Of a stretch of DNA of 18,695 nt, positions 1 through 18,695 are shown piece by piece. The notes beneath the pieces were generated by a model. The model made no database searches and was not told where the DNA came from. It worked only from the letters and a program-made list of their open reading frames with translations. The DNA is from a virus. Taxonomy: Duplodnaviria; Heunggongvirae; Uroviricota; Caudoviricetes. Numbering within the stretch: the first letter of the stretch is position 1; each line of letters starts with the position of its first letter. The DNA lies in IMG/VR virus record IMGVR_UViG_2609459839_000004, one strand, 5' to 3'. The translations under genes and the position numbers were made by a program.

Positions 1-522
1 ATGTCAAAGCCAAAATACCCTTTTGAAAAGCGCCTTGAAGTCGTGAATCACTACTTCACAACTGATGATGGTTACAGGATCATCTCGGCACGTTTTGGTG
101 TCCCCCGAACCCAGGTCAGGACATGGGTTGCCCTCTATGAAAAACATGGAGAAAAAGGTTTAATTCCCAAACCTAAAGGCGTTAGTGCTGATCCAGAGTT
201 GCGTATTAAGGTCGTGAAAGCTGTGATCGAGCAGCACATGTCCCTTAATCAGGCTGCTGCTCACTTTATGCTTGCTGGTAGTGGTTCTGTAGCCAGGTGG
301 CTGAAGGTCTATGAAGAGCGCGGAGAAGCTGGTTTACGCGCGCTCAAGATTGGCACCAAAAGAAACATTGCAATATCAGTTGATCCAGAAAAAGCGGCAT
401 CAGCATTGGAGCTGTCAAAAGACCGACGCATTGAGGATCTTGAAAGGCAAGTTCGATTTCTTGAAACGCGGCTTATGTATCTAAAAAAGCTGAAAGCCTT
501 AGCTCATCCCACGAAAAAGTGA
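1..522 (+). CDS. insJ: IS150 transposase OrfA (InsJ), HTH DNA-binding component
   Basis: 173-aa ORF starting MSKPKYPFEKRLEVVNHYF..., recognised as IS150 OrfA; ends just after the slippery heptamer. Confidence 0.9.
   Translation: MSKPKYPFEKRLEVVNHYFTTDDGYRIISARFGVPRTQVRTWVALYEKHGEKGLIPKPKGVSADPELRIKVVKAVIEQHMSLNQAAAHFMLAGSGSVARWLKVYEERGEAGLRALKIGTKRNIAISVDPEKAASALELSKDRRIEDLERQVRFLETRLMYLKKLKALAHPTKK
483..489 (+). other. Programmed -1 ribosomal frameshift site (slippery heptamer A_AAA_AAG)
   Basis: A AAA AAG is in the insJ zero frame (codons cta aaa aag); the -1 frame is open from here into insK. IS3-family elements make OrfAB this way. Confidence 0.7.
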
Positions 523-1370
523 AAGTACTCAACGAGCTAAGGCAGTTTTATCCTCTTGATGAGCTTCTCAGGGCTGCGGAGATACCGCGCAGTACGTTTT
601 ATTATCATCTAAAGGCTCTCAGCAAGCCTGACAAGTATGCGGACGTTAAAAAGCGTATTAGTGAGATTTATCACGAGAATAGAGGCCGATACGGATACCG
701 TAGGGTAACGCTGTCTCTTCATCGAGAAGGGAAACAGATTAACCATAAAGCTGTTCAGCGCCTGATGGGAACCCTCTCACTTAAAGCAGCGATTAAGGTC
801 AAGCGATACCGCTCTTACAGAGGAGAGGTAGGGCAAACCGCCCCTAATGTTCTCCAAAGAGATTTCAAGGCTACGCGGCCAAACGAGAAGTGGGTTACCG
901 ATGTTACTGAATTTGCAGTCAATGGGCGCAAGCTGTATTTGTCTCCAGTAATAGATCTCTTCAACAACGAAGTTATTTCTTACAGCCTTTCGGAAAGACC
1001 AGTGATGAACATGGTTGAGAATATGCTCGATCAGGCATTCAAAAAGCTTAATCCTCACGAGCATCCTGTTCTGCACTCTGACCAGGGATGGCAGTATCGT
1101 ATGAGAAGATATCAAAATATCCTTAAAGAACATGGTATTAAACAAAGCATGTCCAGAAAAGGCAATTGTCTGGATAATGCTGTGGTGGAGTGTTTCTTTG
1201 GAACCTTAAAGTCGGAGTGTTTTTATCTTGATGAGTTCAGTAATATAAGCGAACTGAAGGATGCTGTTACGGAATATATTGAATACTACAACAGCAGAAG
1301 AATTAGCCTGAAATTAAAAGGTCTGACTCCAATTGAATATCGGAATCAGACCTATATGCCTCGTGTTTAA
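519..1370 (+). CDS. insK: IS150 transposase OrfB (InsK), DDE catalytic domain; expressed mainly as an InsJK fusion
   Basis: 283-aa ORF in the -1 frame relative to insJ; the track start at 519 is GTG; integrase-core-like segments ([15 protein letters not shown]) present. Confidence 0.88.
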
Positions 1371-1412
1371 CTGTCCAACTTTTTGGGGTCAGTACAAAGT
1401 GAGGCCAGTCTT

Positions 1413-1619
1413 ATGTCTCGACAACTGAAGATTAGCCTCTTACGTGCCGAAAGGCAAGGAGAAGCAGGCTATGAAGCAGCAAAAGGCGATGTTAATCGCC
1501 CTGATCGTCATCTGTTTAACCGTCATAGTGACGGCACTGGTAACGAGGAAAGACCTCTGCGAGGTACGAATCCGAACCGGCCAGACGGAGGTCGCTGTCT
1601 TCACAGCTTACGAACCTGA
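1413..1619 (+). CDS. mok-like reading frame overlapping hok
   Basis: ATG at 1413 preceded by GAGG at 1401-1404; frame overlaps almost all of hok in another frame and stops just before the hok stop, as mok does in hok/sok loci. The track ORF start at 1383 is TTG inside the IS150 end. Confidence 0.4.
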   Translation: MSRQLKISLLRAERQGEAGYEAAKGDVNRPDRHLFNRHSDGTGNEERPLRGTNPNRPDGGRCLHSLRT

Positions 1620-1626
1620 GGAGTAA
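1471..1626 (+). CDS. hokD: Hok-family type I membrane toxin (HokD/RelF-like), 51 aa
   Basis: Translation MKQQKAMLIALIVICLTVIVTALVTRKDLCEVRIRTGQTEVAVFTAYEPEE has one TM helix and the conserved C-terminal Hok motif; AAGGAG upstream of the ATG. Matches HokD as recalled. Confidence 0.82.
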   Translation: MKQQKAMLIALIVICLTVIVTALVTRKDLCEVRIRTGQTEVAVFTAYEPEE

Positions 1627-1696
1627 GAGACCAGGTGAGGGAGAAATCCCTCGCCACCTCTGATGAGTCAGGCATCCTCAACGCACCCGCACTTAA

Positions 1697-1720
1697 CCCG
1701 CTTCGGCGGGTTTTGTTTTT
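1697..1720 (+). terminator. Intrinsic terminator at the 3' end of the hok transcript
   Basis: cccgc-ttcg-gcggg hairpin followed by ttttgttttt. Confidence 0.6.
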
Positions 1721-1793
1721 TCCTGGCATTCTGGTTTACAATTCGCACGCCAGCCTGAACAACTGGCACCTGCTGCGCCAGCAGAGACAACCG

Positions 1794-2066
1794 ATGGCGC
1801 ACAAAACCAAATTTCACAATTCTGATACCGACCTTGCCATCCGGCATGGGCGGCGTTCACACGCATTTAAATATGACTGGTATCAGCATGACCCCTGCAC
1901 TGAAGAACAGGCCGAATGGCTGATTCAGAACTACCGCAGACGTGGGTATGAGTTTAAGAAAGCCCTCAGCCTCGACTTCCGACACTGGATCATCTCAGTC
2001 AGACTGCCTTACTCTGAACGCCCACCGCGTCCGTCCCGCACATTCCAGCAACGGATCTGGAGGTAA
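1794..2066 (+). CDS. Hypothetical small protein (~90 aa) between hok and the DUF968 gene
   Basis: ATG at 1794 lies downstream of the hok terminator; its stop (taa 2064-2066) abuts the GTG start of the next gene. Start choice is uncertain; the upstream part of track ORF 1635..2066 overlaps the hok 3' structure. Confidence 0.35.
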   Translation: MAHKTKFHNSDTDLAIRHGRRSHAFKYDWYQHDPCTEEQAEWLIQNYRRRGYEFKKALSLDFRHWIISVRLPYSERPPRPSRTFQQRIWR

Positions 2067-2067
2067 C

Positions 2068-3126
2068 GTGCGGGTATTGCTTCGACCTGTTCCGGTACCG
2101 GAACTCGGGCTGGTGGTCCTTAAGCCTGGTCGTGAATCCATGCAGGTATTTCATAACCCTCGAGTGCTGGTGGAGCCGGAACCGAAAAGCATGCGCGGTC
2201 TGCCGTGCGGAGTTGTTCCTGCCATTCGCCAGCCGCTGGCGGAAGACAAATCATTGCTGCCATTTTTCAGCAATGAGCAGGTAATTCGTGCTGCCGGTGG
2301 CACTGGTGCACTGTCTGACTGGCTCCTGCGTCATGTTAAATCCTGCCAGTGGCCTCATAGTGACTACCATCACAGTGAAATCGTCATACATCGTTATGGT
2401 ACCGGAGCGATGGTGTTGTGCTGGCACTGCGACAACCAGCTGCGTGACCAGACATCCGAATCACTCGAGCAACTTGCTCATCAAAACCTGTCAGCATGGA
2501 TGATTAACGTCATACGCAATGCAATGAATGGTACGCAAGAGCGGGAATTATCGCTGGCTGAGTTATCCTGGTGGGCGGTCTGCAATCAGGTGGCGGACGC
2601 GCTACCGGAAGCGGTATTACGTCGTTCGCTGGGGTTGCGTGCGGAAAAAATCCGCTCAATGTACCGTGAAAGCGACATCGTACCGGGAGAGCAGACCGCC
2701 ACCAGCATACTGAAGCAGCGCACAAAAAATATTGCGCTGCCACTTCACGTCCACCAGCAACAGCCCCCACTCCAGGAAAAGACGTTAGTAAGCATCGCCG
2801 TTGATCCGGAGTCACCGGCTCAGTATCTCCAGCGCCAGAAACCACAACGGGAAGAGATGCCTGTATACACGCGCTGGGTAAAAACGCAGAAATGCATGAC
2901 GTGCGGTAATCAGGCAGATGATCCGCATCACATCATTGGTCATGGCCTGGGAGGTATGGGAACAAAGGCTGATGATTTGTTTGTTATTCCGCTGTGCCGT
3001 AAATGTCATAACGAACTGCACGCCGGGGTAAAAGATTTTGAAGAAAAACACGGCAGCCAGCTGTTGTTGCTGATTCGTTTTTTAATGCACGCGAGAAATT
3101 CGGGTGTCCTGAAGTGGAAAGCATGA
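2068..3126 (+). CDS. DUF968-family phage protein (YdfU-like) with C-terminal HNH-like Cys/His motif
   Basis: C-terminus CMTCGNQADDPHHIIGHGLGG...PLCRKCHNELH is an HNH-type motif; GTG at 2068 follows GGAGG at 2058-2062; alternative ATG start at 2140. This gene sits just upstream of Q in Qin-type prophages. Confidence 0.65.
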   Translation: MRVLLRPVPVPELGLVVLKPGRESMQVFHNPRVLVEPEPKSMRGLPCGVVPAIRQPLAEDKSLLPFFSNEQVIRAAGGTGALSDWLLRHVKSCQWPHSDYHHSEIVIHRYGTGAMVLCWHCDNQLRDQTSESLEQLAHQNLSAWMINVIRNAMNGTQERELSLAELSWWAVCNQVADALPEAVLRRSLGLRAEKIRSMYRESDIVPGEQTATSILKQRTKNIALPLHVHQQQPPLQEKTLVSIAVDPESPAQYLQRQKPQREEMPVYTRWVKTQKCMTCGNQADDPHHIIGHGLGGMGTKADDLFVIPLCRKCHNELHAGVKDFEEKHGSQLLLLIRFLMHARNSGVLKWKA

Positions 3127-3492
3127 ATGACTGAACGCATAGAATTTGTTTTGCCTTACCCGCCAACGGTGAACACTTACTGGCGACGTCGTGGCAGCAC
3201 ATATTTTGTATCAAAAGCCGGTGAGCGTTATCGCCGTGATGTGGCGCTTATTGTTCGCCAGCAGCGGCTGAAATTAAACCTGTCCGGAAGGCTGGCGATA
3301 AAGATTATTGCAGAGCCACCGGATAAGCGCCGCCGCGACCTGGACAATATCCTGAAGGCACCACTGGATGCGCTGACGCATGCCGGACTACTTATAGACG
3401 ACGAGCAGTTTGATGAAATCAATATTGTGCGCGGTCAGCTCGTTCCTGGTGGGCGGCTGGGGATAAAAATCACAGAACTGGAGTGCGCATGA
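3127..3492 (+). CDS. rusA: RusA-family Holliday junction resolvase
   Basis: 121 aa with LPYPPTVNTYWRRRG and RRRDLDNILKAPLDAL motifs as in RusA; typical nin-region position. Confidence 0.85.
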   Translation: MTERIEFVLPYPPTVNTYWRRRGSTYFVSKAGERYRRDVALIVRQQRLKLNLSGRLAIKIIAEPPDKRRRDLDNILKAPLDALTHAGLLIDDEQFDEINIVRGQLVPGGRLGIKITELECA

Positions 3493-4178
3493 ATAACCAG
3501 TATTTACAGTTTGTGCGTGAGCAGCTCATTATCGCCACCGCTGATTTGAGTGGGGCAACAAAAGGTCAGCTTGAAGCCTGGCAAGAGAATGCCATGTTCG
3601 ATACAGGGCGTTACAGGCGTAAAAAAATCCGGTACCGCGATGAAGTGACTGGAAAAATGATAACGCGGGATAATCCACCAATCCCGGGAAAGCAATCGCT
3701 GGCGAAAGGTTCATCAATTGCCCTGGTCAGTCCGGTTGAGTTTTCGACATCATCATGGCGACGCGCCGTTCTGTCTCTTGAAGAGCATCAGAAGGCGTGG
3801 GTGCTGTGGGTATACAGTGAAAATCCGAGTTGGGATTATCAGGTGGTCATTGCGAAATGGGCGTGGGATAAGTTTCAGGTGCATTTTGGCACCAGAAAAA
3901 TTACAGGGAAAACGCTTGAGCGTCTGAAGAAATTAATCTGGCTGGCGGCGCAGGATGTCAGGGGGAGGATTACTGGGCGTGACGTCTACCAGCGACAGGA
4001 ACTTGCCAGACTGTGTGGAGTTAAGCCTGACAACTGGAGCCATAATTATGCGAACTACTGGCGTGAGATGTGCGACATTTTTAAGAAACTCGATACAGAA
4101 TCCTTGATTTGCACCGTGAAAATGAGATCGCAACAAAAAGCGACCTTTTCACGACGAGATATTGCAAAAGTCAATTAA
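3489..4178 (+). CDS. Late-gene antiterminator Q (QuuQ-like family)
   Basis: ~229-aa ORF directly upstream of a promoter-plus-terminator unit and the cargo/lysis region; ATGA overlap with the rusA stop. Family assignment is by synteny and recollection, not a verified alignment. Confidence 0.6.
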   Translation: MNNQYLQFVREQLIIATADLSGATKGQLEAWQENAMFDTGRYRRKKIRYRDEVTGKMITRDNPPIPGKQSLAKGSSIALVSPVEFSTSSWRRAVLSLEEHQKAWVLWVYSENPSWDYQVVIAKWAWDKFQVHFGTRKITGKTLERLKKLIWLAAQDVRGRITGRDVYQRQELARLCGVKPDNWSHNYANYWREMCDIFKKLDTESLICTVKMRSQQKATFSRRDIAKVN

Positions 4179-4191
4179 ATCGCATACATTT
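4163..4191 (+). promoter_or_regulatory. Candidate late promoter pR' (sigma70 -35/-10) overlapping the 3' end of Q
   Basis: TTGCAA (4163-4168), 17-bp spacer, TACATT (4186-4191). Confidence 0.4.
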
Positions 4192-4226
4192 TATGTAAAT
4201 GTGATATTTTGCCGTATAGTGTGTAA

Positions 4227-4249
4227 ACCCGCTTAAATGCGGGTTTTTT
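4227..4249 (+). terminator. tR'-like intrinsic terminator downstream of Q
   Basis: acccgc-ttaaat-gcgggt hairpin followed by a T run, ~35 nt downstream of the predicted start site. Confidence 0.6.
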
Positions 4250-4322
4250 GCTTAACTCTGTGGACCTTTTTATCTGTAGTTGTAAGATATGGATATTCTT
4301 ACAATTTAGGTCGGTGAGCTTA

Positions 4323-5087
4323 ATGGAAGAACAGCACGGTAATTACTTTATAAAACGAATTCAGTTGATTGGAAGAGGTGCATTTGGCTTTGTTGAACAC
4401 GTTAAGGTTTACAACCTCAACAAGGGTGAATGTGGGGATTATGCTAGAAAGGTTTTAGCCCCCGAAAAACCAGAGCTTTTGGCGCAAATAGAGCAGTTTA
4501 GAAGGCGTTTTAAAAGGGAGGTCGTGTATCAATCACATTGCGTACATAGCAATATTGTTCCTATTTATTTGTGCGATTTGTTTGCCGAGAATCCATGGTT
4601 CATTATGGATAAAGCAGAATGTGATCTTGAGCACGAAATAACGAACAACCTTCTTACAACAGATCAAAAAATTTCAATAGTGAAAATGGTATTAGATGGT
4701 GTAGCTCACATCCATGCGAAAGGCTATTTACACAGAGATATAAAACCATTTAATGTCTTGCGATTTAGCGACGGAACATACAAGGTGTCTGATTTTGGTC
4801 TGGTAAAAGATACAAATCCCGAAGGGGATACCACTAAATTGACCGAGATCGGTACCCGTATGGGAAGTACAAGATATATGGCTCCCGAGATTTTATATAA
4901 TGCCGAGTATTCAGTTAAGACTGATGTTTATGCGGTGGGGCGGTTAATTGAGGACTTAAATTTAGATGATAAAAAAATAAAGCCTATCATAGCGAAGTGT
5001 ACCAGGATGGATAAAGATGATAGATATCAGACAATAGATGATGTGGCGTTTGATTTTGTGCATTCTTTTTTAAGGAGTGAGTCATGA
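4323..5087 (+). CDS. Eukaryotic-like (Hanks-type) Ser/Thr protein kinase, minimal catalytic domain
   Basis: Gly-rich loop GRGAFGFV, putative catalytic Lys in YARKV, catalytic loop HRDIKPFN, DFG, YMAPE, DVYAVG; AT-rich codon usage unlike the flanking phage genes. Confidence 0.85.
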   Translation: MEEQHGNYFIKRIQLIGRGAFGFVEHVKVYNLNKGECGDYARKVLAPEKPELLAQIEQFRRRFKREVVYQSHCVHSNIVPIYLCDLFAENPWFIMDKAECDLEHEITNNLLTTDQKISIVKMVLDGVAHIHAKGYLHRDIKPFNVLRFSDGTYKVSDFGLVKDTNPEGDTTKLTEIGTRMGSTRYMAPEILYNAEYSVKTDVYAVGRLIEDLNLDDKKIKPIIAKCTRMDKDDRYQTIDDVAFDFVHSFLRSES

Positions 5088-5827
5088 TTCAGCTGATAGC
5101 GACTTCATCATTCTCGTATCCAAAAGAACCAGGTAGGGTCAACGAAGATTCATTGCTTCCTCCCAAAATTGTAGGGGATGGCATCTTATTTGCCGTAGCT
5201 GATGGTGTAGGTTCATACACTGGTGCCAGTCAGGCTTCATCAATGGCAATTGCTGAGCTTTCAGCATTGACAAGCTTATCTTTTGACACAGTTCCGGATG
5301 TATTTGATGAAGTTAAGCGAAAGGTTATGTCGTTAGCTGATGTTAATGATGAGTTCGATAAAGCTGCTACTACACTTACGTTTTGTTATGTTTGTGATAG
5401 CGGAATTATTATTGGTCATATTGGTGATTGTCGTTTGTATTGCATTGGAGAGAAGAAAGCATACCAATTGACGAAGGACGATACCAGGCATCAGATGCTA
5501 ATTGATCAGAATATTTTTAAACCCAGAGATTTGAAGGATAAACCGGGCAAAAATATCTTAACGACGGCTATAGCCTCAAATGTTGATATGGAATACGACT
5601 GTGATTTTATCACATGGAAAGATTTACCTAGTATTAACGGGGTATATCATCTGTGTATCATGTCTGATGGGGTTCATAACGTTTGGGAAAAACGCCCCAG
5701 ATTTACATCAAATACGATGAGTAATAGTCAGAAGTTTTCTAATGGCATTTTGCGTCGTATAGAGAGAGCCGGACCTGATGATGACTTTTCTTTAGTAAGT
5801 ATAATGGTGCGTGTGACGTCAGATTAG
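5084..5827 (+). CDS. PP2C-family (PPM) Ser/Thr protein phosphatase
   Basis: Motifs NEDS, AVADGVGSY, GHIGDCRLY, LTKDDT, MSDGV in PP2C order; AAGGAG SD inside the kinase 3' end; ATGA start/stop overlap with the kinase. Confidence 0.8.
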   Translation: MIQLIATSSFSYPKEPGRVNEDSLLPPKIVGDGILFAVADGVGSYTGASQASSMAIAELSALTSLSFDTVPDVFDEVKRKVMSLADVNDEFDKAATTLTFCYVCDSGIIIGHIGDCRLYCIGEKKAYQLTKDDTRHQMLIDQNIFKPRDLKDKPGKNILTTAIASNVDMEYDCDFITWKDLPSINGVYHLCIMSDGVHNVWEKRPRFTSNTMSNSQKFSNGILRRIERAGPDDDFSLVSIMVRVTSD

Positions 5828-5899
5828 TTGTATAAACTCAGTAGGGAATGCTAATTTCACATACAACATAGTTAAAGAAAACTTAATTTTAATGTAAAA

Positions 5900-5924
5900 A
5901 GGCTGCCCTCAGGCGGTCTTTTTA
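5900..5924 (+). terminator. Intrinsic terminator after the kinase/phosphatase operon
   Basis: ggctgcc-ctca-ggcggtc hairpin (with G-U pairs) followed by ttttt. Confidence 0.4.
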
Positions 5925-6046
5925 TGCTCGAAAATTGATGCAGTACGTTAAACGCGCTGGTGGTTGCGAATACCGGTCTTTCAGCTTGCTGGCTTTTTAG
6001 ACAAGAGTTATTGGTATGTCACGTTAACCAGAAAAGGGAAAAAGAC

Positions 6047-6244
6047 ATGCTAAAACAGCAGGATATGACCGAAACCGCCAGAGTGGTGTTTAATGAATTA
6101 AGCGTCACCGAACCGGCGACCGTCGGGGAAATTGCGCAGAATACTTACCTTTCACGCGAACGCTGCCAGTTAATACTGACTCAGCTTGTTATGGCGGGTC
6201 TGGCAGATTATCAGTTCGGTTGTTACAGACGCCTTCCTCAGTGA
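6047..6244 (+). CDS. Small winged-helix/HTH-like protein (65 aa) upstream of the methyltransferase
   Basis: ATG at 6047 after a purine-rich stretch; segment ATVGEIAQNTYLSRERCQLILTQLVMAGL resembles an HTH recognition unit. Confidence 0.4.
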   Translation: MLKQQDMTETARVVFNELSVTEPATVGEIAQNTYLSRERCQLILTQLVMAGLADYQFGCYRRLPQ

Positions 6245-6394
6245 AGGTTTTTTAATTTGTGGTAATGGGCGGCTGGTGGGTGTTAGCGGCACCTGCCAGC
6301 CATCTGCTCATGCGTTGGGGTCACAAGCAAACCTCAGGCCCATCTGCTTTGCGCAAAAGCGGTATGAGCCTATCAGAGAAGTGCTTATTGATCT

Positions 6395-7444
6395 ATGGCC
6401 AATACTGTAAAAATATCCAGTTGTGAGTTAATCAACGCTGATTGCCTGGAATTTATCCAGACCTTACCGGAAAATTCTGTCGATCTGATAGTCACAGACC
6501 CGCCATACTTTAAAGTGAAGCCCGAGGGCTGGGATAACCAGTGGGAGGGCGACGATGATTACCTGAAATGGCTGGACCAGTGTCTGGCGCAGTTCTGGCG
6601 GGTACTGAAGCCTGCCGGAAGTCTTTACCTGTTCTGTGGTCATCGCCTGGCATCTGACACCGAAATCATGATGCGTGAGCGCTTTAATGTGCTGAACCAC
6701 ATTATCTGGGCGAAGCCGTCCGGACGCTGGAACGGGTGCAATAAGGAAAGTCTGCGGGCGTATTTTCCGGCAACAGAGCGCATTCTGTTTGCAGAACATT
6801 ATCAGGGACCGTATCGCCCGAAAGATGATGGCTATGTGGAGCAGGGGCGCGAGCTAAAACAGCACGTCATGGCCCCGCTGATTTCTTACTTTCGTGATGC
6901 GCGTAAATCACTGGGAATAACGTCAAAACAGATAGCGGAAGCCACCGGAAAGAAAAACATGGCTTCGCACTGGTTTGGTACCAGTCAGTGGCAGTTACCG
7001 AACGAGGGTGATTACAACAAATTGCAGGCGTTGTTTGCGCGTGTTGCGGCAGAAAAACATCAGCGCGGGGAACTGGAAAAGCCACACCACCAGCTGGTCA
7101 GCACATACAGTGAGCTGAACCGGCAGTATACGGAACTGCTGAGTGAATATAAAAATTTGCGGCGGTATTTCGGTGTGACGGCGCAGGTTCCGTACACCGA
7201 TGTCTGGACGCATAAACCGGTGCAGCACTATCCAGGGAAACATCCGTGCGAAAAACCGGCAGAAATGCTGCAGCAGATAATCAGCGCAAGTAGTCGTCCT
7301 GGTGATCTGGTTGCGGATTTTTTCATGGGGTCGGGTTCAACGGTAAAAGCGGCGATGGCACTGGGGCGTCGTGCGATTGGTGTTGAGCTGGAGACCGGAC
7401 GTTTTGAGCAGACAGTCAGGGAAGTTCAGGATTTAATCGTTTGA
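6395..7444 (+). CDS. Orphan DNA methyltransferase, beta-class amino-MTase (N6-adenine or N4-cytosine)
   Basis: DPPY catalytic motif near the N-terminus and SAM-binding FxGxG (DFFMGSGST) near the C-terminus, the beta-class order; no adjacent restriction endonuclease gene seen. Confidence 0.85.
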   Translation: MANTVKISSCELINADCLEFIQTLPENSVDLIVTDPPYFKVKPEGWDNQWEGDDDYLKWLDQCLAQFWRVLKPAGSLYLFCGHRLASDTEIMMRERFNVLNHIIWAKPSGRWNGCNKESLRAYFPATERILFAEHYQGPYRPKDDGYVEQGRELKQHVMAPLISYFRDARKSLGITSKQIAEATGKKNMASHWFGTSQWQLPNEGDYNKLQALFARVAAEKHQRGELEKPHHQLVSTYSELNRQYTELLSEYKNLRRYFGVTAQVPYTDVWTHKPVQHYPGKHPCEKPAEMLQQIISASSRPGDLVADFFMGSGSTVKAAMALGRRAIGVELETGRFEQTVREVQDLIV

Positions 7445-7455
7445 AACGGATGAGA

Positions 7456-7484
7456 TTGCAGAATTAATTACGCACCATTATTAT
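7456..7484 (+). promoter_or_regulatory. Candidate sigma70 promoter for the tRNA cluster
   Basis: TTGCAG (7456-7461), 17-bp spacer, TATTAT (7479-7484), ~10 nt upstream of the first tRNA 5' end. Confidence 0.45.
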
Positions 7485-7493
7485 TCTGCTCCC

Positions 7494-7569
7494 GGCCCTT
7501 TAGCTCAGTGGTGAGAGCGAGCGACTCATAATCGCCAGGTCGCTGGTTCAAATCCAGCAAGGGCCACCA
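7494..7569 (+). tRNA. tRNA with CAU anticodon, most likely tRNA-Ile2 (lysidine-type, reads AUA)
   Basis: Cloverleaf: acceptor GGCCCTT/AAGGGCC, D-arm GCTC-AGTGGTGA-GAGC, anticodon loop CTCATAA, T-arm GCTGG-TTCAAAT-CCAGC, encoded CCA. Resembles ileX more than elongator Met as recalled; CAU alone cannot separate Ile2 from Met. Confidence 0.8.
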
Positions 7570-7576
7570 TCACATA

Positions 7577-7653
7577 CCGCCATTAGCTCATCAGGAAAGA
7601 GCGCCAGCTTTCGAAGCTGGTTGCGCGGAGTTCGGGTCCCCGAAGGCGGTCCA
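7577..7653 (+). tRNA. tRNA-Arg(UCG)-like, non-canonical; possibly degenerate
   Basis: Anticodon stem-loop CCAGC-TTTCGAA-GCTGG gives anticodon UCG; D-arm GCTC...GAGC; acceptor starts with C and has one mismatch, T-stem has one mismatch, T-loop TTCGGGT lacks the usual A58. Boundaries approximate. Confidence 0.5.
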
Positions 7654-7666
7654 TTATCTGTATCCT

Positions 7667-18695: not shown

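Follow-up and report, generated by a model that had tools for sequence, protein, structure and literature searches.

The window analyzed here (the whole 18,695-nucleotide stretch of the Caudoviricetes record IMGVR_UViG_2609459839_000004) opens inside an IS150 copy whose right end lies just upstream of a hok toxin gene, which raises the question of what the element interrupted, why it sits at this position, and what became of the toxin-antitoxin module. The first part has a direct answer: the IS150 copy lies within sok and within the mRNA leader of a hok toxin gene that belongs to a prophage. The fuller reading, to which a probability of roughly 0.75 was assigned, is that a full-length K-12-type IS150 transposed into a complete hok/sok locus, landed at its habitual site and broke the regulation of the module, and that the recurrence of such insertions stems from target preference. 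The event is a fresh instance of a known phenomenon rather than a novel system. Coordinates of all features are collected in Table 1.

Table 1. Features at the IS150-hok junction, with positions in the window, strand, and the evidence for each
Feature	Position	Strand	Basis
IS150	1-1396	+	Element positions 48-1443 of 1443 bp; left inverted repeat and first 47 bp outside the window
insJ (orfA), helix-turn-helix protein	1-522	+	ORF list; Pfam HTH_28, HTH_29; K-12 annotation
A AAA AAG programmed -1 frameshift site, insJ-insK	483-489	+	Motif located; RefSeq "programmed frameshift" in identical elements
insK (orfB), DDE transposase core	519-1370	+	Pfam rve (integrase core), rve_2, rve_3, HTH_21
Chimeric Sok-IS150 transcript, ~110 nt, predicted, 3' end approximate	1311-1422	-	Promoter, fold, terminator-like hairpin
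IS150-internal 15-bp hairpin, then TTTTAATTT; predicted terminator for transcripts from the right	1319-1353	-	Terminator-like site; chimeric RNA fold
IS150 right inverted repeat (IRR), ends TCAGTACA at 1396	1371-1396	+	Exact 26-nt match in all IS150 copies examined
AAG, right copy of 3-bp target-site duplication	1397-1399	+	AAG on both sides in 214-4; intact site ...AAATCGAAGTGAGGCC
sok 5' 26 nt, antisense to mok Shine-Dalgarno box and ATG	1397-1422	-	Homology to annotated K-12 sokC, sokB, sokE
TGAGGCC, mok Shine-Dalgarno box (GAGG 1401-1404)	1400-1406	+	K-12 hok alignment; Rfam alignment; IS150 flank motifs
mok-like leader ORF, 68 aa, overlaps hok out of frame	1413-1619	+	ORF list; position homologous to K-12 mokC, mokB
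Putative sok promoter, -35 TTGCCT (1457-1452), 17-nt spacer, -10 TAATCT (1434-1429)	1429-1457	-	Positional homology
dcb (GCCTC), predicted to pair with mok Shine-Dalgarno box in open, Sok-accessible hairpin	1435-1439	+	Read-through RNA fold
hok (HokD-type), 51 aa	1471-1626	+	PF01848 HOK_GEF, 82.9 bits (cut-off 22); hokD in identical relatives
fbi (CCTCAACGCACCC), complementary to tac (GGGTGCTTGAGG)	1676-1688	+	STEC388 intact mRNA fold
hok mRNA intrinsic terminator, stem-loop 1695-1712 and T-run	1695-1722	+	Terminator scan

The element was compared with the defining features of IS150 (IS3 family; ~1443 bp, terminal inverted repeats TGTACTG...CAGTACA, and a 3-4 bp target-site duplication). Its identification as IS150 in the initial annotation held, as the copy aligns with the K-12 element without a mismatch and is likewise identical to the copies in 214-4 and 675SK2. 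Overlapping insJ and insK (helix-turn-helix and DDE/rve, respectively) are joined by the A AAA AAG -1 frameshift site; the right terminal repeat is exact and the left one lies outside the window. The element is oriented as hok is and ends 3 nt 5' of the mok Shine-Dalgarno box, and the distances first given from its right end, 17 bp to the mok-like ATG (1413) and 75 bp to hok (1471), were confirmed from the coordinates.

The toxin has the size and N-terminal hydrophobic segment of the Hok/Gef family (~50 aa), with the PF01848 match covering residues 6-47, and RefSeq names the identical 51-aa sequence HokD. Upstream of it lies a mok reading frame with its own Shine-Dalgarno box at 1401-1404, an ATG at 1413, and an open frame to 1619; its resemblance to the Pfam family DUF5431 is weak (20.5 bits, under the cut-off of 27). 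The role of the mok Shine-Dalgarno box and the dcb element are defined in PMC9841398, as are the roles of tac, fbi, and ucb. On the opposite strand, the heptamer TGAGGCC at 1400-1406 doubles as the 5' arm of the stem in the Sok terminator, and it fits the IS150 target motif YGRGGCY. Two other Rfam matches were set aside: isrK (RF01394) on the hok 3' UTR, at 24 bits versus a cut-off of 50 a chance or distant resemblance, and mir-15, which is noise.

The insertion was located by comparison with IS-free relatives; the best relative among 5,426 complete E. coli genomes lacks the element. The prophages of E. coli E275a and STEC388 otherwise match the window and show the empty site with a complete hok/sok module, which supports a simple insertion. 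Identity between E275a and the window prophage is 99.6-100% across 17 kb. The module sits in the nin region of a lambdoid prophage, between the replication genes and Q, and when intact its 5' side is occupied in STEC388 by a gene with a DUF551 domain and in E275a by hypothetical genes. Strain 214-4, whose right junction is identical, reads AAG-IS150-AAG around a 1443-bp element, with the hok promoter and 5' leader (tac, ucb) found to the left. If the insertion was simple, the window would be preceded by the 47-bp left end of IS150, itself preceded by ...GCCCCACCCGACTATAAATCGAAG / ...GAAAAGCCCCACCCGACTATAAATCGAAG, with the hok promoter upstream. Only a single genome among the 5,426 carries the identical junction, and its surroundings differ from those of the window. 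The comparison with an uninterrupted locus that the initial annotation proposed supplied both the insertion point (E275a, STEC388) and the AAG duplication (214-4), but the uninterrupted locus is not relBE-hokD. Separately, the window prophage is decaying, its packaging and tail genes also being gone.

Comparison with the intact relatives bears out the proposal that the insertion displaced the hok promoter. This promoter (TTGCGG-17-TAGAAT in the relatives) now lies beyond IS150, together with the first ~75 nt of the leader of the hok mRNA; the element intervenes at 1396/1397 and separates hok from its promoter, tac, the metastable hairpin, and ucb (the anti-Shine-Dalgarno element) by 1.44 kb. 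In the predicted minimum free energy fold of the intact STEC388 mRNA, the 5' end pairs with the fbi segment (z-score -6.3), and the tac/fbi and ucb/Shine-Dalgarno pairings are both present; in the window fbi is retained beside hok and its tac partner, now beyond IS150, is no longer adjacent. The Rfam model of the hok leader and sok (RF01794) scores 122.1 bits over its full length in an intact relative versus 45.4 bits in the window, below the gathering score of 59 and with genuine alignment confined to the 3' half of the model.

The fate of the antitoxin is mixed. The initial annotation held that sok had probably been displaced along with the promoter, a view that an intact sok promoter and antisense RNA on the minus strand within 1397-1500 would contradict. 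The contradiction is partial: homology places in that interval, still beside hok, the sok promoter together with nt 1-26 of the RNA, which include its target-recognition tail, whereas the 3' ~33 nt with the terminator hairpin have moved away, so sok is split and a complete ~60-nt Sok (promoter, 5' tail, terminator hairpin) is no longer encoded. The putative promoter scored under the threshold of the consensus scan, its -10 TAATCT being weak by consensus; its counterparts upstream of annotated K-12 genes are TTGCCG-17-TAAGAT (sokB) and TTGCCT-17-TACCAT (sokE). K-12 sokC, sokB, and sokE each begin with G, 5-7 nt past the -10 (the sokC value depends on the hexamer chosen), and the sok start corresponds to mok nt +9 or +11 in sokC and sokB (mokE is unannotated). 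Intact Sok folds into a 5' tail and a terminator hairpin. The predicted chimeric RNA keeps the 5' tail and gains the IS150 hairpin with its U-run, the transcripts predicted to enter that hairpin including those from the sok promoter.

From this arrangement the following course is proposed. IS150 would have inserted just ahead of the mok Shine-Dalgarno box, duplicating 3 bp. Post-segregational killing requires a hok mRNA that is compact, inert, and activated slowly; such an mRNA could then no longer form, and for this reason the addiction function would be lost. Any hok transcript would arise by read-through, whether transcription began at the displaced hok promoter, within IS150, or with the early genes of the prophage, and its default fold would be the open mok-Shine-Dalgarno/dcb hairpin (1401-1405 paired with 1435-1439 in the predicted read-through RNA). 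The retained sok promoter would yield a chimeric antisense RNA of ~110 nt, fully complementary to the mok Shine-Dalgarno box and ATG and stopping at the IS150 hairpin with its U-run; because it would cover both elements and end at a hairpin, it could hold residual hok translation low. We infer the silencing of hok, as well as the chimeric Sok RNA and its termination, from sequence. The displaced hok promoter is still directed through IS150 toward hok, and terminator prediction on the + strand across IS150 and up to hok returned none; together with the shared orientation and LTEE RNA-seq, this indicates that hok may still be transcribed. The phenotype of sokE::IS150 differs from that of sokE+ (PMC11551753), which argues that IS150-split sok alleles are not simply null.

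An alternative that we consider unlikely is that the insertion captured the toxin: IS150-derived transcription would drive a mok-hok unit lacking ucb and tac, with low constitutive Hok checked only by the sok promoter, and the allele would be active or conditionally toxic. The layout would permit this, as hok lies immediately past the IS150 3' end in a suitable orientation, the insK-to-hok interval holds no predicted + strand terminator, and the mok-Shine-Dalgarno/dcb hairpin is open in the predicted read-through fold; the sokE::IS150 phenotype described above would also fit. The initial annotation likewise suggested an outward-reading IS promoter, but a sigma-70-like consensus scan of the + strand over 1100-1470 (IS150 end to hok) found no match of ≥ 9/12, neither for such a promoter nor for one between the element and hok. 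Published evidence on outward transcription is divided: in RNA-seq of evolved LTEE lines a modest rise in transcription was seen downstream of new IS150 copies in 12 of 55 regions (PMC11101190, which also cites an outward-facing promoter at IS150), whereas a reporter assay detected no promoter activity in the 150-bp ends of IS150 (PMC12095673). At four other hok loci the configuration is moreover stable, with carriers numbering from hundreds to thousands of genomes, which is hard to square with appreciable toxin production.

That the junction is an artefact of assembly or recombination, such as a contig joined via a repeated IS150 copy, is highly improbable. The window does open inside the element with a single junction visible, and the window prophage shows three clean internal deletions relative to E275a, a possible hint of assembly problems; however, the same right junction recurs in 214-4, an independent complete genome, along with a matching left junction and the 3-bp duplication, and the junction falls at the canonical IS150 site of other hok loci. 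Almost no credence is given to the view that IS150 interrupted nothing functional, having landed beside an orphan, truncated hokD of the K-12 relBE-hokD type without its own sok or mok. The protein is indeed HokD-type, and identity to K-12 hokD reaches ~98% over the coding region and 3' UTR, but this homology begins only at ~1457. The mok ATG, Shine-Dalgarno box, dcb, and sok promoter are present both in the window and in the IS-free relatives, where the full leader is found (RF01794, 122 bits) with no relE upstream. The window likewise has no relE, so that hok does not directly follow that gene as it does in relBE-hokD; the relBE-hokD reading entertained in the initial annotation is ruled out by the intact relatives with their full hok/sok module.

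The preferred reading, insertion at a habitual site, draws on the recurrence of IS150 at hok loci. Junctions in flanking sequences were detected using blastn and an nhmmer profile of the leader, which replaced ungapped identity and a Hok protein HMM after these under-detected hok sites (15/64). IS150 was found at the same site and in the same orientation at hokA in 876, hokB in 574, hokE in 498, and hokC in ~272 of the 5,426 complete E. coli genomes, counts that are inflated by clonal descent and give only rough percentages. Target-site duplications are ACC at hokC and CCC at hokE, and at least 73 further junctions at the exact hok site come from other enterobacterial genera and metagenomes. 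The HokD-type prophage locus with IS150 is rare, occurring once among ~3,519 genomes with a full-length match, plus the window. Nearly all IS150-hok junctions have one orientation. As rough shares, ~37% of all the IS150 right ends across complete E. coli genomes lie in hok leaders, as do, among the matches listed from species-representative genomes and metagenomes, about three quarters of IS150-group right-end junctions. Earlier work describes sokA::IS150 in K-12 and sokE::IS150, with a phenotype, in more than 400 isolates (PMC11551753), recurrent IS150 insertions adjoining hokC, hokE, and mokB in experimental evolution, where recurrence at one coordinate across independent lines shows a mutational hotspot (PMC5419217), and hok/sok loci as insertion hotspots for mobile elements (bioRxiv 10.1101/527788). 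An open literature search for IS150 with hokB/sokB found nothing.

The mok Shine-Dalgarno box probably acts as a landing pad for IS150, because non-hok IS150 sites share the motif NNN-YGRGGC: among the matches listed, it occurs exactly in 8 of 27 distinct flanks versus ~0.03 expected by chance. A preference of IS150 for NNN-YGRGGCY, combined with a conserved mok Shine-Dalgarno box that offers this motif in every hok locus, is the favored explanation of the recurrent insertion. No relevant target consensus for IS150 emerged from a literature search; the Durrant preprint gives HOMER motifs for 55 elements in its supplement. A broader proposal, which we hold tentatively and at somewhat less than even odds, is that IS150 and its close relatives recognize the asymmetric NNN-YGRGGCY beside the right inverted repeat, that every hok/sok module is a built-in landing pad, and that the element is possibly adapted to hok/sok as a safe harbor. 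The need to pair with both ucb and dcb constrains the mok Shine-Dalgarno box, and since the box also supplies the motif, each hok/sok module would, if this proposal is true, present such a site. In the favored orientation, transcription from the hok promoter would then enter the transposase genes and that from the strong sok promoter would meet the IS150 hairpin terminator, and IS150 could be adapted to a harbor in which the toxin is left repressed.

Coincidence of the target motif with the mok Shine-Dalgarno box would offer a sequence-level explanation for hok/sok hotspots, a puzzle repeatedly noted in E. coli genomics and experimental evolution, and for the frequency of "inactivated" loci. 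The window locus would represent one more decay route for a prophage addiction or defense module. For annotation, hokA-E or hokD genes adjoining IS150 usually represent split sok/leader alleles, which may keep a truncated, IS-terminated antitoxin; this could account for the sokE::IS150 phenotype.

Known IS150-hok alleles place the window among close counterparts. The initial annotation cited IS-disrupted hok loci in K-12 as a precedent, and RefSeq does annotate IS150 between mokA and sokA; the K-12 sokA::IS150 allele goes back to Pedersen & Gerdes 1999, as cited in PMC11551753. In K-12 MG1655 sokA::IS150/hokA, as in the window, IS150 separates the hok gene from the 3' portion of sok, tac, ucb, and the hok promoter lie beyond it, and the upstream junction falls within 1-2 nt of the homologous position (after ...AAATCAAAGT). 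The K-12 element is inverted, however, with no target duplication and ~43 bp missing (the mok Shine-Dalgarno box, ATG, and part of the sok promoter), whereas the insertion in the window is simple, has the common orientation, and leaves mok and the sok promoter intact, a form also present at hokA in 876 genomes. The sokE::IS150 allele (XL1-Blue and more than 400 natural isolates; PMC11551753) and IS150 at hokC, hokB, and hokA share with the window the homologous site, a 3-bp duplication directly 5' of YGRGGC, as well as the orientation and an identical IS150; these are chromosomal core-genome paralogues, whereas the window carries a prophage-borne HokD-type locus. Laboratory evolution of E. coli B (hokC, hokE, mokB; PMC5419217 and the LTEE literature) involves the same IS and the same target class, although those events were seen in real time at chromosomal loci; the comparison is at the level of the element and its target class.

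Two IS-free systems are also close to the interrupted module. To the right of IS150 the window resembles hok/sok (parB) of plasmid R1, with a mok Shine-Dalgarno box and ATG, dcb, sok promoter, hok, fbi, and terminator, and the IS-free relatives, like R1, have the full element set with tac/fbi pairing. In the window, unlike in R1, Sok lacks its own terminator and a distance of 1.44 kb separates hok from tac, ucb, and its promoter. The regulated switch from full-length to truncated mRNA cannot work as it does in R1. The relBE-hokD (relF) locus of the K-12 Qin prophage has nearly the same Hok and 3' UTR in a similar lambdoid setting, upstream of DUF968/ydfU and Q, but it follows relE and has no mok start, sok promoter, or leader.

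Other IS3-family elements, IS1397 and ISKpn1, target REP sequences by palindrome or motif. IS150, whose motif NNN-YGRGGCY was deduced solely from natural junctions, resembles them in its strong preference for a short conserved motif within a hairpin-forming repeat, and differs in that it targets not a REP sequence but an element with a function in RNA regulation at a toxin-antitoxin locus.

Window positions 1-1396 matched positions 48-1443 of the 1443-bp K-12 IS150 element with zero mismatches, and also showed zero mismatches to the IS150 copies of two other genomes. Since the first base of the window is the insJ start codon, the left repeat and left flank were not visible. The observation in the initial annotation was confirmed, and its distances from IS150 to mok (17 bp) and to hok (75 bp) were both exact. 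At 1635-1716, the 3′ UTR hairpin of hok together with fbi and the terminator gave a weak Rfam hit to isrK (RF01394), scoring 24 bits where the cut-off is 50; the resemblance is probably no more than a shared prophage 3′-UTR/terminator architecture.

Features at the right end of IS150 and in the adjoining hok/sok region (window coordinates)
Feature	Position	Strand	Remarks
insJ	1-522	+	IS150
A AAA AAG frameshift site	483-489	+	IS150
insK	519-1370	+	IS150
Right inverted repeat, 26 nt	ends 1396	+	IS150
AAG	1397-1399	+	adjoins IS150 right end
TGAGGCC, holds GAGG Shine-Dalgarno	1400-1406	+	mok SD box
mok-like ORF, ATG at 1413	1413-1619	+	
sok start, G (complement of 1422)	1422	-	homology to K-12 sok genes
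sok -10 TAATCT	1434-1429	-	homology to K-12 sok genes
sok -35 TTGCCT	1457-1452	-	homology to K-12 sok genes
hok, 51 aa	1471-1626	+	PF01848, 82.9 bits
fbi, 13-nt segment	1676-1688	+	pairs with tac in fold of intact mRNA
Intrinsic terminator	1695-1722	+	

The empty site was present in two genomes, E. coli STEC388 (100% identity across window 1397-1760) and E. coli E275a, whose prophage matched window 1397-18695 in five collinear blocks at 99.6-100% identity. In both, AAGTGAGGCC is preceded by ...GGGTGCTTGAGGCTATCTGTCTCAGGCATGAACACCAAAAGGCAGATAGAGAAAAGCCCCACCCGACTATAAATCG, with TTGCGG-17-TAGAAT farther upstream. Against Rfam RF01794, a model of the hok leader on the hok-sense strand (gathering score 59), the intact relative's stretch scored 122.1 bits across the full model, and the window scored only 45.4 bits, with just the model's 3′ half on real hok sequence. 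In the predicted fold of the intact 393-nt mRNA (z-score -6.3), the 5′ end (tac) pairs with fbi and ucb (GCCCCAC) pairs with the mok Shine-Dalgarno (SD; GUGAGGC), the same closed architecture as described for R1 hok (PMC9841398). Because of the relatives' full RF01794 match and this closed fold, the locus is identified by sequence as a complete hok/sok module. It lies within the nin region of a lambdoid prophage, and a DUF968 gene, rusA, and Q are downstream. The HokD-type prophage module is widespread, with a full-length match in 3,519 genomes. A relBE-hokD locus, the alternative offered initially, was rejected: similarity to K-12 hokD begins only at ~1457, in K-12 directly after relE, and the relatives hold the full module.

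Relative to E275a, the window also lacks an IS2 and three internal blocks: ~4.9 kb running from terminase to protease, 5.7 kb of tail genes, and 6.7 kb with J, lom, and tail fibre, at 12807/12808, 16441/16442, and 18161/18162, each junction having an overlap of ~2 nt. Either the prophage has decayed heavily or the assembly is at fault. Directly downstream of the Q antiterminator gene is a gene pair (4248-5827) that encodes a Ser/Thr protein kinase of eukaryote-like type (Pfam Pkinase) together with a PP2C phosphatase. In the segments 7494-7743 and 8033-8368, the window has a cluster of three tRNAs, one with a CAT anticodon (tRNA-Ile in the annotation of relatives), one Arg-TCG, and one Arg-TCT, followed by a minus-strand iraM-like gene, whereas in STEC388 the cluster precedes stx2; no Shiga toxin genes were found in the window.

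In strain 214-4, where both IS ends are visible, ...AAATCGAAG is followed by IS150 (1443 bp) and then AAGTGAGGCC, with a 3-bp target-site duplication (TSD), AAG, at both ends and the same right junction as the window. Comparison with uninterrupted loci, as proposed in the initial annotation, placed the insertion point between ucb and the mok SD; the hok promoter, tac, metastable hairpin, and ucb lie left of the IS, and the mok SD and ATG, dcb, hok, fbi, and terminator lie right of it. On the opposite strand, the insertion point falls within sok. The annotated K-12 sokC, sokB, and sokE RNAs are 57-60 nt long and start with a G located 5-7 nt past a -10 hexamer, itself ~17 nt from a TTGNCN -35; this spacing is 6-7 nt in sokB, sokE, and the window, the sokC -10 being ambiguous. 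Where the mok ORF is annotated (sokC and sokB), the 5′ end of the RNA lies at mok nt +9 or +11. Because the homologous -35, -10, and start G all lie right of the IS, hok by homology still has beside it the sok promoter together with the 26 nt of Sok that are antisense to the mok SD and ATG. The displaced part is the last ~33 nt, including the terminator hairpin 3′ arm and U-tail; in K-12, a 'sokA' pseudogene fragment of 35 nt, annotated on the far side of IS150, matches this part. The proposed displacement of native promoter and sok thus held for the hok promoter, but sok was split rather than removed: within 1397-1500 the sok promoter is present, and of the RNA only the first 26 nt.

With the promoter, tac, and ucb now 1.44 kb from mok, the compact hok mRNA would no longer be producible, and fbi is without a nearby partner. 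The stable inert mRNA reservoir and delayed activation on which post-segregational killing depends should be lost. Transcription of hok may still occur. IS150 has the same orientation as hok, the 214-4 hok promoter (TTGTCA-17-TAGAAT) is directed into the IS, and no plus-strand terminator was predicted between that promoter and hok. In the predicted fold of a read-through RNA, the mok SD is paired to dcb, which is the open, translatable, Sok-accessible form. An outward IS promoter driving the toxin, also suggested initially, is unproven: modest transcription past the IS150 3′ end was seen in 12 of 55 cases by LTEE RNA-seq (PMC11101190), but 150-bp IS150 ends were without promoter activity in a reporter study (PMC12095673), and our sequence scan found no good sigma-70 match for one.

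The kept sok promoter would yield a chimeric antisense RNA. Intact Sok folds as tail, hairpin, and UUUUCU. Since the unpaired 5′ tail of the chimera (GUCGAGACAUAAGACUG) is the same as the native one, and sok-strand transcription next meets a 15-bp IS150 hairpin (1353-1319) and then UUUUAAUUU, an antitoxin of ~110 nt that retains its native recognition end is plausible from the predicted folds. Phenotypes of sokE::IS150 and sokE+ differ (PMC11551753), which shows that such IS150 alleles are not inert; that study does not tell the direction of action.

Of 5,426 complete E. coli genomes, the junction query recovered ~272 in which IS150 occupies the homologous position of hokC, similarly oriented (...CATCAACC, IS, ACCCGAGGCC; TSD ACC), and 1 with the HokD-type junction. 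Dedicated junction queries found those of hokA, hokB, and hokE in 876, 574, and 498 genomes, respectively (for hokE, TSD CCC before TGGGGC). Set against 5,956 IS150 right ends in total, these counts put ~37% of all IS150 copies at the hok-leader site, a rough share, as the genome counts are inflated by clonal descent. The hokE insertion of strain S171-1 has CCC on its left flank and AAC on its right, unlike the perfect CCC/CCC duplication of EC96; the mismatch stems either from a later mutation or from an independent event at this site.

A wider scan queried species-representative genomes and metagenomes with the exact 26-nt right repeat. The former yielded 21 junctions (15 distinct flanks) that match this site and orientation exactly. 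Their sources were Shigella, Enterobacter, Kluyvera, Lelliottia, Superficieibacter, '[Erwinia] mediterraneensis', and others, and in several the element was an IS150 relative with only the terminal ~40 nt in common. Among the first 120 metagenome matches listed, at least 52 further junctions were at the exact site and at least 8 elsewhere in hok leaders. Among the matches listed, 80 of 141 IS150-group junctions were in hok leaders, 25 were of the K-12 hokA inverted type, and 36 were elsewhere. The exact repeat also occurred at Alistipes/Rikenellaceae MAG contig ends (7 named loci and ~20 more), where the adjoining ~130 nt were at most ~70% identical to IS150 and the flanks were AT-rich, often with a terminator-like hairpin (AAACGGAGGTGGCTAATTAACTTTTTAGTCACCTCCGTT). 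These ends apparently belong to a multicopy Bacteroidales IS150-group relative whose terminus is perfectly conserved. One metagenome flank (AGG TGTACTGCACCCATTTTGTTGGACG) held an IS150 right end, 3 bp, and then a left end, an arrangement that an IS3-family minicircle junction or a head-to-tail tandem would produce.

The TSDs vary (AAG, ACC, CCC), and the bases after them are always YGRGGC. Among the matches listed, exact NNN-YGRGGC occurred at the same offset in 8 of 27 distinct non-hok flanks (chance expectation, ~0.03), and most others were near matches, e.g., CTGGGCC, TAAGGCT, CAGGGCG, and CCGGGCC. Two of the insertions elsewhere in hok leaders also fit, one at the tac TGAGGC and one on the opposite strand at AGAGGC, the dcb complement. 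From natural junctions alone, we infer that IS150 prefers NNN-YGRGGCY adjoining its right end, the mok SD box probably being the source of the motif in every hok locus. No published IS150 target motif was found in the open literature, and hok/sok loci have been described as mobile-element hotspots (bioRxiv 10.1101/527788). Part of the site bias could come from selection for tolerated insertions, and a motif-driven, orientation-locked association of IS150 with hok/sok is held tentatively, at a probability of roughly 0.4.

The K-12 hokA copy of IS150 differs from the common hokA::IS150 allele in being inverted, in having no TSD, and in lacking ~43 bp, comprising the mok SD, the ATG, and a portion of the sok promoter, that the common allele keeps. 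In the K-12 hokA locus extract (regions 1100-1160 and 2560-2620 compared), the hok-side junction, followed by TACTCG, coincides with the junction that an IS150-like element forms in a hok locus of Buttiauxella. This suggests a second preferred site at dcb (AGAGGC, other strand) or an IS-mediated adjacent deletion. The K-12 sokA::IS150 is published (PMC11551753, citing Pedersen & Gerdes 1999), as is sokE::IS150 in >400 isolates (PMC11551753), and in evolution experiments IS150 has repeatedly inserted de novo next to hokC, hokE, and mokB (PMC5419217). The HokD-type module is almost never hit, with one genome of the complete-genome set plus the window. The window is a new locus for an event that is already known.

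Follow-up and report, generated by a model that had tools for sequence, protein, structure and literature searches.

The late promoter of phage 82, pR', carries an extended -10-like pause element, GCC at +15 to +17 and a sigma-70-dependent pause at about +25 (PMC5001585), and the element to which phage 82 Q binds lies in the promoter spacer, between the -35 and -10 hexamers (PMC4914094). The Q82 family corresponds to PF06323 (PMC9388147). In the lysogenic state of Stx phages pR' is constitutively active and its transcription is terminated at tR' (PMC7547250). Here we compare these systems with a locus in a viral record (IMGVR_UViG_2609459839_000004), analyzed over its whole stretch of 18,695 nucleotides (the window). 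By homology and conservation, this is a genuine lambda-like late-control unit of an E. coli prophage with a foreign kinase/PP2C pair behind it, a design that is already well known. The new detail, judged on the same grounds, is that the cassette lies between two tR'-type terminators, the second of which is homologous to the tR' of a Stx2a phage. The features of the control unit are as follows.

3483 to 4178, + strand: antiterminator Q of the phage-82 family, assigned by its Pfam PF06323 match and its alignment to 82 Q
4162 to 4190, + strand: pR' promoter, with -35 TTGCAA (4162-4167), a 17-bp spacer (4168-4184) and -10 TACATT (4185-4190)
4197, + strand: predicted transcription start (+1, A), placed in register with an 82 pR' proxy, L004
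4202 to 4213, + strand: predicted sigma-70-dependent pause element, an extended -10-like TGaTATTTT (+6 to +14, 4202-4210) followed by GCC (+15 to +17)
4225 to 4249, + strand: tR'1 intrinsic terminator, with stem AAACCCGC (4225-4232)/GCGGGTTT (4239-4246), loop TTAAAT and a T run at 4244-4249 (T6)

The window Q covers PF06323 profile positions 1-217 of 220 (E 4e-84) and shares 68% identity with phage 82 Q in a full-length alignment; its RefSeq relatives start at 3489. The -35 hexamer of pR' lies inside the final Q codons, with the Q stop codon TAA at 4176-4178. The initial annotation called this promoter near-consensus. A promoter with 17-bp spacing at the end of Q, homologous to 82 pR', is indeed present, but the wording overstated its hexamers: only 8 of their 12 bases agree with the sigma-70 consensus, and they went unlisted in a consensus scan with a threshold of 9/12. 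Hits of that scan in the window were no commoner than in shuffled sequence (23 found, 23 expected). We regard pR' as a real promoter because of homology and conservation, not hexamer quality, and on these grounds TTGCAA-17-TACATT is the homologue of the characterized 82 pR' promoter. The composite motif TTGCAA-N17-YAYNTT-N11-TGATAY occurs once in the window (0 expected from 200 shuffles), and is found at the same position behind every examined Q82-family Q gene. About 8 of the 17 spacer positions differ from those of 82, and the window spacer is co-inherited with the Q C-terminus. That the window Q recognizes this diverged spacer is assumed purely from their co-inheritance.

GenBank entry X92588 (phage 82) stops at the Q stop codon, and a full-text literature search for the string GATATTTTGCC returned only unrelated papers. 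L004, which encodes a Q sharing 98% identity with 82 Q, therefore stood in as proxy for 82 pR', together with the positional descriptions in papers. The L004 leader agrees with the published GCC at +15 to +17, the U at +25 and the extended -10 description. Setting +1 at 4197 places GCC at +15 to +17 and T at +25 in the window, in agreement with PMC5001585, and the window pause element likewise agrees with the description of 82 pR' given there. A pause is predicted near 4220-4222 (+24 to +26). Of the 21 sites compared, 20 keep the pattern TGnTAYnnT with an adjoining G/C-rich triplet; the remaining one reads CAGATAT. This diagnostic element at 4202-4213 had been overlooked in the initial annotation.

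The tR'1 hairpin begins 34 nt past the -10 hexamer and has a folding energy of -13.5 kcal/mol (z = -4.3; 0 of 200 shuffles as stable) and a terminator d-score of +34. A hairpin and T run had been proposed at 4227-4249, about 35 nt past the promoter; these coordinates proved right within 2-3 nt, and the offset is as claimed. The element is a credible terminator; the RNA ending there is predicted to span 4197 to about 4250, some 52-54 nt. Its stem is kept in 55989, L046 and MINF_2E, where the loop differs, and phiES15 has a compensatory stem variant, CCCAC/GTGGG. RNAalifold yielded no consensus fold for 14 short-type leaders, in whose MAFFT alignment the hairpin register had shifted; short-type leaders were read instead from per-sequence folds and direct inspection. 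We rejected the possibility that tR'1 belongs to the kinase cassette, as hairpins of this type also stand ahead of unrelated cargo in L081, L096, L139 and L158.

We then compared 21 Q82-family sites from E. coli and from Atlantibacter, Enterobacter, Franconibacter, Citrobacter, Klebsiella, Raoultella, Buttiauxella and Shigella. The architecture is kept at all 21, with slight hexamer variation in a few, and TTGCAA with 17-bp spacing occurs at 18. In a ViennaRNA-based scan a clean terminator was found at 17 of the 21 sites, as compared to 22% of dinucleotide shuffles, and the remaining four have, by inspection, the appearance of decayed remnants. Alignment of five E. coli prophages revealed a promoter and pause block that is invariant to about position 4214, after which each has a leader-specific terminator. 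A scan of viral contigs returned 120 sites in 76 distinct leader clusters, 70 of which have a terminator, mostly with hairpin starts at +28 to +71; the search pattern included TGATAY. Among 5426 complete E. coli genomes, 1810 carry the block comprising the end of Q and pR'. Cis-element homology and conservation, terminator structures and cassette boundaries are established here. The earlier proposal of a lambdoid late promoter with a Q-antiterminated terminator is supported, specifically as the phage-82 type (PF06323 Q, 68% identity, pause-element match), with the action of Q itself predicted.

Downstream of tR'1 we identified the following features.

4251 to 4322, + strand: kinase leader, with a candidate weak promoter, a -10-like TACAAT, a hairpin/near-palindrome and the RBS GGTGAG (4313-4318)
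4323 to 5087, + strand: Hanks-type Ser/Thr kinase cargo, 254 aa, with HRD, DFG and APE motifs (Pfam Pkinase, E 2e-33)
5084 to 5827, + strand: PP2C-type phosphatase cargo (Pfam PP2C_2, E 2e-14), its start overlapping the kinase stop (ATGA)
5894 to 5925, + strand: tR'2 intrinsic terminator (hairpin 5901-5918), -18.3 kcal/mol with A/T extension, z = -5.7
6047 to 7743, + strand: Stx-phage-type leader module, with a 65-aa ORF (6047-6244), a terminator (6231-6248), a DNA methylase (6395-7444) and tRNA-Met(CAT)/tRNA-Arg/tRNA-Arg (7494-7743)
7758 to 7782, + strand: terminator past the tRNAs (hairpin 7758-7775), -11.4 kcal/mol, z = -3.5
7977 to 8005, + strand: terminator forming the 3' end of the STnc100 sRNA gene (7818-8007; hairpin 7977-7998), -20.3 kcal/mol
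9057 to 9092, + strand: terminator directly 5' of the holin (hairpin 9057-9085), -17 kcal/mol, z = -5.2
9125 or 9134 (dual starts) to 9340, + strand: S21-type holin (Pfam PF04971)

The kinase has a GC content of 0.38-0.40, compared with about 0.50 in the flanks, and the GC dip spans 4200-5900. The low-GC kinase/PP2C cassette (about 4251-5899) sits between two tR'-type terminators, on the late strand and between pR'/tR' and the lysis genes. The kinase matches the PADLOC models mad6 (1e-39), PD-T4-6 (1e-34) and Stk2 (5e-28), all of them through the kinase domain only, and the phosphatase matches an NCBIfam Stp1/IreP-like model under its curated cut-off. Searching the literature for these proteins by accession or locus tag gave no result.

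Alignments of tR'2 from the window, the Stx2a phage EH2201 and prophage WP5-S18 show compensatory stem changes (CCGCC/GGCGG, CCACC/GGTGG and GCTGCC/GGCGGT), and the sequence 3' of tR'2 is highly similar in the three. By this comparison, tR'2 is the positional homologue of tR' in EH2201 and WP5-S18. The initial annotation placed the kinase operon behind a pR'/tR'-like unit "as stx does." The cassette does lie directly behind such a unit, but upstream of the stx-type leader, between tR'1 (4225-4249) and tR'2 (5901-5923). All four further terminators listed at that stage (5900-5924, 7759-7781, 7980-8005 and 9060-9089) were recovered by scan and folding, and there is an additional one at 6231-6248. 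A consensus scan detected no + strand promoter of at least 9/12 between 5661 and 10912. STnc100 (7818-8007) was considered as a lambda-6S-like pR'-tR' transcript and rejected, given that the lambda Q-S region has no STnc100 match; the literature regards it as a prophage sRNA in its own right, related to PasD.

The slot just past the terminator holds methylases, DUF5677 proteins, STAND/AAA ATPases, HNH nucleases or the kinase/PP2C pair. The order Q, pR'/tR', kinase-PP2C, lysis genes recurs in the viral contig L046 and in phiES15, a functional Cronobacter phage whose kinase shows 40% identity. L049, a phage with a Q-lambda-type Q, has a diverged kinase/PP2C pair in the same slot, and phage Flotzy carries such a pair between its lysis genes and terminase. 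In about 20 genomes the cassette itself shows 99-100% conservation, and in about 29 more 95-96%.

We consider it probable, although by no means certain, that a phage-82-type lambdoid prophage has its late-gene control unit at 4162-4250 and that this unit governs Q-dependent read-through into the kinase/PP2C pair. pR', a constitutive sigma-70 promoter overlapping the end of Q, would initiate at about 4197, and RNA polymerase would stall near +25 as sigma-70 re-binds the extended -10-like element at +6 to +14. Without Q, polymerase would escape from the pause and stop at tR'1, releasing the RNA of about 52-54 nt. In the lysogen, only polymerase leaking through tR'1 would reach the cassette, and tR'2 would halt this leak ahead of the lysis genes. 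Upon induction, Q would be made and, bound to the spacer, would load onto the paused complex. The Q-modified polymerase could then pass tR'1, read the kinase and PP2C genes and continue through tR'2 and at least four more terminators into the holin-lysozyme-Rz genes. We infer the start site, the pause, Q loading and terminator efficiency, and hence the Q-dependence of the cargo, from sequence. Q-dependent, induction-linked expression, as proposed in the initial annotation, is plausible and appears to be the most likely mode for the cargo.

A more elaborate reading, which we think improbable at present, is that the kinase/PP2C pair is a conserved late-operon module, not a chance passenger, with a two-level design. 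It is suggested by the finding that the pair follows Q proteins of two families (Q82 in the window, L046 and phiES15; Q-lambda in L049), and occurs also in Flotzy, with kinase identity down to 40%. Leak through tR'1 might provide the lysogen with a toxic kinase and its antidote at a low, protective level, with tR'2 shielding the lysis genes. Q might then trigger a kinase burst, the first product of the late phase, that serves to take over the host or exclude competing phages. The short pR'-tR'1 RNA could also serve as a StxS-like, Hfq-binding small RNA.

The best of the alternatives, which we rate as possible but doubtful, is that the kinase/PP2C pair is an autonomous "moron" with a weak sigma-70 promoter of its own, from which it is expressed in the lysogen. 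The pair would then act as a kinase/antidote anti-phage defense, tR'1 and tR'2 would be mainly insulators, and Q read-through would add expression late. The kinase leader contains two candidate promoter elements, TGGACC (4261-4266)-16-TAAGAT (4283-4288), which matches the consensus at 8/12, and the -10-like TACAAT at 4300-4305. The former is kept in L046, and in 55989 its -10 becomes TAATAT (9/12). A 10/12 promoter-like site lies 65 nt 5' of the diverged L049 kinase. However, 8/12 matches are frequent by chance in AT-rich DNA, and the consensus scan detected none of at least 9/12 between tR'1 and the kinase start, where both candidates (4261-4288 and 4300-4305) are 8/12, or in the equivalent 125 nt of phiES15. 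The leader also contains a hairpin at 4274-4310 (-10.6 kcal/mol, z = -3.7), in which one stem pair changes from G:C to U:G in 55989 and whose stem is poorly kept in L046. We do not claim the near-palindrome at 4280-4304 as a protein operator, for two changes in 55989 keep the RNA pairing and break the DNA symmetry, and L046 lacks the stem.

The matches of the kinase to the defense models PD-T4-6, Stk2 and mad6 suggest a role in the uninduced lysogen, and prophage kinase-kinase-phosphatase modules protect against lytic phages (PMC11341870). Moreover, a paralogous kinase/PP2C pair (47% amino acid identity) lies directly 3' of a cI-like S24 repressor in the ChlosBP-23-1 prophage, and its place in this repressor operon implies expression in the lysogen for that position. 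In 933W the kinase occupies this same position; it is transcribed together with cI and causes HK97 infection to abort (PMC3564112). Against an autonomous cargo stand the five independent late-operon placements (window, L046, L049, phiES15 and Flotzy), which argue that the late link is not accidental.

It is quite unlikely that the unit is an inert relic of a defective prophage, with Q silent on SOS induction and the cargo expressed by leak or never. The window prophage is indeed defective. An IS3-family transposase occupies the left end (1-1370), the Nu1 small terminase subunit gene runs straight into the D and E head genes, without the large terminase subunit or portal, and tail gene U is followed by I and J fragments, most tail genes being missing. 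Other copies are damaged as well: IS1 sits beside the kinase in STEC388 and IS2 after PP2C in E275a, and the late region of E24377A is degraded. Yet Q, pR', the pause element, both tR' terminators, the kinase, PP2C and the lysis genes are all intact as ORFs or motifs, the cassette is well conserved in the two genome sets given above (99-100% in about 20, 95-96% in about 29 more), and the related E275a prophage has complete early and structural modules. Finally, the idea that promoter-like hexamers and hairpin are chance matches without regulatory role, prompted by the 8/12 hexamers and the shuffle-level frequency of promoter-like hits, is effectively refuted by the conservation data, namely a composite motif with 0 expected occurrences, a register kept across genera and terminators in 70 of 76 leader clusters.

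The locus leaves the current understanding of antitermination unchanged. The survey indicates that the phage-82-type antitermination switch is widespread and rigidly conserved down to the pause element, and that the site directly past its terminator is a cargo hotspot. The architecture offers a concrete and cheap test of whether a defense-like kinase has a lytic-cycle or a lysogen function. Conserved regulatory motifs such as the pause element and tR' may also act as recombination joints between Stx and non-Stx phages.

The closest described system is phage 82 pR', studied in the Roberts and Hochschild laboratories (PMC5001585, PMC4914094). The window shares with it the Q family (68% identity), a TTGCAA overlapping the end of Q, the 17-bp spacer, the extended -10-like element at +6 to +14, GCC at +15 to +17 and an intrinsic terminator shortly after. 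The two differ in the -10 hexamer (TATATT in 82, TACATT in the window) and at about 8 of 17 spacer positions. The window sequence diverges from +18 on, its register is shifted by 1 nt ahead of the pause site, and its hairpin starts at +29, as compared to about +50 in the 82-like leader. In 82 the unit is followed by the holin, whereas in the window it is followed by cargo genes.

With the Stx pR'-tR'/StxS system (PMC7547250) the window shares a constitutive late promoter stopped just downstream in lysogeny, which for the window is predicted, and cargo between Q and the lysis genes. StxS is 258 nt long and processed to 74 nt, whereas the predicted window RNA has about 52-54 nt. In EH2201, the order is tR', 65-aa ORF, methylase, three tRNAs and then stx2A, and the window carries this module (tR', 65-aa ORF, methylase and tRNA Met/Arg/Arg) from 5900 on. 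The Q family probably differs, the EH2201 Q having 126 aa. The kinase cassette of the window lies upstream of the Stx-type tR' and not after the tRNAs, and its stx slot is filled by STnc100 and iraM.

Like the defense modules KKP (PfkA/PfkB/PfpC), PD-T4-6, Stk2 and 933W Stk, the window has a temperate-phage Hanks-type kinase with PP2C, with strong PD-T4-6, Stk2 and mad6 HMM matches. By definition, KKP has a PP2C gene ahead of two kinase genes, and the cold-shock (CSD) and FHA domain status of clusters serves as a further filter (PMC11341870). The order PP2C-kinase-kinase was not found at the window locus, which has two genes, kinase and then PP2C, and only a kinase domain was found in the kinase protein with Pfam. 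The described modules lie in operons expressed in the lysogen, whereas the window pair, known from sequence alone, lies in a late operon.

The window belongs to a lambdoid E. coli prophage; over 3900-6000 it matches strain E275a at 100% identity and ETEC E24377A at 99.9%. The genes and elements lie in the following order:

1-1370, + strand, IS3-family transposase orfA/orfB (HTH_28 and rve domains), at the left window edge, upstream of DUF968-RusA-Q
After the transposase, + strand, DUF968, RusA, then Q (3483-4178)
Directly after the Q/pR' unit, + strand, Ser/Thr kinase (4323-5087), then PP2C phosphatase (5084-5827)
After PP2C, + strand, 65-aa ORF (6047-6244), then DNA methylase
After the methylase, + strand, tRNA-Met(CAT), tRNA-Arg, tRNA-Arg
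Between the tRNAs and the holin, STnc100 sRNA (+), iraM (-), DUF1737 ORF
After the DUF1737 ORF, + strand, S21-type holin, DUF1327, lysozyme, Rz
After Rz, head and tail gene remnants

The remnants at 12327-18166 comprise Nu1 (small terminase subunit), a 130-aa ORF without assigned identity, D, E, FI, FII, Z, U and fragments of I and J; this interval has neither a large terminase subunit nor a portal, protease or major tail gene. The structural region is deleted and this copy cannot make virions. The gene for the IraM anti-adapter (8033-8368, - strand; NCBIfam NF007393, 162 bits, cut-off 121) lies inside the late operon on the opposite strand, in a second low-GC island (0.32-0.35). The S21-type holin (9125-9340, +) has two in-frame ATG codons, 9125 and 9134, three codons apart, which is the holin/antiholin dual-start arrangement. 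The listed holin start at 9047 is probably not real, as that ORF would cross the 9057-9085 terminator.

The hexamers TTGCAA (4162-4167) and TACATT (4185-4190) are separated by 17 bp, and the -35 hexamer falls within the last Q codons, so the promoter (pR') overlaps the end of Q as the initial annotation proposed. Its description there as near-consensus was overstated. The hexamers match 8/12 consensus positions, below the scan threshold, and promoter-scan matches in the window are no commoner than in shuffles; thus, the promoter call would be weak if taken alone. Pfam assigns the window Q to PF06323, which corresponds to the Q82 family and is unrelated to the other two Q families (PMC9388147); over its full length the protein shares 68% identity with the Q of phage 82. 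When the Q 3′ ends of five E. coli prophages were aligned together with the DNA that follows, they shared a conserved block, up to window position 4214, that includes TTGCAA, a TAYRTT -10 hexamer, TAAAT and TGATATTTTGCC. Past 4214 the five prophages diverge, each with its own hairpin and T-run.

Because the Q of one of these five prophages (L004) is 98% identical to 82 Q, we used the L004 leader as a stand-in for 82 pR'. When the A seven bases past the -10 hexamer is taken as +1, this leader has an extended -10-like TGaTATTTT at +6 to +14, GCC at +15 to +17 and T at +25. These are the features published for 82 pR', namely an extended -10-like pause inducer nearer consensus than that of lambda, a GCC “discriminator” at +15-17, and pausing at +25/26, where +25 is U (PMC5001585). 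In the L004 register we infer that +1 of the window is 4197; the pause element is then 4202-4213, and the pause is predicted near 4220-4222. No feature of the unit is more diagnostic than the pause element, which is absent from the initial annotation. The Q gene itself is mosaic: its first 472 nt (3483-3954) share 88% identity with the Q genes of PPompW and Stx2a phages, and megablast of sequenced phages gave no match for the last ~220 nt (3955-4178) plus the pR' region. The Q C-terminal part appears to be co-inherited with the promoter spacer, the expected site of the Q-binding element.

The proposed hairpin and T run after the promoter were recovered as AAACCCGC-TTAAAT-GCGGGTTT (4225-4246) plus T6, with a folding energy of -13.5 kcal/mol (z = -4.3; no shuffle as good) and a d-score of +34, by the formula of d'Aubenton-Carafa (1990). 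This is a good predicted intrinsic terminator (tR'1), and its position at +29 places the window in the “short” leader class. In other contigs, hairpins of this type (AAACCCGC/GCGGGTTT, differing in the loop) stand before unrelated genes, so tR'1 belongs to the Q/pR' module and the left cargo junction lies just past its T-run, at ~4251. All the features we tested that define a Q82-type late control unit were present in the window, and it is very probable that 4162-4250 is such a unit. The four further terminators in the initial annotation were all found and all score well, and there is a sixth at 6231-6248. A near-palindrome or RNA hairpin (4274-4310, +; TTGTAAGA-N9-TCTTACAA; -10.6 kcal/mol, z = -3.7) lies shortly before the kinase ribosome-binding site and overlaps a -10-like TACAAT (4300-4305). 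In strain 55989 one G:C stem pair is replaced by U:G, so that the RNA can still pair but the DNA symmetry is lost, and in viral contig L046 the stem is poorly kept.

We compared 16 loci on one-genome-per-species contigs (E. coli, Shigella, Atlantibacter, Enterobacter, Franconibacter, Citrobacter, Klebsiella, Raoultella and Buttiauxella) with the E. coli examples, 21 sites in all. The Q82-type architecture is kept throughout, with TTGCAA and a 17-bp spacer in 18/21 and TGnTAYnnT followed by a G/C-rich triplet in 20/21. Clean terminators occur within 170 nt in 17/21 sites, versus 22% of dinucleotide shuffles; those of the remaining four (E. coli ECMA0423, Shigella flexneri) appear decayed by inspection. 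The window contains the composite motif once (0 expected), and viral contigs contain it at 120 or more sites. Among the matches listed (120 sites), 70 of 76 leader clusters have a terminator, and these viral-contig leaders fall into two length classes, with hairpin starts clustered at +28 to +34 and +43 to +53 and few in between. In the window's E. coli relatives homology is lost precisely where the pause element ends (+18), which suggests recombination within the conserved pause motif. The Q-end/pR' block occurs in 1810 of 5426 complete E. coli genomes and the kinase cassette in only 49. In a rough census of the first ORF after 64 distinct leaders, ~16 were holins and the others were diverse cargo, namely methylases, DUF5677, HNH, Rha, STAND/AAA and one kinase; the slot after the leader is a general cargo hotspot.

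GC content drops from about 0.50 to 0.38-0.40 over 4200-5900. At the right end of the cassette, the hairpin at 5901-5918 can be aligned with tR' both in prophage WP5-S18 (Q82-type Q) and in Stx2a phage EH2201 (126-aa Q), with compensatory stem changes and highly similar downstream sequence. The kinase/PP2C cassette therefore has a tR'-type terminator on each side and lies upstream of the stx position. The proposal that it is placed as stx is holds in that it lies directly behind a pR'/tR' unit, but not for the slot. EH2201 carries the 65-aa ORF, methylase and three tRNAs, then stx2A directly; the window has the same module, but its stx slot holds STnc100 and iraM. STnc100 (7818-8007, +; full-length Rfam match, 132 bits, gathering score 47) fills the post-tRNA slot where Stx2a phages carry stx, and its 3′ end is the 7977-7998 terminator. 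WP5-S18 has this element 565 nt after Q (L003 3124-3313), and comparison of STnc100 with the lambda 6S region gave no match. The 65-aa ORF (6047-6244, +) is conserved directly after tR' in the window, WP5-S18 and EH2201, has weak TrmB/DprA winged-helix similarity, and ends in its own terminator (6231-6253), whose loop varies among relatives.

Late-operon placement of the pair is recurrent. L046 encodes a Q82-type Q, pR'/tR', kinase (94% identity), PP2C, holins and lysozyme, and the UV-induced, functional Cronobacter phage phiES15 has the same order, with a 40% identical kinase and a compensatory leader hairpin (CCCAC/GTGGG) at +28. Contig L049 combines a Q-lambda-type Q (PF03589) and lambda-like pR' and terminator with kinase (63% identity), PP2C and holin; in phage Flotzy the pair lies between Rz and terminase. 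In E. coli ChlosBP-23-1 (L024 3749-5214), a paralogous pair (kinase 47% aa identity) immediately follows a cI-like S24 repressor and shares its strand; this is the rexAB/933W-stk slot. Thus, some prophages carry the module in a lysogen-expressed position and others in the late operon. IS insertions occur at both cassette edges in other strains: IS2 separates PP2C from the 65-aa ORF in E275a (L176 16215-17443), and in STEC388 (L023 2289-2986) IS1 sits 11 nt before the kinase start, with the whole stretch from the exonuclease gene to the kinase deleted.

At lambdoid pR', initiation is constitutive, tR' terminates transcription in lysogeny, and read-through on induction is Q-dependent (PMC4914094, PMC7547250). 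Given this established behaviour, the kinase/PP2C pair would most likely be the first late transcript of Q-modified polymerase, and in the lysogen only leak through tR'1 would reach it. In favour are the five terminators between cargo and holin and the lack, in a consensus scan of the + strand, of promoter-like sites of ≥9/12 from tR'1 to the kinase and over 5661-10912. Against certainty are 8/12 promoter candidates in the 72-nt kinase leader, a 10/12 promoter-like site in L049, strong matches of the kinase to defence-kinase models, the ChlosBP-23-1 paralogue in a repressor operon, and the defective state of this prophage copy. With the IS3-family transposase at 1-1370, the early region that drives Q expression in this strain may not be intact. 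Overall, we consider the full statement, including Q-dependent cargo expression, somewhat favoured.

The ChlosBP-23-1 paralogue in its repressor operon recalls 933W Stk (PMC3564112) and the KKP modules (PMC11341870). The window cargo itself is not a KKP module, as gene number and order differ, and our literature search found no mention of these kinase/PP2C proteins or this arrangement. The initial observation is correct and well founded, and by our analysis the arrangement is as the lambdoid paradigm predicts. The point of most interest that remains is that a defence-like kinase/phosphatase pair, set between two terminators, recurs in late operons.

Follow-up and report, generated by a model that had tools for sequence, protein, structure and literature searches.

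A low-G+C cassette encoding a Ser/Thr kinase and a PP2C phosphatase is inserted downstream of antiterminator Q in a defective lambdoid prophage

Introduction

The classical moron slots of lambdoid phages are occupied by rexAB after cI, by stx after Q and by bor after the lysis genes (the moron concept of Hendrix and Juhala). Lambdoid prophages are mosaics that are known to take up cargo such as stx between Q and the lysis genes; in the relatives phiP27 and Stx2_EH2201 this interval holds tRNAs and stx. A compositional island at this position is in itself routine, and its interest lies in what it encodes.

Among described modules that combine Hanks-type kinases with a PP2C phosphatase on temperate phages, KKP (kinase–kinase–phosphatase) is found in Pseudomonas Pf6 and in P2/P4/Mu-like prophages of enterobacteria (Guo et al, 2024, PMC11341870). 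Experiments showed that KKP defends in the manner of a toxin–antitoxin system, its phosphatase being inhibited by a phage protein (PMC11341870). PADLOC 2.0 does not list the pair considered here, a single kinase followed by a PP2C, as a pair, and the literature searched yielded neither a description of it nor any experiment on it.

The pair resides in an 18,695-nucleotide stretch of viral DNA (IMG/VR record IMGVR_UViG_2609459839_000004, referred to hereafter as the window), whose carrier is a defective lambdoid E. coli prophage that has lost the large terminase, the portal and most tail genes.

Results

A 1,682-bp segment separates genes that are neighbours in related prophages

An earlier note on this DNA had read positions 4250-5960 as an AT-rich moron, and had proposed that related prophages free of the insert would define its exact limits. 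Such prophages exist in E. coli A30 (L004) and AR_0067 (L006), both of which carry the DUF968–rusA–Q … TrmB-like–methylase backbone without the cassette, and it is these two that fix the edges (Table 1). Homology of the window to either prophage stops at 4214, and restarts at 5897 in A30 and 5910 in AR_0067 (5905 and 5912 for two further loci, L002 and L001), leaving an uncertainty of ~15 bp at the right edge. The exchange places 1,682 bp where the empty sites have ~26 bp, and in both cassette-less prophages the TrmB-like gene begins 212 bp after Q. This break and restart of homology therefore identify the block as a presence/absence cassette, set between genes that lie side by side in other phages; a discrete island does exist as first described, with edges now moved to 4215 and ~5896. 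The original gene calls for the flanks (DUF968, RusA, Q and a methyltransferase) proved right by domain search, with Q falling into PF06323 and the methyltransferase being an N6/N4 DNA methylase; a sequence search for solved structures returned no relative of the Q protein.

We found no target-site duplication, terminal inverted repeats or flanking repeats around the insert, and domain annotation gave no transposase within it; without flanking repeats or a transposase, identity as a transposon or insertion sequence was rejected. The cassette is present in 50 of 5,426 complete E. coli genomes (~1%), and ~300 E. coli genomes have the same Q 3′ end without it.

Table 1. Coordinates of the cassette and its flanking features within the window.
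Feature	Position	Strand	Description
Antiterminator Q, left flank	3483..4178	+	PF06323 4e-84; phrog_304
Extended -10-like motif TGaTATTTT	4202..4210	+	Backbone, abuts left junction; read by eye
Inserted accessory segment	4215..5896	+	1,682 bp: upstream terminator, leader, kinase, PP2C, AT-rich tail
Upstream intrinsic terminator	4225..4252	+	Stem 4225-4246 then T-run; within insert
Inverted repeat / 5′-leader hairpin (TTGTAAGA-N9-TCTTACAA)	4279..4305	+	18 nt 5′ of kinase start codon
Ser/Thr protein kinase, 254 aa, RD-type bare Hanks catalytic domain	4323..5087	+	Pfam Pkinase 2e-33
PP2C (PPM) Ser/Thr phosphatase, 247 aa	5084..5827	+	Pfam PP2C_2 2e-14
AT-rich 3′ tail of insert	5828..5896	+	24.6% G+C; no counterpart at empty sites
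Downstream intrinsic terminator	5896..5926	+	Hairpin 5896-5923 then T-run
TrmB-like wHTH gene, small, right flank	6047..6244	+	Adjacent to Q in cassette-less phages
DNA methyltransferase (N6/N4 DNA methylase), right flank	6395..7444	+	In cassette-less phages beside Q with TrmB-like gene

The cassette is AT-rich here and in every host checked

The insert has a G+C content of 38.1% (38.5% for the originally drawn span 4250-5960) against 50.2% and 50.7% in the 2-kb flanks to its left and right, a deficit of ~10 standard deviations (binomial sd 0.012; 1,682 bases, p=0.5), and no 1,682-bp stretch of the 18.7 kb is poorer in G+C than the one that starts exactly at its first position, 4215. A two-segment likelihood fit between positions 2000 and 8000 gave a low-GC segment of 4077-6101 (log-likelihood gain 51), wider than the insert because the 3′ end of Q is AT-rich too. 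Codon usage follows the same trend: measured against 18 backbone phage genes (mean GC3 0.554, sd 0.052, minimum 0.495), the kinase has a GC3 of 0.362 (z -3.7) and the PP2C one of 0.336 (z -4.2), and AGA/AGG supply 15 of 26 Arg codons. The by-eye impression of an AT-rich stretch amid GC-richer neighbours thus holds when computed, for base composition and codon usage alike, and both insertion and deviant composition are directly supported. Other, shorter AT-rich islands occur in the window at ~8000-8800 and ~11200-12600.

In each of the 11 hosts checked (Providencia to Pseudomonas), the G+C content of the module is 7-14.5 points lower than that of the flanking DNA. Since the cassette is AT-rich relative to its surroundings in each of them, composition alone neither dates nor proves import, and the low G+C is more than a sign of recent import.

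One terminator lies within the insert and one in the backbone

Terminator hairpins had been said to bound the island on both sides. Both exist, although only the right-hand one serves as an outer boundary belonging to the phage backbone, the left one being inside the insert. The left hairpin (-13.5 kcal/mol, z -4.3 vs shuffles) is missing from the empty-site sequences, and a similar hairpin (TAAACCCGCC…GCGGGTTTTTGC) stands post-Q and 5′ of the same cassette in Hafnia prophages; it arrived with the insert. Its stem sits just outside the start coordinate of 4250 that was first given for the island. The right hairpin (-15.5 kcal/mol, z -4.3), which was recovered by a second scan after a first terminator scan had given the left hairpin only, corresponds by homology to the one terminator that follows Q in A30, AR_0067, phiP27 and Stx2_EH2201; conserved in phages that lack the cassette, it is the backbone's own rather than part of the cargo. 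Across the family, a terminator occurs no more than 150 nt past the PP2C stop in 43 of 61 loci vs 9 of 263 control windows, which fits a transcription unit insulated from the downstream phage genes.

The extended -10-like motif that abuts the left junction recurs, as TGnTAT..T and again read by eye, at the same post-Q place in A30, AR_0067, a second E. coli allele of the cassette (L003), Hafnia loci L093/L094 and phage phiES15, and we infer that it is a candidate Q-dependent late promoter, pR′. The promoter scan did not return it as a full -35/-10 promoter, and between Q and the kinase (scan 4179-4322) gave no sigma-70 site of at least 9/12; the best upstream candidate is a weak 8/12 site picked out by eye (TGGACC-16-TAAGAT, 4261-4288). 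The leader contains a further hairpin immediately ahead of the kinase (-8.3 kcal/mol, z -3.1), and the sole two substitutions that distinguish the 76-nt leader of the second E. coli allele hit paired positions of this element (G-C to U-G). The cassette is very probably an acquired two-gene moron in the late-operon leader, set between a putative Q-dependent promoter and the backbone's first terminator.

The kinase and phosphatase retain their catalytic residues

The kinase start agrees with the RefSeq annotation, and its stop overlaps the PP2C start by 4 bp (ATGA). All of the Hanks-type hallmarks (G-loop, VAIK Lys, αC Glu, HRD, Asn, DFG, APE and the subdomain XI Arg) are present in the kinase, with no variation among 24 sequences at G17/G19/G22, K43, E66, H137-R138-D139, N144, D157-F158-G159, P188-E189 or R234. 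The phosphatase similarly has the metal-binding Asp residues of PPM/PP2C motifs I, II, VIII and XI together with GD(S/C)R, with D22, D40-G41, G114-D115-x-R117, D195-G196 and D233-D234 invariant in 15 sequences; it aligns to the DGMGG and GDSR of PstP, its closest solved relatives being PstP and Stp1. Values of dN/dS are 0.04 for the kinase (vs the ML35 allele) and 0.11 for the PP2C. Residue conservation thus gives direct support to both enzymes being catalytically competent, as predicted proteins, and the substitution patterns do the same for purifying selection on both.

Domain searches of the kinase found only Pkinase / PK_Tyr_Ser-Thr, with no FHA, CSD or sensor domain, and its closest solved kinase is S. 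aureus Stk1 (4eqm), the best solved relatives being of the bacterial PknB/Stk1 type. Three PADLOC defence-kinase profiles (mad6, PD-T4-6 and Stk2) match the kinase domain, and these matches are to the generic kinase domain alone: PD-T4-6 (best match 1e-34) is covered over positions 11-201 of 327 only, and Stk2 over positions 160-347 of 500 only. As the N-terminal region of the Stk2 profile is unmatched, membership of that family was rejected. No phage records besides Flotzy and phiES15 exceed 40% identity to the kinase at E<1e-8; the 933W-type Stk is consequently not a close relative, and membership was rejected on similarity. The PP2C matches none of the PADLOC defence models.

The pair travels as a unit between unrelated sites

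In 60 of 62 related IMG/VR loci a PP2C gene directly follows the kinase gene, and the same pairing is found in Raoultella, Yersinia, Hafnia, Providencia, Pseudomonas and Vibrio, and in phages phiES15 and Flotzy. The pair occupies at least three accessory slots, namely after Q, after the lysis genes before terminase, and after cI; in the last of these it stands directly behind a cI-type repressor and co-oriented with it, which is the rexAB position. The notion that the pair always follows Q was dropped once the wider IMG/VR sample also revealed the after-lysis and after-cI slots. Where it does follow Q it sits beside three unrelated Q families, and the module is also present in non-phage islands. 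Occupation of at least three unrelated positions by the same module in different phages requires repeated movement, and we regard tight linkage and mobility between slots as directly supported.

The family spans at least 285 protein clusters. Carriers include enterotoxigenic and enteroaggregative strains (e.g. E24377A and 55989), isolates from rivers, wastewater and sediment, and also Pseudomonas putida, Hafnia, Vibrio and Xenorhabdus; E24377A has two copies of the cassette, in two prophages. In a few cases (L132, L153, E. coli 510016 and H176) the kinase is broken and the PP2C intact. The related contig L158, a single case, has the reverse arrangement, an apparently kept kinase ORF with a truncated PP2C.

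Discussion

Lying between genes that are adjacent elsewhere, and deviating in composition, the block falls within the operational definition of a moron, and presence/absence against A30 and AR_0067 bears out the reading first proposed for it: the AT-rich block is very probably acquired accessory cargo. That it serves chiefly as an anti-phage or toxin–antitoxin device is about as likely as not (probability roughly 0.5).

For such a role, the kinase and its translationally coupled PP2C would form a self-contained phosphorylation switch. In the lysogen, the PP2C would keep the kinase dephosphorylated, at its activation loop and/or at the level of its substrates; an incoming phage would disturb this balance, for instance through inhibition of the phosphatase as in KKP, and the freed kinase could then phosphorylate host or phage proteins and so abort the infection, a toxin–antidote style of exclusion to the benefit of the lysogen. 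In the lysogen the genes would be transcribed either from a weak internal promoter or by polymerase that reads through the upstream terminator, and after induction by Q-modified polymerase. How the cassette is expressed, what its targets are and that it confers defence are points that we infer. In favour of a defence role stand the KKP precedent and the matches of the kinase domain to three defence-kinase profiles. Several observations count against it: the kinase ORF of L158 beside a truncated PP2C would be unexpected for a potent toxin, the kinase has no sensor domain and matches PADLOC profiles generically only, the PP2C matches none of the defence models, the scan gave no sigma-70 site of at least 9/12 between Q and the kinase, and the position of the genes behind a strong terminator speaks for expression after induction rather than in the lysogen.

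An alternative is a role in the lytic cycle, whereby the two proteins would be made as late products of Q-modified RNA polymerase and, like the T7 kinase, remodel host proteins (for takeover or against defences) for a better burst. The pair of the window, like those of its closest relatives, directly follows Q and a post-Q terminator and points the same way as the lysis genes, the scan detected no promoter of its own, and the placement of the genes behind a strong terminator, downstream of a presumed late promoter, favours expression after induction and not in the lysogen. Precedent is available in phage kinases known to phosphorylate proteins of the host and to disable defences (PMC13645617). 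We nevertheless consider this explanation unlikely, as the module is also found beside cI, a position for lysogenic transcripts, and in non-phage islands, and purifying selection persists in a prophage devoid of large terminase, portal and most tail genes. Furthermore, genes for takeover or anti-defence usually have to act early and would not be expected at the head of a late operon, and a co-translated phosphatase would oppose a simple takeover kinase.

A slightly less probable explanation is that the kinase/phosphatase balance controls prophage maintenance or induction by setting the phosphorylation of a nucleoid protein of the host or of a regulator of the phage, which would be compatible with defence. 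KKP again offers a precedent, in that it controls production of the Pf prophage through phosphorylation of MvaU (PMC11341870); the module adjoins the lambdoid regulatory hubs cI/cro and Q, and the two copies of E24377A reside in two separate prophages. Set against this are the copies after lysis genes and outside prophages, the lack of any DNA-binding partner that moves with the cassette, and the defective state of the present carrier, in which nothing is left to regulate.

It is very improbable that the block was never acquired, with low G+C intrinsic to both gene families and the polymorphism produced by deletion from an ancestral phage. The AT-richness in all 11 hosts would be expected of such families, and the 26 bp at the empty sites are unrelated sequence, so that gain and loss are formally either possible; however, the three or more unrelated positions and the three unrelated Q families demand repeated movement, the left junction coincides with a sharp homology break, and the cassette is confined to ~1% of E. 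coli genomes vs the ~300 that have the same Q end only. Least probable of all is a virulence effector pair aimed at an animal host, an analogy with the prophage-borne kinases NleH/OspG that draws on a eukaryote-like kinase in the prophages of enterotoxigenic and enteroaggregative strains, but one at odds with the environmental and non-E. coli carriers, the constant pairing with a cytoplasmic-type PP2C and the bacterial PknB/Stk1-type structural relatives.

Returning to the anti-phage or toxin–antitoxin role, a more specific version of it, which we advance tentatively and with less conviction, is that the pair constitutes a distinct and widespread two-gene phosphorylation-based abortive-infection/toxin–antitoxin system, a pared-down relative of KKP whose two genes move together between after-cI, after-Q and after-lysis slots, and whose constant AT-richness may be functional (for instance through H-NS-type silencing) rather than a trace of import. 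The pair is kept in nearly all of ~60 phage contexts, is selected in a dead prophage and recurs at the rexAB/stx/bor positions, which makes it a good and cheap candidate for a new prophage defence or toxin–antitoxin module. The locus also provides a clean natural case of modular exchange exactly at the junction of a putative late promoter and a terminator, and a caution that low G+C can be a stable trait of a mobile module and not an acquisition clock.

In comparison with known systems, the cassette resembles KKP in uniting a PF13672 PP2C with PF00069 Hanks kinase(s) on temperate phages, in its mobility among Gram-negative temperate phages, and in the same plausible logic of a phosphatase restraining a toxic kinase. 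KKP, however, comprises three genes of 900-1300 bp each in the order PP2C, kinase(FHA), kinase(CSD), its PfkA-type kinase being fused to a cold-shock domain and its PfkB-type to FHA, whereas the cassette has two genes, a single bare kinase of 254 aa followed by the PP2C; carriers differ likewise (Pf6 and P2/P4/Mu-like for KKP, lambdoid phages with cI, Q or lysis slots for the cassette). With one kinase followed by PP2C, no FHA/CSD, and TrmB-like and methylase genes next in line, membership of KKP was rejected. PD-T4-6 (E. coli), Stk2 (Staphylococcus) and 933W Stk are likewise prophage-carried Hanks-type Ser/Thr kinase domains, but have extra N- or C-terminal regions and no cognate phosphatase, in contrast to the PP2C-paired kinase described here.

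As a moron the cassette is typical in being an extra AT-rich unit between genes adjacent elsewhere, in the Q–lysis interval and followed by a 3′ terminator, here that of the backbone. It departs from the classical form in that our scan gave no site of at least 9/12 where a classical moron has its own promoter, in that the terminator that came with it is upstream and not downstream, and in a cargo that is a signalling pair instead of a toxin or outer-membrane protein. The pairs PknB–PstP, Stk1–Stp1 and PrkC–PrpC share with it an RD kinase encoded beside a cognate PPM phosphatase; those kinases are membrane-anchored with PASTA sensors and belong to core genomes that place the phosphatase first, whereas the cassette pair is minimal, soluble-type, phage-borne and kinase first.

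Composition and edges of the AT-rich insert

The kinase–PP2C cassette between Q and the TrmB-like gene lies in a stretch that had been described by eye (4250-5960) as AT-rich among GC-richer neighbours, and exact counts bear this out (38.5% against 48.1-53.2% G+C, far beyond chance), with a 400-bp sliding profile dipping from ~0.50 to 0.375-0.40 at roughly 4000-6000 before returning to 0.49-0.53. Codon usage departs likewise: third-position G+C is 0.362 in the kinase gene (z = -3.7) and 0.336 in the PP2C gene (z = -4.2), relative to 18 backbone phage genes of the window (mean 0.554±0.052, minimum 0.495), and the cassette uses AGA/AGG for 15 of 26 arginine and ATA for 12 of 39 isoleucine codons.

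Coordinates, base composition (exact counts) and scores of features in the window
Feature	Position	Strand	G+C	Sequence, score or remark
IS3-family transposase orfA/orfB	within 1-1370			left end
DUF968			53.2%	
rusA			52.2%	
Q			48.1%	
Extended -10-like motif	4202-4210			TGaTATTTT (TGgTATGTT in Hafnia, TGaTATTAT in phiES15)
Left terminator	4225-4246			AAACCCGC-TTAAAT-GCGGGTTT then TTTGC; -13.5 kcal/mol, z -4.3
Span of the earlier note	4250-5960		38.5%	
9-bp inverted repeat (leader hairpin/palindrome)	4279-4305			18 nt 5' of kinase start codon; -8.3 kcal/mol, z -3.1
Protein kinase domain gene, 254 aa	4323-5087		38.2%	Pkinase 2e-33
PP2C_2 phosphatase gene, 247 aa	5084-5827		39.5%	2e-14
Right terminator	5896-5923			AAAAAGGCUGCC-CUCA-GGCGGUCUUUUU; -15.5 kcal/mol, z -4.3
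TrmB-like gene			49.5%	
Methylase			51.5%	
Three tRNA genes	7494-7743			CAU (called Met; Ile in related prophages' annotation), Arg-UCG, Arg-UCU
IraM-type anti-adapter gene		-	34.5%	name via annotation of homologous region in AR_0067 prophage and Stx2_EH2201
DUF1398 gene		-	31.7%	
DUF3950 gene		-		AT-rich island

The island stands, but its edges move to 4215-5896 on comparison with empty sites. Prophages of E. coli A30 and AR_0067 carry DUF968–RusA–Q–(212 bp)–TrmB-like gene–(methylase) in identical order, with kinase and phosphatase absent; pairwise BLAST homology breaks at 4214 on the left and at 5897 (A30) or 5910 (AR_0067) on the right, and the match to Stx2 phage EH2201 and phiP27, which have other Q genes, resumes at 5905 and 5912. 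By these breaks, 1,682 bp take the place of about 26 bp of empty site, 4215 being also the exact start of the lowest-GC 1,682-bp window in the entire sequence. The 3' end of Q is matched in 345 E. coli genomes, homology ending at 4214-4217 in about 300, A30 and AR_0067 among them. No direct or inverted repeats were found at the insert ends, and modules seem to have been swapped by recombination rather than inserted by transposition. Reading the stretch as a moron (an accessory transcription unit in a phage genome) is upheld by both presence/absence and composition. A promoter scan of 4179-4322 gave no match scoring 9/12 or better.

The coding block is present in 50 of 5,426 complete E. coli genomes (megablast) as two allele groups (≥99% identity in 20 genomes, about 96% in 30). 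In the second (ML35, 55989, VR50 and others), a deletion has removed the TrmB-like gene and the greater part of the methylase, so that a 3' methylase pseudogene stands directly behind the cassette; homology to ML35 (6578-6581) skips from window 5975 to 7158. The Q-to-TrmB-like interval of phiP27 (3161-4390) contains other cargo, a GIY-YIG nuclease gene, so the slot takes various inserts. E24377A harbours two lambdoid prophages (at 1.43 and 1.28 Mb) that do not differ in their Q, kinase and PP2C proteins but do so in the tRNA sets and lysis genes downstream, which suggests exchange or conversion of a Q-plus-cassette block between the co-resident prophages.

Kinase and phosphatase

Both genes already have generic RefSeq annotation; a TTG at 4248 proposed by the ORF finder as kinase start was rejected, RefSeq and homologues beginning MEEQHGNY. 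Across 24 aligned kinases (43-75% identity) the G-loop, K43, E66, HRD, N144, DFG, APE and R234 are invariant, the HRD arginine placing the protein in the RD class; RD kinases usually require activation-loop phosphorylation. Fifteen phosphatases share D22, D40-G41, G114-D115, D195-G196 and D233-D234, which an alignment with PstP identifies as PPM metal ligands. Between the two E. coli alleles dN/dS is 0.04 for the kinase (dS 0.13) and 0.11 for PP2C (dS 0.17); by these values and the invariant catalytic residues, both proteins are intact and competent for catalysis, and purifying selection acts on them. The PP2C ATG overlaps the kinase TGA (ATGA), implying translational coupling. PP2C aligns with positions 273-520 of the 565-position PHROG profile phrog_5650 ('unknown function'), to which the kinase has no match, hinting that some phage members are longer or fused proteins.

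Terminators, candidate late promoter and leader

Hairpins had been noted on both sides of the stretch and both exist, but they do not both belong to the cargo. The right hairpin and the sequence beyond (…TTTTTATGC.CGAAAA…GTACGTTAAACGCGCTGGTGG) are conserved in 4/4 cassette-less comparators; this hairpin is the post-Q terminator of the backbone itself. The one on the left lies inside the insert and is much like a Hafnia prophage hairpin (TAAACCCGCCTAGTGCGGGTTTTTGCG) 3' of a PF06323-type Q and 5' of the orthologous cassette. An extended -10-like motif abuts the left junction in every PF06323-Q phage examined (by eye), and we infer a putative Q-dependent late promoter. Transcripts would then begin only a few bases from the left junction, the left hairpin would be the tR'-type terminator of the donor phage, and the cassette would sit within the late transcription unit between two terminators, both of them expected to be read through by Q-modified polymerase. 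The second E. coli allele (ML35, where 4881-4909 corresponds to the inverted repeat) departs from the window at just two sites of the 76-nt leader, and these pair with each other (G-C to U-G), a suggestive but single event; the repeat may serve as an RNA element or operator.

The module in other phages and islands

A protein search gave 285 clusters of kinases of about 250 aa across Gammaproteobacteria; among the kinases of 50,697 deposited phages, those of Flotzy and phiES15 alone are close to the one in the window. Prophages of Raoultella, Yersinia pseudotuberculosis and Hafnia (57-75% identity) have PP2C directly 3' of the kinase and the pair between Q and holin, as in phiES15, the adjacent Q genes of the three prophages belonging to unrelated Pfam families (PF06530, PF03589, PF06323). 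Elsewhere it follows the methylase before holin (Providencia), lies 3' of spanin and 5' of terminase (Flotzy), amid transposases (Pseudomonas putida) or in another island (Vibrio vulnificus). PP2C directly follows the kinase in 60/62 IMG/VR family loci, mostly with a 4-bp overlap, and a terminator-like hairpin occurs ≤150 nt past its stop at 43/61 loci versus 9/263 control windows.

Pfam scans around 51 non-redundant IMG/VR loci matched upstream lysozyme (9 proteins), Rz (6), Q (5), HTH_3 (10), YdaS/Cro-type (7) and Peptidase_S24 (6), and downstream RecT (6), small terminase (5 Terminase_2, 3 DUF1441) and holin (3). At seven contigs (L120, L122-L124, L130, L134, L152) the pair sits 70-115 bp 3' of a cI-type repressor (HTH + S24 peptidase), co-oriented with it, with a cro/YdaS gene transcribed divergently and RecT lying downstream; individual checks of L120, L122, L130 and L134 gave cro(-) / cI(HTH+S24)(+) / kinase(+) / PP2C(+) / … RecT. 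In lambda, rexAB occupies this site in this orientation.

The cassette is 7-14.5 G+C points under its ±4 kb flanks in 11/11 contexts measured, with host flanks from 41% (Providencia) to 54% (Pseudomonas). AT-richness is a maintained property of the module, and low G+C marks cargo without dating its arrival. Linkage, varied slots and AT-richness across hosts make this an old, mobile, self-contained unit.

A defective carrier

The carrier is a defective prophage (1-1370, 12327-18166): directly after Nu1 (12327-12875) come gpD, gpE, FI, FII, Z and U, and after these gpI with a fragment of J; large terminase, portal and tail genes V to K are absent. It is collinear with Stx2a phage Stx2_EH2201 from the backbone terminator through methylase and tRNAs, and past about 7785 homology (compared with 6383-7713 of Stx2_EH2201) picks up after stx2AB, the toxin segment being simply absent; the carrier is a relative of Stx phages that lacks stx. 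The tRNA genes fill the slot of ileZ/argN/argO in Stx phages, 1.7 kb downstream of the cassette. Further AT-rich islands lie on the opposite strand (8033-8368, 11303-11728, 11771-12004); these, the IraM-type, DUF1398 and DUF3950 genes, look like additional morons.

Function and relation to known systems

We put at about even odds (roughly 0.5) that the module serves the lysogen as an exclusion or toxin–antidote system. Arguing for this are the strict pairing of kinase and phosphatase with coupled translation, the repeated use of classical exclusion/conversion slots (the cI operon among them), a terminator at the 3' end, which would shield the phage genes further downstream, matches to defence kinases at the level of the domain, and purifying selection in a prophage that carries an IS and is missing its large terminase, its portal and most of its tail genes. 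The KKP module (three-gene kinase-kinase-phosphatase) lends support as precedent: its prophage PP2C holds back two kinases, and T4 Gp59 inhibits the PP2C (PMC11341870). Against it, the pair in this window sits behind a strong terminator with no promoter detected, PP2C matches no defence model, and one contig apparently has a kinase without intact PP2C. A late-expressed takeover or anti-defence role seems unlikely; a lysogeny-control role, compatible with the defence reading, is more doubtful still, and further alternatives are minor.

Among known systems, an exclusion or toxin–antidote pair of this kind may work like KKP, but here there are two genes rather than three, in reversed order and with no FHA or CSD, which rules out membership; the profile matches to PD-T4-6 and Stk2 fall short of full length. 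Literature outside subscription journals yielded no papers on a two-gene kinase–PP2C form. The compositional island itself is ordinary; its cargo is a new two-gene variant among the kinase–phosphatase modules of prophages and a sensible choice for experiments.

Follow-up and report, generated by a model that had tools for sequence, protein, structure and literature searches.

A protein kinase and PP2C phosphatase gene pair in a mobile cassette behind antiterminator Q of a defective lambdoid prophage: a candidate two-gene toxin/antidote module

Why does a defective lambda-like prophage of Escherichia coli, which no longer has terminase, portal or most tail genes, keep a gene for a Ser/Thr protein kinase joined to a gene for a PP2C (PPM) phosphatase? 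The two genes lie directly 3' of antiterminator Q in the window, the whole stretch of DNA that was analyzed (18,695 nucleotides; IMG/VR record IMGVR_UViG_2609459839_000004). Phosphorylation-based bacterial immunity has few known systems (Stk2, 933W Stk, TerY-P and KKP), and in these the sensing of infection is complicated by extra domains or proteins. A literature search on the RefSeq protein accessions and on kinase/PP2C phage modules found no study of the pair, and KKP and TerY-P alone surfaced. These two systems are its closest precedents, and both were absent from the first-pass annotation, a reading of the sequence without database searches that had already recognized the two enzymes.

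Results

The kinase and phosphatase genes overlap and are translationally coupled

Both open reading frames agree with the RefSeq CDS boundaries of WP_000392434.1 (kinase) and WP_000615424.1 (phosphatase), which bears out the initial placement of the pair at 4323-5827 (Table 1). The genes share an ATGA stop/start overlap (5084-5087) in which the phosphatase ATG occupies 5084-5086 and the kinase stop codon TGA 5085-5087. The overlap and the Shine-Dalgarno sequence within the kinase 3' end, both noticed at first pass, were found as described, and the two genes are translationally coupled on one message.

The pair belongs to the transcription unit downstream of Q, as had been proposed. The further statement that it sits between Q and the lysis cassette is correct for the Q side, but the holin gene (9047) is 3.2 kb further downstream and a small ORF, a DNA methylase gene and three tRNA genes intervene. 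The comparison with the site where Stx phages carry stx was loose. Stx phages have stxAB after the ileZ-argN-argO tRNA trio. In the window this trio lies at 7494-7743 and an IraM-like gene on the opposite strand takes the slot behind it, whereas the kinase cassette comes right after Q, 1.7 kb further upstream.

Table 1. Features of the kinase-phosphatase cassette and the adjoining Q gene, with coordinates in the window.
Feature	Position	Strand	Description
Antiterminator Q gene	3483-4178	+	Pfam Phage_antiter_Q, 4e-84
Inserted cassette (moron)	4213-5914	+	1702 bp; terminator, leader, kinase, phosphatase, terminator
Upstream intrinsic terminator	4225-4249	+	AAACCCGC-loop-GCGGGTTT then T-run; from terminator scan
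Leader	4250-4322	+	73 nt; palindrome and weak ribosome-binding site GGTGAG (4313-4318)
Leader palindrome	4280-4304	+	TTGTAAGA-N9-TCTTACAA; 8+8; hairpin -12.2 kcal/mol, z = -2.1
Ser/Thr protein kinase gene	4323-5087	+	254 aa, 765 bp; kinase domain alone
Shine-Dalgarno sequence for phosphatase	5072-5077	+	AAGGAG; within kinase coding sequence, 6 nt 5' of ATG
PP2C (PPM) Ser/Thr phosphatase gene	5084-5827	+	247 aa, 744 bp; catalytic domain alone
Downstream intrinsic terminator	5901-5923	+	GGCTGCC-CTCA-GGCGGTC then T5

The pair is carried by a terminator-bounded moron

Alignment to a prophage with an empty site (L015) stops at 4212 and restarts at 5915, and the insertion is missing from sister prophages that have the same Q and methylase genes. 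The GC content of the insert is 0.38-0.40 compared to about 0.50-0.54 in the flanks, or 0.39 and 0.52 as single values. The cassette is therefore a lambdoid moron, present or absent between conserved flanks and deviant in base composition. It also has a strong downstream terminator and a leader that holds no promoter matching at least 9/12 positions. Two other prophages (L016 and L017) have different cargo between the same Q and methylase genes, and the pair is a ready example of cargo exchange in the post-Q lambdoid slot, next to the Shiga toxin gene site. One alternative cargo is a RefSeq-annotated toxin of the MazF/PemK family. Comparison of the alternative cargo with PADLOC gave 0 matches, and the Q-to-methylase slot is thus not demonstrably a defense hotspot.

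The upstream terminator folds at -13.5 kcal/mol (z = -3.8). In the related cassette L031, a homologous terminator and leader follow a Q/PR' region of another kind; the upstream terminator travels with the cassette. The downstream terminator (-16.7 kcal/mol, z = -5.0) aligns with the L015 terminator and stands where the empty site has its tR'-like terminator. Of 11 loci checked, 8 have a similar terminator 3' of the pair. The sister prophages share the 3' end of Q and ~34 bp beyond it, homology to L015 extending up to 4212, and the late promoter PR' probably lies within this segment. The best sigma-70 match near the Q end is TTGCAA-17-TACATT at 4162-4190; because it reaches only 8/12 in the window, against 9/12 in the ML35 allele, the PR' assignment is putative. 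No convincing sigma-70 promoter was found in the 73-nt leader, where the best local matches are 8/12 and 9/12 was not reached. With no convincing promoter between the upstream terminator and the kinase gene, expression of the pair in a lysogen of this prophage is something that we infer. The anatomy of the cassette predicts peak expression late in lytic growth. The leader palindrome was considered as an operator or hairpin and rejected, being unconserved in L031 and having a fold z of only -2.1.

Both enzymes have intact active sites and lack accessory domains

The profile searches and structure predictions that the first-pass annotation had proposed as checks confirmed the kinase and PP2C folds by Pfam, AlphaFold and Foldseek at levels well above chance, and nothing unusual was seen in the two predicted structures. 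The kinase matches Pfam Pkinase (PF00069) at E = 2e-33 and scores 116 bits, where the cutoff is 31.7. Residues G17, G19, G22, K43, E66, H137-R138-D139, K141, N144, D157-F158-G159 and D201 are invariant among 35 homologues, and A187-P188-E189 and R234 are at least 90% conserved in the same set. The protein belongs to the RD kinases, and its catalytic loop, HRDIKPFN, is by its motif of the Ser/Thr type. The AlphaFold model (pLDDT 90.9) confines disorder to the activation loop (160-186), which contains a conserved T174, and its Foldseek matches are PknB/Stk1 (TM 0.7-0.8). Its Gly-rich loop, VAIK Lys, alpha-C Glu, HRD, DFG and APE motifs and predicted bilobal fold assign the kinase to the Hanks-type (eukaryote-like) protein kinase superfamily PF00069.

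The phosphatase matches Pfam PP2C_2 (PF13672) at E = 2.1e-14, its 54 bits exceeding the cutoff of 24. Its invariant residues among 35 homologues are D22, D40-G41, G114-D115, D195-G196 and D233-D234. The model (pLDDT 92.4) gave Foldseek matches to Stp1/PstP/tPphA with TM 0.75-0.78. Its predicted beta-sandwich fold, together with the metal-binding aspartates in motifs I, II, VIII and XI, places the protein among the PPM/PP2C phosphatases PF13672. The two enzymes look catalytically competent, in line with the motifs that had been called intact at first pass. Their dN/dS values, from two E. coli alleles, are 0.04 for the kinase and 0.11 for the phosphatase, and the pair is thus under purifying selection in a prophage that lacks terminase, portal and most tail genes.

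Pfam detected the kinase domain alone and no sensor or accessory domain in the kinase. The initial claim that the enzymes lack sensor domains holds, and the phosphatase likewise has no accessory domain. Lengths among the 120 homologues listed for each protein are 241-284 aa for the kinase, except for one truncated entry of 217 aa, and 239-259 aa for every phosphatase.

The pair is a widespread family with several genomic contexts

Within Gammaproteobacteria the kinase-then-phosphatase pair forms a compact family, and it is a widespread mobile cassette that is not peculiar to the post-Q slot. It is present in 50 of 5426 complete E. coli genomes (about 1%) and on at least 451 viral contigs. Carriers include many clinical isolates of E. 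coli, ETEC among them, as well as environmental Vibrio, Pseudomonas, Xanthomonas and Acinetobacter. A nucleotide search of the phage collection gave no match, relatives there being found at the protein level only. The first-pass annotation had allowed that the pair might prove to be a widespread, characterized family of known function; the family is widespread yet uncharacterized, so that objection does not apply.

The PP2C gene is directly 3' of the kinase gene on the same strand in 80/80 viral loci, these being the best matches, with kinase identity to the query down to 36%. The divergences of kinase and phosphatase correlate (r = 0.82, n = 63). Whatever the host, the GC content of the cassette stays at 0.35-0.43, even in Xanthomonas, where the flanks are at 0.65. 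The kinase gene is disrupted and the phosphatase gene intact in L032, L033, L091 and strain 510016, and no clean reverse case was seen; the numbers are low, and one allele may account for two of the cases.

How often the pair occurs at the Q-lysis junction had been left as a question, and the answer is about 9 of 42 non-redundant viral loci in the order Q, pair, lysis genes. Other slots are also used. About 10-12 of the 42 loci have the pair between Rz and terminase, and in 5-6 it lies directly behind a CI-type repressor gene, divergent from Cro/YdaS-YdaT. No terminator separates the CI repressor gene from the pair in the five CI-linked loci examined. In lambda this position behind CI belongs to rexAB, which lysogens express. 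Viable temperate phages that carry the pair include phiES15 and Flotzy.

Outside phages, the pair directly follows a complete Septu system (PtuA 3e-127, PtuB 1e-63) on the Acinetobacter baumannii plasmid plas3_LRT and adjoins a RelE/ParE toxin-antitoxin pair on pAJ4132 of A. johnsonii. The Acinetobacter carrier plasmids are 10-19 kb and non-mobilizable. The pair is beside a NACHT NTPase gene in Xanthomonas, a neighbor with 0 PADLOC matches, and inside a transposon island in Pseudomonas putida. The cases with defense neighbors are anecdotal and do not amount to an enrichment statistic.

Discussion

In the reading that we prefer, and to which we give an even chance of being right, the pair is a two-gene module of kinase toxin and phosphatase antidote, a minimal relative of KKP that acts in abortive infection, superinfection exclusion and element maintenance. 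Intact enzymes, obligatory pairing, mobility, residence in accessory slots, retention under purifying selection in a defective prophage, the plasmid and Septu neighbors, disruption of the kinase alone, the KKP precedent and PADLOC matches of the kinase to defense kinases all count in its favor. On the other side stand the generic nature of the PADLOC similarity, a leader with no promoter, slot cargo that has no PADLOC match, the small number of disruptions and the anecdotal standing of the neighbors. Strict pairing and kinase-only disruptions are also indirect hints of a likeness to type VII toxin-antitoxin systems, in which the antitoxin is an enzyme. A broader proposal is advanced more tentatively, at somewhat short of even chances: the pair would represent an unnamed two-gene family, both anti-phage and toxin-antidote, and the smallest phosphorylation-based immune switch known. 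It would be sensorless, with the phage perturbing the catalytic domains themselves, and its terminator-bounded cassette would spread among lambdoid phages, other prophages and small plasmids. If this is true, the bare module is the simplest setting in which to ask how a phage tips a kinase/phosphatase balance, which substrates halt infection and whether carriers are stabilized.

We infer the toxicity, trigger, targets and lysogen expression of such a module as follows. The cassette is a moron inserted directly downstream of Q in the now-defective lambdoid prophage. Transcription is probably from PR'; in the lysogen it would be low, owing to leakage past the first terminator, and it would be high once induction brings Q antitermination. 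The kinase would autoactivate by phosphorylation of its activation loop, with T174 the candidate site, and the active enzyme would phosphorylate host and/or phage proteins with harmful effect. The co-made phosphatase would constantly undo this phosphorylation and keep the module silent in a healthy cell. The trigger is most likely a protein of another phage that blocks the phosphatase or stimulates the kinase; alternatively, the element may be lost or its expression shut off. Once the balance is tipped, runaway phosphorylation would lead to growth arrest or failed infection.

Expression late in lytic growth would also suit a helper of the phage itself, a Q-dependent kinase that modifies host proteins (envelope, transcription, defense) or phage proteins for yield, lysis timing or blunted defense, with the phosphatase limiting the effect. 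The cassette is co-oriented with the late operon between two strong terminators, 3' of the likely PR' and with no promoter of its own detected; about half of the classifiable viral loci have the pair beside the lysis cassette, before holin or after Rz; phiES15 and Flotzy are viable with it; and gp0.7 of phage T7 is a precedent for a host-modifying phage kinase. We nevertheless consider such a helper unlikely, since the pair also lies behind CI, on small plasmids and in transposon or chromosomal islands that have no lysis genes, and stays intact under purifying selection in a prophage unable to form particles, and since the two late-operon slots are the usual sites of lysogenic-conversion cargo. 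The CI-repressor, plasmid and Septu contexts favor a module that protects the lysogen or the element over a role specific to lytic growth. A place directly 3' of the CI repressor gene in a subset of the family would fit a regulator of lysogeny and induction as well, in which the kinase/phosphatase balance sets the phosphorylation of an H-NS/StpA-like silencer or of a phage regulator, in the carrier or in co-resident prophages. The cassette is AT-rich, and AT-rich DNA is a typical H-NS target. KKP offers a parallel, as it governs Pf prophage activation through phosphorylation of MvaU (PMC11341870). A regulator dedicated to prophages is ill-suited to small non-phage plasmids and non-prophage islands, and the pair shifts among phage backbones that are unrelated and differ in repressor and Q type, which makes this role quite improbable.

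The 10-19 kb non-mobilizable Acinetobacter plasmids, in one case with a RelE/ParE pair alongside, raise the prospect of a purely selfish addiction module, a kinase/phosphatase toxin-antitoxin that stabilizes its carrier and has no role in phage defense. Strict pairing of the two genes and the kinase-only disruptions would agree with it, but the phosphatase looks like a stable globular enzyme (pLDDT 92) and is not obviously a labile antitoxin, and we hold exclusive selfishness to have a slim chance. Most recently tested prophage-borne toxin-antitoxin modules defend against phages too, so addiction overlaps with the toxin/antidote reading and does not exclude it. The many ETEC and clinical E. 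coli carriers bring to mind a virulence effector, a kinase delivered into animal cells like YpkA, NleH or LegK with the phosphatase as a safety catch on the bacterial side. The kinase has a weak similarity to NCBIfam LegK1 (E = 2e-13, far under the family cutoff), but this is generic to the kinase domain. The kinase has no secretion signal or accessory domain, the family extends to environmental Vibrio, Pseudomonas, Xanthomonas and Acinetobacter and to plasmids, and effector kinases are not known to come with a tightly coupled phosphatase; an effector is thus highly improbable.

Judged on its predicted domains and gene order, the pair fits the defining architecture of none of KKP, TerY-P and 933W Stk. 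KKP (PfpC-PfkA-PfkB) is a kinase-kinase-phosphatase module carried by Pf6 among other prophages (Guo et al. 2024, PMC11341870). Its kinases are jointly toxic and its PP2C, PfpC, neutralizes them; defense is set off when a phage protein inhibits PfpC, and the module controls Pf prophage activation via MvaU phosphorylation (PMC11341870). Compared by published description, KKP and the pair are both prophage-borne operons of Hanks-type Ser/Thr kinase(s) and a PF13672 PP2C that move horizontally among Gammaproteobacteria, and the toxin/antidote logic of KKP is that proposed for the pair. KKP differs in having three genes in the order phosphatase-kinase-kinase (900-1300 bp), whereas the pair has two, kinase then phosphatase, both here and in the 80/80 viral loci. 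The KKP kinases have C-terminal cold-shock (PfkA) and FHA (PfkB) domains that are needed for toxicity, and the pair consists of bare catalytic domains. KKP is carried by P2, P4, Mu-like and Pf prophages and the pair by lambdoid prophages.

TerY-P combines a TerY-like vWA protein with a PP2C and a Ser/Thr kinase, and a stand-alone TerY-P-like defense system was reported by Gao et al. 2020 (PMC10542128). Like the pair, it is a predicted phosphorylation switch of kinase and PP2C; it is conflict-associated, and one form defends against phage (PMC10542128). TerY-P requires, besides the vWA (TerY) protein, that its kinase be fused to a zinc ribbon or OB fold, and the pair has neither. No vWA gene adjoins the pair in the window, and none is among the 25 commonest Pfam families of the three upstream and three downstream neighbors at the 42 loci. 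Stk of Stx phage 933W is silent until the heterologous phage HK97 infects and then causes abortive infection (Friedman et al. 2011, cited in PMC3681748 and PMC9122126). It is eukaryote-like and borne by a lambdoid E. coli prophage, as is the kinase of the pair, and lies in the immunity region, as does a subset of the family. It is, however, a single gene with no phosphatase and a reported tyrosine kinase, whereas the kinase of the pair is post-Q and phosphatase-coupled. The two proteins share 26% identity over 68% of the query and are not close relatives.

The best PADLOC matches of the kinase are defense kinases (mad6 1e-39, PD-T4-6 1e-34, Stk2 5e-28), with the similarity confined to the generic kinase domain. 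Staphylococcal Stk2, PD-T4-6 of E. coli and MAD6 of MADS are longer (292-659 positions) and have no coupled PP2C in the defined system. The PD-T4-6 profile PDLC04047 is matched at 11-201 of 327, its C-terminal third having no counterpart, and in NCBIfam the kinase scores 67 bits for MAD6, where the cutoff is 460. In sequence as well as fold, the nearest solved structures are those of PknB-PstP of Mycobacterium tuberculosis, Stk1-Stp1 of Staphylococcus aureus and StkP-PhpP of Streptococcus pneumoniae, in which the PP2C dephosphorylates the activation loop of its partner kinase. PknB, Stk1 and StkP are membrane receptors with PASTA sensor domains that serve housekeeping cell-wall and division signaling, whereas the enzymes of the pair are predicted to be cytoplasmic and are sensorless and borne by mobile elements. 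Scores against the NCBIfam chromosomal kinase/phosphatase families fell far under the cutoffs (104 vs 450 and 93.5 vs 230).

The phosphatase gave one marginal PADLOC match (PDC-M21C, E = 0.007). It also matches positions 273-520 of the 565-position phrog_5650; fusions of kinase and phosphatase might exist.

Active sites and pairing of the two enzymes

Pfam assigns the first protein to Pkinase (2e-33) and the second to PP2C_2 (2.1e-14). Alignment of the kinase with 35 homologues (43–75% identity) shows that G17, G19, G22, K43, E66, H137, R138, D139, K141, N144, D157, F158, G159 and D201 are invariant, and A187-P188-E189, R234 and the activation-loop T174 are conserved in at least 90%. The catalytic loop reads HRDIKPFN, a sequence of the Ser/Thr type. 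In the phosphatase, D22, D40, G41, G114, D115, D195, G196, D233 and D234 are invariant among 35 homologues. AlphaFold models have pLDDT values of 90.9 (kinase) and 92.4 (phosphatase), with disorder only in the kinase activation loop. The kinase model superposes on PknB/Stk1 and the phosphatase model on Stp1/PstP/tPphA, and the same proteins are the top PDB sequence matches. Sequence and predicted structure agree with the first-pass annotation of a kinase and a PP2C phosphatase with intact catalytic motifs, and both look like real, active enzymes. Neither protein contains an additional domain, in line with the earlier remark that sensor domains are absent. No NCBIfam model fits either protein at family level (scores of 104 bits with a cutoff of 450, and 93.5 with a cutoff of 230).

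The two genes are co-translated. The kinase stop and phosphatase start overlap in an ATGA at 5084–5087, and the internal Shine-Dalgarno sequence described earlier is the AAGGAG at 5072–5077, ahead of the phosphatase start. The cassette is under purifying selection, with dN/dS between the two E. coli alleles at 0.04 (kinase) and 0.11 (phosphatase).

Features of the prophage region, in window order
Feature	Coordinates	Strand	Remarks
IS3-family insertion sequence	1-1370		HTH_28 ORF then rve transposase ORF; left window end, prophage early region
DUF968, RusA, Q			After the IS3-family element, upstream of the cassette
Upstream intrinsic terminator	4225-4249	+	-13.5 kcal/mol, z = -3.8
Leader, 73 nt		+	Between upstream terminator and kinase gene; part of the insertion
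Ser/Thr kinase, 254 aa	4323-5087	+	RefSeq WP_000392434.1, 'serine/threonine-protein kinase', identical boundaries
PP2C phosphatase, 247 aa	5084-5827	+	RefSeq WP_000615424.1, 'PP2C family protein-serine/threonine phosphatase', identical boundaries
Downstream intrinsic terminator	5901-5923	+	-16.7 kcal/mol, z = -5.0
65-aa ORF	6047-6244		phrog_331, function unknown, no Pfam match; between cassette and methylase
N6/N4 DNA methylase			Downstream of the 65-aa ORF
tRNA-Met(CAT), tRNA-Arg(TCG), tRNA-Arg(TCT)	7494-7743		Downstream of the methylase
IraM-like gene, 111 aa	8033-8368	-	'anti-adapter protein IraM' in RefSeq relatives; phrog_4407
S21-type holin, DUF1327 gene, lysozyme, Rz			In that order, downstream of an AT-rich island
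DUF1398 gene		-	Between Rz and small terminase
Nu1-like small terminase	12327-12875		Next gene is major capsid protein E
Major capsid protein E	13643-14671
Tail protein Z	15452-16027		Followed by tail protein I
Tail protein I	16607-17287		Followed by a J fragment

The cassette is an insertion in a defective prophage

The window is a portion of an E. coli lambdoid prophage. The prophage is defective: over 12327–18166 it lacks the large terminase, portal and protease genes and most of the tail genes. The kinase-phosphatase pair is intact despite this. The segment 4180–5950 matches E. coli E24377A and five more complete genomes at 100% identity, and the region is carried by 50 of 5426 complete E. 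coli genomes in the form of two alleles that differ by about 5%. Sister prophages that share this Q and the methylase downstream have no such pair. Alignment to the empty site of one of them (strain ECL27829) ends at 4212 and restarts at 5915, which defines the insertion as 4213–5914. The empty site has the 65-aa ORF as well, which makes this ORF phage backbone rather than cassette. The downstream terminator occupies the spot of the empty site's own terminator, and cassette GC content is 0.38–0.40 compared to ~0.50–0.54 in the flanks.

The best late-promoter candidate, TTGCAA-17-TACATT (8/12 here, 9/12 in the ML35 allele), lies in the conserved segment between Q and the break point. On this basis, the anatomy suggests that the pair belongs to a Q-controlled transcription unit, behind the upstream terminator. 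The proposed resemblance to the stx slot is only approximate: the cassette is downstream of Q and upstream of the lysis genes, but the tRNA trio is the set found ahead of stxAB in Stx phages, and here the slot after it is occupied by the opposite-strand IraM-like gene. This gene lies in an AT-rich island (8000–8600, 32–35% GC) and has no Pfam or PADLOC match.

The leader contains a perfect 8-bp inverted repeat, TTGTAAGA-N9-TCTTACAA, at 4280–4304. Both arms are altered at a paired position in the ML35 allele (G-C to U-G, read as RNA), and the right arm is gone in a related cassette (L031). The slot holds other cargo in two strains, each flanked by terminators resembling those of the kinase cassette: a PemK/MazF-family toxin gene that appears to stand alone, with two 65-aa ORFs behind it, in 2015C-3121 (NZ_CP027340.1, 1447–1791), and a 237-aa protein without a PADLOC match in ETEC4073 (NZ_CP122660.1, 1427–2140).

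The pair is a mobile unit found in recurrent positions

Same-length homologues of the kinase and of the phosphatase form about 200 clusters each, from Enterobacterales, Pseudomonas, Vibrio, Aeromonas, Pasteurellaceae, Xanthomonas and Acinetobacter. The phosphatases form a compact clade: among 1.84 billion representatives (50%-identity clusters), just 19 fall below 1e-30, with generic bacterial PP2Cs next. A scan of IMG/VR confirmed at least 451 relatives of the kinase among viral contigs. A PP2C gene is next downstream on the same strand in all of the best 80 of these loci, usually overlapping or within ~25 nt. Kinase and phosphatase divergences are correlated (r = 0.82, 63 loci below 90% identity), and cassette GC content is 0.35–0.43 irrespective of host (0.42 against 0.65 in Xanthomonas). 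These results show that the two genes are inherited as a unit and that the cassette is mobile. The phosphatase (5084–5824) matches only positions 273–520 of the 565-position profile phrog_5650, so that family may include kinase-phosphatase fusions or gene calls that were merged.

The pair occupies three recurrent slots among 42 non-redundant viral loci. The junction between Q and the lysis genes, where the first-pass annotation had suggested looking for recurrence, accounts for ~9 loci, including the window, Yersinia and Cronobacter phage phiES15. Another ~10–12 loci have the pair between Rz and the small terminase (e.g., Escherichia phage Flotzy, two Enterobacter prophages and a Serratia prophage). 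In 5–6 loci it is co-oriented directly behind a CI-type repressor divergent from Cro/YdaS-YdaT, and no terminator was detected between repressor and kinase in the five examined. This is the equivalent of the position of rexAB in lambda, which is transcribed together with cI in lysogens. Outside lambdoid phages, the pair is near the integrase end of a Haemophilus prophage, adjoins a PM2-like element in Vibrio, is inside a transposon island in P. putida, and adjoins a NACHT NTPase and a SymE toxin in Xanthomonas. Homologous pairs are also present on 10–19 kb non-mobilizable Acinetobacter plasmids. One is immediately behind a complete Septu system (PtuA 3e-127, PtuB 1e-63; A. baumannii plas3_LRT, NZ_CP121378.1, 7669–11463), and another adjoins a RelE/ParE-HTH toxin-antitoxin pair (A. 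johnsonii pAJ4132, 479–2863). Part of the family sits in a lysogen-expressed position or beside known defence or toxin-antitoxin genes.

Relationship to known systems and proposed function

Among characterised systems, KKP comes closest in its logic and its components. It consists of a phosphatase, a kinase-CSD and a kinase-FHA, both extra domains being needed for toxicity (PMC11341870); the three-gene set and the CSD and FHA domains are all absent here. TerY-P depends on a vWA protein together with a kinase that carries a fused zinc ribbon or OB fold (PMC10542128); the pair has neither. The 933W Stk, a lone, HK97-activated kinase reported to be tyrosine-specific (PMC3681748; PMC9122126), is only 26% identical to this kinase, and similarity to PD-T4-6, Stk2 and MAD6 is limited to the kinase domain. 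No paper on the pair was found in the openly searchable literature; subscription-journal work may exist. The first-pass annotation had allowed for a widespread, characterised family. The family is widespread but functionally uncharacterised, a database-annotated two-gene variant of known kinase/PP2C conflict modules, and the pair is less a surprise than a promising subject for experiments. The earlier observation is confirmed and its interpretation is partly supported.

We give an even chance to the pair being a two-gene phosphorylation switch, with the kinase as harmful effector and the phosphatase as antidote, that acts in abortive infection or superinfection exclusion and incidentally in element maintenance. 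By analogy with PknB-PstP, the RD kinase would self-activate on T174 and the phosphatase would reverse this. The active kinase would be toxic to the cell, and a phage-derived trigger may act on the catalytic domains, by analogy with KKP, whose phosphatase PfpC is inhibited by a phage replication protein (PMC11341870). Expression is the chief weakness of the toxin/antidote reading for this particular window. A promoter scan found no convincing promoter in the leader. From the layout, little transcription is expected in the lysogen, short of leakage through the first terminator or a promoter that escaped recognition.

The orientation of the cassette, its flanking terminators and its closeness to the lysis genes would also suit a late-lytic helper for the phage itself. 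This is unlikely given the plasmid, repressor-linked and non-phage contexts of the pair and its retention in a dead prophage. A regulator of lysogeny acting on nucleoid proteins, as KKP acts on MvaU, is somewhat less probable again, a purely selfish addiction module is improbable, and a secreted virulence kinase is very hard to credit.

Damage to the pair falls in the direction predicted by a toxin/antidote arrangement. The kinase is frameshifted or truncated and the phosphatase intact at four loci (L032, L033, L091 and L100), although the cases are few, and L033 and L100, the latter from E. coli strain 510016 (635–1198), may represent one allele. The strain 510016 phosphatase is identical to WP_000615424.1. 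No clean case of a broken phosphatase beside an intact kinase was seen; the only irregular phosphatase, at L094, looks like a partial duplication.

Follow-up and report, generated by a model that had tools for sequence, protein, structure and literature searches.

How does a cell live with a prophage gene for an enzyme that would put a methyl group on every adenine? The authors who described this enzyme family did not explain this and noted only that the gene is silent. The case studied here lies in an 18,695-nucleotide stretch of viral DNA (Caudoviricetes; IMG/VR record IMGVR_UViG_2609459839_000004), hereafter the window. The initial annotation described an orphan beta-class DNA methyltransferase with a central HTH-like insert, preceded at about 150 bp by a 65-codon HTH-like ORF in an arrangement resembling the controller (C) proteins of restriction-modification systems. 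The methyltransferase gene and its motifs are as follows.

6395–7444, + strand: gene for a beta-class N6-adenine DNA methyltransferase of the M.EcoGII family, 349 aa
6497–6508, + strand: DPPY motif (residues 35–38), read from the sequence
6917–6949, + strand: ITSKQIAEATG (residues 175–185), within the HTH target-recognition segment
7322–7336, + strand: FMGSG, an FxGxG motif (residues 310–314), read from the sequence

Because motif IV (DPPY) precedes motif I (FMGSG), with the target-recognition domain between the two, the enzyme has the beta-class order. Residues 29–340 match Pfam PF01555 (N6_N4_Mtase; E = 1e-44, 153.6 bits against a cut-off of 26.7), structurally solved relatives being M.RsrI, CcrM and M.MboIIA, and the PADLOC Type II MTase model matches with E = 7.5e-160. 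No restriction endonuclease gene was found in the window or in eight related contexts, and none is annotated in the 99.7% identical prophage of E. coli E275a. The description as an orphan beta-class enzyme is thus borne out. So is the HTH-like insert: ITSKQIAEATG falls inside the segment equivalent to M.EcoGII residues 160–237, which were modeled in the SUPREM paper as a four-helix target-recognition domain with a helix-turn-helix.

M.EcoGII is a characterised non-sequence-specific adenine methyltransferase of E. coli prophages, harmful if constitutive, for which an anti-restriction use upon induction has been proposed (Murray et al. 2018, PMC5778455). Over its full length the window enzyme is 90.6% identical to it (317/350 positions). 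The exact M.EcoGII protein being absent from the cluster representatives returned, the reference was the sequence printed in a paper's supplement, with a few reading errors, and the two 1-residue gaps in the alignment probably come from machine reading of that supplement; the alignment is unbroken through residues 135–260. Identity is 85.3% to Anc291 and 71.4% to SUPREM, reconstructed ancestors that were both assayed as active on DNA and RNA. The similarity takes in both the HTH target-recognition domain and the long charged linker. The linker is absent from the site-specific relative M.PflMI, which is only 27% identical to M.EcoGII. M.EcoGII and M.EcoGI of E. coli O104:H4 C227-11 have the same 349 aa, motif order and HTH target-recognition domain, and they too are prophage-borne without a restriction partner, in one "very large family" of E. 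coli phages (PMC5778455). The same paper names phage 1720a-02 as carrier of a very similar enzyme, and that phage matches window positions 5915–7560 as one piece (88.9%).

The window copy differs from M.EcoGII by 31 substitutions, and its activity is predicted from sequence. Since it is about 91% identical to M.EcoGII and the ancestors at 85% and 71% identity are active, it is expected to methylate adenine in any context, also in single-stranded DNA and RNA. The single new methylated motif that the initial annotation anticipated is therefore not expected, and a search for one would be misplaced. One might instead suppose that the enzyme is expressed in the lysogen, recognises a specific motif and regulates host or prophage genes. 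Orphan methyltransferases such as Dam and CcrM act in this way, and the module has a promoter-like block of its own. However, for M.EcoGI and M.EcoGII, the closest characterised enzymes, no methylation could be detected in the native strain, homologues in O111 strains were silent too, constitutive M.EcoGII expression slows growth, and the activity of the family is non-specific. Such an epigenetic role seems to us most improbable.

On sequence grounds, the gene itself is an ordinary copy of a well-known prophage gene and not a new one, since the same module occurs in 2877 of 5426 complete E. coli genomes. The published work on M.EcoGII and M.EcoGI covers the enzyme only; the upstream winged-helix gene and the leader are not mentioned there.

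The prophage is lambdoid and Qin-like, and in it the methyltransferase gene stands after the Q antiterminator and before the lysis genes, in agreement with the late-region location proposed for it. Its upstream neighbors are Q, a Ser/Thr kinase and a PP2C phosphatase, and downstream are three tRNAs, an sRNA, iraM and the lysis genes. The tRNAs lie directly 3' of the methyltransferase and are co-linear with it, a layout shared with phiP27 and Stx2a phages. The sRNA is of the STnc100 type and carries its own terminator, so the region has further transcription units.

The arrangement recurs in hundreds of phage and prophage records and is therefore not due to chance. Q on one side and holin genes on the other flank the module in E. 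coli, phiP27, Klebsiella and Salmonella; in Buttiauxella Q is again upstream, but downstream no holin could be identified. The Q genes of these contexts belong to three different families. The late-region "morons" of Stx phages (phiP27, Stx2a) have the same small gene, leader, methyltransferase and tRNAs, placed between Q and the stx or lysis genes at 80–92% nucleotide identity. The window prophage, unlike these phages, carries no stx, and it has the kinase/phosphatase pair between Q and the module where phiP27 has a GIY-YIG nuclease. The model Stx phage 933W is without the module, its pR', tRNAs and stx following directly after Q. We also considered M.ECPA8_3172P-PNB-2, a two-subunit 16S rRNA methyltransferase of an Stx phage (bioRxiv 10.1101/2023.09.20.558713), as a case of a methyltransferase with a small partner. 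It is a different system, because in the related phage PA28 its counterpart (the fifth gene, in the position of gp5 in the paper) encodes a 208-aa enzyme, lies near the integrase end and is followed by the small gene.

The following elements bear on transcription.

4162–4190, + strand: candidate late promoter just after Q (TTGCAA 4162–4167, 17-nt spacer, TACATT 4185–4190)
4225–4246, + strand: first terminator, preceded by a −10-like TATAGT at 4215–4220 (sequence, terminator scan)
5900–5923, + strand: intrinsic-terminator-like hairpin and U run after the kinase/phosphatase pair, read from the sequence
6231–6253, + strand: P0, a hairpin overlapping the stop codon of the small gene, then a U run (terminator scan)
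7494–7775, + strand: three tRNA genes, anticodons CAU, UCG and UCU, and a terminator at 7758–7775 (ARAGORN, terminator scan)

The candidate late promoter matches only 8 of 12 consensus positions; with the terminator that follows, it would be the counterpart of lambdoid pR'/tR'. Other genera carry a terminator of unrelated sequence at the position of the 5900–5923 hairpin. P0 directly adjoins the leader on its 5' side and has the look of a terminator or attenuator. Hairpins rich in GC but unrelated in sequence end 11–14 nt before AATGGGCGG in 56 of 96 distinct upstream contexts, including loci without the small gene.

Four hairpin and U-run terminators (4225–4246, 5900–5923, 6231–6253 and 7758–7775) separate Q from the lysis genes, and three of them come before the methyltransferase. 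Most likely, therefore, the only RNA polymerase to transcribe the gene is one modified by Q to resist terminators, in late lytic growth. The product would then hypermethylate replicating phage DNA, and progeny phage would thereby resist many host restriction enzymes at once. This protection of progeny DNA, which the initial annotation had also put forward, is the accepted role of the family, and for this copy it is predicted from its sequence. In the lysogen the gene would be silent, probably because of the terminators; silence matters there because constitutive expression harms the cell.

Upstream of the methyltransferase are two further features.

5986–6014, + strand: promoter-like block before the small gene (TTGCTG 5986–5991, 17-nt spacer, TATTGG 6009–6014)
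6047–6244, + strand: gene for a small winged-helix protein, 65 aa (phrog_331, E = 1.4e-37)

The small ORF is a true gene and subject to strong purifying selection, with dN/dS of 0.03–0.12 at dS above 1.5 against the Salmonella, Buttiauxella and Enterobacter copies. AAGGGA lies 8–13 nt ahead of its ATG. Its stop codon (6242–6244) and the methyltransferase ATG at 6395 enclose a spacer of exactly 150 bp, matching the distance first estimated. The AlphaFold model of the protein (pLDDT 90.9) has the order H-H-H-beta-beta of a winged helix, and together with the dN/dS values it answers the doubt whether the ORF is coding and has a fold of the DNA-binding type. Foldseek returned only generic winged-helix domains for this model (best E = 1e-3), SelB domains among them. 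The TrmB Pfam score is 18 bits, below the 25.6-bit cut-off; there was no HTH_3/Xre match in Pfam, and no NCBIfam or PADLOC match. RefSeq labels the protein "TrmB family", and phrog_331 is a family of unknown function.

The promoter-like block is downstream of the hairpin at 5900–5923 and lies within the string CCAGAGTTATCTGTATGTCAC, which is conserved in relatives (25 aligned upstream regions from different genera). It fits the sigma-70 consensus poorly and escaped the scan, and we infer its promoter function from the sequence. Such a promoter could drive some expression in lysogens. A LexA box considered at CTGTATGTCAC was rejected, its second half-site being absent.

The small protein might act in the manner of a C protein, as a transcription factor by which the methyltransferase promoter is repressed or timed. 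As with C proteins, its small helix-turn-helix-type gene stands just upstream of the modification gene on the same strand; the adjacency is conserved across many genera with fixed spacing in about 64% of loci, and its modeled fold belongs to a DNA-binding type. On a Vibrio plasmid, too, a winged-helix ORF precedes a methyltransferase, one with 56% identity, and the highly conserved block at the small gene's −10-like element could be an operator. However, C proteins have an Xre/HTH_3 five-helix fold, to which the three-helix, two-strand winged helix of the model shows no homology. They are also linked to a restriction endonuclease gene, and here there is none to coordinate. In the 25 aligned upstream regions the block around the −10-like element is conserved, and the dyad found conserved in it is one of 3 nt (GAC..GTC), none comparable to a C-box being found. 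The spacer, moreover, is conserved in the pattern of a base-paired RNA and not of an operator. Finally, of 42 genome loci 27 have the small gene, as do about 42 of the 66 viral loci; the roughly 36% without it still keep leader and methyltransferase, and at one of them (L156) only its stop-codon hairpin is left. An obligate controller role is unlikely given these losses, and we consider the C-protein-like reading as a whole unlikely. The protein is not related to restriction-modification C proteins and is not required by the module. It often accompanies the methyltransferase on the upstream side but can be dispensed with, and it may act as a regulator or as a partner.

The initial annotation had treated the 150-bp gap as mere spacing. 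It is instead a conserved, non-coding, structured leader, about 135 nt long and joined directly to the methyltransferase start codon.

6258–6394, + strand: conserved structured 5' leader of the methyltransferase (MAFFT alignment and covariance model)
6266–6270 with 6338–6342, + strand: P1
6271–6282 with 6290–6301, + strand: P2
6303–6308 with 6326–6331, + strand: P3, with loop GGUCACA at 6319–6325
6346–6350 with 6356–6360, + strand: P4
6372–6376 with 6388–6392, + strand: P5, tentative, a local hairpin (AUCAG:UUGAU)

The leader stands directly 5' of the methyltransferase in 45 genome loci and in 66 of 66 viral matches, whatever lies upstream. This makes the spacer the constant companion of the methyltransferase and the most conserved and informative part of the module: its identity is still about 80% at a divergence that saturates the synonymous sites in the flanking genes. 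No second copy was found upstream of the small gene in the window; a truncated remnant occurs only in L156. Coding is excluded because the short ORFs in the spacer change frame between loci through 1-nt indels and an in-frame TGA (6389–6391) lies 3 nt before the methyltransferase ATG.

When 47 loci were aligned with MAFFT, 93% of the cells were paired and 12 pairs showed double changes, a result reached by none of 500 shuffles. In the model-based alignment of 49 sequences, P1 is 99% paired with four of five pairs compensated and P2 92% with 11 of 12, while P3 and P4 are 87% and 94% paired; this counting was done partly on an alignment fitted to the model. RNAalifold recovered P1–P4 from the unfitted alignment. 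The minimum free energy is −62.7 kcal/mol (z = −4.2). Rfam 15 gave no match in 6245–6394 (E ≤ 1 for the whole window, E ≤ 10 on 5900–6450). The leader is a well-supported structured RNA without a database entry. Covariation proves the pairing, not a function.

The spacer could in principle be conserved as DNA, that is, as a promoter, operator or recombination site. The TGTG(A/G)AAAT motif at its 5' edge looks in some copies like an extended −10 element, P4 (GCTTTAGCGCTAAAGC) forms a perfect palindrome in some, and module boundaries recombine just upstream. However, an extended −10 promoter at TGTGAAAAT on the leader's 5' edge had to be rejected, since neither the critical −11 A nor the spacing is conserved. 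P1 and P3 pair across 22–72 nt, and at one position three different Watson-Crick pairs occur. In the Tatumella, Pseudocitrobacter, Vibrio and Acinetobacter copies P2 is wholly rewritten yet complementary, and distal P4 varies by bulges, as expected of a hairpin. We therefore regard conservation as a DNA element as highly unlikely.

What the folded RNA might do is suggested by its 3' end. The leader has no canonical (GGAGG-type) ribosome-binding site; its only complementarity to the 16S 3' end is an invariant UGAUC at 6389–6393, −6 to −2 before the AUG. This element could be sequestered by the local hairpin or by the P3 loop. In relatives P5 is 76% paired and the alternative GGUCA:UGAUC 89%; both cover bases −7 to −2, and since these columns are conserved, the support is plain sequence conservation. 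Elsewhere in the 3' part P6 is 81% paired. Two P3-loop pseudoknot candidates, each about 89% paired, are indistinguishable from plain sequence conservation. A second fold (P1' with P7) fits the sequences almost as well as P1-P2-P3 and is nearly iso-energetic with it.

We therefore propose, tentatively, that the 150-nt spacer is an undescribed class of cis-regulatory RNA in gammaproteobacterial phages, a two-state switch for translation of a toxic, non-specific methyltransferase; this is possible, with the balance somewhat against it. Fold A would be the P1-P2-P3 junction and fold B P1'/P7. A late signal of phage or cellular origin would choose between them, for which the enzyme itself, a protein like the winged-helix product or a metabolite (SAM or SAH, for example) might serve, and the output would be the exposed UGAUC as an unusual ribosome-binding element.

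Distant relatives connect the leader with a known translational activator. The covariance model found diverged leaders in Vibrio and in an unclassified gammaproteobacterium, upstream of distant homologues of the methyltransferase and with P1 and P2 fully compensated; an Acinetobacter match is weak (13 bits) and shows the same compensation. At these three loci an ORF of the Com-type zinc-ribbon kind begins at the leader's AUG and overlaps the methyltransferase start. PF10122 scores there are 48 bits (L070) and 34.7 bits (L063); the third, weak copy (L066), that of Vibrio, reaches 17.8 bits, below the 22.9-bit cut-off. In the window there is no com gene and no ORF between leader and methyltransferase. 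Com-linked non-specific adenine methyltransferases are known from Mu-like prophages (Hin1523, Hia5 and Nma1821; PMC3299994). They and Mu com-mom have what is proposed for the present module, a late, toxic, broad-spectrum adenine modification of phage DNA under layered control, which in Mu com-mom includes translation through mRNA structure near the start. The systems differ in that Mom is not a methyltransferase, Hin1523 and Hia5 are alpha-class whereas the window enzyme is beta-class, and the window leader lies upstream of the first cistron and not inside com. The leader covariance model found no copy in the Mu com-mom region (6.4 bits).

These relatives raise the possibility that the winged-helix protein opens the start region by acting on the leader RNA, as Com does in Mu, or that it is a methyltransferase subunit that alters substrate choice. 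A Com-type activator occurs in the same operon in the distant relatives, winged-helix domains can bind RNA (and those of SelB were among the Foldseek matches), and two nearly iso-energetic folds would offer a protein something to select between. Set against this, about one-third of loci lack the protein and have an unchanged leader, and M.EcoGII is fully active alone. The Vibrio locus has both a winged-helix ORF and the Com-like ORF, albeit the latter below the Pfam cut-off, so the two are not simple substitutes. We judge a partner role of either kind distinctly unlikely.

The preferred account is thus of an M.EcoGII-family enzyme that is transcribed late and in dependence on Q, gated by its leader and used against restriction; we give it a probability of about 70%. 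On top of the terminators, the leader may add a post-transcriptional gate on the toxic enzyme, a form of translational control analogous in purpose to the Com control of mom in phage Mu. Its working parts would be the P0 hairpin, the P1-P2-P3 three-way junction, the P4 hairpin and a 3' region pairing across the bases before the AUG. The winged-helix gene, with its own promoter-like block, accompanies the methyltransferase in about two-thirds of loci.

The gene as first flagged is routine: about half of all complete E. coli genomes carry the M.EcoGII family, which is already on sale as a reagent, and assigning the gene to it spares a futile search for a new motif. The terminators around the gene and its conserved leader, on the other hand, offer a concrete, testable answer to how a toxic prophage methyltransferase is tolerated. 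From Enterobacterales to Vibrio and, with weaker support, Acinetobacter, the leader accompanies just one gene family, joined in distant relatives by a Com-type activator. Among candidates for new cis-regulators it is a good one, and it might also serve as a tool for keeping toxic genes under tight control.

The 150-bp spacer between a 65-codon ORF and the methyltransferase gene is a structured RNA leader, and it is the constant companion of the methyltransferase. The three elements form a module in the late region of a prophage. The window belongs to a Qin-like lambdoid E. coli prophage; its best genome match is E. coli E275a (99.7% identity), where an IS2 separates the phosphatase gene from the small ORF, just past the phosphatase. 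Its features, on the + strand from 5' to 3' except for iraM on the opposite strand, are as follows.

1319–1626 (+): hok/sok-type toxin-antitoxin region (sok model 45 bits, below the gathering score of 59)
Between the hok/sok region and Q (+): DUF968 gene, then rusA
3483–4178 (+): Q antiterminator
4225–4246 (+): terminator after Q
About 4323–5087 (+): Ser/Thr kinase gene
5084–5827 (+): PP2C phosphatase gene
5900–5923 (+): hairpin with U run
6047–6244 (+): 65-codon ORF
Between the 65-codon ORF and the methyltransferase (+): spacer, 150 bp
6395–7444 (+): methyltransferase gene
7494–7743 (+): three tRNA genes, anticodons CAU, UCG and UCU (ARAGORN)
7758–7775 (+): terminator after the tRNAs
7818–8007 (+): STnc100-type prophage sRNA (Rfam RF02076, 132 bits; gathering score 47)
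8033–8368 (−): iraM (anti-adaptor protein), flanked by the late-region sRNA and the holin gene
Downstream of iraM (+): holin, lysozyme and Rz, then terminase, head and tail genes

In every genus of the first comparison the spacer measures 149–150 bp, and its conservation is striking. About 45 Enterobacterales loci have it directly before the methyltransferase ATG, with or without the small gene, and its identity is still about 80% at distances where both flanking genes have saturated synonymous sites. A coding function was ruled out by 1-nt indels and by short ORFs that shift frame between loci; an in-frame TGA 3 nt before the methyltransferase ATG also stands against it. Rfam gave no match in the spacer. 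From a MAFFT alignment of 47 loci that was not fitted to a model, RNAalifold predicted four elements: P1, a long-range helix (UGGGC:GCCCA); P2, a 12-bp hairpin; P3, a helix; and P4, a hairpin. In the window the leader occupies 6258–6394. With the structure refined by hand on the same unfitted alignment, 93% of cells were paired, versus at most 42% when partners were slid, and 12 pairs had changed on both sides, a result reached in 0/500 shuffles. A covariance model built from this alignment was then used for searching and found diverged leaders upstream of distant methyltransferase homologs in Pseudocitrobacter (64 bits), a Vibrio plasmid (42 bits), an unclassified gammaproteobacterium (17 bits) and Acinetobacter (13 bits). 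The P1 and P2 sequences of these copies are rewritten, with their complementarity kept. When viral contigs were scanned for a 16-nt core, the model matched at 66 further places, with the methyltransferase directly next in every case. In a 49-sequence model-based alignment, paired cells and compensated pairs came to 99% and 4/5 for P1, 92% and 11/12 for P2, 87% and 3/6 for P3 (where one position occurs as CG, UA, AU and UG), and 94% and 3/5 for P4; because this alignment leans towards the model, the unfitted 47-locus results are the safer basis. The window leader folds to −62.7 kcal/mol (z = −4.2). Covariation among the aligned loci thus shows the RNA to be structured, and the leader is an undescribed RNA.

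In 56/96 distinct contexts the leader is preceded, at a distance of 11–14 nt, by the end of a GC-rich hairpin, whose sequence is unrelated between contexts and which often has a U run; in the window this hairpin is 6231–6253. In one related locus (L156) the 5' half of the leader (terminator, UGUGAAGAUGGGC and P2) occurs a second time, truncated, at 8484–8596 (−); an unrelated ORF separates it from the intact leader, which lies about 870 nt downstream. This locus, which lacks the small gene, retains just the hairpin normally spanning the small gene's stop codon, and the two remnants suggest recombination at the left edge of the module.

No GGAGG-type ribosome-binding site precedes the methyltransferase AUG, where the invariant bases are CUGAUCUAUG. 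The 3' end of E. coli 16S rRNA reads …GGAUCACCUCCUUA, and UGAUC is complementary to GAUCA immediately 5' of the anti-Shine-Dalgarno. Since UGAUC also sits at the position of a normal spacer, it may serve as an unusual and weak ribosome-binding element. Its pairing partner may be a local AUCAG (P5, 76% paired) or the invariant P3 loop GGUCA (89%), and that loop can alternatively pair with a 5' UGUGA (89%); all three pairings are indistinguishable from plain sequence conservation. Two larger folds fit as well. Fold A is the P1-P2-P3 junction, and fold B combines P1' (AUGGG:CUCAU, 97.5% paired) with P7 (AGGC.CA:UG.GCCU, about 81%), enclosing P4. Fold B was preferred by RNAalifold on a 15-sequence sample and lies within 2–3 kcal/mol of fold A. 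Covariation in P3 shows the predicted fold A to be under selection, and fold B is a candidate alternative state. Together they make the pattern to be expected of a switch, which is itself a candidate.

In three of the distant loci (Acinetobacter, Vibrio and the unclassified gammaproteobacterium), a small zinc-ribbon ORF begins with the AUG at the 3' end of the leader and overlaps the methyltransferase start. Against Pfam Zn_ribbon_Com (PF10122, cut-off 22.9 bits), the Acinetobacter ORF (L070, 2820–3008) scores 48 bits, that of the unclassified gammaproteobacterium (L063, 2865–3050) 34.7 bits, and that of the Vibrio plasmid (L066, 2829–2939) 17.8 bits, below the cut-off. The com-mom region of Mu has the same layout, with com overlapping mom; there, Com opens an mRNA hairpin and the toxic Mom protein is translated. 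A covariance model scan of this Mu region found no copy of the leader. Com-linked, non-specific alpha-class adenine methyltransferases are known in Mu-like prophages (PMC3299994). The Com-type ORFs of its own relatives give a precedent for controlling this enzyme family post-transcriptionally. The enterobacterial module lost com or never had it, and its leader is fused straight onto the enzyme start codon.

The small ORF, which ends exactly 150 bp before the methyltransferase ATG (about 150 bp in the initial annotation), is a genuine gene. Its dN/dS is 0.03–0.12 with synonymous sites saturated, AAGG is conserved 8–10 nt 5' of its ATG, and homologs of 63–66 aa occur in E. coli, Salmonella, Klebsiella, Citrobacter, Buttiauxella and others. 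The AlphaFold model (pLDDT 90.9) is a helix-helix-helix-strand-strand winged helix, for which Foldseek returned only generic winged-helix domains (best E = 1e-3), among them OhrR/MarR, IclR, O-methyltransferase N-terminal domains and SelB. The family is narrow (61 representative clusters among 1.84 billion proteins) and is listed as phrog_331, function unknown. Searches starting from the small protein found the methyltransferase 149–150 bp downstream in each of three genera examined; starting from the methyltransferase, the small gene was present in 27/42 genome loci and about 42/66 viral loci, the others having different ORFs or merely a terminator in its place. A winged-helix ORF also lies upstream of the Vibrio homolog, whose methyltransferase is 56% identical. 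This patchiness, combined with presence at so distant a homolog, indicates an old but facultative link. In every genus an intrinsic terminator of unrelated sequence lies upstream of the small gene; past it, a conserved block (TTGCTG, 17 nt, TATCTG, inside CCAGAGTTATCTGTATGTCAC) resembles a weak promoter and may include an operator. The initial annotation had likened this ORF to restriction-modification controller proteins. That analogy does not hold: the fold is a winged helix, there is no Xre/HTH_3, NCBIfam or PADLOC match, and about a third of the loci are missing the gene. In the conserved upstream region a dyad of just 3 nt (GAC..GTC) is conserved, and nothing resembling a C-box was found. 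The small gene is real, linked to the methyltransferase and dispensable, and its product may regulate or partner the enzyme.

The methyltransferase protein belongs to Pfam PF01555 (E = 1e-44), with DPPY at residues 35–38, ITSKQIAEATG at 175–185 and FMGSG at 310–314, in keeping with the motif order and central insert of the initial annotation; with no restriction gene nearby, its description as an orphan beta-class enzyme holds. It aligns over its full length with M.EcoGII, 317/350 positions being identical (90.6%); the M.EcoGII sequence was machine-read from the SUPREM supplement, and two 1-residue gaps look like reading errors. Identity is 85.3% to Anc291 and 71.4% to SUPREM, reconstructed ancestors that were both assayed on DNA and RNA (SUPREM paper). 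The same paper models M.EcoGII residues 160–237 as a four-helix target-recognition domain with a helix-turn-helix, which confirms the proposed HTH-like insert. M.EcoGII is a 349-aa beta-class enzyme from a prophage of E. coli O104:H4; it methylates adenine regardless of context, as well as ssDNA and RNA, is silent in its native strain, slows growth when expressed constitutively, and belongs to "a very large family" that includes the phage 1720a-02 enzyme (Murray et al. 2018, PMC5778455). The module (small ORF, spacer, methyltransferase, tRNA) is matched by phiP27 at 91.5% nucleotide identity and by many Stx2a phages and phage 1720a-02 at about 89%, and is present in 2877/5426 complete E. coli genomes at up to 8 copies per genome. 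These comparisons show the gene to be a further member of an already known family. The discrete new methylated motif initially anticipated is not to be expected of an enzyme whose closest characterized relative accepts adenine in any context.

hokD is annotated in E275a at the position matching the hok/sok region. The kinase of the pair at 4323–5827 matches PADLOC defense-kinase models mad6, PD-T4-6 and Stk2 (E = 1e-40 to 5e-28), and the equivalent slot in phiP27 holds a GIY-YIG nuclease; this slot between Q and the module looks like a swappable cargo site. The CAU tRNA is Met according to ARAGORN and ileZ (tRNA-Ile) according to RefSeq relatives and the 933W/phiP27 annotation. The trio is the ileZ-argN-argO set familiar from Stx phages; no stx genes follow it here. 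The STnc100 homolog closes with a strong terminator (7977–7998) just past the tRNA cluster and its terminator; in size and position it resembles the short pR'-tR' transcripts made by lambdoid phages, so it could mark a further late-region transcription start. iraM resembles a host-interaction gene inserted amid the late operon, and an Rfam IS009 RNA match (112.5 bits, slightly below the gathering score of 117) lies near the tail-gene end of the window at 18164–18367 (+).

The late-region location proposed initially is correct: the module lies downstream of Q and upstream of holin, lysozyme and Rz, and it also follows Q in phiP27, Klebsiella, Salmonella and Buttiauxella. Because three unrelated Q families accompany it across these loci, it cannot rely on one Q-specific promoter. 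What the loci have in common is insulation by intrinsic terminators, which is consistent with any antiterminated polymerase reading through late in infection and with silence at other times. Just past the Q stop codon, 4162–4246 (+) contains a promoter-like TTGCAA, 17 nt, TACATT (only 8/12 consensus matches), a −10-like TATAGT about 25 nt further on, and then the terminator AAACCCGC..GCGGGTTTTTT. The layout is similar to lambda and lambdoid pR' with its sigma-dependent pause site and tR'. The differing Qs, the terminator insulation and this layout favor a chain in which Q-dependent late transcription would reach the module, the leader would add a translational gate, progeny DNA would receive non-specific adenine methylation, and the phage would gain broad protection from restriction. 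We infer that the anti-restriction role suggested in the initial annotation stands; its observations are confirmed and its interpretation is partly supported. The methyltransferase gene itself is an already known kind of enzyme, and the part of the module that merits attention is the undescribed leader with its covariation support.
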